64,000 nucleotides of DNA, from contig BEHN01000003.1 in NCBI GenBank assembly GCA_002898535.1, forward strand, positions 192,952 through 256,951. Reading direction: 5' to 3'. A program made the position numbers and the translations under genes. This document shows, one piece after another, positions 1 to 64,000 of this stretch. Source of the DNA: a bacterium HR11 (GTDB lineage: Bacteria > Acidobacteriota > HRBIN11). Numbering within the stretch: the first letter of the stretch is position 1; the number at the start of each line of letters is the position of its first letter. The notes under the pieces are model-generated. The model had not been told where the DNA came from. It searched no databases and was given only the letters and a program-made list of their open reading frames with translations.

Positions 1-1197
1 GAACGACCTGGGCGTGCTCGATGCGGAAGCGGCAGTCCCCGCAAGGTCTTTCCCGAAAGGCGGTCTCGAAGGCGTCCAGGACCATGCGGTTGGCCCGGTC
101 CCCGATGGCGTGCACGGCCAGTTGGACCCCGGCCTCCAGGGCCCGGCGGGCCAGCCGGACGAGCTCGTCGGGCTCGACCAGCAGGAGACCCGTCGAGTCC
201 GGTTCGTCCGCATAGGGCTCCAGCAGGGCCGCCCCTCGGGAGCCCAGGGCCCCGTCCGAGATGACCTTGATGGCCCGAAGCGTCAGGCGACCGTCGCCGA
301 GCCCGACGATGGGTCCCTCGGTCAGGAGCTGTTCGTCCAGCCCCGAGCGGTACATCGCCATCACGTAGACCCGGATCGGCAGGCGGCCCTGCTCGACCAG
401 CCGTACGTAAGCCGTCCAGGTCGCCGGTGAGACCCCGGCGTCGTGGACCTCCGTAAGGCCCGCCTCGACGCAGGCCCGGGCGCCGGCCTCCAGGTCGGCC
501 ATCAGGTCTTCGACCGTCGGCTCCGGCATGACCCGCTGGACCAGCTCGGCCGCCCGGTCGAGGAGGACGCCCGTCGGACTCCCGTCGGGCCGCCGCAGGA
601 TGCGGCCGCCCGGGGGATCCGGCGTGGCCGGGCCGATGCCGGCCCGCTCGAGGGCCTTCGTGTTGACCCAGGCGGCATGGCCGTCGATGCGGGTCAAGTA
701 CACGGGCCGGTCCGGGACGACCCGGTCGAGGTCGGCCCGGTCCGGCATGTGGGGGTCCGGCCAGTCGTTCTGGTCCCAGCCGCGGCCGACGATCCAGGAG
801 AGGTCCGGGTGCTTTCGGGCATAGTCTTGGAGCTTCTGCAGGACCTCTGCTTTACTTTGCGTGCCCGTCAGGACGAGTTGCCGCCGCAGGCGTCCCAGGC
901 CGGCCAAGTGCACGTGGGCATCCGTCAGGCCCGGCAGGACGGTCGCCCCCCGCAGGTCGATGACCCGGGTCCGGGGGCCCCGCCAGGCCCGGAGCTCTTC
1001 GTCCGACCCGAGGGCGGCGATCCGGCCCTGCCGGATGGCGACGGCCGAGACGACGGCGTCCGGCGTCGGCCACAGGGGATAGACCCGCCCGCCGACCAGC
1101 AGGACGTCGGCCGGCGGCGGGAGCAGATGCCGATCCGGTCCTCCGGCGGCGACCATGAGACCTCCCAAACTCAGGAATCCCAGGATCCATCGGTGCA
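1..1197 (-). CDS. Amidohydrolase-3 (YtcJ-like) metal-dependent hydrolase, N-terminal ~399 codons only; gene runs off the window start
   Basis: Minus-strand translation from ATG (complement 1197-1195) reads MHRWILGFLSLGGLMVAAG...LPGLTDAHVHLAGLG..., an amidohydrolase HxH metal site; frame is open to position 1. Plus-strand ORFs 14-430 and 443-1339 are its antisense shadow. Confidence 0.65.
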
Positions 1198-1226
1198 TAC
1201 GCCCCACCCCCTGTCCATCGGCCTCG

Positions 1227-1862
1227 TCATTCCGGAATCTCCGGGAGCCGTCCCGGGGTCGGCCCGACGCCCGGCCGGTGCCGGTGGCTCCACAGGATGG
1301 CCTCGATCGTCTCGACGGCCTCGTCCAGCACGTCGTTGACGACCCAGTAGTCATACATCCAGGCCCACCGGACCTCTCGGCGGGCCTGTCCGATGCGGCG
1401 GCGGACCTGTTCGTCCGTCAGGTCACCCCGTTGACGGAGGCGCTGTTCCAAGACCGTCCAGGAAGGCGGCAGGAGCATGATGAACAGACCGTGGGGCCAT
1501 CGCCTTTGAATCTGATAGGCCCCCTGCACGTCGATGTCCAGCAGAGGGGTCTTGCCGGCCTCCAGGATGCGGCGGAGCTCGGCTTGACTCGTCCCGTAGA
1601 AGTGCCCGTGGACGACGGCCCACTCGACGAAGGCACCCTGCCCGATGAGGTCCCGAAACTCGTCCGGCGTGACAAAATAATAATCCTGACCGTGGACCTC
1701 GTGAGGGCGGGGCGGCCGGGTCGTGTGAGATACGGCGAACTGGAGCTGGGGCTCCCGCTCCAAGAGGGCGCGCACGACGGTCGTCTTCCCGGCCCCGGAG
1801 GGGGCCGAGAGGACGACGATCCAGGACGGGGCCGGGACGACGGTCGCCTGCCGGGGATGCAT
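1227..1862 (-). CDS. gmk: Guanylate kinase
   Basis: P-loop SAPSGAGKTT, ...SHTTRPPR...GQDYYFV... typical of Gmk. Start moved to internal ATG (MHPRQATVVPAPSWIVVLSAPSGAGK); the upstream extension reads through a heptamer-repeat region. Confidence 0.85.
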   Translation of the reverse strand: MHPRQATVVPAPSWIVVLSAPSGAGKTTVVRALLEREPQLQFAVSHTTRPPRPHEVHGQDYYFVTPDEFRDLIGQGAFVEWAVVHGHFYGTSQAELRRILEAGKTPLLDIDVQGAYQIQRRWPHGLFIMLLPPSWTVLEQRLRQRGDLTDEQVRRRIGQARREVRWAWMYDYWVVNDVLDEAVETIEAILWSHRHRPGVGPTPGRLPEIPE

Positions 1863-2134
1863 ATCCGGTGCTGGGTCGTGAGTGTCCGGTATTGGGTCTT
1901 GGGTTACAATCAAACCCAACACCTGACGCCCAGCGCCTAACACCTAAGACCCGATACCTGACACCCAACACCGAGTTTATCGACTCTCAAGTGGGTCCAT
2001 TATAATGGGATGCGGGTCTCAGGGTAAGGGTGCAATCCGTATTCGGTGCCGGATGTTCGGGGCAGGGGACTCAGGTAGGCCCACTTTTACACCTCCTAAC
2101 CTGAACACCGGCTCTTCGTCCTGTGAGGAGGCGC

Positions 2135-3124
2135 ATGAAGCTGGAAGTCCCGCATTACATTCGAGTCCCGGCCAGCGTCGGGAACGTCGGACCCGGCTTT
2201 GACGCCCTGGGGTTAGCCCTGCAGTTTCACCTGACGGTCTTCGTCGAGCCGGCCTCTGAGTGGCAGGTCACCGTCGAGGGCGAGTCGGTCGAAGACCTGG
2301 CGGCCGACGAGACGAATCGAGTCGTCCAGATGGCCCGTCTGGCGGCGGAACGCTGGAAGGTCCAGCTCCCGCCGCTTCGGGTCGAGATTTTCAACGAGAT
2401 CCCCGTCCAGCGGGGCTTGGGCGGGAGTGGCGCATCGGCCCTGGCCGGATTCGCCCTGGCGAGCCTGTTCCGACGAGCCCAGACCCAGACTCAGGACTAC
2501 CTGAACCTGGCCGCTGAGGTCGAGGGCCATCTGGATAATGTGGCGGCGTCTCTCTTGGGCGGTCTGGTCGCCTGCTACTATGCCTCGGACGGTCGGCTGT
2601 ATGCGCTGTCCGGTCGCGTGCCCCGGCCCGTCCACGTGTTAAGTCTGTGGCCCCCGTGGAAGATGGAAACGGCGAAGATGCGGCGGGTCCTGCCGGAGAC
2701 GTATCCCCGGGACGTCGTCGTCCGCCAGCTTCAGCGGGTCACGGCCATCCTGGCCTACTGGCAGGAGCATGACGACGTGCCCCCGAAGGACTTCTTCTAC
2801 GACGAGGTCCACCAGCCGTATCGGCTGGAAAAGATGCCGGAGGTCCGGCGGGTCATCGACCTGGCTTCTTCGATGGGCCTGCCCGCCCTTCTGTCGGGGG
2901 CCGGGCCGGCCGTCGCCGTCCTGACGACAGACGCCGCCGCGGCGACGGCGCTCCTGGAGAGACTCGCCCGCGAGCGGACTTATCGGTCCTGGTCGTGGCG
3001 CTTCGTGCGTGTAGACCGCCGGGGCCTGGTCGTCCGGCCCTACCGGCCCCTCATGAAGAAACGCCTCCTGGAGGCCATCCAGACGTCTCGGCCCGTCACC
3101 GACACGAAGGTCCCGGCGGCCTGA
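2135..3124 (+). CDS. thrB: Homoserine kinase (GHMP kinase family)
   Basis: VPASVGNVGPGFDALGLAL motif and GHMP ATP-binding region. ATG at 2135 lies 5 nt after GAGGAGG; the tool's start at 2123 is a GTG. Confidence 0.8.
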   Translation: MKLEVPHYIRVPASVGNVGPGFDALGLALQFHLTVFVEPASEWQVTVEGESVEDLAADETNRVVQMARLAAERWKVQLPPLRVEIFNEIPVQRGLGGSGASALAGFALASLFRRAQTQTQDYLNLAAEVEGHLDNVAASLLGGLVACYYASDGRLYALSGRVPRPVHVLSLWPPWKMETAKMRRVLPETYPRDVVVRQLQRVTAILAYWQEHDDVPPKDFFYDEVHQPYRLEKMPEVRRVIDLASSMGLPALLSGAGPAVAVLTTDAAAATALLERLARERTYRSWSWRFVRVDRRGLVVRPYRPLMKKRLLEAIQTSRPVTDTKVPAA

Positions 3125-3137
3125 AGCTTGCGAAGTC

Positions 3138-4280
3138 TTACGGGGCCTCCAGGGCTTGGCGGAGGTCGGCGATCAGCGTTTCGGCCGGCTCGATGCCGAT
3201 GGACAGCCGTACCAGGTTGGGACCGATCCCGAGACGCTGTCGGATCGTATCGTCGACGTGCAGATGAGAGGTCGTCACTGGCTGGGTCACCAGCGAGTCC
3301 ACGCCGCCCAGGCTGGCGGCCCGGTGGAAGACCGAGAGACGGTCGATCAGGGCCTGGGTCGCCGCCATGTCGCCGTCATAAGCGAAGCTGACCATCGTGC
3401 CGAAGGCCCGCATCTGCGCCCGAGCGACGGTATGGTCCGGATGCGACGGCAGGCCGGGGTAGAAGACCTGCCGGACACGGGGGTGGTCGGCTAAGAAGCG
3501 GGCGACCTGAAGGGCCGTCTCGCACTGGTGGAAAACCCGCAGGGCCAAGGTCTTCAGGCCCCGGTGGACCATGAAGGCGACCATAGGGTCCATGACGCCG
3601 CCCAGGAGCTTCCGCATGTCCCATATCGGACGGAGCCAGTGACGAAGGCCGACGACAAAGCCGCCCATCACGTCGTGGTGCCCGCCGAGGGCCTTCGTGG
3701 CGCTGTGGACGACTAAGTCAAAGCCGAACATGAGGGGCTGTTGCAGGACGGGCGTGGCGAACGTGTTGTCGATGACGGCCAGGGCGCCGACCTGGTGGGC
3801 CGCCTCAGCGATCCGTCGGAGTGGCAGAACCCGTAAGGTCGGGTTCGTCGGCGACTCGACGTACACGACCTGCGGACGGGTCTCTCGGATCAGGTCCGGC
3901 GTCAGCTCGTCGGGGTCGGCGAAGGTGACCCGAATGCCCCACCGGGGGAGGACGTCGGTCAGGAGCTCGACGGTCCCGCCGTACAGGGTGCTCAAGGCCA
4001 AGACGTGGTCGCCCTGCCGGAGGAAAGCCAACAGCGTCGTCGAGATGGCGGCCATACCGGAGGCGAAGGCGAGGGCGTCTTCGCCGTTCTCGAGGGCCGC
4101 CACGGCTTCCTCGACGGCCCGGACGGTCGGGTTGTCCCACCGAGTATAGATCGGCTCGGCGGGTGTCCCTGTCTCAAACCGTCGGGTCGCCGCTCGGGCC
4201 GCCTCGACGAGTTCTTCGGACCGGTCGAACTCGAAGGTCGCCGACCACCAGACGGGTGGATGGAGTGGACGTCCAGCCAT
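3138..4280 (-). CDS. Cys/Met-metabolism PLP-dependent enzyme (cystathionine gamma-synthase / O-acylhomoserine sulfhydrylase family)
   Basis: ...VYVESPTNPTLRV...DNTFATP...VVHSATKALGGHHDVMGG... (PLP lysine in SATK). Real start MAGRPLHPP at 4280 follows GGAAGGAGGA; the 264 nt upstream in the ORF call is translation of a repeat element. Confidence 0.75.
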   Translation of the reverse strand: MAGRPLHPPVWWSATFEFDRSEELVEAARAATRRFETGTPAEPIYTRWDNPTVRAVEEAVAALENGEDALAFASGMAAISTTLLAFLRQGDHVLALSTLYGGTVELLTDVLPRWGIRVTFADPDELTPDLIRETRPQVVYVESPTNPTLRVLPLRRIAEAAHQVGALAVIDNTFATPVLQQPLMFGFDLVVHSATKALGGHHDVMGGFVVGLRHWLRPIWDMRKLLGGVMDPMVAFMVHRGLKTLALRVFHQCETALQVARFLADHPRVRQVFYPGLPSHPDHTVARAQMRAFGTMVSFAYDGDMAATQALIDRLSVFHRAASLGGVDSLVTQPVTTSHLHVDDTIRQRLGIGPNLVRLSIGIEPAETLIADLRQALEAP

Positions 4281-4301
4281 GGGGGATCCTCCTTCCCATA
4301 G

Positions 4302-4740
4302 CAGAGCCGTGCGGGAGGTGAGAAGTGCGATGGGAAGCGGAAAGGGCACCTCCACGAAAGCACGATTTTTCAAACATTCGGCAGATGGGCAAGTGGGCAG
4401 ATGGGCAGATAGGCAGGTGGGCAGGTCGGCAGATGGGCAGATGGGCATTTGGCAGGTGGGCAGGTCGGCAGATAGGCAGGTGGGCAGGTCGGCAGATGGG
4501 CAGGTCGAGAGACGGGCGTCGATCCTCGGAACACCGGCCGTCATGCCGGGGGCTTCCGGAGAGAGCCCGCCGTCCTGCGGGCGTCATCTTCATGAACCGC
4601 CCGTCCTGGCCGGGTCATCCGGAGGAAGCTTGAAACATCGAGATCGCCGGACCATCGTTTTCCCTGATAGCAACCGCATTTCTCCCACCCAAACAGCTCT
4701 GATAGCAGAGCCGTTCGGTTCGTGAAAACCCGCATGGATT
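4302..4740. mobile_element. Composite MITE-like repeat element, copy A (~440 bp), with ~24-bp imperfect terminal inverted repeats and an internal heptamer array (GGCAGAT/GCAGGTG)n at 4375-4515
   Basis: Inverted, ~85-90 % similar copy at 31739-32024. Ends cagagccgtgcgggaggtgagaa / tttctcccacccaaacagctctg are inverse complements. No ORF with transposase features. Confidence 0.6.
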
Positions 4741-4746
4741 CGGCTT

Positions 4747-4828
4747 TATTGGCTCATGGGTCATAGCTCATGGCTCATAGTCCCATGAGCTATCAGCCAT
4801 GAGCTATGAGCCAATAGGGGCCAGGACC
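4747..4828. repeat. Long imperfect palindrome built from (GCTCATG)n heptamers (family 4), upstream of clpC
   Basis: ttggctcatgggtcatagctcatggctcatag | catgagctatcagccatgagctatgagccaa; related copies at 12962-13130 and 43962-44050. Confidence 0.55.
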
Positions 4829-4973
4829 CATGAGGCGATGAGCCCATCTTCATTCCTGCATCCCGTATCCCGTGGCCCCGTCAAGTCGTCGGCCGACCGC
4901 CTGGGGACGGGTCGCGTCGTGGGTTCGGGGCCCAGCGTCTATGGGTCCGTCCCCTGCTCGTCGGCCGGGCAAC

Positions 4974-5002
4974 TTGACCTCTCGACCCGATGTGGCTATG
5001 TT
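4974..5002 (+). promoter_or_regulatory. Putative sigma-70 promoter of clpC (TTGACC-17-TATGTT)
   Basis: Hexamers at 4974-4979 and 4997-5002, 33 nt before the clpC ATG. Confidence 0.3.
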
Positions 5003-5035
5003 ATCCAGGGACATGGATATTGGGAAGCGGGCATC

Positions 5036-7444
5036 ATGGCAAATCGTTACACCGAACGGGTCGTTCGTATCCTGAACTTCGCTCGGCAGGAGGCCATCGA
5101 GGCGGGTAGCAACCTCATCGAGGTCGAGCACCTGCTCTTGGGGATGTTGAGAGACATGAGCGACCCGTTGATCGTCCTGCTCCGCCGCTTTCGTTTGGAA
5201 CCCCGCGAGATGTACGCCGAGATCCAGCGCCGCATTTCCCAGTCCTCGCCCTTCTACATCAACGAGCCCCGTCTGTCTTCCCGGGCCGAGCGGGCCCTGG
5301 ACTTTGCCGTGAAAGAAGCCGAGGCGATGGGGACGAAGACGCTGGGGCCCGAGCACATCCTGCTGGGGATCCTGCGGGTCGAGGACAGCTTTGCCTGCCG
5401 GTACTTGCGCTTGCGGGGCCTGACGCCCAACCGTGTCCGGCAGGAGCTGGTCCGGATGAGCAAAAACCGGGCCCTCGTCTTGAAGAACGCCCGCTTTCCG
5501 AAGGACTCGCCGATCCTGAACGAATTCTGTCGGGACCTGACGAGCTATGCCGAGAACAACCTCCTGGACCCGCTGATCGGCCGGGAGCGGGAGGTCGAGC
5601 GGGTCATCCAGGTCTTGTGCCGGCGGACGAAGAACAATCCCGTCCTGGTCGGCGAGCCGGGCGTCGGCAAGACGGCCATCGTCGAGGGCTTGGCCCAGCG
5701 CATCGTGGCCGGTCAGGTCCCGTCGGCCCTGGCCGAGCGGCGAATCCTGAGCCTGGACCTGGCGGCCCTCGTGGCCGGCACGAAGTACCGGGGCCAGTTT
5801 GAAGAACGCATGCGGGCCCTCATCCAGGAGCTCATCGAGAACCCGGAAGTCATCCTGTTTATCGATGAGGTTCACACCCTCGTGGGCGCCGGTTCGGCTG
5901 AGGGTTCCCTGGATGCGTCCAACATCTTGAAGCCGGCCTTGTCCCGTCGGGAGATTCAGTGTATCGGGGCGACGACGCCGGCCGAGTACCGGAAGTACTT
6001 CGAGCGGGACCGGGCTCTCGAGCGGCGGTTTCAGCCGATCTACGTGCGGCCCTCGACGGAAGAGGAGTCCTATCAGATCCTGCAGGGCATCAAGGCCCAG
6101 TACGAAGAGTACCATCACGTCCATTACACCGACGAGGCCCTCCGGACGATCGTGTATCTGGCCAGCCGTTACATCACCGAGCGGGTCCTGCCCGACAAGG
6201 CCATCGACCTGATGGACGAGTGCGGGGCCTACGTCAAGATCATGGCCGAAAACGAGGAGCTCGCCCGGCGGGGCCGGCCGGCGGACGTCGATACCGAGAC
6301 GTGGCTGGAGTCGGCCGAACGGGGCGGTGGGGCTGAGGGTGCCTCGAGCGAGGGAGAGGCCGAGGAGGCCGGCGACACGGCGGTCCGCTACGTCGTCACG
6401 GGCGACGTCGTGGCTGAGGTCGTGAGCCGTTGGACGGGCATCCCGGTCCAGACTTTACAGGAAGACGAAAAAGCCCGGCTCCAGCGGCTGGAGTCCGAGC
6501 TCCAACGCTGGATCGTCTCCCAGCGACACGCCATCTCGGCCATCGTCCGGGCCATCCGGCGGTCTCGGCTGGGCCTGAAGGACCCCCACCGGCCGGTCGG
6601 GTCTTTCGTATTTTTAGGCCCGACGGGGGTCGGCAAGACGGAGGTCGCCCGTCAGCTTAGCCGGGTCTTATTCGGCTCCGAACAGGCGATGGTCCGCTTC
6701 GACATGTCCGAGTTCATGGAGCCCCACTCGGTCTCCAAGCTCATCGGAGCCCCGCCGGGCTACGTCGGCTACGAGGAGGGCGGCCTGTTGACGGAACGGA
6801 TCCGGCGGAATCCCTACTGCGTGATCCTGCTGGACGAGATCGAAAAGGCCCATCCCCAGGTGTTTAACATCCTCTTGCAGATCCTGGACGACGGGCGCCT
6901 GAGTGACGCCCTCGGCCACACCGTCGACTTCCGGAACACGATCATCATCATGACGTCGAACCTGGGCACCCGGATCATCCAGCAGAAGCCCCGGATGGGC
7001 TTCCAGGCCCACGGGGACACGGCTTCGGACTATAAGGTCATTCGGGACCGGGTGCTCCAGGAGGTCAAACAGTACTTTTCCCCCGAGTTCATCAACCGCA
7101 TCGACGACTTCATCGTCTTCTACCCGTTGGACGAAGACGACCTGGCCCGGGTGCTGGACCTGATGGTCGAGCGCCTCAACCAGGAGCTTCGGGAACGGGG
7201 GAGCGGCTACTACCTGGTCCTGACCGAGGAAGCCCGCCGGTACCTCCTGGAGGTGACCCGCAAGGAGCGCCACTTTGGCGCCCGCCCCCTCAAGCGGGCC
7301 CTCCAGACCTACGTCGAAGACCCCCTCGTCGATTTCCTCCTTTCCGTGAGTGGGCCGGACGTCCGGGGCCCCATCGAAGTGACCGTCGACGAGCGTCGGC
7401 AGATTGCCTTCCGCGTGCGGGAGATGGAGCCGGCCTCGGTGTGA
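5036..7444 (+). CDS. clpC: ATP-dependent Clp protease ATP-binding subunit ClpC/ClpA-type (two Clp_N repeats, two AAA+ modules)
   Basis: [20 protein letters not shown] (Clp_N), Walker A GEPGVGKT and second GPTGVGKT, sensor/arginine-finger regions. Start moved from 4799 to ATG 5036; the upstream 79 codons are repeat read-through. Confidence 0.85.
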
Positions 7445-7452
7445 GGTGGGTC

Positions 7453-9798
7453 ATGAACGGGCGTCGTCTGTCCGGGTGGGTCCTGGGCCTGTGGGTCCTG
7501 GGAGCCGCCCTGGGATGGGCCCAAGAGGCCCGTCGCATCGCCCAGATTCGATTTGAGGGTCTGCATCGGGTCCCGGAGAGCACGGCTCGGTACTATATCC
7601 AGAGCCGGGAGGGGGACTTGTACGACCCGGCGATGGTCCGGCAGGACTTTCGCCGTCTCTGGGCGGCCGGCTTCTTTGAGGACCTGCGGGTCGAGACGGA
7701 AGAGGGCCCCGACGGAGTCCGCCTCGTCTTTCGGGTCCAGGAGAAGCCCGTCATCGAGCAGGTCGTGTGGCCCGAAAAGGTCAAGGGCCTCCGCATCGAG
7801 GACATCCATAGCAAGATGAACGAGAAGGGCCTGACGTTGTATGACGGGGACCTCTACGACGCTTACCGGGTCCATCGGGTCGAACAGCTCATTCGGCAGA
7901 TGCTGGCCGAGAAGGGCTACCGCTTCCCCGAGGTCCGGCCCGTCCGGACGCCGCTATCGGAGACGTCGGTCCGGCTGACGTGGCAAATCGACCCCGGCGA
8001 GAGTCTCCGGGTCGGGCGGGTCGTCTTCGACGGCAATCAAGCCTTTTCAGACGATAAACTCCGGGGGGTCGTCCCCATTAAGCCTTCATCGCTGTGGGCG
8101 CGCATCACGGGTAAGGACAAGTATGACCCTCAGAAGATCGAGAAGAGTCAGGAAGCGCTTCAGAACTTTTATTATGACCACGGGTATCTGGACTTTCGGG
8201 TCGGGGAACCGAGGGTCGAGGCCTATACGGGCCGCTCCTGGTGGAACGGGGCCCCGGTCCGTCGCCTGCAGGTCGTGTTCCCTGTCAGCGAGGGCCCGCC
8301 GTACCGCATCGGGGAGGTGCGGCTGACGGGCGTCCGGGCCTTTTCCGAGGCGGACCTCCGGAAGCTTCTGCGCTTCCGGTCCGGTCAATGGTTCCGACAG
8401 AGCGCCTTTCGCAAGAGCCTCCAAGATATCCAGGCTGCCTACGGTGAGAAGGGATACCTCTTTGTCGGAATCTATCCGGACCTCCAGCCCCGCGTGGAAG
8501 ACGGGACCCACTATGTGGACGTGAATCTACAGGTCCAGGAAGGGAAGCCTCAGGTCGTGCGCCGCATCGAGTTCCAGGGCAACACGTACACCCACGACCT
8601 GGTCGTCCGCCGGGAGCTGGAGACGCAGGAGGCCCACGTCATCAATACGAAGCTCTTCCGGCGGGACCTCCAGAAGATTTACCGGATCGGGTACTTCGAC
8701 AAGGTCGAGCCCGACATCCGGCCCGTCGCTGGCCGGGACGACCAGGTCGACGTCGTCATCAAGGTCAACGAAAACAAGCGGAACCAGATATCGGCCGGTG
8801 GCGGTTATAGCCAGCTGGACGGTCTGTTCGGGCAGTTGGGCTTTGCGACCCGGAACCTCTTCGGGACGGGCAAGTCCTTCGACTTCAGCCTCCAGTACGG
8901 CAAGCGGATCAAGACGTACTACCTGTCCGTCCTGGACCCCTACTTCCTGAACAGCGACTGGCAGGTCGGCCTCAGCGTGTACAACACGTGGAACAACTAC
9001 TTCATCTATGAACGGCGGGACCGGGGCGGGAGCCTCGTCATCGGCTGGCCCCTGACGAAGGACCTGGACTTTCGGGTGGGGTACAGCTACAGTCAGATCC
9101 GGCTGGAGAACGTGAATCCCCAGCTCCTGGCCAGCGGTCTCCTGGGGATTCGCCCTGAGGACTTAGTCCGGGCCCGGGACGACAGCCGCGTGACGCCTCA
9201 GCTCATTTACAACTCGCTGGGCGACCCCCTGGACCCGACGGAGGGGATTTACGCTACGGCGGCGGTGGCCTATGCCGGCGGACCCCTGGGCGGGAATGTC
9301 TACATCGTGGCACCCTCATTCCGGTGGCGGCAGTACTTCAAGGTCAACCGATGGTCCCATCGATTCGCTTACAACGTCGAGCTCGGCTGGGTCACTGGGT
9401 ACGGCGGCCGGCCCGTGCCCTTCTACGAGCGGTTCTTCCTGGGGGGCGACTTCACGATCCGGGGCTACGACTTCCGGACGGTCGGGCCCATCGACCCCCA
9501 GGTCAGTACCCGTTATACCGTCGGTGGGACGAAGTACGCCCTCTTTAATCTGGAGTACATCGTGCCCGTAGGGGAGTCGCCCCTTCGGTTGGTGGCGTTC
9601 TGGGACGGCGGCAACGCCTACGCCCCGGGGGAGGCCCTCGACCCCCTCAAGTTCCGTTTTTCGACGGGCCTGGAGCTCCGGATCGTGATCCCGATGCTCA
9701 TGCAACCGATCCGGTTTATCTTTGCCCGGAACTGGAATCGGGGCCCCGTTCAGGCCCCGGCGTGGAATTTCCGTTTCGGCTTCGGCCTCAACTTTTGA
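7453..9798 (+). CDS. bamA: Outer-membrane protein assembly factor BamA (POTRA repeats plus Omp85 barrel)
   Basis: Signal peptide, POTRA-like repeats, C-terminal barrel ending ...NFRFGFGLNF. ATG 7453 lies 4 nt after GAGGTGG; the alternative GTG 7441 overlaps the clpC stop. Confidence 0.85.
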   Translation: MNGRRLSGWVLGLWVLGAALGWAQEARRIAQIRFEGLHRVPESTARYYIQSREGDLYDPAMVRQDFRRLWAAGFFEDLRVETEEGPDGVRLVFRVQEKPVIEQVVWPEKVKGLRIEDIHSKMNEKGLTLYDGDLYDAYRVHRVEQLIRQMLAEKGYRFPEVRPVRTPLSETSVRLTWQIDPGESLRVGRVVFDGNQAFSDDKLRGVVPIKPSSLWARITGKDKYDPQKIEKSQEALQNFYYDHGYLDFRVGEPRVEAYTGRSWWNGAPVRRLQVVFPVSEGPPYRIGEVRLTGVRAFSEADLRKLLRFRSGQWFRQSAFRKSLQDIQAAYGEKGYLFVGIYPDLQPRVEDGTHYVDVNLQVQEGKPQVVRRIEFQGNTYTHDLVVRRELETQEAHVINTKLFRRDLQKIYRIGYFDKVEPDIRPVAGRDDQVDVVIKVNENKRNQISAGGGYSQLDGLFGQLGFATRNLFGTGKSFDFSLQYGKRIKTYYLSVLDPYFLNSDWQVGLSVYNTWNNYFIYERRDRGGSLVIGWPLTKDLDFRVGYSYSQIRLENVNPQLLASGLLGIRPEDLVRARDDSRVTPQLIYNSLGDPLDPTEGIYATAAVAYAGGPLGGNVYIVAPSFRWRQYFKVNRWSHRFAYNVELGWVTGYGGRPVPFYERFFLGGDFTIRGYDFRTVGPIDPQVSTRYTVGGTKYALFNLEYIVPVGESPLRLVAFWDGGNAYAPGEALDPLKFRFSTGLELRIVIPMLMQPIRFIFARNWNRGPVQAPAWNFRFGFGLNF

Positions 9799-9841
9799 GG
9801 CCCGACTTTAAGGGAGGGGGCGGTGGGGTCGCCCCAGCCCG

Positions 9842-9870
9842 TTGGGGAGGAGATGAACCTGCTATATAAT
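9842..9870 (+). promoter_or_regulatory. Putative sigma-70 promoter of the skp-fabZ-lpxA operon (TTGGGG-17-TATAAT)
   Basis: ttgggg 9842-9847, 17-nt spacer, tataat 9865-9870, about 125 nt before the skp ATG. Confidence 0.3.
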
Positions 9871-9996
9871 GGGAGGCCCCTATTTTGTCCCTGGCGGGTG
9901 AATCCCAACCGGCGTGCGAAAGGAGGGGGTCATCCCTGCCGGGACGGCGGTCCTGGGCGGTAGACCCAGGTCGATTTTGTCCAGGAGGTGATTCGT

Positions 9997-10569
9997 ATGT
10001 ATACCGCAGAGAAGCTCCGAGGGGCATCTATCGTTTTATTCTTACTCCTGTCGTCGTGGCTTCTGGCCCAACAGCCGGCGCCGCCGCCCGCCCCGACGCC
10101 CCCGGGCGGCACGCGGGTCGCCGTCATCGACCTCCAGCGGATCGTCCAGGAGTCCGTCGTCGGCCAGCGGCTCCAGAAGGAGATCCAGGCCTTTCAGGAG
10201 AAGCAGCAACAGGAGCTCCGGAAGAAGGAGACCGAGCTCCGTCAGCTCAATCAGAAGCTCCAGGAACAGGCGGCCGTGCTGGCCCCGGACGCCCTCCGGG
10301 ACCTGCAGGCCAAGCTTCGGGACAAACAGCGGGAGATCGACCGATTTCGGGAGGACGCCGTCGCCGAACTTCAGGAGAAGATCGAGGACGCCCAGGCTCA
10401 ACTGGAGAATCAGGTCCGGCCCATCATCGCCGAGGTCGCCCGGGAAAAGGGCTTCGACGTCGTCTTGAACCCGGCGGCCGTCGTGTTTGCCAGCCGGGCG
10501 GTGGACATCACCGACGACGTCATTAAGCGATTTAACGCCAAGGCCGCCCAGCCGACCAAGACTCCGTGA
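9997..10569 (+). CDS. skp: Periplasmic chaperone Skp/OmpH
   Basis: Signal peptide then coiled-coil Q/E/K-rich region (...QAFQEKQQQELRKKETELRQLNQKLQEQ...). AGGAGGTGA lies 6 nt before ATG 9997. Confidence 0.75.
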   Translation: MYTAEKLRGASIVLFLLLSSWLLAQQPAPPPAPTPPGGTRVAVIDLQRIVQESVVGQRLQKEIQAFQEKQQQELRKKETELRQLNQKLQEQAAVLAPDALRDLQAKLRDKQREIDRFREDAVAELQEKIEDAQAQLENQVRPIIAEVAREKGFDVVLNPAAVVFASRAVDITDDVIKRFNAKAAQPTKTP

Positions 10570-10584
10570 CCGGGGTAGGCTTCG

Positions 10585-11079
10585 ATGTGGGTCAAGCCGG
10601 AAGTCACGGCCGCGTGGGTCGCCTTGGACACCAATCAGGTCCAGGCCCTCCTACCCCACCGGTATCCCTTCCTGATGGTCGACCGGGCATTTCTACACCC
10701 GGACCGATGGGAGGCCCTGGGGTTGAAGGGCGTGACCTACAATGAGCCCTTCTTCCCGGGCCATTTCCCGCAGGAGCCGATTCTGCCAGGGGTCCTGATG
10801 GTCGAGGCCATCGCCCAAGTGGCGGCCCTGACGGTCTTGTGGCGTCACCCCGAGGCCCGGCATCGACCCATTTACTTATTGGGGATCGAGCAGGCCCGGT
10901 TCCGGCAGAAAGTCGTGCCGGGCCATCTCTTAGAAGTTCACGCATGGCTGGAGCGCCGGCGGGGCGTATTTGTGTGGTTCAAGGGCGTCATATGGGTCGG
11001 GGATCAAGTCGTCGCCGAGGCCCGTCTCTCGACGGGTACGCCGGTTATCGCTGAGGGGAGGGATGGGAGTGAGGATTGA
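10585..11079 (+). CDS. fabZ: 3-hydroxyacyl-ACP dehydratase FabZ
   Basis: [10 protein letters not shown]...[18 protein letters not shown] hot-dog fold signature. Confidence 0.85.
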
Positions 11080-11842
11080 TGCCACGGCCCGGGTCGCCCC
11101 GACGGCCGAGCTGGCCGATGGGGTCGTCGTGGGCCCGTATTGCATCATCGGCCCGCAGGTACGCATCGGGGAGGGGACCGAACTCCGGAGTCACGTCGTC
11201 ATCGACGGGGTCGTGACGATCGGACGGCAGAACGTCATCTATCCCTTTGTCACCATCGGCTTGGAACCCCAGGACGTCAAGTACGGGGGCGAACCGACCC
11301 GGGTCGAGATCGGCGACCACAACGTGATCCGGGAATTTGTGTCCATCCACCGGGGGACGCCTGGGGGCCGGGGGGTGACGACCGTCGGGAATCATGTATT
11401 CCTAATGGCGTATGCCCATGTCGCCCATGACTGTCAGGTCGGAGACTATGTCATCATGACGAATGCCGCCTCCCTGGCGGGGCACGTCGTCGTCGAAGAC
11501 CACGCCGTCATCGGGGCCTTCAGCGGCATCCATCAGTTTTGTCGGGTGGGCCAATATAGCTTTATCGGCGCCTTCTCGGCCGTCAGTCAGGACGTCCTCC
11601 CCTTTGCGAAGGTCGCCGGCAATCGGGCGCGCGTGTACGGGGTCAACACCCTCGGTCTCCGGCGGGGGGGCTTCCCGACCGAGGTCATCGACCTGATCAA
11701 GCGGGCGTTCATCCTCCTGCTACGGTCCCGTCTACCTATCCCGGAGGCCCTGCGACGGATCCGGACCGAGCTTCCGCCTCATCCGGAATTGGAGGCCTTG
11801 TGTCGCTTCGTCGAAACCTCCCAGCGAGGGATCGTGCAATGA
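11063..11842 (+). CDS. lpxA: Acyl-ACP--UDP-N-acetylglucosamine O-acyltransferase LpxA
   Basis: Left-handed hexapeptide repeats ([35 protein letters not shown]...). Start MGVRIDA at 11063 overlaps the fabZ 3' end by 17 nt. Confidence 0.85.
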   Translation: MGVRIDATARVAPTAELADGVVVGPYCIIGPQVRIGEGTELRSHVVIDGVVTIGRQNVIYPFVTIGLEPQDVKYGGEPTRVEIGDHNVIREFVSIHRGTPGGRGVTTVGNHVFLMAYAHVAHDCQVGDYVIMTNAASLAGHVVVEDHAVIGAFSGIHQFCRVGQYSFIGAFSAVSQDVLPFAKVAGNRARVYGVNTLGLRRGGFPTEVIDLIKRAFILLLRSRLPIPEALRRIRTELPPHPELEALCRFVETSQRGIVQ

Positions 11843-12816
11843 AAATTCGTGTGGCCGTCATCGGCGTCGGGTACCTGGGTCAACACCACGCCCGGGTCTT
11901 TGCCGGCTTGCCGGACGTCGAACTGCGGTACGTCGTGGATATCATTCCCGAGCGGGCGTATACCATCGCCGAGCAGTATGGCGCCATTCCCTTGGAGGAC
12001 TACCGGGCCGTCCCCGTCTCGGAGATCGACGCCGTCAGCATCGTGACCCCGACGACGACCCACTACGAGATCGCCCTTCACTTCCTTCGGTGTGGCGTGG
12101 CGACTTTCGTGGAGAAGCCCCTCACGATGACCTCCCAGCAGGCCCTCCACTTGGTCGAGGAATCCCAGCGGACCGAGACGCCCCTCTTCGTCGGGCACAT
12201 CGAGCGCTTTAACCCCGTGGGGTCCCGGTTTCCCGTCCTCCGAGACGCCGAGTCGCCGGTCTTCATCGAGATTCATCGGGTCCACCCCTTCGTCCCCCGG
12301 GGGACCGACGTCGACATCGTCATGGACCTCATGATCCACGACCTGGACCTCCTGCTGGCCCAAGTCGGCCGGCCGCCTCAGATTCTGGATGCCGTCGGCA
12401 TCCCTGTCGTCACCCACCAGATCGACGCCGCCAGCGTGCGCCTCCAATGGGACCACCTCCGGGTCAACCTCGTCGCCAGTCGGGTCAGCCACATGCACAC
12501 CCGGCGGTGGATGATCTTCGCCGCCGGCCGGTACGTCTCGTTGGATTTCCTCCACCGACAGGTCACCCAAATCCAGATGGACGAGACCCACCCGGGTCAC
12601 CTGGTCATCCAGGACGTCCGATGCGACAGTCCGAAAGAACTCCTATGGATGGAGCTTCAAGCCTTTGCGCAGGCTGTCCGACGGGGCTACGCCGTGCCGC
12701 CCCTGGCGACCGGTCCCGAGGGCCTGGCGGCCATCCGGCTGGCCGAGCAGATCCGGGCCTCGATGGAACAGGTCCGCCATCCGGACCTGACGCCCTGGGT
12801 CATGACGGCCGTATAG
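11839..12816 (+). CDS. Gfo/Idh/MocA-family NAD-dependent oxidoreductase, operonic with lpxA (GnnA-like candidate)
   Basis: MKIRVAVIGVGYLGQHHARVF... Rossmann N-terminus. ATG overlaps the lpxA stop (caATGAaa). Confidence 0.7.
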   Translation: MKIRVAVIGVGYLGQHHARVFAGLPDVELRYVVDIIPERAYTIAEQYGAIPLEDYRAVPVSEIDAVSIVTPTTTHYEIALHFLRCGVATFVEKPLTMTSQQALHLVEESQRTETPLFVGHIERFNPVGSRFPVLRDAESPVFIEIHRVHPFVPRGTDVDIVMDLMIHDLDLLLAQVGRPPQILDAVGIPVVTHQIDAASVRLQWDHLRVNLVASRVSHMHTRRWMIFAAGRYVSLDFLHRQVTQIQMDETHPGHLVIQDVRCDSPKELLWMELQAFAQAVRRGYAVPPLATGPEGLAAIRLAEQIRASMEQVRHPDLTPWVMTAV

Positions 12817-12895
12817 CAGAGCCGTTCGGTTCGTGAGAAGGGCGTCGGGACGGCCCTCTCCATCGCCCGGGAAGCACGATGTTTCAAAGGGATGA
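12817..12895 (+). repeat. Family-1 intergenic element (CAGAGCCGTTCGGTTCGTGAGAA core plus GGGAAGCACGATGTTTCAA module)
   Basis: Starts on the stop codon of the oxidoreductase. Same core at 4706, 25989(-), 31739, 35626, 35870, 41754, 43123, 43665(-), 43864, 44085(-), 49275(-). Confidence 0.6.
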
Positions 12896-12961
12896 AGGGA
12901 CGGAGTGACGAAGGAACGCAGTGACGAGCCACGGCCTTGGGCCGGTCGGCCGATAGACCCC

Positions 12962-13130
12962 TTCGCTCATATCAGCTCATGGCTCATGGCTCATAGCTCA
13001 TGGGCCATAGGAGCCCATGGGTCATAGCTCATGGCCCCTATTGGCTCATAGCTCATAGTCCCATGAGCCATCAGCCATGAGCCATGAGCCAATATGAGCT
13101 ATGAGCCATGAGCCAATAGGGGCCACGAGC
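12962..13130. repeat. Family-4 (GCTCATG)n long palindrome
   Basis: Tandem gctcatg/gagccat units symmetric about ctcatagtcccatgag. Confidence 0.55.
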
Positions 13131-13165
13131 GCATCTCACCGGGACCTGGCACCCGGAACTCGAAT

Positions 13166-13215
13166 CCATCTTGCATGTTGCATCCTTTATCCTGTATTTT
13201 GCATCTGCTATCTCT
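13166..13215 (+). repeat. Family-3 promoter-proximal heptamer array (CYTGCAT)n, same orientation as metG
   Basis: cttgcat gttgcat cctttat cctgtat tttgcat ctgctat, ending 23 nt before the metG ATG. Confidence 0.55.
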
Positions 13216-13237
13216 CTGACTTTCACCGTTGGACTCG

Positions 13238-15166
13238 ATGAGTGGGAAGACTTTCTACATCACGACGCCGATCTACTACGTCAACGACCTACCACACATC
13301 GGTCACACCTTTACGACGGTCCTGGCCGACGTCACGGCCCGCTATAAGCGGCTTCTGGGCTATGACGTCTTCTTCCTGACCGGCACGGACGAGCACGGCC
13401 AGAAGGCCGAGCGGGCGGCCCGCCAGCGAGGCATCACGCCCAAAGAGTTGGCCGACCGGGTCGTCGAAAATTACTACCGACTGTGGGAGCGTCTCGGGAT
13501 CCAGTACTCCCGCTTCATCCGGACGACCGATCCGGTCCATCGACGGGCCGTCCAGAGATTCTTCCAGCGATTGGTCGATCGGGGCGACATCTACAAGGGC
13601 GTCTACGAGGGCTGGTACTGCCCGGGTTGCGAGGCCTTTGTCCCGGAGGGGTCTGTCGCCGACGGCCGCCATACCGACTGCGGCCGGGCAGTCGAGCGGC
13701 TCCGGGAAGACAGCTACTTCTTCCGCCTGAGCCGCTACCAGAAGCCCCTGCTGGAACACTACCGGGCCCATCCGGAATTCATCCAGCCCGAGTCCCGCTA
13801 CAACGAGGTCGTGCGCTTCGTCGAGGCCGGCCTGAAAGACCTTTCCGTGAGCCGCCGGACCGTCCGGTGGGGCATTCCCGTCCCTGACGACCCGGACCAC
13901 GTCATCTACGTCTGGCTGGATGCCCTGACGAACTACATCTCCGCCCTCGGTTGGGCCGACGGCGACCCCCTGTACGAACGCTACTGGCCGGCCGACGTCC
14001 ACCTGGTCGGCAAGGACATCCTGCGGTTCCACTGCGTGTACTGGCCGGCCTTCCTGATGTCAGCCGGCCTGCCCCTGCCCCGGCAGGTGTTCGGCCACGG
14101 CTGGTGGCTCCGGGCCCAGAGCAAGATGTCCAAGTCCCTCGGCAACATCATCTCGCCGGAAGAGCTCCTCGAGTTCTCATCGCCCGACATGGTCCGCTAC
14201 TATCTGGTCCGGGAGGCGCCCCTGGACGTCGACAGCGACTTCAGCTACGAAGGCTATCAGACCCGGGTCAATGCCGACCTGGCCAACGATTACGGGAACC
14301 TGATCCACCGCCTGACGTCCATGCTGGCCCGCTTCTGCCAGGGCCGCGTCCCTGATTACAGCCGGCTCGATGGGGAGATGACCGCTGTCCGGGCGGACCT
14401 CGAGGCCTGGGTCGACCGCCTCGAGGTCTGGGTCGACCGCCTGGCCTATCCGGAACTCCTGCGGGAGGCGTGGGTGCATATCCAGCGCTTGAATGGACTC
14501 CTGGCCCGGCGGGAACCCTGGCGGCTCATGCGGGACGCGGCAACCCGCGTCGAGGCCCAGACCCTCCTGGGGTTTGTGACCGAGGCCCTCCGCCTGATCA
14601 CGGTCGGCGTCTGGCCCGTCATCCCCTTTGGGGCCGGGGCGTTCCTGGAACGCCTCGGCCAGCCGGTCCCGCCCCGCCGAGACCACTTGGCCTGGGGTGT
14701 CCTGCCGCCGGGGACCCCCGTGGCCCTGGGACCGGAATTGTATCCCCGGATCGAACTGCCCGAGGAGGTTCGGAGCGAGGTACCTTCGGCACCGGCCTCG
14801 CCTCCGACGTCGCCGGCGACATCATCGTCCGTGGAGGGGCTTGCGATGATCGACATCCAGACGTTCATGCAGGTCGACCTGCGAGTCGGTGAAGTCGTGA
14901 CGGCCGAGCCCATCGAGAAGTCCAAGAAGCTCCTGAAGCTCATCGTGGACCTGGGGACGGAGCGGCGCCAGGTCGTGGCCGGCATCGCCCAGTACTATCG
15001 GCCGGAGGAACTCCGGGGCCGGAAGGTCGTCGTGGTCGCCAACCTGGAGCCGGCCGTCCTGATGGGGACGGAGTCTCAGGGGATGATCCTGGCCGCCGAC
15101 GTCGATGGCCGGCCATATCTCTTGGAAGTCCCGGCCGAAGTCCCCAACGGGAGTCGGGTCCGATGA
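13238..15166 (+). CDS. metG: Methionine--tRNA ligase with C-terminal tRNA-binding (EMAP-like) domain
   Basis: Class I HIGH (YYVNDLPHIGH) and KMSKS (SKMSKSLGN); zinc knuckle CPGCEAF...; C-terminal ...DLRVGEVVTAEPIEKSKKLLKLIVDLG... Confidence 0.9.
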   Translation: MSGKTFYITTPIYYVNDLPHIGHTFTTVLADVTARYKRLLGYDVFFLTGTDEHGQKAERAARQRGITPKELADRVVENYYRLWERLGIQYSRFIRTTDPVHRRAVQRFFQRLVDRGDIYKGVYEGWYCPGCEAFVPEGSVADGRHTDCGRAVERLREDSYFFRLSRYQKPLLEHYRAHPEFIQPESRYNEVVRFVEAGLKDLSVSRRTVRWGIPVPDDPDHVIYVWLDALTNYISALGWADGDPLYERYWPADVHLVGKDILRFHCVYWPAFLMSAGLPLPRQVFGHGWWLRAQSKMSKSLGNIISPEELLEFSSPDMVRYYLVREAPLDVDSDFSYEGYQTRVNADLANDYGNLIHRLTSMLARFCQGRVPDYSRLDGEMTAVRADLEAWVDRLEVWVDRLAYPELLREAWVHIQRLNGLLARREPWRLMRDAATRVEAQTLLGFVTEALRLITVGVWPVIPFGAGAFLERLGQPVPPRRDHLAWGVLPPGTPVALGPELYPRIELPEEVRSEVPSAPASPPTSPATSSSVEGLAMIDIQTFMQVDLRVGEVVTAEPIEKSKKLLKLIVDLGTERRQVVAGIAQYYRPEELRGRKVVVVANLEPAVLMGTESQGMILAADVDGRPYLLEVPAEVPNGSRVR

Positions 15167-15792
15167 TCCCGAAGCGCTACTGGCTGGGGGTCCTGCTGTT
15201 TGTCGGCGCCGTTTACTTCGTGGCCCGATCGGGGACGCCCGAGCGGACGCCGTGGCCCAAATGGGCTCGGACGGCGCCGGTCCCGGTCCTCTGCGTGGGC
15301 CTCCGGGACGGTCGCTGTCGTGCCGTGCAGGCCCTGTGGCCCCTGGACGACCGTCGATGGGCGACGCCGCACGTCTCACCGCAGGCGCCGGTCGACGTCC
15401 TGTGGCGACGTCCCCTGAGCTGTGTCCGACGTTTGGCCGACGCCGGATGGGAACCCCTCTGGAGTCTCTGGGATTGTCCGACTGCCGAACGGCCCTCGAT
15501 GGAGCCCGCCACGTGGGAGGACCTGACCCCGGGCCGGCCCATCGCCGGCTACGGCCTCCGAGACGCCGACTGGCAAGAAATCCCCTTGACGGTCGTAACC
15601 TGGGAGTACCGGGACGCCCGGTGGTGGCTGGTCGTCCGGCCCACGGCGCCGGGCCTCCTCCCGGGGACGCCGGTCTGGACGGTCCCGACGCGTCGCCTGA
15701 TCGGGCTCGCCCTGCCGCCGACCCAGGCCGGCGAGGACTGGGCCGTGTGGGTCACCTCGCCCCACCTGACGATGGAACCCGGGACGCCCTGA
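15163..15792 (+). CDS. Hypothetical membrane-anchored Trp-rich protein, ATGA-coupled to metG
   Basis: N-terminal TM (YWLGVLLFVGAVYFV); no recognisable motif; start overlaps the metG stop. Confidence 0.45.
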   Translation: MIPKRYWLGVLLFVGAVYFVARSGTPERTPWPKWARTAPVPVLCVGLRDGRCRAVQALWPLDDRRWATPHVSPQAPVDVLWRRPLSCVRRLADAGWEPLWSLWDCPTAERPSMEPATWEDLTPGRPIAGYGLRDADWQEIPLTVVTWEYRDARWWLVVRPTAPGLLPGTPVWTVPTRRLIGLALPPTQAGEDWAVWVTSPHLTMEPGTP

Positions 15793-15854
15793 GGAAGCGA
15801 CCCCGCTCTCCGACGAGCGGGGCGGGGTGTCCATTCCGAATTCCCGCAGGCCTA

Positions 15855-15897
15855 TCTTGCATCCTGCATATTGCATCTTGTATCCTGCATCCTGTCG
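15855..15897 (+). repeat. Family-3 (CYTGCAT)n array upstream of the URO-D-like gene
   Basis: cttgcat cctgcat attgcat cttgtat cctgcat cctg, 28 nt before ATG 15925. Confidence 0.55.
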
Positions 15898-15924
15898 GAT
15901 TTTACCCTCTCACCTGGAAATCCC

Positions 15925-16926
15925 ATGTCCCCGAGAGCGTATTTAGAGAAGGTCCTGAGCGGCCGGGAACCCGCCGTCGGCGTCAGCCTGTGGCGGCACT
16001 TTTACGAGCATGAGTTCTCCCTGCCGGCCTACGTCCAGGCGATGGTCCTCTTCTACGAGACCTACCGGTGGGACTTCCTGAAGCTGAACCCCCGCTCGAC
16101 CTACTACGTCGAGGCCTGGGGCGCCCGCTTTGAGCCGTCCGGCGACCCACGGACGGGCCCCCGGATGGTCTCGACCCCGATTCAGTCCCTGGCCGACTGG
16201 CCCCGCGTGGTCCGCCCTATCCCGGCGACCGAGGGCGTCTGGGCCGAGCAGTTGGAGGCCATCCGCCAGGTCCGGGCCCGCCTGGGTCCGGAGGTCCCCC
16301 TCTTGCAAACCGTCTTCGCCCCCATCGAAGTCTGTAGCCGCTTCCTGCCCCGGAAAGAAGACCTGGCCCCTCTCCTGCGGGCGCATCCGTCCCTGTTCCA
16401 CGAGGTTTTCCAGGTCGTCACGGAGGTCCTGACGGGCTTTGCCCTGGCCTGCCTCGAAGCCGGTGCCGACGGCATCTTCTTCGCCACCCAGTGGGCGACC
16501 GAGTCCGTTCCCGACGAGGTCTTCCAGACCTTCGAGCGGCAGTACGACCTGGCCCTCTTGCGGGCGATTCGCCGGCGGGCCGAGTGGATCGTGCTTCATG
16601 TCTGTGGGGCCCAGACACGGGTCCTCGACATGCTGGATTACCCGACCGACCTGGTCCACTGGGACTGGGTCGGCGGCTCGAACCCGACGCCGGAGGTCGT
16701 CGAGCGCCGGACCTCGCAGGCCATCGTCGGGGGTCTCTTAAGCCGGGGGATCCTGCGGTTTGGCCCCCCGGACCGGATTTACGACTACATCCACCGGAGT
16801 CACCGGCCGCGCCGGTGGGTCGTCAGCGCCGAGTGCACGTTCCCGCCCGACGTCCCGGGCGCGCACCTGATGGCCGTCCGGCGGGCCGTCGCCGACCTGC
16901 GGGGCGAACGCTGGCCCCTTGCGTAA
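15925..16926 (+). CDS. Uroporphyrinogen-decarboxylase (URO-D)-like family protein (non-HemE, MtaA-like subgroup)
   Basis: Length and spacing of conserved blocks fit the URO-D/MtaA family; lacks the canonical HemE PVWxMRQAGR motif. Start MSPRAYLEK at 15925. Confidence 0.6.
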   Translation: MSPRAYLEKVLSGREPAVGVSLWRHFYEHEFSLPAYVQAMVLFYETYRWDFLKLNPRSTYYVEAWGARFEPSGDPRTGPRMVSTPIQSLADWPRVVRPIPATEGVWAEQLEAIRQVRARLGPEVPLLQTVFAPIEVCSRFLPRKEDLAPLLRAHPSLFHEVFQVVTEVLTGFALACLEAGADGIFFATQWATESVPDEVFQTFERQYDLALLRAIRRRAEWIVLHVCGAQTRVLDMLDYPTDLVHWDWVGGSNPTPEVVERRTSQAIVGGLLSRGILRFGPPDRIYDYIHRSHRPRRWVVSAECTFPPDVPGAHLMAVRRAVADLRGERWPLA

Positions 16927-16984
16927 CATAGCGGCGTCGGGGGTCTGGCCATCCCCGGTCTCTGCACCCGACACCGACCCTGCA

Positions 16985-17797
16985 CTACGTCTCGTCCCAG
17001 GGGAGGCGGTCGCTCCACATGTGGTGCAGGGGCCCGTGGCCCCGGCCGAGGCCCGGCGCCCGCTCAATGCTCCGGGTCACGAAGGTCTTGGCCTTTTCGA
17101 CAGCCGTCCGCAGGTCCCACCCCCGAGCGAGGCCGGCGGCGATGGCCGCCGAGAAGGTGCACCCCGTCCCGTGCGTATGCCGGGTCGCCACTCGCGGGGC
17201 CGTCAGCCATACAAAGGCCTCGCCGTCGTAGAACAGGTCGTCGGCCGTCGCCCCTTCCTCCAGATGTCCGCCCTTGACGACGACGGCCTGAGGCCCCAGG
17301 GCCTGAATCGCCCGGGCCGCCCGCTCCATGTCACTTCGGGTCTGGATCAGAAAGCCGGCCAGGCGCTCGGCCTCGGGCAGGTTCGGGGTCACGACCCAGG
17401 CCAGGGGCAGGAGGTGGTCGATCAAGGCCCGCTCGGCCTCAGGCCGCAGGAGGGGATCGCCGCTCTTGGCCCGCATGACGGGGTCGACGACCAGGCGCTC
17501 GATGCCGTTCCGACGGACGGCCTCGGCGACGGCCCGAACGATGTCGGCGTTCGCCAACATGCCCGTCTTGGCCGCGTCGACCCCGATGTCCCGGGCGACG
17601 ACGTCGATCTGGGCCGCCACGACGTCCGGCGGCAGTTCGACGACGCCGAAGACGCCCTCCGTGTTTTGGACCGTGATGGCCGTGATGGCCGTCATCCCGT
17701 AGACGCCATAGACGGTAAAGGTCTTCAGGTCGGCCTGAATGCCGGCCCCGCCGCCCGAGTCGCTTCCGGCGATGGTCAACGCCGTCGGCATGCGCAT
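16985..17797 (-). CDS. thiD: Hydroxymethylpyrimidine/phosphomethylpyrimidine kinase
   Basis: MRMPTALTIAGSDSGGGAGIQADLKTF...VVKGGHL... GGAGG lies 5 nt before the ATG; the ORF-track extension to 17908 is a heptamer-array read-through. Confidence 0.85.
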   Translation of the reverse strand: MRMPTALTIAGSDSGGGAGIQADLKTFTVYGVYGMTAITAITVQNTEGVFGVVELPPDVVAAQIDVVARDIGVDAAKTGMLANADIVRAVAEAVRRNGIERLVVDPVMRAKSGDPLLRPEAERALIDHLLPLAWVVTPNLPEAERLAGFLIQTRSDMERAARAIQALGPQAVVVKGGHLEEGATADDLFYDGEAFVWLTAPRVATRHTHGTGCTFSAAIAAGLARGWDLRTAVEKAKTFVTRSIERAPGLGRGHGPLHHMWSDRLPWDET

Positions 17798-17814
17798 GGC
17801 CGCCTCCGATGAAG

Positions 17815-17885
17815 GGGCAGGATACAAGACGCGAGATGCGGGATACAGGATGCAGGATGCAAGATGCAGGATGCAAGATGAGGGA
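17815..17885 (-). repeat. Family-3 (CYTGCAT)n array, oriented with thiD and ending ~20 nt before its start
   Basis: Minus-strand reading cttgcat cctgcat cttgcat cctgcat cctgtat cccgcat ... Confidence 0.55.
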
Positions 17886-18125
17886 GTCCCAGAGAGGTCA
17901 CAGACCATGGACTATAGACCATAGACCCTATCTGGAAGATCCGTCCCTCCCGTCTTGAGTCGATGAGACTCGGACAGCCCTAAACCCCGTCAAGGTCTAT
18001 AGTCCGTGGTCTATGGTCTGGGGTCTCTTCTCTGGGACCTCCGGAGCCTGCATCTTGTATCCCGCATCCTGCATCTTGTATCTTATACCGCCTGTGTCGG
18101 CAAGCTTCCTCGAGTCGGAACGACG

Positions 18126-19466
18126 ATGGAGTACCCGCACTGGTATGTGCCGTTTCTGACGGCTCCTATGTTGATTCCCCTGGTAGCGATTCCCCACGTC
18201 GTCGTCGCCCAGCTGGCCGTCGGCGGGGGATTTCTCCTGGCGGACCTCACGCGGCGAGCCTACCGGGCGTCGGACCCCGGGCTCCTGGCGTACTTGCGAC
18301 GGTTTGCCCGCTTCTTCATCCTCCTGACGGTCGTCTTCGGAGCCGTCACGGGGGTCGGCATCTGGTGGACCATCGGCTTGACGAGCCCGGAGGCAACCAG
18401 CGCCCTCATCCATGTCTTCGTGTTCGGCTGGGCGACCGAGTGGGTGTTCTTCGTCCTGGAGATCGTGTCGGCCTTTGCCTTCTATTACCTGTGGGACCGG
18501 CTCCCGCCCCGGGAGCACGTCGCCCTGGGCTGGGTCTATGCCTTCTCGGCCTGGATGAGCCTGGTCCTCATCACGGGCATCACGGCCTTCATGCTGACGT
18601 CGGGCTCGTGGACGCCCGAGAAGTCCTTCTTCGTGGCCTTTTTCAATCCGTCCTTCGTTCCCCAGGTCCTGATCCGCACGGGCGGGTCTTTGGCCATCGC
18701 CGCCCTGGGGGTTGGGCTCCACGCCGCCTTTCATGCGGACGGCGCCTGGAAGGACCGTCTTGTCCGGTGGGTCTCCCGGTGGGCGTTGGGCGGGATGGTC
18801 TGCATCGGCCTGGGGACCCTCGGGTATCTCCTGGTCTTGCCGGACCATGCTCGGTTGAATATGGTCCGGGCACCCATGCTTCTTACGATGACGGCCCTGA
18901 ACTTTGGGGTCACGCTGGTCGTCATCGCCGCCCTGGCCCTGGGCTACGTCGTCGGCCACCGGTGGGTCACGCCCCCGAGCGCCGTCCTGCTGTTCATGGC
19001 CGGCGTCTTGGCCATCACGACGGGGGAGTTCATCCGGGAGGGTTCCCGGAAGCCCTACCAAATCGAGCGGTACATCCTGTCGCCGGGGGTGCGGGTCTCG
19101 AACGTGCCGCTGTATCACGAGCAGGGCTTCATCGCCCGGACGCCCTGGCCGGCCTTCTACCTGCGTCAGCGGTGGCCGGACCTCGACCCGGGCCGGCCGG
19201 ACCGGTGGACGGACGACCAGCAGGTCCACGTCGGCGAGGCCATCTTTCGGTACCACTGCGCCGGTTGCCACGCCCTGACGGGCTACAACGGGATCCGACC
19301 CATTATCCGGCCCTGGACGCCCGAGCTCATCCGGGAGGCCGTCCGGCACCTGCACCGCACGAACCCGGCGATGCCGCCCTGGCTGGGCAACGAAGCCGAG
19401 CGGGAGGCCCTGGCGCGCTATCTGGTCCATCTCCAGGAAGCCTCCGCCGGGAGCATGGCCCCATGA
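18126..19466 (+). CDS. Polytopic membrane protein (~8 TM) with C-terminal mono-haem cytochrome c domain
   Basis: Multiple hydrophobic helices, then CxxCH (YHCAGCHALTGYNG). Start MEYPHWYVPF at 18126. Confidence 0.6.
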   Translation: MEYPHWYVPFLTAPMLIPLVAIPHVVVAQLAVGGGFLLADLTRRAYRASDPGLLAYLRRFARFFILLTVVFGAVTGVGIWWTIGLTSPEATSALIHVFVFGWATEWVFFVLEIVSAFAFYYLWDRLPPREHVALGWVYAFSAWMSLVLITGITAFMLTSGSWTPEKSFFVAFFNPSFVPQVLIRTGGSLAIAALGVGLHAAFHADGAWKDRLVRWVSRWALGGMVCIGLGTLGYLLVLPDHARLNMVRAPMLLTMTALNFGVTLVVIAALALGYVVGHRWVTPPSAVLLFMAGVLAITTGEFIREGSRKPYQIERYILSPGVRVSNVPLYHEQGFIARTPWPAFYLRQRWPDLDPGRPDRWTDDQQVHVGEAIFRYHCAGCHALTGYNGIRPIIRPWTPELIREAVRHLHRTNPAMPPWLGNEAEREALARYLVHLQEASAGSMAP

Positions 19467-20281
19467 TCGAGAAGGCCTTTGAGAACCGCCGTTTTCTCCA
19501 CAGTCGGGCCGCCCGGCCGATTCGGATCCTCGCCGAGTACCTGGAGCCCCTGAGCCGATTCGAGCACTATCAGGTCGCCAACACGGTCGTCCTCATGGGC
19601 TCTTCCCGTCTGCATCCCCCGGACGTCGCCCGGGCGCGCCTGCGGGAAGCCGAAGCGGCCTTGGCGGCCGACCCGACGGACCCGGGGCTTCGACACCGGT
19701 ACGAGGTCGCCCGGGTCCAGCTCGAGCTGGCCCATTACTATGACGAGGCGGTCGAGGTCGCCCGCCGGATCACCGAATGGAACCTTCAGCGGCCGCCGCA
19801 CCGGCGCTTCCTCGTCTGCACGGGCGCCGGCCCCGGCATCATGGAGGCCGCCAATCGGGGGGCGGCCCTGGCCGGGGGTCCCTCCGTCGGGCTGGGCATC
19901 GAACTGGACAACACGGCCGAGACGGCCAATCCCTACGTGTCTCCGGAACTCCTGTTCCTCTTCCACTACTTCTTCATGCGGAAGTTCTGGTTCGTCTACC
20001 TGGCCAAGGCCGTGATCATGTTCCCCGGCGGCTTCGGTACGCTGGACGAGCTGTTCGAGGTCCTGACCCTCAAGCAAACCGGCAAGCTGAAGAAGCAGTT
20101 GCCCCTCATCCTGTACGGTCGCCCCTTTTGGGATCGTCTGATCGACTGGGACCTCCTGACGTCCGCCGGCCTGATCGACCCGGCGGACCGGGGCCTGTTC
20201 GTGTACTGCGACTCGCCCGACGAGGTCACGCAGGTCCTCTTCCCCTGGCTCGAGTCCATCGAGCCCAATACATGGGATTGA
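19463..20281 (+). CDS. LOG-family (TIGR00730-type, long form) putative cytokinin riboside 5'-monophosphate phosphoribohydrolase
   Basis: GAGPGIMEAANRG and PGGFGTLDELFE motifs; start overlaps the upstream gene end. Confidence 0.8.
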   Translation: MIEKAFENRRFLHSRAARPIRILAEYLEPLSRFEHYQVANTVVLMGSSRLHPPDVARARLREAEAALAADPTDPGLRHRYEVARVQLELAHYYDEAVEVARRITEWNLQRPPHRRFLVCTGAGPGIMEAANRGAALAGGPSVGLGIELDNTAETANPYVSPELLFLFHYFFMRKFWFVYLAKAVIMFPGGFGTLDELFEVLTLKQTGKLKKQLPLILYGRPFWDRLIDWDLLTSAGLIDPADRGLFVYCDSPDEVTQVLFPWLESIEPNTWD

Positions 20282-20576
20282 AAAGGGTATTCGGGGTCAG
20301 GGTATCGGGGATCAAGCTTTTTCCCGCTCCATGAGCTCTAACACCTGACACCTCAGCACCCGGTCCCTGAGACCTGACACCGGTCTGTTGCAATTTCCGG
20401 AGAGGGTACGCTACGATGCTTTAGACATGGAGTTAGGGCGTCGGGTATATTTTTAGGACCCCGGTCATGACCGGCGGGGCCCGAGAGGAACTTGGGTGTT
20501 CGGTTTTCGGCCTTCAGGGGTTGAACGCCGGCTACCGGACACCGAGACCCCCGATACCTCGAGCCGAGACGGACGT

Positions 20577-22445
20577 ATGAAGAGCCGGGACGAGTACGTC
20601 CAGCAAATCCGGGCGGCCCTCCAGCGACGGGCCTTTCAGGAGGCCTTCCAAGTCGCCCAGGAGGCTCTGGAGATTTACGGCGGCGACGAGGAACTGGAGA
20701 CCCTCAGCCAGACGGCGCAGGACCGGATGGAGGCCGAGCCCTTCCTCCAGAGCTTCATGGCCAGCGGGATTTCCCTGTTCCAGAGCGGCCTGTACGCTGA
20801 CGCCCTCCGCCAGTTCGAAAAGGTCGTCGCCATCGACCCGGCCTATCCTGACGTCCAGGATTGGATTCAGAAGACGCGGGAACAATTAGGTCCGGCTCCG
20901 TCTCGGCGTCCGACGCCGCCGCCCTCGGACCCCGTCCGCCAGCTCATCCAGAAGGGCCAGGCCCTCTTCGACCAGGGTCGCTACCACGAGGCCATCCAGA
21001 CGTGGATGGACGTCTTCATGTACGACCTGACGAATGCAGAGGTCCAGGACCTCATCCAACAGGCCCAGCAGAAGATCGCTGAAGCCCGTTCCCAAAGCCA
21101 GGCTCGGGTCGAGGAAGCCCGGGCGGCCCTCCAGGCCGGTCAGCCCGACCGAGCCCGCCAGCTCCTCCTGCAGGTCCTCGGGGCCGACCCCCATCACGAG
21201 GAAGCGCGTCATTTGCTGGAATCCCTGGAGACGGCCGCCCCGGCGCCCGAAACGACGGCCGAGGCCGCCTACGGCGAACACCTGGTCGCCCAGGCTCTTC
21301 AGGCCCACCGGGAGGGCCGGTGGGAAGAGGCAGTCCGCCTGTGGCAACAGGTCCTTCAACAAGACCCCGAGAACCTGGGTGCCCAGACCAAGTACAGCGA
21401 GGCCCTCCGTCAGCTCCGCATCGAGGGCCAGTTCCACAAGCTTTTAGAAGATGCCCGGGCCTTTTGGCTTCAAAAGAAGCCCGACTCCGCCGTCCATGCC
21501 CTCCAGAAGGCCTATCGCCTTCGGCCGGATAGTCCGGAAGTCCGTCAGCTCGTCGAGGAATGGCACCTCGACCCGTCGGTCCTGGAGCCCGCGACCCCGC
21601 CCCCGGGGGTCGTGGCGAAGGCGGTCGTCCGGCCGTCGGCGCCTTCCCTCCGATGGACCCTCTGGGTCGGCCTGCTGGGTGGCCTGATAGTGCTGGCCGT
21701 CGGTGCCTTCGTCTTCCTCCGTTCTTCCGGCTCGGGTCGGCCGGTGCCCCCCGACGTCCGGGTGCGACCCGGCACCCGCCCCACGGCGTCGAAGGCCGTA
21801 CCGCCGTCAAAACCGGCGCCGCCCCCGTCGGCCGAACCGTCCTCGGCGGGGACGCCGAGCCCCGGCCCGGCACCGCCCGTCTCGACGGTCGAGCCGTCTC
21901 CGACGCCCGTCGAGTTGACGCCCGCCATGGTGCGCCGGCGGGACCAGCTCTTTCAAGAGGCCCGGCAGTTATACGCCAAGGGCGACTGGGAGCCGGCGTA
22001 TGCCAAACTCCAGGAAGCCCTCCAGATCGACCCGAACCATCCCGAGGTCCGTCGGCTGAGTGCCGAGGTCGCCGCCAAGATTCAGGAACAGAACCAGGCC
22101 ATCGCCGAACGGATGGCGGTCGTCGAGGGCTACTACCGGAGCTTCGACTTCGACGGAGCGGTCTTCGTCCTGAACAAGCTCCGGGAGGAATTCCCTCAAC
22201 GGCGAGACCTCCTGGAATTCCTGAAGCGTACGTATTACAATGCGGCGGTGTATTACCTCCGTCAGTACCGATGCGCCCTGGCGAAAGAGCGACTCGACGT
22301 GATTCCCCTGTTGGACCCCAAAGAAACCCGTTTTCAGGAACCCTATCCCCTGATCCGAAAGTGCTTGAAGGAAAACGGTCTGGCCTCCCCGGAAGACCGG
22401 GAGAGGGTGCAACAGCTCCCGTATCCCCTGCCGCTGAAGGATTGA
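20577..22445 (+). CDS. TPR-repeat protein with central TM segment and Pro-rich linker
   Basis: Repeated TPR-like 34-mers (AxxxYxxAL...DP.H...), TM WTLWVGLLGGLIVLAVGAFVFL, PAPPPS-rich spacer. Confidence 0.65.
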   Translation: MKSRDEYVQQIRAALQRRAFQEAFQVAQEALEIYGGDEELETLSQTAQDRMEAEPFLQSFMASGISLFQSGLYADALRQFEKVVAIDPAYPDVQDWIQKTREQLGPAPSRRPTPPPSDPVRQLIQKGQALFDQGRYHEAIQTWMDVFMYDLTNAEVQDLIQQAQQKIAEARSQSQARVEEARAALQAGQPDRARQLLLQVLGADPHHEEARHLLESLETAAPAPETTAEAAYGEHLVAQALQAHREGRWEEAVRLWQQVLQQDPENLGAQTKYSEALRQLRIEGQFHKLLEDARAFWLQKKPDSAVHALQKAYRLRPDSPEVRQLVEEWHLDPSVLEPATPPPGVVAKAVVRPSAPSLRWTLWVGLLGGLIVLAVGAFVFLRSSGSGRPVPPDVRVRPGTRPTASKAVPPSKPAPPPSAEPSSAGTPSPGPAPPVSTVEPSPTPVELTPAMVRRRDQLFQEARQLYAKGDWEPAYAKLQEALQIDPNHPEVRRLSAEVAAKIQEQNQAIAERMAVVEGYYRSFDFDGAVFVLNKLREEFPQRRDLLEFLKRTYYNAAVYYLRQYRCALAKERLDVIPLLDPKETRFQEPYPLIRKCLKENGLASPEDRERVQQLPYPLPLKD

Positions 22446-23092
22446 AACAGCGGCCCGTCATACGCTGTCCGCAGTGCTACGCCATCAACCGGCCGGAAGC
22501 CGCACGGTGCTTCCGCTGTGGCCGTCCCCTCGCCGGTTCGCCGATCGGGACGGCCGATACGCCCGCTTGGCTCTGGCACGAAAAGGCCGACTTATTGGAG
22601 CGTCTTCGGCGCGCAGGGGCTGAATGGCCGCCCTGGGTCCTGTGGGCCCGACGGGTCCTCGCGGCCGCCGTGGACCAATTGCTGGTCGCCGGGGTCTTCG
22701 GGTTGATCATGCTGGCGGCGGTCTTCCTGACGGACTTCCCCGTCGCCTCGGGCTGGCGGCGCCTATCGTTTCGCGTCCAGACGGGCCTCATTTTCCTGCT
22801 CCTCCACTTCCTGTACACTTTCGTCTTCCAGGTATTCCTTTCGGCTACGCCGGGCTACTGGATGATGGGCTTGGCCCTCGTACCGGCCGTAGGACCTCAT
22901 CTGTGGCTGTCGCCCGGGCGCGTAGCCGCTCGCTGGCTCGGCCTATGGGTCCTGACGGCCCTCGGGGGACTCGGCCTCTGGTGGTCCTTGCTGGACCGGC
23001 GACACTGGTTCCTCCATGACCGCCTGGCCGGTACCCGGCCGATCTCGCAGGCCGAGTACCAGCTCCGATGGGACCTCCTCCTGAAGGAGTGA
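22442..23092 (+). CDS. Zinc-ribbon plus RDD-family membrane protein (start uncertain; TTG overlapping the upstream stop)
   Basis: CPQCYAINRPEAARCFRCG zinc ribbon, then three TM helices typical of RDD proteins. Confidence 0.45.
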   Translation: MKQRPVIRCPQCYAINRPEAARCFRCGRPLAGSPIGTADTPAWLWHEKADLLERLRRAGAEWPPWVLWARRVLAAAVDQLLVAGVFGLIMLAAVFLTDFPVASGWRRLSFRVQTGLIFLLLHFLYTFVFQVFLSATPGYWMMGLALVPAVGPHLWLSPGRVAARWLGLWVLTALGGLGLWWSLLDRRHWFLHDRLAGTRPISQAEYQLRWDLLLKE

Positions 23093-23112
23093 GTCGGATT
23101 GCGTGTACAAGC

Positions 23113-23231
23113 GATCTCATATAAATCCGACCATAGACCCCAGACCATAGACCGGCTGGGGCCCAGGGGGTCGAGGGTCCATGGTCTGGGGTCGGATGTC
23201 GAGGGTCCGGTCCCGTCGGATTTATAAGACC
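23113..23231. mobile_element. Family-2 MITE-like element: TIR TCTCATATAAATCCGAC...GTCGGATTTATAAGA flanking (GGTCTAT/GGACCAT)n heptamers
   Basis: Near-identical architecture at 43319-43433 and 49289-49410. Confidence 0.55.
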
Positions 23232-23244
23232 GGTTCCAGAGGCC

Positions 23245-24471
23245 ATGCGACGCTTGCCCGTGGGAGTCGTCGTGTTCGTCATCGTCGCCGGGAGGGGATT
23301 CCCCGCCGGGGCCGGGATCGACGTCCTGCCCTGGTCGGCCATGTCGCTCCTGCCGATGGTCGGTCAGGACGGGGACCTCGGGGGGCGTTGGACGTCGGTC
23401 GCCTTCGCCGTCTCACCCCTCGGGACCACGGCCAATCCGGCCGTCCTGCTGAGTCGGCCCGGCGCTCGGACTGAGCTTCGATACCGCGTCGGCTACGCCG
23501 TCCCACGCACGGGCGAGCGTCTCGACCGGGATACGACCCAGGGCCTGGAAGCGTGGGCCCTCGCCCTCGGCGGGATGGGGAGCGGCTTGGCCCTGTTTTA
23601 CCACCGCCCCCTGGACGATGAAACGGTCCGCGTCCGTCCTGAGGGCCTCGGACCGGTCGGCCGCCTCTGGGCGGAGCAAACCGACGTCCGGGTCCGGTGG
23701 TCCGAGTGGGGCCTGGGCCTGGCCGTCCGCCTGGAGGCGGACTTCGTCGTCGGCGTCAGCGCCGCTCGAAGCACGCTCTCGGCGACCGGCGAGACCCGGA
23801 TGACGGCGGCCCGGCCGACGGACGCCCGCCGATGGCGCCTCCGGCAGGACGCCCGGGACCGGGCCTGGCACTGGGTCCTGGGCGCTCAATGGGCCGTCGA
23901 GCCTCACGTCGTCGTGGGCATCGCCTATCACTGGCTTCCGGCCTTTACCCTGCCCGTCGAGGTCGAGACGACGGAGCCGGACGGTTCGGCCCGGACCGAG
24001 ACGGCCGACCTCCGAGTCGCCTTTCCCAACGCCCTGACCCTGGGCCTCCACGTCGTTCAGGGCCGCTGGAACGTCGCCGTCGAGGGCTGGCGCTGGAAGA
24101 CCGGCCGTCTCAACGAGGGCCCCGACCTGTACCTCCAGTTGGGAGCTTCGGAGCGGCTCGTCTACGACACCCGCTGGGACTGGCGGGTGAGCGTCGCTTA
24201 CGACGCTCTGTGGCGAAAGCTCCGGGTCGTCCCCCAGGTCGGCCTGTGGTACCGGCCGGCCCTGCGACCCGTCTGGACGGGTCCCGACGAGGCCCCCCTG
24301 CGGGAGCTCTTTCGGTCCGTATGGCCGCTCGACCGGGCCCGGTGGCACGGGACGGCCGGCCTGACGCTCCGTCGGGGCGCTCTGAGCCTCTCGGTGGCCT
24401 ATGTCCACGGTCCTTACGTCCGGGACCTCCGCATCGCTGTATCATCGGCCTTTTCACAGGGAGGACCATAG
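23245..24471 (+). CDS. Hypothetical outer-membrane beta-barrel protein
   Basis: Signal-like N-terminus, alternating hydrophobic amphipathic strands rich in W/Y/R, no catalytic motifs. Confidence 0.4.
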   Translation: MRRLPVGVVVFVIVAGRGFPAGAGIDVLPWSAMSLLPMVGQDGDLGGRWTSVAFAVSPLGTTANPAVLLSRPGARTELRYRVGYAVPRTGERLDRDTTQGLEAWALALGGMGSGLALFYHRPLDDETVRVRPEGLGPVGRLWAEQTDVRVRWSEWGLGLAVRLEADFVVGVSAARSTLSATGETRMTAARPTDARRWRLRQDARDRAWHWVLGAQWAVEPHVVVGIAYHWLPAFTLPVEVETTEPDGSARTETADLRVAFPNALTLGLHVVQGRWNVAVEGWRWKTGRLNEGPDLYLQLGASERLVYDTRWDWRVSVAYDALWRKLRVVPQVGLWYRPALRPVWTGPDEAPLRELFRSVWPLDRARWHGTAGLTLRRGALSLSVAYVHGPYVRDLRIAVSSAFSQGGP

Positions 24472-24679
24472 ACCATGGACCATGGACCTTGGACTGAGGA
24501 CGGCATTTTCGGCATCCAGCGGATGGGGGGGACGCCGTCCTCTTCCCAGGGTCGGTTAGGCCGAGGCCATCCAGAAGCTCACGGACCGAAGGGCTATGCT
24601 CAACCGCCTACAACCGGTCTGCAGCCTAAGGTCCATGGTCCGTACACTTTTCACTTCCCGGACAGTTCTGCTATGTTAG

Positions 24680-25657
<978 letters not shown>

Positions 25658-25918
25658 GGCCATCCTGGGGGTCGGGCCCAGGAGATCCACACCCGTCCAC
25701 CACGACGCCCACGCCAGCCGCAATCGGATTCGGGCCTTCCAGCCCCGTGTGCGCTCGATCCTGGCGGCGATGGGGCCCTGTGCTTTGGATACGCCCGGGT
25801 CGGGGACGTCGCCGTGGCCCGGCCCGAGAAGGCGCTCTTGGACGAATTCTGGGCGGCCGAGCGGCTGGGCGTCGCCGTCCTGCGCGTCGCGGCGGCCTAT
25901 ACCTCCGCCGTCGGCCAC

Positions 25919-25989
25919 TTGGAAACATCGTGCTTCCCAGGGGATGGGCAAGGTCGTTCCGACGCCATTCTCACGAACCGAAGGGCTCT
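25919..25989 (-). repeat. Family-1 element (inverted orientation)
   Basis: gaaacatcgtgcttccc...ttctcacgaaccgaagggctctg. Confidence 0.55.
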
Positions 25990-26094
25990 GATAATTTCTA
26001 AGGCCTCTCTATCCTGACCCCGAACCCCTATTTCCACAGTCTTTCCACACGTTTTCCACATCTTGGGGGTCTTTTTTCAAAGAACCCCAATATC

Positions 26095-26123
26095 TTGACA
26101 CGTGGGTCTTTCAAGGGTATAAT
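26095..26123 (+). promoter_or_regulatory. Consensus sigma-70 promoter of nrdJ (TTGACA-17-TATAAT)
   Basis: ttgaca 26095-26100, 17-nt spacer cgtgggtctttcaaggg, tataat 26118-26123; about 150-nt leader to ATG 26279. Confidence 0.55.
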
Positions 26124-26278
26124 GGGGTCCGTCGGGTTGGGACGATGAACATGACCCATGAGTTTGGGGATATAAGATTTGGTGGCGAGGCGATAGGTCA
26201 CCATCCCTGCGGGTGGTGAATAGCGAGGGGTGATCCTGCGGAGCGATTCGCCACCCGCCATTATAGGAGGAGGGTCCT

Positions 26279-29200
26279 ATGAAGGACATGGAGGGCGTTG
26301 TCGTTTCCCGTGGCAACGGGACGGGTGGGGGCGTGGAGGAACGTCCGTGGGTCCCGGAGGTACCGGTGCCGGCGGACCTCTCTCGCCGGGAGCCCCTAAT
26401 TCGACGGTTTTATACCCAGCCGGGGCAGGACCCCTTTGAGACCGTCGAGTACGAGCTTCGGACGGTCCGGATCATGGACCCTGACGGAAAGGTCGTCTTC
26501 GAGATGAACGACGTCGAGGTCCCCAAGACGTGGTCCCAGTTGGCGACAGACATCGTGGCGTCCAAGTACTTCCGCAAGGCCGGCGTGCCCGGCCGGGGGC
26601 ACGAGTGGAGCGTCCGGCAGGTCATCCGGCGGGTCGTCCACACGATTCGTCTCGCCGGGGAGGAGCAGGGCGGTTACTTTGCGACGCCCGAGGAGGCCCA
26701 GGCCTTTGAGGACGAGCTGACATACATGCTTTTGCATCAGATCGGGGCCTTCAACTCGCCCGTCTGGTTCAACTGCGGTCTATGGCACGCCTATCGCATC
26801 GACGGGAGCGGGGGGAACTGGTACTGGAACGGGCGCACGAACCAGGTCGAGATGACCCAGACGGCTTACGAGCATCCCCAGTGTTCGGCCTGCTTCATCC
26901 AGTCCGTCGAAGACGACCTCATGTCCATTTTCGAGCTCGTCAAGAACGAGGCCCGTGTTTTTAAATATGGGTCCGGCACAGGGACTAATTATTCTAGAAT
27001 AAGAGGGCATATGGAAAAGCTGTCGGGCGGGGGGACGTCCTCGGGGCTGATGTCCTTCCTCGAAGTCTTCGACCGGGCCGCCGGTGCCACCAAGTCGGGC
27101 GGGACGACCCGCCGGGCCGCCAAGATGGTCATCCTCGACGTCGACCACCCCGAGATCGAGGACTTCATCCTCTGGAAGGTCCGGGAAGAAGAAAAGGCCT
27201 GGGCCCTCATTCGGGCCGGCTACCCGGCCGACTTCAACGGCGAGGCCTACCGGACCGTCTCGGGTCAGAATTCGAACAACTCCGTCCGGATCCCCGACGA
27301 GTTCATGCACGCCTACCTCAACGACGGGACGTGGTCGACCCGCCTCCGGACGACGGGCGAGGTCTGGAAGACCTACCGGGCCCGGGACCTCATGCGGATG
27401 ATCGCCTATGCGGCCTGGCGGTGCGCCGACCCCGGCGTCCAGTTTGACACGACCATCAACCGATGGAACCCCTGTCCGAACACGGGTCGCATCAACGCCA
27501 CGAATCCCTGCAGTGAGTTCATCTTCCTGGACGACACGGCCTGCAACCTGGCGTCGTTGAACCTGACGAAGTTTCTCCGGGACGACGGGACCTTCGACGT
27601 CGAGGCCTACCGGCACGCCATCCGGGTCTTCTTCCTGGCCCAGGAGATCCTCGTCGACTTTTCGTCGTACCCGACCCGGAAGATCGCCGAGAACAGTCAC
27701 CGCCTCCGACCCCTCGGCCTCGGCTATGCGAACCTCGGGACGCTCCTGATGCTCCTGGGAATTCCTTACGACAGTGACGAGGCCCGGGCCTGGGCCGGCG
27801 CCCTGACGGCCATCCTCACAGGTGAGGCCTACACCATGTCGGCCCGGATGGCCGCCCGTAAGGGCCCCTTTGAGGAGTTTTACAAGAACCGAGAGCCCTT
27901 CCTGCGGGTCATCCAGATGCACCGCCAGGCGGCTTACGGCATCGACCCGACGAAGGCCCCGGCGGACCTCGTCGAGGAAGCCCGCCGGGCGTGGGACACG
28001 GCCCTCGAGCTGGGTCGGGTCTACGGCTACCGCAACGCCCAGGCGACGGTCCTCGCTCCGACAGGCACGATCGGGTTACTCCTCGATTGTGACACGACGG
28101 GCATCGAACCGGACTTTGCCCTCGTCAAGTTCAAGAAGTTGGCCGGCGGCGGTTCCTTCAAGATCGTCAATCGGGCCGTCCCCGAGGCCCTTCGGCGGCT
28201 GGGTTATACGGAGGCCCAGGTCCAGGACATGCTGAAGTACCTCCTGGGCCACCTGACCTTCGAGGGAGCGCCCCACATCAACCGGGAGACGCTTCGGGCC
28301 AAAGGCTTCACCGACGAGGAGATCGCCCAACTTGAGGCCCGGCTCCCCCAGGTCCTGGACTTAGACGGCCTGTTCGTGCCCGGCATCGTCCCGGAGGCGA
28401 CGCTCCAGCGGCTGGGCTTTACGCCTGAGCAGTATCGGGCCCCCGGCTTTCGGCTCCTCGGGGCCCTCGGATGGACGCCTCACCAGATCCAGGAGGCCAA
28501 CGACTGGATCTGCGGCCGCCAGACCCTGGAGGGCGCCCCTCACCTGCGGCCCGAGCACCTGCCCGTCTTCGACTGCGCCAACAAGTGCGGCCCTTACGGC
28601 CAGCGGTACATCGAGCCGATGGGCCACGTCCGTATGCTGGCGGCCGTCCAGCCGTTCCTAAGTGGTGGAATCAGTAAGACGGTCAACCTGCCCAACGAGG
28701 CGACCGTCGAGGACATCGAGCGGATCTACGTCGAGGCCTGGCGGATGGGCATCAAGTGTATCTCCGTCTACCGAGACGGCTGTAAGGCCTCCCAGCCCCT
28801 GAACACGGGCCGCAAGGCCGAGGAGCCGGCCCCGGCCCGAACCGAAGTCCCGGCGGCCTCGACGCCCCAGGTCGAGGTCCCGACGTCGGAGTTCCCCCGC
28901 CTTCAGCGTCGGCGACTTCCGAAGAAGCGGTACGGCTTCACCCAGGAAGCCCGCGTGGCCGGCCAGAAGATCTACCTCCGGACGGGCGAATACGAAGACG
29001 GGACGCTCGGCGAAATCTTCATCGACATGCACAAGGAGGGCGCCGCCTTCCGGAGCATGCTGAACTGCTTCGCCATCGCCATCTCCCTGGGTCTCCAGTA
29101 CGGCGTCCCCCTCGAAGAGTTCGTCGACGCCTTCGTCTTCACGCGGTTCGAGCCCCAGGGCCCCGTCGAGGGCCATCCCCACGTGAAGTTCGCCACGTCG

Positions 29201-29527
29201 ATCATCGATTACATCTTTCGGGTCCTCGGCATCGAGTACCTCAAGCGGTACGACCTGGCCCACGTCCCGCCCGAGGAGGCCTTCAAGGAAGACTTGGGCG
29301 CCCGGTCCCCGGACCTCGAAGAAGAAGCCTCAAAAGAGACGTCCCCCTCGACGGGAGGCGTCTCAAAGGCTGGTCCGAGCGCGGCCGTCCATGGGGCCGC
29401 CATCAGCCAGCAGGCCCGGTCCTTCATGATGGACGCCCCGGCCTGCGACAAGTGCGGCCACATCACGGTCCGGAACGGTTCTTGCTACCGATGTCTGAAC
29501 TGCGGGAACTCGATGGGATGCTCATGA
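26279..29527 (+). CDS. nrdJ: Adenosylcobalamin-dependent (class II) ribonucleoside-diphosphate/triphosphate reductase
   Basis: NPCSEFIFLDDTACNLASLNL active-site region and C-terminal Cys-rich zinc ribbon CDKCGH...CYRCLNCGNSMGC; GGAGGAGGG before the ATG. Confidence 0.9.
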   Translation: MKDMEGVVVSRGNGTGGGVEERPWVPEVPVPADLSRREPLIRRFYTQPGQDPFETVEYELRTVRIMDPDGKVVFEMNDVEVPKTWSQLATDIVASKYFRKAGVPGRGHEWSVRQVIRRVVHTIRLAGEEQGGYFATPEEAQAFEDELTYMLLHQIGAFNSPVWFNCGLWHAYRIDGSGGNWYWNGRTNQVEMTQTAYEHPQCSACFIQSVEDDLMSIFELVKNEARVFKYGSGTGTNYSRIRGHMEKLSGGGTSSGLMSFLEVFDRAAGATKSGGTTRRAAKMVILDVDHPEIEDFILWKVREEEKAWALIRAGYPADFNGEAYRTVSGQNSNNSVRIPDEFMHAYLNDGTWSTRLRTTGEVWKTYRARDLMRMIAYAAWRCADPGVQFDTTINRWNPCPNTGRINATNPCSEFIFLDDTACNLASLNLTKFLRDDGTFDVEAYRHAIRVFFLAQEILVDFSSYPTRKIAENSHRLRPLGLGYANLGTLLMLLGIPYDSDEARAWAGALTAILTGEAYTMSARMAARKGPFEEFYKNREPFLRVIQMHRQAAYGIDPTKAPADLVEEARRAWDTALELGRVYGYRNAQATVLAPTGTIGLLLDCDTTGIEPDFALVKFKKLAGGGSFKIVNRAVPEALRRLGYTEAQVQDMLKYLLGHLTFEGAPHINRETLRAKGFTDEEIAQLEARLPQVLDLDGLFVPGIVPEATLQRLGFTPEQYRAPGFRLLGALGWTPHQIQEANDWICGRQTLEGAPHLRPEHLPVFDCANKCGPYGQRYIEPMGHVRMLAAVQPFLSGGISKTVNLPNEATVEDIERIYVEAWRMGIKCISVYRDGCKASQPLNTGRKAEEPAPARTEVPAASTPQVEVPTSEFPRLQRRRLPKKRYGFTQEARVAGQKIYLRTGEYEDGTLGEIFIDMHKEGAAFRSMLNCFAIAISLGLQYGVPLEEFVDAFVFTRFEPQGPVEGHPHVKFATSIIDYIFRVLGIEYLKRYDLAHVPPEEAFKEDLGARSPDLEEEASKETSPSTGGVSKAGPSAAVHGAAISQQARSFMMDAPACDKCGHITVRNGSCYRCLNCGNSMGCS

Positions 29528-29539
29528 GGACCACGAGAT

Positions 29540-29597
29540 GCAAACCCGATGTGTGGGTTTTGCGACGCCCGCATGACTGCGGGCGCTCGGTGTTTTC
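29540..29597 (+). terminator. Putative intrinsic terminator(s) after nrdJ
   Basis: Hairpin gcaaacccgatgtgtgggttttgc, then gcccgca-tgac-tgcgggc followed by gctcggTGTTTT. Confidence 0.35.
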
Positions 29598-30100
29598 CGA
29601 CGCCGCCATGACGGACGGCGCCAGGATGGAAGACGCCGGGATGACGCCCGGCGTCCCGCAGATCCTCTTACGGACGGTACGACCTTGGGCCCCAGCGCCC
29701 GGGACCTGCCTCTACCGCCCTCATTCACACCCGCTTCGCCACCCCCCTGAAGCCCCCTGACGGGTGGGCCCGCTTCTCTTCCCCCGGGCGGGCCCGCTCC
29801 TCTTCCTTTCCGGCCGTTCGGGAGTTCGGCAGTTCGGGAATTCGGGAGTTTGGGAATTTGGGCTTGACCCAGGTGGCGGCCCGCGTTCTCTGGGTGTATA
29901 CATATTGCACGATGTATGGTTTTAAGCCAGGCCGACCCGAGGAAGGTCGGGTAATCCCCGGCGTTTTGGTTTGGCATAGGAATTGTATACAGACCCCGCT
30001 ACGTATTGGATAGGCCCCGTATCCCTCCCCTCCGTCGTACGCCGGACCGAGGTACCGACTCGCATCGACTTCATGGGCAGTCCTTCTATATTCCAGGAGG

Positions 30101-31474
30101 TTGGACATGCGACGTTGGATAGGCGTCACCCTCATGGTCTTGGGGCTTGTCCCCTGGATGACGGGGTGCCAGTCAGCCCGACAGGTCGCCCTGCCGGATA
30201 ACGGGCCGACGACGGGCTTGGTCACCTTGAAAGGTCAGATTCTGCAGTGGGTCAACGAACAGGGCCAGTCCCTGGTCCCTTCGGGATCGGTGACGGTCCG
30301 AGAGACCCAAACGCAATCGAACATTAACCCCGACGGCTCCTTTCGTCTTCCCCTGCCCCAGACGGGGACGTTTCATCTGGTCTTCCGTCACACGCGGGGC
30401 TCGGAGGCCGAAGTCGAGGTGCAGGTCGAGGACTCCGGCGAGGTCGAGGTCCGCATCATGATCCAGGGCCGGGTCGGCGATCTGGTCGAAAAGATCCACA
30501 TCCACAACGGCAAGGCCGACCTCATGGGGAGGGTCGCGAACCCGAGCACCGGCCCGAATCAATTCACGCTCCAGGTGTTCGATCAGACCTATACGATCCA
30601 GTACGACAGTAGCACGAACTGGATCAACACGAGTCCGGCTCAGTTGAAGCCCGGCGACCCCCTGGAGGTGAAGGGTCAGTATACCGGGAATTCCACGGTG
30701 CTGGCCCGAAAGATTCGACTCCATGCCCCGCAGGGCCCGAAGCCGCCGGAATTTGAGGCGAAGGGGACGGTGGCGGGTCTCAGCGGGAATCCCTGCGGCG
30801 GTTCAGCTTCCTTCACCCTTCAGGTTCAGGGGGGCGGGTCGGTGACGATCCTGGTCGACGTACAAACCCGTTTTGAGCGGGGCACGTGCGCGAACCTGGT
30901 GGACGGGGCGTTCGTCGAAGTTAAGTCCCGACGGCCGGCGACCGGCGGCGGCTGGATTGCCGATGAAATCCAGTTTGAGCGTCAGGAAGCCGAGTTTGAG
31001 GCGAAGGGGACGGTGTCGAATCTCACCGGGAATCCGTGTGCCGGCTCTGCTTCCTTTATCCTTCAGGTTCAGGGGGGCGGGTCGGTGACGATCCTGGTCG
31101 ATGCCCAGACGCGGTTTAAGAAGGGGTCCTGCGGGAATCTGGTCAATGGGGCCTTCGTGGAGGTCAAGTCCCGGCGGCCGGCGGCGAATCCGCCGGGGGC
31201 GTGGATCGCCGACGAGATCGAGTTTGAGGGGCAGGAAGCCGAGTTTGAGGCGAAGGGGACGGTGACGAATGCGGCGGTAACCTGCAGTCCGACGCCGTCG
31301 GGGTCGTTCGTGTTGAATCATAACGGGGGTTCGACGACGATCCTGGTCGATGCCCAGACCCGCTTTGAGGACGGCACGTGTGCGAACTTGCAAAATGGGG
31401 TTCGTGTCGAGGTCAAGTCCCGGCGGCCTCAGAACGGCGCCTGGATCGCCGACAAGATTGAATTTGAAGACTAA
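30101..31474 (+). CDS. Lipoprotein with four DUF5666-like ~85-aa repeats
   Basis: Lipobox LVPWMTGC; repeats EFEAKGTV..GNPC.GSASF.LQVQGGGSVTILVD.QTRF..G.C.NL..GAFVEVKSRRP, copies 2 and 3 nearly identical at DNA level; AGGAGGT before the ATG. Confidence 0.65.
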   Translation: MDMRRWIGVTLMVLGLVPWMTGCQSARQVALPDNGPTTGLVTLKGQILQWVNEQGQSLVPSGSVTVRETQTQSNINPDGSFRLPLPQTGTFHLVFRHTRGSEAEVEVQVEDSGEVEVRIMIQGRVGDLVEKIHIHNGKADLMGRVANPSTGPNQFTLQVFDQTYTIQYDSSTNWINTSPAQLKPGDPLEVKGQYTGNSTVLARKIRLHAPQGPKPPEFEAKGTVAGLSGNPCGGSASFTLQVQGGGSVTILVDVQTRFERGTCANLVDGAFVEVKSRRPATGGGWIADEIQFERQEAEFEAKGTVSNLTGNPCAGSASFILQVQGGGSVTILVDAQTRFKKGSCGNLVNGAFVEVKSRRPAANPPGAWIADEIEFEGQEAEFEAKGTVTNAAVTCSPTPSGSFVLNHNGGSTTILVDAQTRFEDGTCANLQNGVRVEVKSRRPQNGAWIADKIEFED

Positions 31475-31528
31475 CGGGGGGCCCGGCCAGGGCACCACCC
31501 GTGACGACTGCCGGACGGCTGGTGTTCG

Positions 31529-31558
31529 GTAGGGGCGGGTTTGGAATCCCGCCCCTAC
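31529..31558. terminator. Perfect 11-bp-stem hairpin after the lipoprotein gene
   Basis: gtaggggcggg-tttggaat-cccgcccctac; no T-run. Confidence 0.3.
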
Positions 31559-31738
31559 GGACGCCGCCGTCATCGGTGGTGTGAGGAGACGGGAGCTCGG
31601 GACCCCGCCGGATATTGAGTCGGGGTGACCTATGTGTCGCCCTACCCAATAGGGCCATACGTGATGGGCTATGAGCCCATCTTCATCCCCCATCCCGCCT
31701 CACGGGGTAACCCCAAGGGTTGTCCCCTACCTCCCTAT

Positions 31739-32024
31739 CAGAGCCGTTCGGCTGGGAGAAATGGTGCTCCCATCCGGGAAAACGATGGTCCGGCGATCTC
31801 GATTTTTCAAGCTTCCTCCGGATGAACCGGCCAGGACGGGCGGTTTATGAGGATGACGCCCGCAGGACGGCCGGTGTTCCGAGGATAGACGCCCGTCGCC
31901 CGACCGGCCCATCGGCCGACCTGCCGACTGCCCATCTGCCGAATGCTTGAAACAGCGTGCTTTCGCGGAGGTGCCCTTTCCACTCTCCATCTCACTTCTC
32001 ACCTCCCGAACCGCTCTGCTATTT
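31739..32024. mobile_element. Composite MITE-like element, copy B (inverted relative to copy A at 4302-4740), with a shorter heptamer array
   Basis: Its reverse complement aligns end-to-end with 4302-4705 (same TIRs, same internal gaagcttgaaacatcgagatcgccggaccatcgttttccc block). Confidence 0.6.
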
Positions 32025-32026
32025 GC

Positions 32027-32668
32027 CTATCTGCCCAATCCACTCTCGACAGCCTGCAAGGCCACTTCCTTTTCCCGACAGCCTTCGCATCGGCCGCAGG
32101 GCGTCGGACCGTCCCAGTAACAACTCCACGTCCGGTCGAGGGGTGCCCCCAGGTCGAGGCCCAGCCGGACGATGGCCGCCTTGGTCATATCCAGGAAAGG
32201 GAGCTCCAGGTGGGGACGGCGGCTGTACAGGCCTTCGGTGATCAGGCCGCCCAGACGGGCGAAGTAGGCGGCCGAGGCGTCCGGGAAGCGGGTCCCGTCG
32301 TGTCGGTAGTGGCCGCCGACGATGCGGGTCGCCCCGAGGACCTCGGCGTAGTAAGCGGCGATGGCGTAAAACAGCAGGTTCTTGGCCGGCAGGTATACGG
32401 GATTCGCCTCGGCCAGGTCGGCCGGAAGAGGACCGTCTTGACGCCATCCCTGGAGGTCCCGATAAAAGGGCAGGGGGACTTCCAGAAGCTCGGCTCGGGC
32501 GAGGGCCGCGATCTGGCGAGCCGCTTCCCGTTCGCCCCCGGGGCGGCCTTTGTAGTCGATGCTCAGGGGGATGGCGTTCCAGCCCTGACGGAGGGCCCAC
32601 CAGAGGGCGACCGTCGAGTCGAGCCCGCCGGAAAATAGGACGACGACCAGTTCCCGCATCTTTGGCAC
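32027..32668 (-). CDS. queC: 7-cyano-7-deazaguanine synthase
   Basis: PP-loop VVLFSGGLDSTV and C-terminal zinc site CGRCEGCREK. Confidence 0.85.
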   Translation of the reverse strand: MPKMRELVVVLFSGGLDSTVALWWALRQGWNAIPLSIDYKGRPGGEREAARQIAALARAELLEVPLPFYRDLQGWRQDGPLPADLAEANPVYLPAKNLLFYAIAAYYAEVLGATRIVGGHYRHDGTRFPDASAAYFARLGGLITEGLYSRRPHLELPFLDMTKAAIVRLGLDLGAPLDRTWSCYWDGPTPCGRCEGCREKEVALQAVESGLGR

Positions 32669-32835
32669 CTACTTAGCACCGGGTGATCGGCGTTGGGTCT
32701 TGAGTGGGGGGCCACCGACGCCAGACCTCCGACGATAGACCCGACCGCACCGCGTCATCGGCAAACCTCGTCTCAAGATGGAGCGAATCCACCTCTAAGA
32801 CAGGTCTATAGTCCATGGTCTTTAGTCTCTTTCCC

Positions 32836-35628
32836 TCAGAAAGGCAACAGCAAAGCGATGTATGCCCGGCGCCGGCGCTGGCCCCCGACCTCGACGGCCC
32901 AGCCGACCCGGCCGGTCGCCCGAAGGCCGGCGGCGCTCACGTGGAGACGGACCTCGGCGCCGACGGCGTGGACCGTCTGAGACGAGCCGGCCCCGCCATA
33001 AAACGGCGTGAAATGGGCGCCGTCATAAAACACGGCCACGCTGAGCCGCTCCATGAATAGGGGGAACAGGCCCAAACTCCGTTGGATTTCATATACGGGC
33101 CATCGGTACTCGACGTTCCAGACGAGGCCCCGCCGGACGAGGACCGGCTCGACGCGAGCCCGGACGGGTCCGAGGTCGTCGGATTCAAGGCCCAGCGTGA
33201 GGGCCTCGGGTTCGGGTCCCGTCGAGAAGGCGCCCGTCAGCCGCAGGGCCAGGACATGGTGACGCCGCCACCCCGGGGCATACCACCGGAAGTCGCCGCC
33301 CAGGGTCACGAACCGCCGGCCCCGGAAGCCCCAGCGGCCCCACCCGATGGCCGTCCATCCGTCTTCGGGGCTGACCGAATAGGGGAAGCTTAGGGCGCGG
33401 GAGTAAACCAGCGTCCACAGAACGGACCACCGGTCCCGAAGCTTCCGGAAGCGGCCCGTCCGGTCGACCGTCCACAGAGGCTCGTACCGAAGTCCGACGG
33501 ACCCGGCGGCTACAGCGCGCGTGCGTCGCCAGGGGACTTGCAGGGTCGTTTCGTAAGTGTCCGTGGCCAGAGAGACGCCCTCCCGAAACGGTGCGATTTC
33601 CCGTCGGGCCCGCAGGGCCAGGGTCGGATACCATCGGTCCCAGCGGTATAGGACGTCGTAGCGGACGAGACGGTCGTCGAGGCCATAGTCGATGACGGCC
33701 TGATAGGACGAGTAGCCCCAGCGGTCGGCTCCGAGCAGGGCGATGCCGACGCGCCGGCTCGATTCGTCGGACAGCACGACGGGGAACCACGTGAAGGGCC
33801 GTACGACGGGGAAGGCCGGGGACCGGCGGTTTTGACGAATCTCCGGCGGCGGGGGCGTCGGGGTGTGCGCTTCCGGGGGGCGGAGAGCGCACTGATCCTG
33901 CGGGGCTTCCGGGGATTCCGGGCTCGGTCGGTCTCCGACCCGGAGCATCTCGGCCGGGTCTGAAGGCTTCGGACGCAGGATAGCGTTGAAATCGCCCGGG
34001 AGGGGCACGCGGGCGGGATGGTAACCGTCGGCCGCATAGACGGCCACGAAAAGGGCGTCGGGCGTCAGCCACGGCGACCGGAAGCCGGCGCCGGACAGGG
34101 CCACCCACGCCGTCCGGCCGGCCCCCGGGTCCCAGGCCCATACCTCCAGCTTGCCTGCGTAGTCGGCCACAAACAGAAGCCATCGTCCGTCAGGCGACCA
34201 GGCGGGGTCCATCTTGCGGGCCCGGTCCCGGAGCCATTCGGCCTCCCGGCGGCCGTCGGCCGTCCACAGCTCGAGGGCCCATGTGGCATCGGGATGATGG
34301 GCGACGACGACAAAGGTCGGACTCCTGCCGGGCCGCCATCGGGGCTGGCTCCACCGGACGGTCGGGTCGCGAGCCAGGACCCGAAGCGAGCCGTCGGGTT
34401 CGAGGACGACCAGAGCCGTGCTCCCGCCGTCTTCATGACGGACGGCCGCGATGCGGCCCTCGGGGTCGACGTCCGGGTCCTTCAGGCGCAGGCCGACTTT
34501 CAGCCACGCCCGCCGGCCCGTCCGGGGGTCGACCCGGACGAGGCCGCTTCGAAGCCAGAACGAACGTCGCCATTCCAGGACGCTCGCCACGATGCGGCCC
34601 TGGGGGTCGACCCCAAACTGGCCGGCGGGGACGCCTTCCAGGACCCGCCGGGTCCGACCCGCTCGGGGATCGCTACAGAAAATGCCGGGAAACTCATGGG
34701 CCCGTTCGTTGACATAACAGACTTCGTCGCCGACCGTCCGGAGACCCGATAGGAAGTACCCCCGGCGGGCGACGATTTCCGGACGGCCGCTACCGGAGTC
34801 CCCGAGGGGTTCTGGCGAGAGTCGGGCCCAACGGGTCCAGAGACGACTGAACCGGTCGCCCAGATAGCGGGCCTCCCGGCCGTCGAGGAAAAAGGGCCAC
34901 AGGGACTCGTTTTTGGCCCGTATCGCCGACCAGAACGTGTCGGGGTGATCTCGGTACAGTTGATTGAGGAAAGCGGCCCCGAAGTGATAGGCCGTCAGGC
35001 CGGCCGGCCAGGGGGCCCGGGCGAGCCAGGCCTGGTCGGGTCCCGGAAATGCCTGCGCATGGCGGGCGACCGACTCCATCATGTGGGTTTCGGCGCTACA
35101 AGCTCGGCCGCCCCGGGTCCATCGAGTTTCCTCGAACGTGGCGAGGCCCTCCGTGAACCAGTCGGGGGCCAGGAGGTTGGGGAACAGCAGGGGCGACCGA
35201 CCGAACACAAAACGCAGGCCCCGGTACAGGGGATGAGCCCGTTCCAAGTGGAACAGGTGGGTCAGTTCGTGGACGAGGACGGTCTTCAGCCAGTCGTCGT
35301 AGTCGCCGATCGTCTCGGCGCTATCGGGCGGCGGCAGGAAGACGACGACCAGGCGTTCGGGGACGACCGTCGTGAAGCCGTTGGCGACGTCCGCATGGTC
35401 GGTCAGGATGAGCCGAATTCGGCCGGGGCGGTCGCCGAAGTCGCCGGCCAAGCGCTCGTAGGCCCATTCGGCCCAGGCGGCGGCCCGCTCGGCGGCGGCG
35501 TTCATCCCCTCGGGGTAGAAGACCGAAAAGTGGGGCGTCTCCAGACGCCACCACCGGATACCGGGCGGAAACAGCGTGGCCGCCGAGGCGCTCGGACCGA
35601 AGGCAAGGTACAGGACGAAGAAGTACAA
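32836..35628 (-). CDS. Outer-membrane protein: N-terminal HExxH zincin-like domain, TolB/PD40-like beta-propeller, C-terminal beta-barrel ending in Phe (start uncertain, TTG inside a family-1 repeat core)
   Basis: VLVHELTHLFH...WFTEGLATFEE (HExxH...E), PD40-like AWSPDGRWLLFVADYAGKLEVWAWD, C-terminal alternating strands ...AYIALLLPF. Signal peptide YFFVLYLAFGPSASAA. Confidence 0.55.
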   Translation of the reverse strand: MYFFVLYLAFGPSASAATLFPPGIRWWRLETPHFSVFYPEGMNAAAERAAAWAEWAYERLAGDFGDRPGRIRLILTDHADVANGFTTVVPERLVVVFLPPPDSAETIGDYDDWLKTVLVHELTHLFHLERAHPLYRGLRFVFGRSPLLFPNLLAPDWFTEGLATFEETRWTRGGRACSAETHMMESVARHAQAFPGPDQAWLARAPWPAGLTAYHFGAAFLNQLYRDHPDTFWSAIRAKNESLWPFFLDGREARYLGDRFSRLWTRWARLSPEPLGDSGSGRPEIVARRGYFLSGLRTVGDEVCYVNERAHEFPGIFCSDPRAGRTRRVLEGVPAGQFGVDPQGRIVASVLEWRRSFWLRSGLVRVDPRTGRRAWLKVGLRLKDPDVDPEGRIAAVRHEDGGSTALVVLEPDGSLRVLARDPTVRWSQPRWRPGRSPTFVVVAHHPDATWALELWTADGRREAEWLRDRARKMDPAWSPDGRWLLFVADYAGKLEVWAWDPGAGRTAWVALSGAGFRSPWLTPDALFVAVYAADGYHPARVPLPGDFNAILRPKPSDPAEMLRVGDRPSPESPEAPQDQCALRPPEAHTPTPPPPEIRQNRRSPAFPVVRPFTWFPVVLSDESSRRVGIALLGADRWGYSSYQAVIDYGLDDRLVRYDVLYRWDRWYPTLALRARREIAPFREGVSLATDTYETTLQVPWRRTRAVAAGSVGLRYEPLWTVDRTGRFRKLRDRWSVLWTLVYSRALSFPYSVSPEDGWTAIGWGRWGFRGRRFVTLGGDFRWYAPGWRRHHVLALRLTGAFSTGPEPEALTLGLESDDLGPVRARVEPVLVRRGLVWNVEYRWPVYEIQRSLGLFPLFMERLSVAVFYDGAHFTPFYGGAGSSQTVHAVGAEVRLHVSAAGLRATGRVGWAVEVGGQRRRRAYIALLLPF

Positions 35629-35945
35629 CAGAGCCGTTCGGTTCGTGAGAATCCTGATGGACTCGAATTTTTCGACTCTTCGAGAAAGACGATTTTTCGG
35701 GCATTCGGCAGATAGGCAGGTCGGCAGGTCGGCAGATGGGCCTGGGGGAGGTGAGGTAGATACGGGATACGAGATACGGGATAGTAGAGGATACAGGATG
35801 CGAGACGCGGGATACCGGGTTCCAAGCCATCTGCCGATTATCGACCTGCCCATCTGCTGACCTGCCTGTCAGAGCCCTCCGGTTCGTGAGAATGTCGTCC
35901 GATCCATTTTTCCCGTCGCCCGGGAAGCACGATTTTTCAAGGATA
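35626..35945. repeat. Composite repeat block: family-1 cores (35626, 35870), GGCAGAT-type heptamers, and a family-3 (GATACGG/CAGGATG)n array oriented toward the OMP gene
   Basis: cagagccgttcggttcgtgagaatcc...ggcagataggcaggtcggcaggtcggcagatggg...gatacgggatacgagatacgggata... Confidence 0.55.
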
Positions 35946-36049
35946 CGGGGTGCGAGATACGGGATACAGAGAAGCTGGAAGCCTCGGTGACGACTTTTGC
36001 TCGATCCCTGGCCCTATCTGCCGACCTGCCGACTGCCCATCTGCCGTAT

Positions 36050-38641
36050 TTAGGAGACGACGAAGTTCAGCAGGCGGTTCGGGACGTAGACGACCTTTTG
36101 CACCCGACGGCCCTCGAGGTAGCGGGCCACGTTCGGATGGGATCGGGCCATCGCCTCGACCGCCGCCGGGTCGGCGTCGACGGGGACCCGGAGCGTCGCC
36201 CGGACCCGACCGTTGACCTGGACGGGGATCTCGACGACCGCCTCGAACAGGTAGTCGGGATTTTCGACGGGGAAGGCCTCCCGGAACACGGTGGTCGAAT
36301 GCCCGAGCCGGTGCCACAGTTCTTCCGCCAGGTGAGGGGCGAAGGGTGCCAGGAGTCGGGCGTACACGTGCCAGGCGTGGCGGAAGACCGGGTGGCTTCG
36401 GTCGGGGAACTCATACATGGTGTTCAAGAAGGCCATGAGTTGAGCGACGGCCGTGTTAAACCGAAATTGGGCCACGTCTTCCCGGACGGTCCGTATAGTC
36501 TGCTGGAGGCGGACATAAAACGATCGGGCTTCGCCGTCCAGGGCGGCGGGGTCGACCTCGGCCGGGGCCGTCACGGTCGGGGTCTCCAGGAAGAGCCGCC
36601 AGATGCGATTCAGGAAGTTACGGCCGCCCTCGACGATGGCGTCCGTCCACTCGAAGTCCTTCTCGGGCGGGCCGGCAAACAGGATGGCGATGCGGGCCAC
36701 GTCCGCGCCGTGCTTCTCGACGAAAGGCCCGACGGGGACGACGTTGCCCCGGGACTTACTCATCATCTCCAGGCGGGATTCCAGGGTCGTCTCGCAGACC
36801 GTGTGGAGATACGTCTCCTCGTTGACCTTTCGGGCCTCGGCCTCCTCGACGGGCCGGAGGCACTGACCGCACCACCAGAAGCGCTTGAGGACGAGGCCCT
36901 GCGTGAACAGGTGCTCGAAGGGCTCGTCGAACTGAAGCAGGCCGCCATCGTAAAGGACCTTCGTGATGAAGCGGGCATAGATGAGGTGTTTCGTAGCATG
37001 CTCGGCCCCGCCGATGTACTGGTCGACGGGCATCCAGGCATTCGCCTTGGCCGGGTCAAAGGGCGCCCGGTCGTTGTGAGCGTCGATGAAGCGCAGGAAG
37101 TACCAGGACGAATCGACGAAGGTGTCCATCGTGTCGGGGTCCCGACAGGCCGGACCGGCGCATCGGGGACACGTCGTTTCGATGAACTCCGGGACGTCCT
37201 CCAGGGGGGAGCGGCCCGTCGGCAGGAAGTTCTGGACGTTCTCCGGCAGGTAGACCGGGAGCTGGTCCTCCGGGACGGGCACGATGCCGCACCGGGAACA
37301 GTGGACGACGGGGATCGGAGCGCCCCAGTACCGCTGGCGGCTGATCAGCCAGTCCCGCAGGCGGTACGAGACGGCCGGCCCCCCTAAGCCCCGGGCCCGG
37401 AGGTCTTCTTGAATGCGGCGGATGCCCTCATCGGAGGGCAGGCCGCTGAAGGGACCCGAATGCTCCATGACGCCTTTTTCGACCCAGGCGGCGTCCATCG
37501 TCCCGGGGTCGGCCAGGGTGCCGTCGGCCGGACGGACGACGGGTCGGACGGGGAGGCCGTACTGACGGGCGAACTCAAAGTCCCGTTCGTCGTGGGCCGG
37601 GACGCCCATGACGATGCCCGTCCCGTAGGAGGCCAGGACGTAGTCGCTGACCCACAGGGGCAGGGCCTCCCCCGTGTACGGATGGACGACGCTCAGGCCC
37701 GTCGGGACGCCCGTCTTGGACCGGCCGGCGGCCGTCCGCTCGACGTCGGTCTTCTGAAGGGCCGCCTGCCGGTAGGCCTCGACGGCCGCCCGGTGGGCTC
37801 CGTCCATGTCGCCGAGGAGGGCGTCCAGGAGCTCGTGCTCGGGGGCGATCGTCAGGAAGGTCACGCCGAACAGCGTGTCGGCCCGGGTCGTGAAGACGGG
37901 CAGGCGGACGTCCGGCCGATGGGCCAGGGGGAAGTGAATCTCCGTCCCCTCCGAGCGGCCGATCCAGTTGACCTGCTGGCGGATGATGTGGTCCGGCCAC
38001 TTGCCCTCCAGCTTCCGGAGGTCCGTCAGGAGGCGGTCCGCATAGGCCGTGATGCGGAAGAACCACTGCTCCAGGGCCTTCTTAATGACCGGGGTCTTGC
38101 AACGCTCGCAGAGGCCGTTGATGACCTGCTCGTTGGCGAGGACCGTCTTGCAGTTCGGACAAAAGTTGACGTACTCGCTGGCCCGGTAGGCCAGGCCCCG
38201 GTGGTAGAGGTACAGGAACAGCCACTGGGTCCACCGATAGTAGTCGGGCCAGCAGGTCGCCAGCTCCCGGGACCAGTCGTAGGAGATGCCCAGGAGTTGC
38301 AGGTGATGACGGTAGGCGGCGATGTTCTGGTCCGTCCAGGTCTTCGGGTGGATGCCGTACTTGATGGCGGCGTTTTCAGCCGGCAGGCCAAAGGCGTCCC
38401 ACCCCATCGGGTGGAGGACGTCGTAGCCCTGCATGAGGGCCCATCGGGCGACGACGTCCCCGATGGCATAGTTCTTGAGGTGGCCCATATGGAGGTCGCC
38501 CCCCGAGGGGTAGGGGAACATCTCGAGGACGTAAAACTTGGGTCGCTGAGGTCGGTCCGGCGCCCGGTACAGGCCGATGTCCTGCCAGAAGGCCTGCCAC
38601 CGGGGTTCGACTTCGTGGAAGGGATAATACCGTTCCTCCAT
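36050..38641 (-). CDS. leuS: Leucine--tRNA ligase
   Basis: HMGH (class I HIGH), KMSKS (MMSKSRGN), CP1 editing-domain blocks. Start MEERYYPFHEVEPRWQ at 38641; the tool's 38761 start is an N-terminal overextension. Confidence 0.9.
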   Translation of the reverse strand: MEERYYPFHEVEPRWQAFWQDIGLYRAPDRPQRPKFYVLEMFPYPSGGDLHMGHLKNYAIGDVVARWALMQGYDVLHPMGWDAFGLPAENAAIKYGIHPKTWTDQNIAAYRHHLQLLGISYDWSRELATCWPDYYRWTQWLFLYLYHRGLAYRASEYVNFCPNCKTVLANEQVINGLCERCKTPVIKKALEQWFFRITAYADRLLTDLRKLEGKWPDHIIRQQVNWIGRSEGTEIHFPLAHRPDVRLPVFTTRADTLFGVTFLTIAPEHELLDALLGDMDGAHRAAVEAYRQAALQKTDVERTAAGRSKTGVPTGLSVVHPYTGEALPLWVSDYVLASYGTGIVMGVPAHDERDFEFARQYGLPVRPVVRPADGTLADPGTMDAAWVEKGVMEHSGPFSGLPSDEGIRRIQEDLRARGLGGPAVSYRLRDWLISRQRYWGAPIPVVHCSRCGIVPVPEDQLPVYLPENVQNFLPTGRSPLEDVPEFIETTCPRCAGPACRDPDTMDTFVDSSWYFLRFIDAHNDRAPFDPAKANAWMPVDQYIGGAEHATKHLIYARFITKVLYDGGLLQFDEPFEHLFTQGLVLKRFWWCGQCLRPVEEAEARKVNEETYLHTVCETTLESRLEMMSKSRGNVVPVGPFVEKHGADVARIAILFAGPPEKDFEWTDAIVEGGRNFLNRIWRLFLETPTVTAPAEVDPAALDGEARSFYVRLQQTIRTVREDVAQFRFNTAVAQLMAFLNTMYEFPDRSHPVFRHAWHVYARLLAPFAPHLAEELWHRLGHSTTVFREAFPVENPDYLFEAVVEIPVQVNGRVRATLRVPVDADPAAVEAMARSHPNVARYLEGRRVQKVVYVPNRLLNFVVS

Positions 38642-38654
38642 CGTCGGCACCGTA

Positions 38655-39536
38655 TCACCCCACTTGCTCCGGCCGGTCGGCCTCGGCGGGAAGCTCCGAC
38701 GGGGCCGGAGGGACGGGTCGGAAGTCAGGTCCGACCGAGAAGACCTGCGGCAGGGCCGCATAGGCTTCCGGCCAGTAATGCTTCAGGACCTCGACGTCGT
38801 CAAAGATTTCGGTCTGAAACCCGCCTTGCTGACTGGAAAACCAGGTTCGGGAAAGGCCCAGCCAGGGCGTCCGTTCCGCCGACTGCGGGACCAGCTCCAT
38901 TCGGATGAACTGGGGACGGTCCTTGTGGGGCATCTGGCAGAAGTCGATCCACCGCCAGGCCCACCGGGCCAGCAGGATCTGGGTCGCCAGGTAGTACCGG
39001 CGCCAGTAGGGGTAGACCATGAAGAGCGTCCCGGAGGGCTTGACGACATAGCGGGCCGCCTTCAGGAAGTCGTAGAGGCGCCCGCTGATCTCGTGCCGGG
39101 CGATGGCCCGCTCGGTCGTCGGACTGAGCTGGCCCTGCGTCGCCGGACGGTACGGCGGGTTCGTCACGACGACGTCGGCCACGCTGGCCGGCAGGTACCG
39201 CCGGATGCGCCGTACGTCCCCGTGAATCCACTGGAGGGTCTCCTTCAGACGCCACTGGTGGGCATTCCGCTTGGCCAAGCGAAGCAGAGAAGCCTGGATC
39301 TCGATGCCGATGGCCCGCCGGAGGCTCAGGTTCTGGAGCGCCAGCGTGATGAGCAGGACGCCGCACCCCGTCCCCAGGTCGACGACCGTGGCGTCCGCCG
39401 GCAGACGGACCATCTGCGCCAGCAGGACCGTATCGACCGAAAACCGATAGCCCTTGGGATTCTGGACCAGGGGCGGGATCTCCATCGGGCGGCACAGCCA
39501 CTGGGCCTGCTGAAGGACGTTCCAGTCGACCGCCAT
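38655..39536 (-). CDS. N6-adenine-specific methyltransferase, tRNA m6A37 (TrmN6/YfiC)-like small-domain methylase
   Basis: VVDLGTGCGVLLI SAM-binding motif and catalytic VVTNPPY. Confidence 0.7.
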   Translation of the reverse strand: MAVDWNVLQQAQWLCRPMEIPPLVQNPKGYRFSVDTVLLAQMVRLPADATVVDLGTGCGVLLITLALQNLSLRRAIGIEIQASLLRLAKRNAHQWRLKETLQWIHGDVRRIRRYLPASVADVVVTNPPYRPATQGQLSPTTERAIARHEISGRLYDFLKAARYVVKPSGTLFMVYPYWRRYYLATQILLARWAWRWIDFCQMPHKDRPQFIRMELVPQSAERTPWLGLSRTWFSSQQGGFQTEIFDDVEVLKHYWPEAYAALPQVFSVGPDFRPVPPAPSELPAEADRPEQVG

Positions 39537-39570
39537 GGCACCTCCCCCAGTCGGCGTCGGGCGTCCACCC

Positions 39571-39615
39571 CTGAGGTGCAGGATATAGGATGCAAGATGC
39601 GAGATACAAGATGCA
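39571..39615 (-). repeat. Family-3 (CYTGCAT)n array oriented with, and ~35 nt upstream of, the methyltransferase gene
   Basis: Minus reading catcttgcatcttgtatctcgcatcttgcatcctatatcctgcac. Confidence 0.5.
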
Positions 39616-39675
39616 AGATGCGAGTTGAACTATGGCTACGACTTCGGCAGGCCGCTCCTATCTTACATCACAGTG

Positions 39676-40770
39676 CTACTCACCCGCGCGCCAGAGGGCG
39701 ACGAGGGCTTCGACCAAAGCCGCTTGCGTCGCATACTCGGCTTGGGCGTGGACGGGCCAGCTCGCTTGAAGGAGAGCCTCTGCCGTCACCGGCCCGATGA
39801 CAGCGATCCGGCGGGTATACGGCCACCAGAGGAACTCTTCCGGCGGGTAGGCTGAACGCAGAAAGTCCAGGAAGCTTCGGAACGTGGAAGGGCTCGTGAA
39901 GGCGACCCAACGGACCCGGTCCAGCCAGGGCCGAAGCCGACGCAGGCGGTCGGCGGGGTAGGCCACGGTCCGATACAGCCGCCATTCCCAGACCTCGGCG
40001 CCCATCGACCGCAGGGCCTCGGCCAAGACGGGTCGGCCCTCGGCCCGAGCCAGGAGGACCCGACGCCCGGCCACGTCGACTTTGCGAAAAGCCTCGATGA
40101 GGCCCTCCGCTTGATAGACGTCGGACGGTACTAAGTCCGGCTCGATCCCCCACGCCCGCAGACGGTCGGCTGTGGCCGGCCCGATGGCGGCCCATCGCAG
40201 GTTCCGGAGACGGTCCGGGCCCCATCCGTGGGCTTCTGCCCAAGTCCGCAAGAAGTCCACGCCCCGGACGCTCGTCAACACGACCCAGGCGAACGTCTCC
40301 GGGGCTTGGACCCAGGCATCCGGCGGTTCGTCCCCCGCCTCGAAGGCGATCGTCGGGAAGGGGACCGTCGGGACCCCCCGGGCCTCCAGGGCCTCGCTCA
40401 TCTCCCATGCCTCCGGCCAGGGTCGCGTGACGAGGACCCAGCCCTTGTCGACGGCCGCCGGGGCGGCCCGCTCCGGCGAATCGAGGACGGTGACGTCCTC
40501 GGCCCCGACCTGCCGGAGCCGCTCGACGGCCCCGTCTGGTTCCACTGCCAGCCACAGGACCCGGTCGTAAGTCGCCAGCATGGCCGCCAGGCCGGCGGCC
40601 TCCGCCGGGGCCTCGACCCAGGGGACGTCCAGGGGGCTCCCCAGGGCCTCGACAGGCGGCGGCACCGACTCACCGATCAGGAGTCGGGCTGCTTGAAAAT
40701 AAGGCATGGCCCATGCACCCAGACGGTGCGACCGACCGTCCCATGGGACGACCCACACGCGTGCGCTCAT
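39676..40770 (-). CDS. hemD: Uroporphyrinogen-III synthase with ~110-aa N-terminal extension
   Basis: C-terminal ~250 aa show HemD two-lobe pattern (WVLVTRP..., VVLTSVRGV..., VAFTSPST...). ATG overlaps the hemC stop (ATGA). Confidence 0.65.
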   Translation of the reverse strand: MSARVWVVPWDGRSHRLGAWAMPYFQAARLLIGESVPPPVEALGSPLDVPWVEAPAEAAGLAAMLATYDRVLWLAVEPDGAVERLRQVGAEDVTVLDSPERAAPAAVDKGWVLVTRPWPEAWEMSEALEARGVPTVPFPTIAFEAGDEPPDAWVQAPETFAWVVLTSVRGVDFLRTWAEAHGWGPDRLRNLRWAAIGPATADRLRAWGIEPDLVPSDVYQAEGLIEAFRKVDVAGRRVLLARAEGRPVLAEALRSMGAEVWEWRLYRTVAYPADRLRRLRPWLDRVRWVAFTSPSTFRSFLDFLRSAYPPEEFLWWPYTRRIAVIGPVTAEALLQASWPVHAQAEYATQAALVEALVALWRAGE

Positions 40771-41699
40771 GCGTCGATTGCCTCCTGCCAGTAGCGAAAG
40801 GCCGGCTCCGCCCGAAGCCGGCGGACGACCTCGTCGGCGGCCACTTCCGGAGACGGGCCCACGGCTTCGGCCCATAGGGATCGGGTTCCGTCCTGCGTCC
40901 AGAGGCGGGCGACGACACGAATGACGTATTCGTCCCCGCCGTCTCGGACCGGCCGGGCCTCGGCGTATACCCCGGCCGGCGAATGGCACCCGCCGCCCAA
41001 GAGGCGGACGACCCGCCGCTCCGTCTGAAGGGCCAGCTCCGTGGGCCGGTCGTTGATCCGCTCGACCCACGGGCGCCACGGGCTGTCCTGTCGAATTTCA
41101 ACGACGATGACGCCCTGCCCGGCCGCCGGGACGAAGTCGGGCGGCCGCAAGACCTGCACGACCCGGTCCGACCATCCCATACGTTCCAGGCCGGCGACGG
41201 CCATGACGACGGCGTCGTACTCGCCCGCCTCCAGCTTACGGAGACGGGTATCGACGTTGCCCCGAATCGGAAGGAGCTCCAGGTCGGGCCGCCGATGACG
41301 GATCATCGCCATCCGACGGAGGCTGGACGTGCCGACGCGCGCCCCGGCGGCGATGGACTCCAACGTATCGGCCGGGCTGACCCAGGCGTCCCAAGGCTCG
41401 TCCCGAGGCAAGCAGGCCCCGATCGTGAGGCCCTCGGGCAGTTCCGTCGGCAGGTCTTTGGCCGAGTGGACGGCGACGTCGATGTCGCCCGCCAGGAGAG
41501 CCTCCTCGATTTCCTTCACGAAGACGCCCTTGACGCCCATCCCGTACAGGGGCTGATGAAAGCGGTCGCCGTGCGTGCGGATGATGACTTCTCGGGTCTC
41601 CAGGCCCAGGGCACGCAGACGCCGGGCGACCATCTCGGTCTGGCGGCGGGCCAGGGCCGATCCCCGGGTGCCGATACGAAGCATGCGTTCGGTAGACAT
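40767..41699 (-). CDS. hemC: Hydroxymethylbilane synthase (porphobilinogen deaminase)
   Basis: LRIGTRGSALARRQTEMV...dipyrromethane cofactor Cys region. Start MSTERMLRIG after GAAGGGG. Confidence 0.85.
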   Translation of the reverse strand: MSTERMLRIGTRGSALARRQTEMVARRLRALGLETREVIIRTHGDRFHQPLYGMGVKGVFVKEIEEALLAGDIDVAVHSAKDLPTELPEGLTIGACLPRDEPWDAWVSPADTLESIAAGARVGTSSLRRMAMIRHRRPDLELLPIRGNVDTRLRKLEAGEYDAVVMAVAGLERMGWSDRVVQVLRPPDFVPAAGQGVIVVEIRQDSPWRPWVERINDRPTELALQTERRVVRLLGGGCHSPAGVYAEARPVRDGGDEYVIRVVARLWTQDGTRSLWAEAVGPSPEVAADEVVRRLRAEPAFRYWQEAIDA

Positions 41700-41753
41700 C
41701 CCCTTCAGGCCCCAGGTGCCAGCCGAAGACCCCAAACCTTAGAGCTACCTCCA

Positions 41754-41852
41754 CAGGGTCGTTCGGTTCGGGAGAATGGCGCTGGATCGACCTTTCCCGG
41801 TAAGGTCGGAGAAGCCGATCCCCTCGGGATTCTCCCGGACCAAACGGCTATG
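41754..41852. repeat. Family-1 palindromic element (~100 bp)
   Basis: cagggtcgttcggttcgggagaatgg...attctcccggaccaaacggctatg. Confidence 0.55.
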
Positions 41853-41938
41853 TTCAACGAGTCAGGGTCTATAGCCTGTGGTCTGCGGTCTGGGGTCTTT
41901 CTCCTGGGACCTGGCACCTGAGACCGGGACCCACGTTC

Positions 41939-42535
41939 CTACGGGTCGATGGTGTACATCTTCTGCAGACGGTCCGGCGGGGCGACGACGATGACCTTCC
42001 CCTCGACTCGATAGGCCAAGTGATACATGCGAGTGAGCAGGTCGAAGAGCTGGTCCCAAGGCACGTCCTTGACCCGGAGGGTGACTTTCCCCTGGACGTC
42101 CGGGGCCATCAGGACGTTGAAGCCGCCCGTCTGGCCCAACATTTCCAAGAGGTCCCGGAGGTCGGCATCGGCGACCTCCAGGGATACCGGTGAACCCCGG
42201 AAAGTCGGCTGTACCGACAGGGTCCGGGGCTTCGCCTCGGCGGTCTGCCCGTCTTCCGGATAGTCGGCCGCCGCCCGGTCCGCCGGCCCTCCCGCCGACG
42301 CTCGCCCGTCCGTCCCGTCACAGGGCCGATCCCACAGGACAGCCGTTACCTCGGAGACTCGAAAGAAGAGGGTCGGTCGGCCGGTCCGATCCAACCGGTA
42401 GCCGCCGGAGACCCTCTGCAGGGTTCCCTCCAAGGCCCGGCCGTCCGAGCGGATCAGACAGTCCCGGGCCCATGCGGTCACGCCCAGGCTCAAAGAGAGC
42501 CCGGCCATCAGGCCGAGTCGTACGATAGACCGCAT
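41939..42535 (-). CDS. Stand-alone secretin N-terminal (N0/STN-like) domain protein with signal peptide
   Basis: VSLEVADADLRDLLEMLGQTGGFNVLMAPDVQGKVTLRVKDVPWDQLFDLLTRMYHLAYRVEGKVIVVAP resembles the PilQ/GspD N0 block; no secretin pore domain follows. Confidence 0.5.
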   Translation of the reverse strand: MRSIVRLGLMAGLSLSLGVTAWARDCLIRSDGRALEGTLQRVSGGYRLDRTGRPTLFFRVSEVTAVLWDRPCDGTDGRASAGGPADRAAADYPEDGQTAEAKPRTLSVQPTFRGSPVSLEVADADLRDLLEMLGQTGGFNVLMAPDVQGKVTLRVKDVPWDQLFDLLTRMYHLAYRVEGKVIVVAPPDRLQKMYTIDP

Positions 42536-42601
42536 GACCCCTCCATTCGGCCCTGCCCGACGGCGAGGGCCTCTCCCGGGGGTGTAGCTTCGGAGAGGCC
42601 T

Positions 42602-42925
42602 TCAGACGGAGAAGGAATGGCCACAGCCGCAAGTCGCCGTGGCGTTCGGATTCCGGACGGTGAACCCGCGTCCCATCAGGCCGTCGACGAAGTCGATCTC
42701 GGCCCCCTGCACGAACTGATAGCTCACGGGGTCGACGACGACCTTGATGCCGTGGAGCTCAAAGACCTGGTCGTCCTGCTTGATTTCGTCGTCGAACAGC
42801 ATTTGGTACTGGAAGCCGGAGCATCCGCCGGGGACGATCATCAGTCGAAGGGCAAAGTCCTTGTCGGGGTACTCCTTCAGCATCTCCCGGATGACGGAAG
42901 CCGCTTTTTCGGTGACCTGAATCAT
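42602..42925 (-). CDS. erpA: Iron-sulfur cluster insertion protein (HesB/IscA/ErpA family)
   Basis: MIQVTEKAASVIREML...GGCSGFQY...C-terminal CGCGHSF; GGAGGTGA 5 nt before the ATG. The tool's longer ORF is repeat read-through. Confidence 0.8.
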   Translation of the reverse strand: MIQVTEKAASVIREMLKEYPDKDFALRLMIVPGGCSGFQYQMLFDDEIKQDDQVFELHGIKVVVDPVSYQFVQGAEIDFVDGLMGRGFTVRNPNATATCGCGHSFSV

Positions 42926-42984
42926 GCGCTCACCTCCATGCCGGGGGCTCGGTCGGCATTCAGTGTTGGATATTGGGTGTTCGG

Positions 42985-43198
42985 TATGTTGAAAAGCATA
43001 GAGCGTATTTCCAAACCTCCATTCCACCGCTGAGACGCCGAGAACGCAGAGAAGAATCGAAGAAACACCCTCGTCCTCCGCGTCCTCCGCGCCCCGGCGG
43101 TGCGTTTTGCAACAGGCTCTAACAGGGCCGTTCGGTTCGTGAGAATGACGTCGGAGCCACCTTTCCCATCGCACTTCTTACCTCCCGAACGGCTCTGG
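42985..43198 (+). repeat. Composite: module 5 (CCATTCCACCGCTGAGACGCCGAGAA...GGCGGTGCGTTTTGCAACAG) plus a family-1 palindromic unit
   Basis: Module 5 recurs at 43665-43790 (inverted) and 49043-49125. Confidence 0.55.
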
Positions 43199-43318
43199 TA
43201 TCAAAGATAGGATAAGTTCCTGCGGACGGCCCGTCAATGGAATTGGGGGATTCACGGCCGTCAGGTGTCGGATTTTGGGCAGGGGGGATTGCGAATTGTG
43301 ACTCGGTCTTGAGAACCA

Positions 43319-43433
43319 GTCTCATAAATCCGACGGGACCGGGATCGGACCCTTAGATATTAGACCTCAGACCATGGACCCCCTGGGCCCAAGCGAGTCT
43401 ATGGTCTGTGGTCTATGGTCGGATTTATGAGAC
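43319..43433. mobile_element. Family-2 MITE-like element (TCTCATAAATCCGAC TIRs)
   Basis: gtctcataaatccgac...gtctatggtctgtggtctatggtcggatttatgagac. Confidence 0.55.
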
Positions 43434-43469
43434 CGCTTGGGGAAAGACGGTTTTTCAAGCCAAGGGCCA

Positions 43470-43790
43470 TTCGGGAGCTCGGGAGTTCGGGAATCCGGGA
43501 ATTCGGCAGGTCGGCAGGTGGGCCGGTGGGCAGGTCGGCCGGGGGGCCGGTCGACCGACCTGCCTATCGGCCGACTGCCCATCTGCCGAATGCTTGAAAC
43601 ATCGTACTTCCCGGGGGATGGGAAAGGTGGTCCCGACATCATTCTCACGAACCGAAGGGCCCTGTTAGAGCCTGTTTCAAAACGCACCGCCGGGGCGCGG
43701 AGGCCGCAGAGGCCGAGGGTTTTTCTTCGATTTTTCTTTGCGTTCTCGGCGTCTCGGCGGTGAAATGGAGTTTTTGAAATACGCTTTGAT
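43470..43790. repeat. Composite: CCGAATTC-type octamers, GGCAGGT heptamers, family-1 core (inverted) and module 5 (inverted)
   Basis: ttcgggagctcgggagttcgggaatccgggaattcggcaggtcggcaggtgggcc...ttctcacgaaccgaagggccctg... Confidence 0.5.
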
Positions 43791-43807
43791 ATCCGACACC
43801 GGACGTC

Positions 43808-44085
43808 TCGCATCCCCCATCTTGCATCCTGCGTCCTGCATCTTGCATCATAAGGATGTTAGCAGAGCCGTTCGGTTCGTGAGAATGGGGTCGGAACCAC
43901 CTTTCCCATCCCCCGGAAAGTACGATGTTTCAAAGGGACGGGGGGACGCGCCGGGGTGATGGATTATTGGCTCATGGCTCATGGCTGATGGCTCATGGGA
44001 CTATGAGCCATGAGCTATGAGCCAACATGGGCCATGAGCCAATAAGGCCGAGTCCATGCGGGTTTTCACGAACCGAACGGCTCTG
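43808..44085 (+). repeat. Composite upstream region of the TPR-HD operon: family-3 array (43808-43850), family-1 element (43864-43940), family-4 palindrome (43962-44050), family-1 core (44055-44085)
   Basis: All four modules abut each other and end 18 nt before the TPR gene ATG. Confidence 0.5.
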
Positions 44086-44103
44086 TCAGGGGAGGTCGGT
44101 GCG

Positions 44104-44559
44104 ATGGCCGGGGCGATGGCGCAACGGATCGCTGAGGCGCAGGTGGCCATTCAGCAGAAGGCCTTCTACACGGCACGGGACTACCTGCAGGAAGTCCTGG
44201 AGGAGGACCCCGATCATCCCCAAGCCTTGGCTCTCTATGGCTATGTGTTAGCCCTCGGGTTCCGGGAATACGAACGGGGCCTGGATTGCATCCGGCAGGC
44301 CATCGAGCGGGAGATGTACCGTCCCGAGTGGTACGTCTGGATGGCTGAGATTTACCTCCGCCTCGGAGACCGGAAGTCGGCGGTCGAGGCCGTCGAGACG
44401 GCGCTCCGGTGGGACCCCCATCACAGGGGCGCCTTGGCCCTGCGCTCCAAGATGGGGTTCCGCCGCCGACCGGTCCTGCCCTTCCTGCCCCGGTCCCATC
44501 CCCTGAACGTCTGGCTCGGGAAGCTCCGGCACCGCCTCCTGGAACGGAATCGACGATGA
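44104..44559 (+). CDS. Small TPR-like protein, ATGA-coupled to the downstream HD gene
   Basis: MAGAMAQRIAEAQVAIQQKAFYTARDYLQEVLEEDPDHPQALALYGYVLA... two or three TPR-like helices; GGAGG 10 nt upstream. Confidence 0.5.
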   Translation: MAGAMAQRIAEAQVAIQQKAFYTARDYLQEVLEEDPDHPQALALYGYVLALGFREYERGLDCIRQAIEREMYRPEWYVWMAEIYLRLGDRKSAVEAVETALRWDPHHRGALALRSKMGFRRRPVLPFLPRSHPLNVWLGKLRHRLLERNRR

Positions 44560-45980
44560 AGACGACCTGGGCCCCCTATGCGGGGGTCGGGATATTCAAC
44601 GACCCGATCCACCGGACGGTCCGCTTCACGGTCCCCGTCGCTGGCCGGGACGAGGTGACCGAGAAGGACCTCATCGACCATCCGTGGCTTCAACGGCTCC
44701 GGTCCATCTTTCAGCTCCAGAGTGCCCGCTGGGTGTACCCCTCGGCCGAGCACACGCGATTTCAGCACAGTTTGGGTTCGATGGCCGTCGCCAGCCTGTG
44801 GGCCCATCAGGTCTATCCGACGCTCCGGCAGGCCGCGCCCGACACGCCGTCGCCGGGCCTCGTCGAGGCCCTCCTTCGGGTGGCGGCCCTGTGCCACGAC
44901 ATCGGCCACGGTCCCTTTTCCCACTTTTTCGAGGAGAACTACCTGCGACCCCGTGGGTTGACCCACGAGCAGATGGGGGCTCGCATCGTTCTGGAGGTCC
45001 TGGCCGAGGCCATTCGGGGCATCCGGCGGACGCCGGCGTATGAACTCGAACCGGGGGAAGTCCTGGACCCCCGGTGGGTCGCCTTTCTGATCCAGAAAGG
45101 CCGGGTGGCGGATCCCGAGGTTCCCCTATGGGTCCGGCTCCTGGCGCCCGTGTTCGGCGGCGTCTACACGGCCGACAACATGGACTATGTCTTGCGGGAC
45201 TCCTACATGTGCGGGGTCGCCGCGGGTCCCGTCGACATCCATCGTCTCCTGTACTACACCTTTTTTACGTCGGAGGGCCTGACCGTCCATCGGGCCGGGA
45301 CCCAGGCCCTGTATATGTTCCTGGCGGCCCGGCTCTATTTATACCAGAACGTGTATTATCACCGGACGGCCCGGGCCATCGACTTGCAGATGCGGGAGAT
45401 TTTCCCCGAGACGATGGCGTCCCTGGAGACGGAACTCCCGGGGCCACCCGAACAAGACTTGACGGCCTATTACCGGTTGACGGATTGGTTTATCTTTGAG
45501 ACCGTCCGACGGTGGCAAGGGGAGCGGTCCGGTTCGACACGACATCGCATCGCCCAGGCGTGGCAGAGGCTGATAGACCGGCAGATCGAATGGAAGGCCG
45601 TCTTCGAAACGACGTTGACGTTGGCCTCGGCCGACCACCTGCGGGCCGTCGACGTCGGGAGCGAACGTCTGGAGGCATACATCCGGGAGGCCCTCCCGCC
45701 GTCGCTTCGGTCGCTGGACCTGCGGGTCGATATGGCGATGAAGGACGCCCGGCCGCTCAACCCCTTGCAGATGGGTTCCCAGCAGGTCTACGTCTATGAC
45801 CCGGCGACCCGGACGGTCGGCAAGGAGGCCCTATCTCGCCTCTTGGAATGGCTCCCGGCCCGCATCGTGCAGTTCAGGGTCTTCGCCCGGAGCTACGAAC
45901 ACGCCTCGGAGGTCGGCCGGGCCGTCGAGCGAGTCCTTCGTCACCTGATAGGGGAGGGCGGTAAGGCGATGAAGCAGTAG
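44556..45980 (+). CDS. HD-domain dNTP triphosphohydrolase (SAMHD1/dGTPase-like)
   Basis: EHTRFQHSLGSMAVA...ALCHDIGHGPFSHFFEE matches the SAMHD1/Dgt signature HD(L/I)GHGPFSH. Confidence 0.75.
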   Translation: MKTTWAPYAGVGIFNDPIHRTVRFTVPVAGRDEVTEKDLIDHPWLQRLRSIFQLQSARWVYPSAEHTRFQHSLGSMAVASLWAHQVYPTLRQAAPDTPSPGLVEALLRVAALCHDIGHGPFSHFFEENYLRPRGLTHEQMGARIVLEVLAEAIRGIRRTPAYELEPGEVLDPRWVAFLIQKGRVADPEVPLWVRLLAPVFGGVYTADNMDYVLRDSYMCGVAAGPVDIHRLLYYTFFTSEGLTVHRAGTQALYMFLAARLYLYQNVYYHRTARAIDLQMREIFPETMASLETELPGPPEQDLTAYYRLTDWFIFETVRRWQGERSGSTRHRIAQAWQRLIDRQIEWKAVFETTLTLASADHLRAVDVGSERLEAYIREALPPSLRSLDLRVDMAMKDARPLNPLQMGSQQVYVYDPATRTVGKEALSRLLEWLPARIVQFRVFARSYEHASEVGRAVERVLRHLIGEGGKAMKQ

Positions 45981-45991
45981 GGCCGTTTCCC

Positions 45992-47742
<1,751 letters not shown>

Positions 47743-47761
47743 GGGCGCAGACGTCCCGTCT

Positions 47762-48439
47762 GTGGGAGCGCAGGCCTCTGGCCTGCCGAGAAGATACGCC
47801 GTGAGGGACCATCGCTACTGGCGCTTTAACTTGGCCCGGACGCCGATCCGGCTCCGGGCCTCGACCGTGAGCCTGTGGCTTCTGGTCGCCCTGGGCGCTG
47901 TCGCTTTCTTTTTAACGGACCTGGCCCTTCTGGCGGTAGAAGCCCAGCGGACGTACCAGGCGTACCAGCGCCGTCAGTCCCTCCGGCAGGCCGCCGCCCG
48001 CCAGCAGGCGACCATCGACCGGATCCGCCGTCAGATCCAACAGGCCGACACGCCGACCTTCCGTCAGGAGTGTGCCTTTCTGGGTCAACAGCTCCAGGCC
48101 CGGAACTTCTCGTGGTCCGACCTTCTGCGACACCTGGAGGAGGTCCTGCCGCCGAACGTCCGCATGCAGGCCATCACGCCGAATCCCCGGGAGTCGTCGC
48201 CGGGGTCGCCCACGCAGGCCGCCGGGACGATTCCGGTCGCCCTAATCGTGGAAGCCCGCCGGCTCCAGGACTTTACCGAGATGTTCCACCGGATGTATCA
48301 GAGCGGTCTGTTTTCGGACATCCGCGTCCGTCGGGAGGAGCGAGACGCCCAAACGCAGACGATCCGCTTTGACATGACCGTCCTGTATCGGACCCGCCCC
48401 GAGGTCCTGTCGGCCCTGGCCGGTGAGCGAGGACCATGA
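47762..48439 (+). CDS. pilN: PilN-like type IV pilus / T2SS inner-membrane platform protein (GTG start)
   Basis: Short cytoplasmic N-terminus, one TM (LWLLVALGAVAFFLTDLALLAV), then coiled-coil and PilN-type periplasmic domain. Confidence 0.55.
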   Translation: MGAQASGLPRRYAVRDHRYWRFNLARTPIRLRASTVSLWLLVALGAVAFFLTDLALLAVEAQRTYQAYQRRQSLRQAAARQQATIDRIRRQIQQADTPTFRQECAFLGQQLQARNFSWSDLLRHLEEVLPPNVRMQAITPNPRESSPGSPTQAAGTIPVALIVEARRLQDFTEMFHRMYQSGLFSDIRVRREERDAQTQTIRFDMTVLYRTRPEVLSALAGERGP

Positions 48440-49041
48440 ACTGGCGGACCTTTGAGCGGCTCGAAACGATCTGGCAGTGGATGGAGCGCCGACACTTCGC
48501 CCGGTGGGTCCTGACTCTGCTGATCATCGACCTCGCCCTGCTGGTCGTCGGATACGGCCCCCTACGGTGGATGGACACGCGCCTGCGGGCTGACATGCAA
48601 GCCGCCGAGCAGGACGTGCGGGCGACCCGTCAGGCCCTCCTGGAATGGCACTCGGCGCTCCAACGGGTCCAGCGGGCCCAACGGACGCGGGATGACCTCC
48701 TCTATCGTCAGTTCCTTCCGGAGGACCGGGGCTTCCCGGCCGTCCGGGACGCCCTCGAGACGATGGCCATGCAAGCCGGTCTGCGGGTCCAGAACTTCAC
48801 ATATGCTTATGAAGCCGTGAAGGTCCCCCCCGTGCAGAGCCTCGGCGTCCAATTTTCTCTTACCGGTGGCTACGAGCAGATTCGACGGTTCATCCAGAGC
48901 ATCGAGACGGCGCCCCAATTCCTGATCTTGGAATCGATTCGACTCCGCTCCTCCCAGCAGGGCGGCGGCGTCGAGCTGGAGTTGACCCTCCGGACTTTCT
49001 TGGTCCGGGGCGCGGCGGGTAGGGAGAAAGGGACGGAGTGA
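48436..49041 (+). CDS. pilO: PilO-like platform protein
   Basis: TM (WVLTLLIIDLALLVVGY), coiled-coil, PilO/GspM C-terminal fold; ATGA overlap with pilN. Confidence 0.55.
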   Translation: MNWRTFERLETIWQWMERRHFARWVLTLLIIDLALLVVGYGPLRWMDTRLRADMQAAEQDVRATRQALLEWHSALQRVQRAQRTRDDLLYRQFLPEDRGFPAVRDALETMAMQAGLRVQNFTYAYEAVKVPPVQSLGVQFSLTGGYEQIRRFIQSIETAPQFLILESIRLRSSQQGGGVELELTLRTFLVRGAAGREKGTE

Positions 49042-49042
49042 C

Positions 49043-49280
49043 GAGAGCGTTCCATTCCACTGCTGAGACGCCGAGAAAAATCGAAGAAAACCCTCGTCCT
49101 CTGCGCCTCGGCGGTGCGTTTTGCAACAGACCCGACCTGCCGACCTGCCGACCTGCCGAATTCCCGAATTCCCGAATTCCCGAACTCCCGAATGGCTCTT
49201 GGCTTGAAAAACCGTCCTCTCCGAATGGTCGGAAAAGCCGGATCCATGCGGGTTTTTACGAACCGAACGGTTCCGTTCTA
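49043..49280. repeat. Composite: module 5, GGCAGGT heptamers, (CCGAATTC)n octamers, family-1 core (inverted)
   Basis: ...gacctgccgacctgccgacctgccgaattcccgaattcccgaattcccgaactcccgaatgg...catgcgggtttttacgaaccgaacgg. Confidence 0.5.
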
Positions 49281-49288
49281 TGACAAAC

Positions 49289-49410
49289 GATCTCATAAAT
49301 CCGACCATAGACCCCAGACCATAGACCTGCTTGGACCCAGGGGTCTATGGTCCATGGTCTGAGGTCTAATATCTAAGGTCCGATCCCAGTCCCGTCGGAT
49401 TTATGAGACT
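49289..49410. mobile_element. Family-2 MITE-like element
   Basis: gatctcataaatccgaccatagaccccagaccatagacc...ggtctatggtccatggtctgaggtc...gtcggatttatgagac. Confidence 0.55.
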
Positions 49411-49492
49411 GGTTGTAAGACACAAGATAAGCCCCGATTCGCCATCGGGCCGTTCCGCCATTCGGCAATCCGCCATCCGATAGGTCATCCCC

Positions 49493-49981
49493 ATGTCGGA
49501 GACCCGTTTCAAAATCGGTGAACTCGCCCGGCACGCGGGCGTGACGCCCCGGACGATTCACTACTACGTCCACATCGGCCTCTTGCCGCCGCCCAAGGGA
49601 GGGGGCCGGTACAGCTACTACACCGAGGAGCACCTCCGGCGTCTCCGCATCATCCGTCAACTCCAGCGTTACTTCATCCCCCTCCGTCGCATCAAGGAGG
49701 CCCTGCGTCTGAAGTCTTTAGAAGAACTCGAAGAAGAAGTCGCCCGGGCCCACCGCGTGGCCCACGAGTACCGGGATGCCCTGCGGACCGCCATACCGAT
49801 GACGCCCGAGCGGACGACCTGGGAACGCATCGTCCTCCAGGACGGCCTGGAGCTTCACTACCGTCTCCCGATGGCCACGGGCGTCCAGCAGTTCATCGAG
49901 TTCATCCTCCAGCACGCCCGGACGTGGCCCCCGGCGGAGCCGTCGGAAGGACCCGATGCAGGCGGGGGAGTCAGGGGGTAG
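49493..49981 (+). CDS. MerR-family transcriptional regulator
   Basis: FKIGELARHAGVTPRTIHYYVHIGLLPPP HTH and coiled-coil dimerisation helix. Confidence 0.75.
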   Translation: MSETRFKIGELARHAGVTPRTIHYYVHIGLLPPPKGGGRYSYYTEEHLRRLRIIRQLQRYFIPLRRIKEALRLKSLEELEEEVARAHRVAHEYRDALRTAIPMTPERTTWERIVLQDGLELHYRLPMATGVQQFIEFILQHARTWPPAEPSEGPDAGGGVRG

Positions 49982-50054
49982 GGATGGGGAATGGGAATTA
50001 GGCATTGGGAATGAGGAATGGGGAATGGGGGATGGGGAGTGGGATGAGGCATCG

Positions 50055-50082
50055 GGGGAAGTCGGGGCTCTCCGACTTCCCC
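50055..50082. terminator. Bidirectional terminator hairpin between convergent merR-like and roadblock genes
   Basis: ggggaagtcgg-ggctct-ccgacttcccc (perfect 11-bp stem), preceded by a (GGGAATG)n heptamer run at 49980-50045. Confidence 0.45.
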
Positions 50083-50084
50083 GT

Positions 50085-50432
50085 CTACCCTGGCCGCAGG
50101 CCCAAGGTGCGCCACAGGCGGGGCCAGTCGGTCGTCCGGGGGTCGAGGAGGACGCCCCGGAAGCCGCCCTGGGTCATGACGATGCCGACGTCGCCGCCGA
50201 CGTAGACCCAGAAGTCCTGGGGGAGCCAGTTGTGGTCCGTCAGGGCCGTCAGGTTGCTGGCCAGGGTGTGGAGGGTCATGGTGACGGTGGCGCAGTACTG
50301 GGCCAGCGTGGCCAGGAGTTGGGGGCTGACGGGTTGTCGGGTCCGGTAGGCCGTGTACTGGCCGTCGGGCGTGAAGACGAAGGCGACCTGGACGCCGGGG
50401 ATGTCCATCAATTCATCCAAGGAGTCGGTCAT
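50085..50432 (-). CDS. Roadblock/LC7 (MglB-like) domain protein
   Basis: 115 aa, MTDSLDELMDIPGVQVAFVFTPDGQ... alpha-beta-beta-alpha-beta-beta pattern typical of Roadblock/LC7. Confidence 0.6.
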   Translation of the reverse strand: MTDSLDELMDIPGVQVAFVFTPDGQYTAYRTRQPVSPQLLATLAQYCATVTMTLHTLASNLTALTDHNWLPQDFWVYVGGDVGIVMTQGGFRGVLLDPRTTDWPRLWRTLGLRPG

Positions 50433-50681
50433 GGGGCCTCCCTGCCGGGCGGGGGGAGATGCGGGCCGGGTCCCCGGGGAGGGGTTCCCGGCCCCGCTCG
50501 TCCGGGCGGGCGCTCCGCTCCGAACCCCGCTCGTCAGAGCGGGGTCCCAGGAATCCCCCCTCCGCTCCGGCCCCCGCTCGTCCGGGCGGGGGTCGGGAAG
50601 ATGCAGGATGGGGCGTCGGGGGGGACCCGGCTTCCCTCATCGCTGGATGGGGCGCGGGCCCCGACCCCCACGCCGGGGTGT

Positions 50682-53600
50682 TCACGGTCCGTACAGCAAC
50701 AGGTTAAAGGCCCGGGTGATGAAGACGGCCATCTGGGCCCGGTTGACGGGGTCCAGCGGACAGTAGGTCGTCGCCGTGCACCCGCCGGTGACATTGTTCG
50801 CCCACATCCAGTGCACATGCCGACAGTAGAACACCCCGTCGGGCACGTCCGTGAAGTGGTTGGGCGCGCTGTCGGTGCAGTCCCAGCTCCCGCCCGGGCC
50901 GCTCCCGGACAGCGGCGGGTCCGTCCCCAAGACGGCCCGGCTGATAAAGATGGCCATCTGGGCCCGGTTGACGGGGTCCAGCGGACAGTAGGTCGTCGCC
51001 GTGCACCCGCCGGCGATGTTGTTGGCCCACATCCAATGGACATGGGGACAGTAGAACACCCCGTCGGGCACGTCCGTGAAGTGGTTGGTCGCATTGTCCG
51101 TGCAGTCCCAGCTCCCGCCCGGACCGCTCCCGGACAGCGGCGGGTCCGTCCCCAAGACGGCCCGGCTGATAAAGATGGCCATCTGGGCCCGATTGACCGT
51201 CTGAAGCGGGCAGTAGTCGCTGGCCGTACAGCCGCCCGTCACGCCCCGGTGCAACAGCGTCTCCACCGCCTTGTAGTAAAACACATTCGGCGCCACGTCG
51301 GCAAAGCTCGGCCCGATGTGGAGCGTCCACGTCTTGGGCGGCTGGCTTCCGCTTCCTACGACGCTCACTGTCTCATCGAACGTCACGTCCCTGTGGCCCG
51401 TCCCCGTCCGGGTCCCCGTGATGGCGTAGCAGTCGCCCGTAGCCGTCTGGCAGTCGGCCGTCCCCCCGGCCGGGATCGTCCCGTAGGCGGCCGCCGCGTC
51501 CGTCAGCGACGCCACGACCCCCGGCGGGTCCACCACGTTGGAAGCATTGCCATTCAATATATGTGAGGTGTTGTCGTTATTCCTCCAGGCCGGCACGACC
51601 GTCACGGCTTCGCCCGAGTCCCACACGCCGTTGCCGTCGGGGTCCCCCGCGATCGCCAGGCCCGTCCCCGCCAGCGGAGGGGGCGCCTCATAAGAGCCGA
51701 TGTCGCACACGGCGACGCCGTCGCCATCGCCATCCTGGGGGCGGGTGACGCCGTTTTGCGATTGGTTGTTCACAGGTACGTTATTACAGGTGGTGTTATC
51801 GCCGGCATCAATCGCCGGGCTATCGGGATTAAGCGGGAAGTAGGCCGGCGAGCCGGTCGGTGTGCCAAGCATAGGGTCCACGCCGATGACGTTGCCGTTG
51901 ACGCCGTTGACAAGGCCGCAGGCGTGGGCGCTGTCTTCGATGAGGTTGTTCTTGGAGGTAGGGTCGACAGTTCCGCCGAGCTGCCCGCAGTCCCCACCGC
52001 TCGTGCTGTTGGCGATGATGGTGTTCTTGAGCGTGACCATACCCGAAGTAAGGTCGATGCCGCCGCCGCGGATGCCGGCGCTATTTCCACTCACCGTACA
52101 ATTCGTCATCCTGAGGGTGGCCCAACTACCAAAGCCGGTCTTGGCATTGGCAATGCCGCCGCCGTAGCCGCCGGCGCTATTTCCACTCACCGTGCAGTTT
52201 GTCATCGTGAGCACGCCTGAATTCGAAATGCCGCCGGCGACGTAGACGACGCTATTTCCACTCACCGTACAATTTTCCATCGTGAGCGTGCCTTTATTAT
52301 TCGAAATGCCGCCGCTGCCACCGCCGGCGCTATTTCCACTCACCGTGCAATTTTTCATCGTGAGCGTGCCGTCATTGTAAATGCCGCCGCCCCCGCCGCC
52401 GCTGCCGGTGCCATTTTCACTTACCGTGCAGTTTGTCATCGTGAGCGTGCCTGAATTCGAAATGCCGCCGCCGGCGCCGCCGGCGATATTTCCACTCACC
52501 GTGCAGTTTGTCATCGTGAGCGTGCCTGCATTCAAAATGCCGCCGCCGGAGTCAAAGCTGGTGAGACCGTTTGCTATCGTCAGGCCAGATATCTGCACCG
52601 TCTTACCGCTGCTTATGTTGAACACCCTCGTCGCATTATTCCCGCTCACGGTCAACTGATCCGCACCAGGCCCAACGATCGCCAGATTCTTGTCTATCAA
52701 AAGCTCGCCCAGCGTGGAATCAAGCGTGATCGTGCCGGTCACGGTGATCTGAATCGTGTCCCCATCACCGGCAGCAGCTATCTCTCCCCTCAGGCATTGC
52801 GAGCAATTACTCGCATCCGATGTACTACTCACCGTACGCAAATTCCCTACCCCCAAAACATATTCATAAGAACCTACAAAACCTCCCTGGTCCTTCGCAA
52901 CAACCGTGAAAACAAATATACCTGCCTGATCAGGTGTCCCCGAGATCACCCCACCCGTGGAAAGGCTCAGCCCATTCGGCAGGTTAGAGCCAGAAGCCAG
53001 TGAAAAATTGTATGGAGAAGTACCCCCAACTGCAGAGATGCTCTGGTTGTAATTCTGACCAATGATCGCAAATGGCAGTGAGGTCGGGGAAAGGAAAATA
53101 TTTGCCTCCGACGCCCCCATGTCAACCGTGTTGTTGACTACTCTCGCAGAGCCGCGCTGGTCCGTCGTGAGCGGGTTCCCGTCGGGGTCTTTGGCCAGAT
53201 CGTTGCTACCGCGATCAATTGCAGGGCTATTACCCAGCAAGGCGTGTGTCTGTGTGGGCCCACCGTAGTTCCCCAGCGGCAGCAGCTTGGGATCTTGCCC
53301 CGTGATGTAATGGGTTGAGCCTGGTGGAAGCGATGTACCGGTTGTGTCCTTGATCAGGTTGAAGTCGCCGGAGCTGACCGGCCCATCGATGTCTGGATGA
53401 CCGCCGTTTGACACGTTGTTTGCCACTATGCTGTTGTTGAGGTTGAGCGTGCCTACATTGTGAATGCCGCCGCCGCCGCTGGATGTATTTCCACTCACTG
53501 TGCAGTTTGTCATCGTGAGCGTGCCTGCATTGAGAATGCCGCCGCCGGCGCCGGCGCTATTTCCACTCACCGTGCAATTTGTCATCGTAATCGTGCCAAC

Positions 53601-54263
53601 GTTTTCAATGGCGCCGCCGCTACCGGCGCTGTTGCCGGCGAAGGTGCTGTTGATAACGGTCAGTATGCTGTTGTTTCGGATGGCGCCGCCGCCGGTGGCG
53701 CTATTGCCGGCGAAGGTGCTGTTGATGATCTTCATAACGCCGACGTTATAGATGCCGCCGCCGAGGATGTGGGCGCTGTTACCGGCGAAGGTGCTGTTGG
53801 TGACCGTCACCGTGCCGGCGTTGGAGATGCCGCCGCCGTAATCGAAGGAGCTACCCTTTCCATTTGCTATGGTGATGTTTTGCAGGGTAAGATTTGCGCC
53901 GCTGTTTACAACCATGACCCGCACGCTGCCCCCGCCGCTGATAGCGATCGTCCCACCGCCGTTAATCGTCAGCGTTCCCGCGCCGCTCACGATGTTTGGT
54001 AAGGTGGAGCCAAGCGTAATCGTCCCACCCCCTGTGATGAAGATGATGGTATCGTCGTCGGGGCTTCCGGCGAAGCAGTCCGCGTTGGCAGGCGTGTTGT
54101 TTGCCGCCAGGATGGCCTCGCGCAGGGTGCACTGGAAGTCGTTGTTGGTGTTATCCGCCAGCGAGGTGACGATGTAGACCGCCGCATAGGCCGACCGCAT
54201 GCTTTGCCCGGACAGCCACAGTGACACGACGAGCAGAGTGAGAAGAGAGAAAGTTCTTTTCAT
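50682..54263 (-). CDS. Secreted 1193-aa surface protein: signal peptide, long right-handed parallel beta-helix (PbH1) repeat region, Ig/lectin-like middle, three C-terminal SLH-like Cys-containing repeats
   Basis: Start MKRTFSLLTLLVVSLWLSG after GAGGTGA; the tool's start at 54638 would lie upstream of the promoter. PbH1 motifs GGGIxNxGTLTMTNCTVSGNSAGG repeat more than 15 times. C-terminal repeats FTDVPDGVFYCPHVHWMWANN..GGCTATTYCPLDPVNRAQMA.FI.RA occur three times. Confidence 0.7.
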   Translation of the reverse strand: MKRTFSLLTLLVVSLWLSGQSMRSAYAAVYIVTSLADNTNNDFQCTLREAILAANNTPANADCFAGSPDDDTIIFITGGGTITLGSTLPNIVSGAGTLTINGGGTIAISGGGSVRVMVVNSGANLTLQNITIANGKGSSFDYGGGISNAGTVTVTNSTFAGNSAHILGGGIYNVGVMKIINSTFAGNSATGGGAIRNNSILTVINSTFAGNSAGSGGAIENVGTITMTNCTVSGNSAGAGGGILNAGTLTMTNCTVSGNTSSGGGGIHNVGTLNLNNSIVANNVSNGGHPDIDGPVSSGDFNLIKDTTGTSLPPGSTHYITGQDPKLLPLGNYGGPTQTHALLGNSPAIDRGSNDLAKDPDGNPLTTDQRGSARVVNNTVDMGASEANIFLSPTSLPFAIIGQNYNQSISAVGGTSPYNFSLASGSNLPNGLSLSTGGVISGTPDQAGIFVFTVVAKDQGGFVGSYEYVLGVGNLRTVSSTSDASNCSQCLRGEIAAAGDGDTIQITVTGTITLDSTLGELLIDKNLAIVGPGADQLTVSGNNATRVFNISSGKTVQISGLTIANGLTSFDSGGGILNAGTLTMTNCTVSGNIAGGAGGGISNSGTLTMTNCTVSENGTGSGGGGGGIYNDGTLTMKNCTVSGNSAGGGSGGISNNKGTLTMENCTVSGNSVVYVAGGISNSGVLTMTNCTVSGNSAGGYGGGIANAKTGFGSWATLRMTNCTVSGNSAGIRGGGIDLTSGMVTLKNTIIANSTSGGDCGQLGGTVDPTSKNNLIEDSAHACGLVNGVNGNVIGVDPMLGTPTGSPAYFPLNPDSPAIDAGDNTTCNNVPVNNQSQNGVTRPQDGDGDGVAVCDIGSYEAPPPLAGTGLAIAGDPDGNGVWDSGEAVTVVPAWRNNDNTSHILNGNASNVVDPPGVVASLTDAAAAYGTIPAGGTADCQTATGDCYAITGTRTGTGHRDVTFDETVSVVGSGSQPPKTWTLHIGPSFADVAPNVFYYKAVETLLHRGVTGGCTASDYCPLQTVNRAQMAIFISRAVLGTDPPLSGSGPGGSWDCTDNATNHFTDVPDGVFYCPHVHWMWANNIAGGCTATTYCPLDPVNRAQMAIFISRAVLGTDPPLSGSGPGGSWDCTDSAPNHFTDVPDGVFYCRHVHWMWANNVTGGCTATTYCPLDPVNRAQMAVFITRAFNLLLYGP
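50704..51330. repeat. Three ~222-bp near-identical tandem repeats encoding the C-terminal SLH-like modules
   Basis: gataaagatggccatctgggcccggttgacggggtccagcggacagtaggtcgtcgccgtgcacccgccgg recurs at ~50716, ~50943, ~51163. Confidence 0.75.
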
Positions 54264-54267
54264 GGTT

Positions 54268-54477
54268 TCACCTCGTCTGCGCCGGACCTGGACAGCCGGG
54301 AGGGCCAGCGACCGTCCATGTCGGGGGGATGCCGCCGACCTTGAAATCCTCCTGCAGGAGGGTGTCAGGCGCCATCGTGGCGACCGCCATGAAGCCGGCA
54401 TGGCCGGCCATGACCAGGGCCAGGAGGCTCGCCAGGCTCCATGGGGTCCATGGATGGCATCGGAGGTGGATGCGCAT
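54268..54477 (-). CDS. Putative 69-aa membrane protein between the sigma-54 promoter and the beta-helix gene
   Basis: ATG 54477 after ACGAGGTCGG; hydrophobic WSLASLLALVMAGHAGFMAVATMA; its TGA overlaps the RBS of the downstream gene. Confidence 0.35.
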   Translation of the reverse strand: MRIHLRCHPWTPWSLASLLALVMAGHAGFMAVATMAPDTLLQEDFKVGGIPPTWTVAGPPGCPGPAQTR

Positions 54478-54621
54478 GGTCCGACCTCGTGACGGGCGGG
54501 ATGCGGGGCATCCAGCCCGGGTGGGGTTGGGTCCATGCGGTTTCCCCGGATGGGGGAGTGACCCACCGACCGCGATTCACTCCTCTTGGGTGTGGGGGAT
54601 GGGGGGCGGCGGGGGGATTCA

Positions 54622-54637
54622 AGCAAGAGGCGTGCCA
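54622..54637 (-). promoter_or_regulatory. Sigma-54 (-24/-12) promoter
   Basis: Minus strand reads ttTGGCACGcctcTTGCTtgaa = TGGCACG-N4-TTGCT, an exact match to the sigma-54 core consensus. Confidence 0.65.
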
Positions 54638-54693
54638 AAGGGCGGGGGTGGGGTGGGGAGCGGAGGCGGGCGGGGGGCGGGGGCGGTCCCGGT

Positions 54694-54745
54694 TGTCACG
54701 GTGACAGGGGGTGTGACGTCACATGGGACAGCCTGTGACATGTCA
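54694..54745. promoter_or_regulatory. Three palindromic candidate EBP-binding sites (upstream activator sequences)
   Basis: TGTCAC-g-GTGACA (54694-54706), TGTGACGTCACA (54712-54723), TGTGACATGTCA (54734-54745); 60-110 bp upstream of the -24 element; the last overlaps the regulator stop codon. Confidence 0.5.
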
Positions 54746-57700
54746 TTCGGCGTGGGGGTCGGGGGGTTTGTCTTTTCCGCGCAGGCCCCAGCGGGCCAGT
54801 TTGCGGTAGAGGGTCATGCGGCTGAGGCCGAGGCGGCGGGCGGCCTGGGAGATATTGCCGTGGGTTTCTTCCAGGGCGGCCAGGAGGCGACGCTTTTCGG
54901 CGTCGGGGTCGGGTTCGCCGGGGGCGGCGGGGGCCGGGGGCCGCAGGTAGGCCGGGAGGTCCTCGACCCGGAGGACGGGGCCGGGGCAGTGGACGAGGGC
55001 GGACTCGACGACGTTGCGGAGTTCCCGGACGTTGCCGGGCCATGGATAGTCGAGCAGGGCGTCCAGGACGGCGCGGCTGATCTCGACGGGCGGGCGGTCC
55101 CGCTGTTGGGTCCATTCTCGGGCGAAGTGGACGGCCAGGAGGGGGATGTCGGTGCGGCGTTCCCGCAGGGGCGGCAGGTGGATTTCGGCGACCCGGATGC
55201 GGTACAGGAGGTCCTGTCGGAAGCGGCCGGCGATGACTTCCTGGTCGAGGTCTCGATGGGTGGCGGCGAGGATGCGCACGTCGATCTTCCGGGGGCGGGT
55301 CTCGCCGAGGCGGATGATTTCTCGTTCCTGGAGGGTCCGGAGGAGGTTCCGTTGGACGTCCAGGGGCATGTCGCCGATTTCATCCAGGAAGAGGGTCCCC
55401 CCGTGGGCCGATTCGAAGAAGCCGACCTGGTCGGTGACGGCGCCCGTGAAGGCGCCCTTGCGGTGGCCGAAGAGCTGGCTACTCAGGACGGATTCGGTCA
55501 GGCCCCCGCAGTTGAGGGCGATGAAGGGACGGTCCCGGCGGGGGCTGAGGTCGTGGAGGGCGCGGGCGACGAGTTCCTTGCCCGTGCCGGTCTCGCCGAC
55601 GATGAGGACGGTCGTGTCGAAGGGGCCGAGTTCTTCGATCTGGCGGTAGACCTGGAGCATCGGGGGGCTCTGGCCGACGAGGCCGTAGCGGGCGTAGGTG
55701 GCCTCCGACATGCGGTAGGGGTCGTAAATTTCGGAGATGTCGTAGAGGAAGAGGAGGTGTCCCCCGGGGTGGGTCGGGTCGGCCTGGATTTCGATGTCGG
55801 TCCAGTAGCGGTGGCCGTCGGGGCCGACGAAGCTGACGGAGGTCCTGGGAGCCGCCTCGGCGGGCGACGTGAGGAGGTGCCGCAGGGCCCGCAAGTCCTC
55901 GGGGGCGAAGGGGAGGGCGGTCTCCCAAGCTTGACCCTGGAGGGCCTCGGCGGATCGGCCGAGGAGTCGTTCGGCGACTCGGTTGGCGAAGACGACGCGG
56001 CCTTGGGCGTCGAGGGTCAGGACGCCGACCCGGAGGCGATGGAAGACCATGAGCAGGTCTTCATGGGATTGACGGAGGTCGGCGTGGGCCTGGGTGAGTT
56101 CTTCATGGGATTGAGTGAGCCGGACGTTCATCTCGGCGAGGGCTTCCTTTTGAGCCTGGACCTCGGCCGTGCGTTGGGCCACCGTGGTTTCCAGGAGGCG
56201 GGCCCGGCGCGTGAGGGCATGCAGGCGCCATCGAATCAGGCCGGTGATGAGGCCGGTCAGGCCGAGGGCGCACAGGACATAGAAGTAGCCGGTCTGGTAC
56301 AGGTAGGGCCGCAGGGTGAGGTCCAGGGCGGCCCCGGTTTCGTTCCAGAGGCCGTCGTCGTTGCTGGCCTGGACCCGGAAGCGGTAACGGCCGGGGGGCA
56401 CGTGAGTGTAGTAAGCGGACCGTCGGGTCCCGGCCTCGACCCAGTCGGCGTCGTAGCCCTCCAGGCGATAGCGGAAGCGGACTTTCAGGGGGTTCCGCAG
56501 GCTCAGGGCGGTATAGCGGACCTCCAGGTCGTTTTGGCCCGGCGGGAGGACGACGGCCCCGTTAGGGGGGACGGAGAGGCCCCGGGCCGTCCGGAGGGCC
56601 TCGATGTAGACGGGCGGGGGAACGGGATTGTCGGCCCGGGGGTCGATACGGGCCAGGCCCCGAAGGGTCGGGAACCAGAGGATGCCGTCGGGGGTCTTCG
56701 CGCCGGCGGGTTGACTGCCGCCGGCGCATTCGGCCAGGGTCAGGCCGTCCTGGGTGTCGTACAGCACGGCCGGGACGGTCGGAGCGGCGCCCGTGGCGAC
56801 GGCCTCCAGGGCCGATGGGTCGACCCGGAAGATGCCCTTGTTGCTACAGACCCAGAGGCGGCCCCGGTCGTCTTCGAGGACCTGGGTGATGAAGTCGTCG
56901 GGCAGGCCCGTGGCCGTCGTAAAGGCGTACCAGCGGCCGTTCCGGTAGAGGTCCAGGCCGCCGCCGTAGGTGCCGACCCAGACCCGACCGGCGGCGTCGA
57001 CGTGGACGGCCCGGACGTGGTCGTGGGAGAGCCCGTTCCGGGTCGTGAAGTTCTCGAAGCGGCCGTCGGCCCATCGGCTGAGGCCCCCGCGGGTCCCGAC
57101 CCAGAGGGCGCCGGTGCGGTCCTGGGTGATGAAACGGACCCAGTCATGGACGAGGCCGTCCGACGTCCGATAGACCCGGCGGACGGCATCGTTTTCGAGG
57201 ACGGCCAGACCCGCCTCGGTCCCGACCCAGATTCGGCCGGCCGTGTCTTCGTAGAGGGCCAGGACGGCATCGCTGGGGAGGCCCTGCCGCATCGTCAGAC
57301 GAACGATTTCGAAGGCGGCGGTCCGACCCCCGCCGGCGGGGCGGGCTGGACGGGGACGAAGCCGGACGAGGCCCAGGCCGCCAACCCAGAGGTCGCCCGA
57401 GCGGGTCCGCAAGAGGGACCATATACATCCGCCGGGCAGGCCGTCCCGTTCGGTCCAGTGCTCGCTACGGCCGTCGGGCCTCCAATGGACCAACCCCCCG
57501 CAGGTCAGGCCCAACCAGAGGCCGTCCTCGTCGTCGCTGACGACGGGGACGAAGACGTCGCCCGGGAGGCCGTCCGCCTGCCCAAAGGTCCGTACACGGG
57601 GGACCCGTCCCTGATAGAGGCCCTCGCCGTCGGTCCCGACCCAGAGGTTACCCTCCCGGTCTTCCAAGAGGGCTCGGACGGTCCGACGGCGAACGCGGTC

Positions 57701-58654
57701 GTCGGGGCTCGCGGGTTCCCATCGGCCGTCGGTCCAGCGGAACAGGCCGGCCTGCCATGCCCCGGCCCAGAGACGGCCCCGGCGGTCCTCATAGACGGTC
57801 CGGACCAAGGCCGGGAGACCCTGCTCGGGACCGTAGCGAGTCCACCGACCCTCGTGATAGCGGAGGAGGCCGAGGCCCTCGGTAGCGAACCACCAGGCCC
57901 CGGCCCGGTCCTGGTAGATCTGCCATACGAGGGGCGCCGGGCCATAGGGGAAGGGCAGGACCGTCCATTGGCCGTCCCGATAGACATACAGACGGTCGCC
58001 GACGCCCCACCAGAGGCCGCCCGCCGTATCGAGGTTCTGAAATCCGATGGGGCCTTGCCGGATTTCCGGCCGGATCGGGAGGGCGTGAAAACGGCCCTGC
58101 CGATAGTAGGCCGGCCCCTGGGCGGTCATGACCCAGACCGTCCCTCGAGGGTCGACGGCGACGGCGTAAGCGTTCCTATCGGGGAGGCCCTCGGTCGTCG
58201 AGAAGGCCTCGAAGCGGCCGGCGGCATAGCGGTAGAGGCCGGCATCCAGGGTGGTCACCCAGAGGGCGCCCGTCGGGTCTTCCACCAGGGCCAGGACTTG
58301 GGTCCCCCGCAGGACCGGCGTGTTCGTCGGGCGGAAGACGGTAAACTGTACGCCGTCAAAGCGGGCTAAGCCCCCGAAGGTCCCGACCCAGAGGTAGCCG
58401 TCGCGGGTCTGCAGGAGGGCCGTGACCGAATTCTGGGGCAGGCCAGCGCCGGTCCCCCAAGCGGTCCAGAGGTAGCGGTCCGGTGCGACGTCGCCGTCTG
58501 ACGGGGGCCGGGGGATCGGGGCCGCCGCGATGCCCGAGGATAGAAGGAGTCCCTGCCCCAGCCAGGCGTACAAGACAACAAAAATGATCCGAGGGGTGAC
58601 GGGTCCAGTGTACCGGTGGGCGGTCCCACCAGTGTCAGACTCTGCGGGGCCCAT
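54743..58654 (-). CDS. Membrane-anchored sigma-54-dependent transcriptional activator with extracytoplasmic double beta-propeller (Reg_prop) plus Y_Y_Y sensor, TM, coiled-coil, PAS, AAA+ (GAFTGA) and Fis-type HTH
   Basis: N-terminal TM RIIFVVLYAWLGQGLLL; repeated ...DGYLWVGTFGGLARFDG... propeller blades; Y_Y_Y block VRFRYRLEGYDADW...GRYRFRVQA; second TM; sigma-54 module VGETGTGKE...RKGAFTGA...GTLFLDEIGD; C-terminal ISQAARRLGLSRMTLYRKL. No HisKA/REC. Confidence 0.85.
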   Translation of the reverse strand: MGPAESDTGGTAHRYTGPVTPRIIFVVLYAWLGQGLLLSSGIAAAPIPRPPSDGDVAPDRYLWTAWGTGAGLPQNSVTALLQTRDGYLWVGTFGGLARFDGVQFTVFRPTNTPVLRGTQVLALVEDPTGALWVTTLDAGLYRYAAGRFEAFSTTEGLPDRNAYAVAVDPRGTVWVMTAQGPAYYRQGRFHALPIRPEIRQGPIGFQNLDTAGGLWWGVGDRLYVYRDGQWTVLPFPYGPAPLVWQIYQDRAGAWWFATEGLGLLRYHEGRWTRYGPEQGLPALVRTVYEDRRGRLWAGAWQAGLFRWTDGRWEPASPDDRVRRRTVRALLEDREGNLWVGTDGEGLYQGRVPRVRTFGQADGLPGDVFVPVVSDDEDGLWLGLTCGGLVHWRPDGRSEHWTERDGLPGGCIWSLLRTRSGDLWVGGLGLVRLRPRPARPAGGGRTAAFEIVRLTMRQGLPSDAVLALYEDTAGRIWVGTEAGLAVLENDAVRRVYRTSDGLVHDWVRFITQDRTGALWVGTRGGLSRWADGRFENFTTRNGLSHDHVRAVHVDAAGRVWVGTYGGGLDLYRNGRWYAFTTATGLPDDFITQVLEDDRGRLWVCSNKGIFRVDPSALEAVATGAAPTVPAVLYDTQDGLTLAECAGGSQPAGAKTPDGILWFPTLRGLARIDPRADNPVPPPVYIEALRTARGLSVPPNGAVVLPPGQNDLEVRYTALSLRNPLKVRFRYRLEGYDADWVEAGTRRSAYYTHVPPGRYRFRVQASNDDGLWNETGAALDLTLRPYLYQTGYFYVLCALGLTGLITGLIRWRLHALTRRARLLETTVAQRTAEVQAQKEALAEMNVRLTQSHEELTQAHADLRQSHEDLLMVFHRLRVGVLTLDAQGRVVFANRVAERLLGRSAEALQGQAWETALPFAPEDLRALRHLLTSPAEAAPRTSVSFVGPDGHRYWTDIEIQADPTHPGGHLLFLYDISEIYDPYRMSEATYARYGLVGQSPPMLQVYRQIEELGPFDTTVLIVGETGTGKELVARALHDLSPRRDRPFIALNCGGLTESVLSSQLFGHRKGAFTGAVTDQVGFFESAHGGTLFLDEIGDMPLDVQRNLLRTLQEREIIRLGETRPRKIDVRILAATHRDLDQEVIAGRFRQDLLYRIRVAEIHLPPLRERRTDIPLLAVHFAREWTQQRDRPPVEISRAVLDALLDYPWPGNVRELRNVVESALVHCPGPVLRVEDLPAYLRPPAPAAPGEPDPDAEKRRLLAALEETHGNISQAARRLGLSRMTLYRKLARWGLRGKDKPPDPHAE

Positions 58655-58814
58655 CGTCCGGCTCCGGCCATCGGAACGCAGGCCACATCCTTGACCCCGC
58701 CCCGGTGGGTGCGCCGATAGCATAAGGGGAATGGCGGACGGGAGCAAGATGCGAGATGCGACCCCTCAGGGCGGGGTCCCGGCAGGGGTCCCAGGTCCCG
58801 AGTCCGGCAACGGA

Positions 58815-60128
58815 CTATCGACCTGTTTCGGTTGTAGGCAGGGGCGCCTGCACTCCTGGAGTCAGCCGTTCCAAGCCGTCCAGGTAGGGCCGCAGGGCCG
58901 GCGGGATGAGGACCGAGCCGTCGGCCTGCTGGTAGTTCTCCAGGAGGACGACGATAGTCCGTCCGACGGCCAGGCCCGAGCCGTTCAGCGTGTGGACGTA
59001 CCGGGCCTTGCCGCCCCCGGCCGGACGGTACCGCAGGCCCATCCGCCGGGCCTGAAAGTCCCCGCAGTTCGAGCAAGACGAGACCTCCAGCCACCGCTGT
59101 TGGCTCGGGAGCCACGCCTCGATGTCGTACGTCTTGGCCGCCGCAAAGCCCATGTCGCCCGTGCACAGGAGCATGACCCGGTAGGGGATGCCCAGCCGCT
59201 GGAGGACCGTCTCGGCGTGCCGGGTCAGCGTCTCCAGGTCGTCGTAGGACCGCTCCGGCGTCGTGATGTGGACGAGCTCGACCTTATCGAACTGATGCTG
59301 ACGGATGAGGCCCTTGCTTTCCTGGCCGTACGTACCGGCCTCCCGTCGGAAGCAGGGGCTCCAGCAGACGAGCCGGATCGGTAGGTCCTTCTCCGACAGC
59401 GTCTCCTCCCGGAAGAGGTTCGTCACGGGGACCTCGGCCGTCGGGATCAAAAACAGGTCGTCAGACGGGACGGCGTAGAGGTCCGCCTCGAACTTCGGGA
59501 GCTGGCCCGTGCCGGTCATCGTCGCCCGGTTGACGAGATAGGGGACCCAGACTTCGTGGTAGCCGTGTTCCCGGATGTGGAGGTCCAGCATGAACTGGGC
59601 GAGGGCCCGGACGAGTCGGGCGCCCCAGCCCTTGAACAGGGGGAAACGGGCGGCGGCGACCTTGGCCGCCCGCTCCAGGTCTAAGATCCCTAAGAAGCGG
59701 CCGAGGTCCACGTGGTCCCGGACGGGAAACGAAAAGGACGGGATCTCCCCCCAGCGGCGGACCTCGACGTTATGCGAGGCGTCCGGTCCGACGGGGACGG
59801 ACTCATGGGGGACGTTGGGGACCCGCAGGAGCCAGGCCTCGACCCAGGCGTCCAGCTCGGCGACGCGGGCGTCCAGCTCCTCGATGCGGGCGCTGATGCG
59901 CTGATTCTCCTCCAGGAGGTCCGTCGGGTCCTGGCCGGCCTGCTTGAGGCGACCAATCTGACGGGTCAGTTCGTTTCGACGGTGCTTGAGGGCCTCGACC
60001 TCTTGAAGGAGCGACCGGCGACGGGCGTCCTTCTCGAGGAATTCGTCGAGGCCGACGTCCACGCCCCGTTCGGCCATCTTGCGGCGGACGTATTCGACGT
60101 TTTCCCGGACCCACCGGAGGTCTAACAT
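58815..60128 (-). CDS. serS: Serine--tRNA ligase
   Basis: N-terminal coiled-coil MLDLRWVRENVEYV...; class II motifs (...FRREAGTYGQ...GLIRQHQFDKVE...); GGTGG before the ATG. The tool's 60227 start is repeat read-through. Confidence 0.9.
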   Translation of the reverse strand: MLDLRWVRENVEYVRRKMAERGVDVGLDEFLEKDARRRSLLQEVEALKHRRNELTRQIGRLKQAGQDPTDLLEENQRISARIEELDARVAELDAWVEAWLLRVPNVPHESVPVGPDASHNVEVRRWGEIPSFSFPVRDHVDLGRFLGILDLERAAKVAAARFPLFKGWGARLVRALAQFMLDLHIREHGYHEVWVPYLVNRATMTGTGQLPKFEADLYAVPSDDLFLIPTAEVPVTNLFREETLSEKDLPIRLVCWSPCFRREAGTYGQESKGLIRQHQFDKVELVHITTPERSYDDLETLTRHAETVLQRLGIPYRVMLLCTGDMGFAAAKTYDIEAWLPSQQRWLEVSSCSNCGDFQARRMGLRYRPAGGGKARYVHTLNGSGLAVGRTIVVLLENYQQADGSVLIPPALRPYLDGLERLTPGVQAPLPTTETGR

Positions 60129-60147
60129 CGTCCACCACCCAGGCAGG

Positions 60148-60200
60148 CGATAGGGAAGAGGATGCAGGATGCAAGATACAAGATGCAAGATACGGGATGC
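60148..60200 (-). repeat. Family-3 (CYTGCAT)n array oriented with serS, ending ~20 nt before its RBS
   Basis: Minus reading catcttgcatcccgtatcttgcatcttgtatcttgcatcctgcatcc. Confidence 0.55.
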
Positions 60201-60377
60201 AAGATGAGACCATGGACCATAGACCATGGACCATGGACTCTGGGATAGCCTCGGAAGATTCTCTTTGCCTCACCCCGAGGGGAGGAAATCCAGCGGGCCT
60301 GGATGCCCTCGGAGCTCCAGCCCGGTCTATCGTCCGTGGTCCGTGGTCCATGGTCTACTTATCCATGAGGCCACGCG

Positions 60378-61106
60378 ATGTGGGGGTTTCTCAAGCGGCG
60401 GTGGTGGGAGCTTCGGTCCCTCGTCGTGTACCTGTACGTCGCCTTGGCGCTCCTCCTGGTCGGTCCGCCGATGATCGTCTACCTGCTCCTCACGCGGGAC
60501 TTCCCGCGCGCCTACCGCTGGGGGCGCCGACTCCTTCGATGGGGCCTTCGACTGGCCGGGATTCGGGTCGAGGTCACCTTTCGGGCCGAGCCGCCCGACC
60601 CGCCGGTATTGTTCGTGGCGAATCATCAGAGTCTTCTGGACCCGCCCATCCTGCTGGCGTACCTTCCCCACGACGTGCGGGTCTTCCCGAAGGTCCAGCT
60701 GTTCCGGGTGCCCATCATGGGGACGCTGATGCGCATCGCCGGTTTCGTGCCCGTCGACCGGGAGCGGCCGGAGGTCGCCCGGCGGGAACTCCGGAAGGCA
60801 TTGGACCGTTTGCGTCAGCAGGTCAGCTTCCTTATATTCCCCGAGGGCACCCGGAGCCCGACGGGGCGTCTGCAGGCGTTCCGGCGGGGCGGTTTTGTAC
60901 TGGCCATCGAGGCCGGCGTGCCCATCGTGCCGGTCAGCCTCTGGGGGACTTACGGGGCGCTTCCGAAGGGCGCATGGCGGATTCGGCCGGGGCTTGTGCG
61001 GGTCGTCGTCCATCCGGCGGTTTCGACCCAGGGCCTCACGTGGGACGACCGACATACCCTGAGTGCCCGGGTGTGGGCGCAGATCCGGGAGGCCCTGCCG
61101 GAGTAG
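60378..61106 (+). CDS. plsC: 1-acyl-sn-glycerol-3-phosphate acyltransferase
   Basis: N-terminal TM, HxxxxD motif (ANHQSLLD), FPEGTRS motif block III. Confidence 0.8.
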   Translation: MWGFLKRRWWELRSLVVYLYVALALLLVGPPMIVYLLLTRDFPRAYRWGRRLLRWGLRLAGIRVEVTFRAEPPDPPVLFVANHQSLLDPPILLAYLPHDVRVFPKVQLFRVPIMGTLMRIAGFVPVDRERPEVARRELRKALDRLRQQVSFLIFPEGTRSPTGRLQAFRRGGFVLAIEAGVPIVPVSLWGTYGALPKGAWRIRPGLVRVVVHPAVSTQGLTWDDRHTLSARVWAQIREALPE

Positions 61107-61165
61107 GGGCAGGCCTTGGGCTCTCTCCAAGCCTCGGGCCTGTGCCTTTACGGTGAGGTTATCGG

Positions 61166-62134
61166 ATGGAACGTCGAGGCACGTGGTCCGCCGTCGGCTT
61201 GTTGTTACTCACGACGACGGTGTGGGCCGGCACATTTCCGGTCTACAAAATCCTCCTGACCGTCTGGACGCCCGTCCAGGTGCAGTTCTGGCGCTACACC
61301 CTGGGGACGGTCTGGATGCTCCTGCTGGGCCGCCTCCGGTTCGGCTCGCGGGACCTCCGGGACGTGGGCCGGGGCATCGGCATCGGCGCCGTCCTCTGGG
61401 GGGGCTTCACGGCCCAGGTTTACGGGATTCGCCACACGACGGCCTCCAAGGCGGCCTTCCTGATCGCCCTGCTGGTCCTCTTTGGTCCCCTGCTTTACTT
61501 CGGGATGGCCCGGCTGGACCCCCGGCGGCCGGTCCGGCAGGTGCCCCGCGGGTACGGCCTCTACTGGGCCCTGGCCCTGGTCGGGGTCAGCCTCCTGACC
61601 CTGCGGGACTGGACGTGGGATTGGAATCGGGGCGATACCTTCTCCGTGATGGCCGCCCTGGCCTTCGCCGTCCAGATGGTTTTGGTCGACCGATGGGTCG
61701 ACCCGACGGACGGCCGTTGGTACGCCTTCCTGCAGGTCGCCGCCGTGGCCGCGGGGACGGCCCTGTGGGCCCTGGTCCTCGGGGAGCCCCTGGTCGCTAA
61801 CTCGAACCCCCCGTGGGCCTGGGTGACGGCGGGGGCCCTCGGGCTCCTCCCCTCGTGGCTGGCCTTCGAGTGGCAGATGCGGGCCCAGCCCCGGCTTCAG
61901 ACGCCGATCGCCAGCTTCATCTATGCGATGGAGCCCCTCGAGGCGGCCTTCCTGTCGTGGGTCCTCCTGGGGGAGCGTCTGACGGCCAGCCAGTGGCTGG
62001 GCGGGTGTCTCATCGTCGGCGCCCTGCTGGGGACGTCCCTCTGGGCGACCGAGCCGATGGGACAAGGGATAGAAGGGGGTCGCGGGCGTCGGCGGCCCGT
62101 CGAGGCCCCGGTCCCGCGACCCCGCGTCGAGTAG
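61166..62134 (+). CDS. EamA/DMT-family transporter (10 TM)
   Basis: Two EamA half-domains of hydrophobic helices; GGTGAGG 8 nt before the ATG. Confidence 0.7.
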   Translation: MERRGTWSAVGLLLLTTTVWAGTFPVYKILLTVWTPVQVQFWRYTLGTVWMLLLGRLRFGSRDLRDVGRGIGIGAVLWGGFTAQVYGIRHTTASKAAFLIALLVLFGPLLYFGMARLDPRRPVRQVPRGYGLYWALALVGVSLLTLRDWTWDWNRGDTFSVMAALAFAVQMVLVDRWVDPTDGRWYAFLQVAAVAAGTALWALVLGEPLVANSNPPWAWVTAGALGLLPSWLAFEWQMRAQPRLQTPIASFIYAMEPLEAAFLSWVLLGERLTASQWLGGCLIVGALLGTSLWATEPMGQGIEGGRGRRRPVEAPVPRPRVE

Positions 62135-62146
62135 TATAAAGGGCTC

Positions 62147-62184
62147 TCCCCTGACCCTTCTTGCCCGGGGAAGGGAGAGACGTG
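62147..62184. terminator. Nested hairpin between convergent EamA and FN3-protein genes
   Basis: ctctccc...cccttc-ttgcccgg-ggaaggg-agag. Confidence 0.3.
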
Positions 62185-62219
62185 TTTCCGTCTCAGAAGC
62201 CCGCGCCTACTCTACTCCA

Positions 62220-64000
62220 TCAAGGTACTTGGAAAGCCAGGTCATCCCGGTCGTTGTAGGAGCCGGAGGTGCAGGCGGAGGCGGAGCCGCCGTAACGTTC
62301 CTGGACGCGGACGGCGTGGAGGCCCGAGACGTTCGCCAGGGTCATCGTCACCGAGAAGGTCTTGGCCTGACCGCTGACGTTGCACTGGAGGCCCGTCGCC
62401 ACGGCCGTCCAGGTCGGGCTGTTAGCGTTGGACGTGTAGTAGATGTCGACGTAGTCGCTGGTCCCCCAGCACCAGACGGTGGCGTCGATGCGGACCTGCT
62501 TGCCGGGGCCCAGGGCCGTCCCGTCGGTCGTCTGGACGACGATGCGGTCGACGCTCTCGTCGTTGTGGTAAGTGCCGCTGGTGCCGTCGGCGCAGGAGTT
62601 GTTGATCGTGTTGGGCTGATTCAGCTCGGCCTTGCCGGCGATGTTGTCCCGGCTGTCGATGAGGCTTCCCGTGTCACACCCGCAGATGTTGGACGCCCCG
62701 CACTTGGGAGCCTTCAGGGTCGCATCATAGGTCGCCCCCGTCGGCGTACAGGCGGCAGTGGTACCGACCTGGAAGATCAGGTCATCCCGGTCGTTGTAGG
62801 AGCCGGAGGTGCAGGCGGAGGCGGAGCCGCCGTAACGTTCCTGGACGCGGACGGCGTGGAGGCCCGAGACGTTCGCCAGGGTCATCGTCACCGAGAAGGT
62901 CTTGGCCTGACCGCTGACGTTGCACTGGAGGCCCGTCGCCACGGCCGTCCAGGTCGGGCTGTTAGCGTTGGACGTGTAGTAGATGTCGACGTAGTCGCTG
63001 GTCCCCCAGCACCAGACGGTGGCGTCGATGCGGACCTGCTTGCCGGGGCCCAGGGCCGTCCCGTCGGTCGTCTGGACGACGATGCGGTCGACGCTCTCGT
63101 CGTTGTGGTAAGTGCCGCTGGTGCCGTCGGCGCAGGAGTTGTTGATCGTGTTGGGCTGATTCAGCTCGGCCTTGCCGGCGATGTTGTCCCGGCTGTCGAT
63201 GAGGCTCCCCGTGTCACACCCGCAGATGTTGGACGCCCCGCACTTGGGAGCCTTCAGGGTCGCATCGTAGGTCGCCCCCGTCGGCGTACAGGCGCCGCCG
63301 CTGGCCGTCGTGAAGCTCCACGTCGCCGACCACGCGCTGGCGCCGCAGGAATTGACGGCCCGGGCTCGCCAGTAGTAGGTCGTGGCACTATTCAGGGCCG
63401 GCGAGACCGTCCATTGGCTGGCCGTCAGGCCCGTCTGGGACCGGACGACGGTCGCGCAGGCGCTGTCGGAACAGACCTGGACGTCGTAGGACGTGGCGCC
63501 CGTCACGTCGCTCCAGTCCAGCGTCGGGGTCGTGGACACGCCCGTCGCCCCGTTGGCCGGGCTGACCAGGGTCGGGGCCGACGGTGCCGTGCAACTCCCG
63601 GGGCTCGGCGTCACGCACGTGCACGTGCTGGCCGGGCCGAAACAGGCGTTGGAAGACCCGACGGCCATGACGACGTAGCAGTACGGACGACCGTTGGCGA
63701 CCTCCGTGTCGGTGAAGCTCGTCGACGTAACCGTCCCGATGAGGGTCTTCCCGAAATTACAGCCGGCGTGGCCCTCGGTCCGAAAGACCCAGTACTTGGC
63801 GGCGTTCGCGACAGAAGTCCACGAGAGGCCGACCTGATTGTCGCCCGGCGTGGCCGTCAGGGACGGGGCGCCCGTGGGGCCCGTCGAGCAACCGCTGTTC
63901 TGAGGGGTCGGCGTCGAGCAGGCGATGTTGTGGCGGTTGAAGGCCGCATAGATGGCCGTCATGTGGGGCGTCCCGTCGTTGAGGTTGCCGTTGTCGTCGT
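62220..64000 (-). CDS. Secreted repeat protein with fibronectin-type-III-like modules and two copies of a ~180-aa Cys-rich domain; N-terminus beyond window end
   Basis: FN3-like VGLSWTSVANAAKYWVFRTEG...GRPYCYVVMAV; frame stays open upstream of the tool's Met at 63962 (...DDNGNLNDGTPH-M...), so the gene probably continues past 64000. Confidence 0.55.
   Translation of the reverse strand, partial: DDNGNLNDGTPHMTAIYAAFNRHNIACSTPTPQNSGCSTGPTGAPSLTATPGDNQVGLSWTSVANAAKYWVFRTEGHAGCNFGKTLIGTVTSTSFTDTEVANGRPYCYVVMAVGSSNACFGPASTCTCVTPSPGSCTAPSAPTLVSPANGATGVSTTPTLDWSDVTGATSYDVQVCSDSACATVVRSQTGLTASQWTVSPALNSATTYYWRARAVNSCGASAWSATWSFTTASGGACTPTGATYDATLKAPKCGASNICGCDTGSLIDSRDNIAGKAELNQPNTINNSCADGTSGTYHNDESVDRIVVQTTDGTALGPGKQVRIDATVWCWGTSDYVDIYYTSNANSPTWTAVATGLQCNVSGQAKTFSVTMTLANVSGLHAVRVQERYGGSASACTSGSYNDRDDLIFQVGTTAACTPTGATYDATLKAPKCGASNICGCDTGSLIDSRDNIAGKAELNQPNTINNSCADGTSGTYHNDESVDRIVVQTTDGTALGPGKQVRIDATVWCWGTSDYVDIYYTSNANSPTWTAVATGLQCNVSGQAKTFSVTMTLANVSGLHAVRVQERYGGSASACTSGSYNDRDDLAFQVP
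62241..63293. repeat. Direct tandem duplication, 2 x 540 bp, ~99.6 % identical, inside the FN3-protein gene
   Basis: 62241-62753 matches 62781-63293 with 2 mismatches seen (62675 t/c, 62733 a/g). Confidence 0.85.

Follow-up and report, generated by a model that had tools for sequence, protein, structure and literature searches.

On the minus strand of the window, that is, the whole stretch of 64,000 nucleotides analysed here, a -24/-12 element and the short repeats ahead of it most probably represent, respectively, a sigma-54-dependent promoter and the enhancer (upstream activating sequence, UAS) of the activator whose gene lies immediately upstream. The classical architecture of UAS and -24/-12 element had been proposed in a sequence-only reading of this DNA, and it gains support from the identity of the activator, from sites placed within enhancer range, from a layout that recurs in homologous loci and from covariation of the repeats with the recognition helix. 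A promoter with its enhancer would be a known and ordinary kind of system; the wider interest appears to lie in the activator, whose predicted membrane anchor would be the unusual part. A second unusual feature is the absence, in a close relative, of the entire block from sensor through promoter to target. The features discussed are collected in Table 1.

Table 1. Features of the locus, with positions in the window
Feature	Position	Strand	Description or basis
Activator gene, membrane-spanning sigma-54 activator (bEBP), predicted	54743..58654	minus	Pfam scan, hydropathy, motifs, PDB matches
Site 1	54734..54745	minus	TGACATGTCA at 54745..54736, perfect 10-bp palindrome including the TGA stop; family-type unit TGTCACA at 54740..54734
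Site 2, TGTGACGTCACA	54723..54712	minus	TGTGAC-GTCACA, perfect 12-bp palindrome, two half-sites
Site 3, TGTCACcGTGACA	54706..54694	minus	TGTCAC-c-GTGACA, 13-bp palindrome (6+1+6), two half-sites
Spacer, last site to promoter	54638..54693	minus	56 nt; sequence, tandem-repeat rows 54640..54686
Sigma-54 (-24/-12) promoter, TGGCACGcctcTTGCT	54637..54622	minus	Exact consensus match
69-aa ORF	54268..54477	minus	First frame past the promoter; ORF list, sequence
1193-aa secreted beta-helix/SLH protein gene	50682..54263	minus	Beta_helix 1.7e-15, SLH 1.1e-7 (Pfam)
DUF2173 (Roadblock-like) gene, last in block	50085..50432	minus	Pfam DUF2173 1.4e-15
8.9-kb block (activator gene, sites, promoter, three downstream ORFs)	49954..58857		Missing from the collinear contig of a close relative

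The promoter element and the repeat array

An exact sigma-54 consensus promoter with canonical GG/GC spacing had been claimed for the minus strand, and TGGCACGcctcTTGCT was indeed found there. Its GG lies at 54636-35 and its GC at 54624-23, giving the spacing GG-N10-GC, and it agrees with the extended consensus TGGCACG-N4-TTGCW at 12 of 12 specified positions. The scan for TGGCAC-N5-TTGC that had been proposed along with the claim was run across both strands of the 64-kb window and returned a single match, at the named site, against 0.047 expected (mean of 300 Markov shuffles). The element is intergenic and faces the downstream ORFs: on the minus strand, which carries all of them, the activator stop at 54743 precedes it and the ORFs beginning at 54477 and 54263 follow. 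The customary distance of a start site from the -12 element would place the start of transcription near 54611. No sigma-70-like promoter was found in 54000-55000. Since rpoN was not found among the scanned ORFs of the 64-kb window, the presence of sigma-54 in this organism is deduced solely from the intact GAFTGA-bearing activator.

The three palindromes described upstream of the promoter are likewise present on the minus strand, their centres 23 bp (sites 1 and 2) and 17.5 bp (sites 2 and 3) apart. Counted from the putative start at 54611, the centres fall at about -89, -106 and -130, which would be the classical enhancer range. The array as a whole comprises five to six GTSACA half-sites (TGTCACA, TGTGAC-GTCACA and TGTCAC-c-GTGACA), with the first unit 3 nt past the activator stop. 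Site 1 differs in register from sites 2 and 3, as it holds one clean TGTCACA unit that begins after the stop codon. The proposal that a palindrome overlaps the stop of the activator is thus sustained only in part: TGACATGTCA (on the plus strand, TGTGACATGTCA marks the same place) contains the TGA at 54745..54743, but the TGTCACA unit starts beyond it, and the overlap holds only if TGACATGTCA is the functional unit. The spacer between array and promoter is very C-rich on the minus strand, with GGGCGG-type repeats on the plus strand, and no IHF-like AT-rich site is visible by eye within 54638..54693.

Palindrome density, also raised in the sequence-only reading, was checked in the window. Generic palindromes with arms of at least 5 are common (243 in the window), whereas TGTSAC-N0-1-GTSACA pairs are confined to sites 2 and 3. 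It might be supposed that a GC-rich genome yields palindromes by chance, with a -24/-12 look-alike beside them, and three palindromes in 60 bp are indeed ordinary (shuffle mean of the maximum 3.4); generic density does not differ significantly from shuffles and was given no weight by itself. The significance rests on the clustering of GTSACA half-sites, not on palindromes as such: 23 GTSACA/TGTSAC half-sites occur in the window (42.7 expected), and six of them fall within 50 bp at the array, against a maximum of 4 and a mean of 2.15 in shuffled sequence. Together with the one exact promoter match in the right place and orientation, a layout reproduced at about two dozen homologous loci, and unbiased 6-mer counts that disfavour an artefact of motif choice, this leaves chance a highly improbable explanation. 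A second candidate site, GTGACCGTCAC at 53800-53810, was discarded; it lies in the repeat region of the large downstream gene, with neither flanking TGT/ACA nor a -24/-12 partner.

In sites 2 and 3 one half-site follows the other at a distance of only 6-7 bp, which is tighter than the dyads of about one turn in NtrC-type sites, and the actual pairing may therefore be between neighbouring sites, as GTCACA-N5-TGTCAC with 11 bp centre to centre. Neighbouring half-sites (GTCACA...TGTGAC) could also pair in an 8-bp stem, as would suit a terminator or stability element formed, in RNA or DNA, where the activator transcript ends. The predicted fold, however, is no better than that of shuffles (z = -0.67; an equal or better fold in 49 of 200 shuffles), a palindrome with a 0-1-nt spacer is unable to form a hairpin alone, there is no U-tract behind the sites, and the minus strand shows no terminator-like site in 54000-55000. 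Searching the whole window against Rfam at gathering thresholds gave no match. On account of the shuffle-like fold and the lack of a minus-strand terminator-like site, a structural role was rejected, and we give it hardly any credence.

The activator and its homologous loci

The ORF upstream of the array is a sigma-54 activator that carries all the sequence hallmarks of a working bEBP. Its start was set by choice at ATG 58654, the open frame extending back to TTG 58747, and the ORF is unbroken across 1303 codons with every catalytic motif present. The domain order is TM1, about 750 aa of Reg_prop beta-propellers and Y_Y_Y, TM2, coiled coil, PAS, AAA+ (GAFTGA) and HTH_8. A Pfam scan gave Sigma54_activat at 3e-66 with AAA_lid_14, and the AAA+ module shows Walker A (GETGTGKE, 1051), GAFTGA (1098) and DEIG (1122), followed by a C-terminal HTH_8 (8.7e-16, residues 1282-1320); the sensor part matches Reg_prop (8e-53) and Y_Y_Y (1e-16). 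Hydropathy peaks at aa 54-72 and 820-838 flank the sensor, and by prediction the protein crosses the membrane and holds a large beta-propeller/Y_Y_Y sensor in the periplasm; with about 750 aa of periplasmic sensor between two membrane segments, the activator should therefore be membrane-anchored. On comparison with the PDB, ZraR (1OJL) is the best solved match to the AAA+ and DNA-binding part (7.8e-88), and the N-terminal part matches the sensors of Bacteroides thetaiotaomicron HTCS proteins (4A2L, 3V9F and 3OTT).

The common picture of a bEBP is that of a soluble ring ATPase in the cytoplasm. At least 30 full-length homologues of the window activator likewise carry the AAA+ and DNA-binding modules on a membrane-spanning protein with a large periplasmic beta-propeller sensor, and the named homologues come from Acidobacteriota. 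No full-length orthologue was found when GTDB genomes were scanned with the whole activator, a scan in which generic EBPs dominated the matches through the FLDEIGDM pattern, and a search for close orthologue fragments with the C-terminal 450 aa against a protein database returned nothing above 54% identity. Membrane-anchored or Reg_prop-containing sigma-54 activators were not found in the open-access literature, which is no proof of their absence; the main text of a survey of transmembrane transcription regulators (PMC10269533) contains no mention of sigma-54, HTH_8 or enhancer-binding proteins.

The layout of the window recurs in about 25 homologous loci, where 3-8 short repeats ending in ACA follow the activator stop and are themselves followed by a -24/-12 element. 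The tabulated set comprises 26 loci, the window among them. In 23 of these, 3-8 half-sites form an array 36-111 bp long and a GG-N10-GC candidate follows; the gap from array to promoter is 27-88 nt in 22 of these 23, mostly 49-88 nt, with 57 nt in the window. Of the 26 loci, 17 have a candidate that scores 9 of 12 or better, six have a weak one scoring 8 of 12, and three have none. The first repeat lies 2-35 nt past the stop in 15 of the 26, and close abutment of the array to the activator stop is thus recurrent, while overlap with the stop is not conserved as such. About 40% of the family loci have no array directly past the activator stop. An unbiased 6-mer count over 11 loci (the window and 10 relatives) found repeats ending in ACA to be the most enriched words between the activator stop and the next gene, the exception being locus L091 with GTCTCA/TGAGAC.

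Using 46 non-identical loci, residue 3 of the recognition helix was compared with the two bases before ACA. Helices of the form x-R-A-T pair with AGACA (at least three copies in 14 of 27 loci), x-R-S-T with GGACA (6/10), G-R-T-T with GAACA or AAACA (3/3) and S-R-P-T with TTACA (2/2). The form x-R-M-T, found in two loci only, accompanies T[G/C]ACA in the window and T[A/T]ACA in locus L090, the half-sites of the two differing at the central base; L090 contains TGTGACGTC, identical to the first nine bases of site 2 of the window. P0022 is the second M-type homologue. A permutation test of the association between helix and half-site in 29 loci gave p <= 1e-5, a value that ignores shared ancestry. 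As the bases before ACA covary with helix residue 3 of the adjacent activator across the 46 loci, the comparison argues that the repeats would be the activator's own sites.

The same comparison bears on the possibility that the promoter is real and the palindromes are operators of another factor, CRP/FNR-like or some other dimeric HTH protein, with the activator acting elsewhere or from other sites. TGTGA...TCACA does resemble CRP half-sites, and palindromes of 12-13 bp are shorter than typical NtrC-type dyads. The CRP consensus, however, is TGTGA-N6-TCACA and the site reads TGTGA-CG-TCACA, with N2 rather than N6, and on this spacing a CRP-like operator was rejected. More generally, an unrelated factor would not yield repeats whose sequence follows the changes in the neighbouring activator's recognition helix, and the position of the array is fixed between the activator stop and the -24/-12 element in homologous loci. 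Operators of another factor are for these reasons very unlikely.

Downstream genes and the 8.9-kb block

The likely main target of the promoter is the gene of the 1193-aa protein, which has a signal peptide, right-handed beta-helix repeats in 25-aa units and SLH repeats at its C-terminus. The gene starts at ATG 54263 after GAGGTGA and contains internal repeats of 75 nt and 225 nt; its GC3 rises from 0.58-0.79 over the first 2.4 kb to 0.82-0.91 at the SLH end. The presumed targets in the relatives are giant secreted proteins of FG-GAP, HYR, PKD or collagen-like type. The product of the last gene, DUF2173, is 28% identical (BLASTP, E 7e-19) to a product of L090, the only other locus with the same type of recognition helix, where the DUF2173 homologue is the first gene past the promoter.

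The 69-aa ORF is equipped with a GAGG ribosome-binding site, its N-terminus resembles a signal peptide, and its GC1/2/3 of 0.66/0.59/0.80 is typical of coding sequence here (overlapping frame 0.65/0.73/0.67). It has no Pfam match; it may encode a small secreted protein, or it may be what is left of an earlier target gene. Counting against the promoter reading, the large gene is preceded by a leader of about 348 nt, and the status of this first ORF is uncertain.

Contig L144 of the close relative that lacks the block carries a SerRS 95% identical to that of the window, and aligns to positions 60140-58858 and 49953-49488 of the window at 82-88% nucleotide identity, the two stretches being separated by only about 53 nt. 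The finding of the 8.9-kb block in one of two close relatives but not in the other suggests that units of this kind, made up of sensor, promoter and surface protein, serve as modules that can be exchanged to remodel the cell surface.

It could also be argued that the locus is a decaying relic in which the target was replaced or truncated, with the 69-aa ORF left as a stump of it and the beta-helix gene, lower in GC, acquired later, so that the promoter may now drive little of consequence. The signal-peptide-like start of the ORF and its stop just ahead of the ribosome-binding site of the large gene would fit such a history, as would the low GC3 over the first part of that gene (against about 0.85 elsewhere), a gene order unlike that of L090 and the relative without the block. 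Against it stand the intact activator ORF with its complete catalytic motifs, the perfect consensus match of the promoter and the clean half-sites, and a large-gene ORF that is itself intact with its own ribosome-binding site and signal peptide. Decay is thus considered unlikely, if somewhat less so than the alternatives above.

Proposed mechanism and relation to known systems

If the locus works as a sigma-54 promoter under its adjacent activator, the propeller domain would sense an extracytoplasmic ligand, and the signal would pass through TM2, the coiled coil and PAS to assembly of the AAA+ ring on the half-site array, the six DNA-binding domains matching roughly six half-sites. DNA between array and promoter, roughly 90-130 bp, would loop out, and the GAFTGA loops would remodel the sigma-54 holoenzyme at TGGCACG-N4-TTGCT. 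Transcription would then run from near 54611 through the 69-aa ORF and the beta-helix/SLH gene, and probably through the DUF2173 gene. Because the activator would be membrane-tethered, sites abutting its own gene would hold regulator and target DNA together.

Taken further, and as a tentative proposal only, these proteins may form an undescribed family of membrane-anchored sigma-54 activators that act essentially in cis. Since the protein would insert into the membrane during its synthesis, its own gene would be held there and only the abutting enhancer would be within reach of the tethered AAA+ ring; sensor, enhancer, promoter and target would be a cassette moved and lost as one, and a single helix residue (A, S, T, P or M), by reading the two bases ahead of ACA, would largely set target specificity. 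How a hexameric ring and a DNA loop could be assembled at the membrane is the question that such a membrane-spanning activator poses. The comparative data offer a simple recognition rule, one helix residue against two bases, along with natural specificity variants.

Amongst known systems, the NtrC/ZraR-type bEBPs (glnAp2-type) share the AAA+ module with GAFTGA, the C-terminal Fis-type HTH_8 and a GG-N10-GC promoter preceded, at about 90-130 bp, by several dyad sites. The activator gene also adjoins its target operon, as is usual in reconstructed sigma-54 regulons, an adjacent activator gene being the standard arrangement for sigma-54 operons with palindromic sites (PMC4641369). Unlike these proteins, the window activator has neither a receiver domain nor a partner kinase, its regulatory part being the periplasmic sensor between two predicted membrane segments, and its sites are short TGTSACA-type units as against the 17-bp dyads of NtrC.

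The HTCS proteins of Bacteroides (BT4663; 4A2L, 3V9F, 3OTT) have the same periplasmic tandem Reg_prop beta-propeller and Y_Y_Y between membrane segments, and similarly combine extracytoplasmic sensing and DNA binding on a single polypeptide. The window activator, however, has no HisKA, HATPase_c, receiver or AraC-type output, and for want of these domains it is not an HTCS, the sensor alone being in common; its cytoplasmic part consists of PAS, Sigma54_activat, AAA_lid_14 and HTH_8. Its output would proceed through ATP-driven remodelling of the sigma-54 holoenzyme, and its target would be a surface protein and not a polysaccharide utilisation locus.

One-component regulators of the BguR/SusR type span the membrane and join an HTCS-like propeller/Y_Y_Y sensor to a DNA-binding output with no phosphorelay, and, as here, the stretch from the regulator gene to the first target gene holds a conserved motif (bioRxiv 10.64898/2026.01.10.698779). 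BguR itself, from Bacteroidota, has a GerE-type helix-turn-helix and is described as ATP-independent (bioRxiv 10.64898/2026.01.10.698779). In contrast, the window activator inserts PAS and an AAA+ sigma-54 module and uses HTH_8, and its named homologues are from Acidobacteriota.

To our knowledge, neither beta-helix/SLH proteins nor the target families of the relatives are among those listed for sigma-54 as 'controller of the bacterial exterior'. In its source (PMC3162934), that phrase describes a theme rather than a mechanism, and the presumed target here, a cell-envelope protein with beta-helix and SLH repeats, would be in keeping with it.

Promoter and site array at the end of the activator gene

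The sequence-only reading had placed a consensus sigma-54 promoter and three upstream palindromes at the end of an activator gene, one of them overlapping its stop codon. On reading the minus strand, all of these elements were found where they had been placed, with palindrome centres 23 and 17.5 bp apart as claimed; the observation is confirmed and its interpretation as a sigma-54 promoter with activator sites is supported.

Features of the activator locus and its downstream genes (window positions)
Feature	Position	Strand	Remarks
Activator stop codon TGA	54745..54743	-	read directly
Site 1, TGACATGTCA	54745..54736	-	stop codon inside
Site 2, TGTGACGTCACA	54723..54712	-	read directly
Site 3, TGTCACcGTGACA	54706..54694	-	read directly
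Spacer, 56 nt	54638..54693	-	extremely C-rich on minus strand; between site 3 and promoter
-24/-12 promoter, TGGCACGcctcTTGCT	54637..54622	-	GG-N10-GC spacing
69-aa ORF	54477..54268	-	signal-peptide-like N-terminus; coding-like GC3 (0.80)
1193-aa secreted beta-helix protein with SLH repeats	50682..54263	-	ATG at 54263 after GAGGTGA
DUF2173/Roadblock-like gene	50432..50085	-	preceded by 250-nt gap

Considering both strands, the window contains a single exact TGGCAC-N5-TTGC, against 0.047 per window in shuffled sequence. The argument from palindromes fails for palindromes as such, which shuffles match: the window (66% G+C) has 243 perfect palindromes whose arms reach 5 or more, and three per 60 bp are also typical of shuffles. 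It holds for the half-site GTSACA (S = G/C) common to all three sites, which is rarer than expected window-wide (23 observed, 42.7 expected) and occurs six times inside 50 bp at the array, where the shuffle maximum is 4. No TGTSAC-N0-1-GTSACA was found elsewhere in the window. The sole other GTSAC-N-GTSAC pair, GTGACCGTCAC at 53800..53810, lies inside the repeats of the large gene without the outer TGT/ACA and is probably a coincidence.

The array is centred at ~-89 to -130 and looks cognate to the adjacent activator. The half-site spacing inside sites 2 and 3 is just 6-7 bp, a geometric oddity, so the functional dyads may be formed across adjacent sites (GTCACA-N5-TGTCAC, centres 11 bp apart) instead of inside single palindromes. 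Very C-rich minus-strand DNA surrounds the promoter (54638..54693 and 54560..54620), with tandem-repeat (TRF) rows at 54640..54686; the GGGCGG/GGGGT runs on its plus strand could in principle form G-quadruplexes, and a C-rich spacer of this kind is not seen in lower-G+C relatives. Neither a sigma-70-like promoter nor a minus-strand terminator was detected in 54000-55000, the entire window gave zero Rfam matches, and the RNA fold of the site region was no better than shuffled (z = -0.67).

Homologous loci and the recognition helix

A protein search detected ~35 full-length homologues sharing the activator's architecture (37-48% identity); all those with a named taxon belong to Acidobacteriota (Blastocatellia, Thermoanaerobaculia). 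Ten of their loci were fetched, along with 51 from a metagenome scan using a family-specific PAS-region alignment. In an unbiased count for each of the first ten, the top-enriched 6-mer between stop codon and next gene, relative to the rest of the locus, was a short repeat ending in ACA, with GTCTCA/TGAGAC as the variant in one locus (L091).

Layout was tabulated for 26 loci, window included, scoring promoters as matches out of 12 to TGGCACG-N4-TTGCW. Arrays comprise 3-8 half-sites spanning 36-111 bp, and a GG-N10-GC candidate follows in 23 of the 26 (17 scoring at least 9/12, six just 8/12), at a gap from the last half-site of 27-88 nt in 22 of these 23, mostly 49-88 nt and 57 nt in the window. 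Since the first half-site lies 2-35 nt past the stop codon in 15 of the 26, an array abutting the activator's own stop is, judging by layout, a family habit; the proposed interleaving thus recurs as close abutment, whereas the literal overlap of the window is not family-wide. At L081 a small antitoxin-like gene (Unstab_antitox, 8976..9307) lies between activator stop and array, the latter being pushed to ~520 nt past the stop.

The C-terminal helix-turn-helix regions of the homologues were aligned and NNACA pentamers tabulated over 330 nt past each stop at 46 non-identical loci. At least three copies were present of AGACA in 14/27 loci with helix x-R-A-T, GGACA in 6/10 with x-R-S-T, GAACA/AAACA in 3/3 with G-R-T-T and TTACA in 2/2 with S-R-P-T. 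Helix x-R-M-T, with GNI rather than GNR in the preceding helix, is limited to two loci, the window with T[G/C]ACA and L090 with T[A/T]ACA; within L090, TGTGACGTC also reproduces site 2 of the window over its initial nine bases. A label-permutation test on 29 loci gave p <= 1e-5, a value that ignores shared ancestry and so overstates independence. Helix class and motif still go together between loci that differ greatly in G+C and in their neighbouring genes. Such covariation is what one would expect of repeats that serve as sites for the adjacent activator, and it is difficult to reconcile with their being sites of some other factor. There is an apparent recognition rule in the family turning on one residue. 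An array directly downstream is absent from ~40% of loci, and therefore some members must act elsewhere.

Downstream genes and the 8.9-kb block

The stop of the 69-aa ORF overlaps the ribosome-binding site of the large gene; the ORF has no Pfam match and may encode a small secreted product or represent what is left of a former target gene. The large gene is mosaic in composition, with GC3 at 0.58-0.79 through its initial 2.4 kb and at 0.82-0.91 towards the SLH end; a central part lower in GC3 than the neighbours (~0.85) hints at a mosaic history. The gene also carries 75-nt (25-aa) repeat arrays (52152-52548, 53444-53838) and a 225-nt SLH duplication (50709-51197). In the gap before the DUF2173 gene, three GC-rich hairpin-like repeat copies (CCCGCCCGGACGAGCGGGG...GGAGCGGAG, 50440..50600, minus strand) may be REP-like elements or terminators.

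In six relatives (L081, L083, L084, L089, L091, L092) the first gene past the promoter encodes an ankyrin-repeat protein of 122-140 aa (Ank_2 down to 2e-33), a gene with no counterpart in the window's block and one behind which very large secreted proteins usually lie; in L090 it encodes a DUF2173 protein homologous to that of the window (28% identity, E 7e-19), whose gene is found past the large gene in the window, not ahead of it. Next in several relatives come giant secreted proteins whose domains are FG-GAP, HYR, PKD, beta-helix or collagen-like. The window codes for an LpxA-type acyltransferase (Hexapep + Acetyltransf_11, 10934..11842, plus strand) and an SLH-domain protein (50682..51400, minus strand), a combination suggestive of a diderm whose surface proteins are anchored through SLH domains; among named homologues, the nearest come from Acidobacteriota.

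A database relative of the window's seryl-tRNA synthetase (95% identical) lies on L144, a close relative's 10.3-kb contig that is collinear with the window on either flank at 81-88% nucleotide identity. Between serS and a MerR-family gene it has ~53 nt, against 8.9 kb in the window (49954..58857), and what it lacks is exactly the activator, sites, promoter and three downstream ORFs; by this comparison, the block is dispensable. It contains no integrase or tRNA gene. Because serS is likewise directly upstream of the activator in the distant L091, deletion in the L144 lineage is as plausible as insertion in the window. The left breakpoint falls in the final codons of serS, and therefore the SerRS C-terminal tails differ. 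Right inside the block's right end the heptamer ATGGGGA recurs in degenerate form, in an array of 8.7 copies (plus strand, 49984..50043), and a run of similar repeats (GGCAATGA / CCCATTGA) precedes the site array in L081 (~9260-9350).

The activator and known regulatory systems

The ORF at 54743..58654 encodes a sigma-54 activator (Sigma54_activat, 3e-66; AAA_lid_14; HTH_8; Walker A/B; GAFTGA), the nearest solved relative of its AAA+/DNA-binding part being ZraR (1OJL). Its N-terminal two-thirds, an unexpected part, holds multiple Reg_prop repeats and Y_Y_Y between two hydrophobic segments (residues 54-72 and 820-838), and no receiver, HisKA or HATPase domain was found in it; the protein therefore reads as a membrane-spanning, one-component activator. 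An intact bacterial enhancer-binding protein (bEBP), a consensus -24/-12 promoter and a cognate-looking half-site array are present. A periplasmic signal would pass through TM2 and a coiled coil to the PAS domain, the AAA+ ring would build on the array (six DNA-binding domains, five to six half-sites), a DNA loop would span the C-rich spacer, and the sigma-54 closed complex would be opened in an ATP-dependent manner, giving a transcript whose predicted start is near 54611.

As a design, promoter and enhancer are familiar and add one more instance, such an array and promoter being the standard sigma-54 arrangement (PMC4641369). The probable targets suit a theme in which sigma-54 governs proteins of the envelope and surface, in agreement with PMC3162934. 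Databases label these homologues only 'sigma 54-interacting transcriptional regulator', and no description of membrane-anchored or propeller-sensor bEBPs was found in the searchable literature. The activator family, its apparent one-residue rule and the cassette-like presence/absence of the block make this instance a variant meriting modest follow-up. The N-terminal region of the activator matches 4A2L, 3V9F and 3OTT, which are periplasmic sensors from the hybrid two-component systems of Bacteroides; however, the activator is not such a system, since the kinase, receiver and AraC modules of the latter are all missing. Among the membrane-spanning BguR/SusR-type one-component regulators (bioRxiv 10.64898/2026.01.10.698779), BguR has a GerE helix-turn-helix output, whereas the output here is the ATP-driven one of sigma-54.
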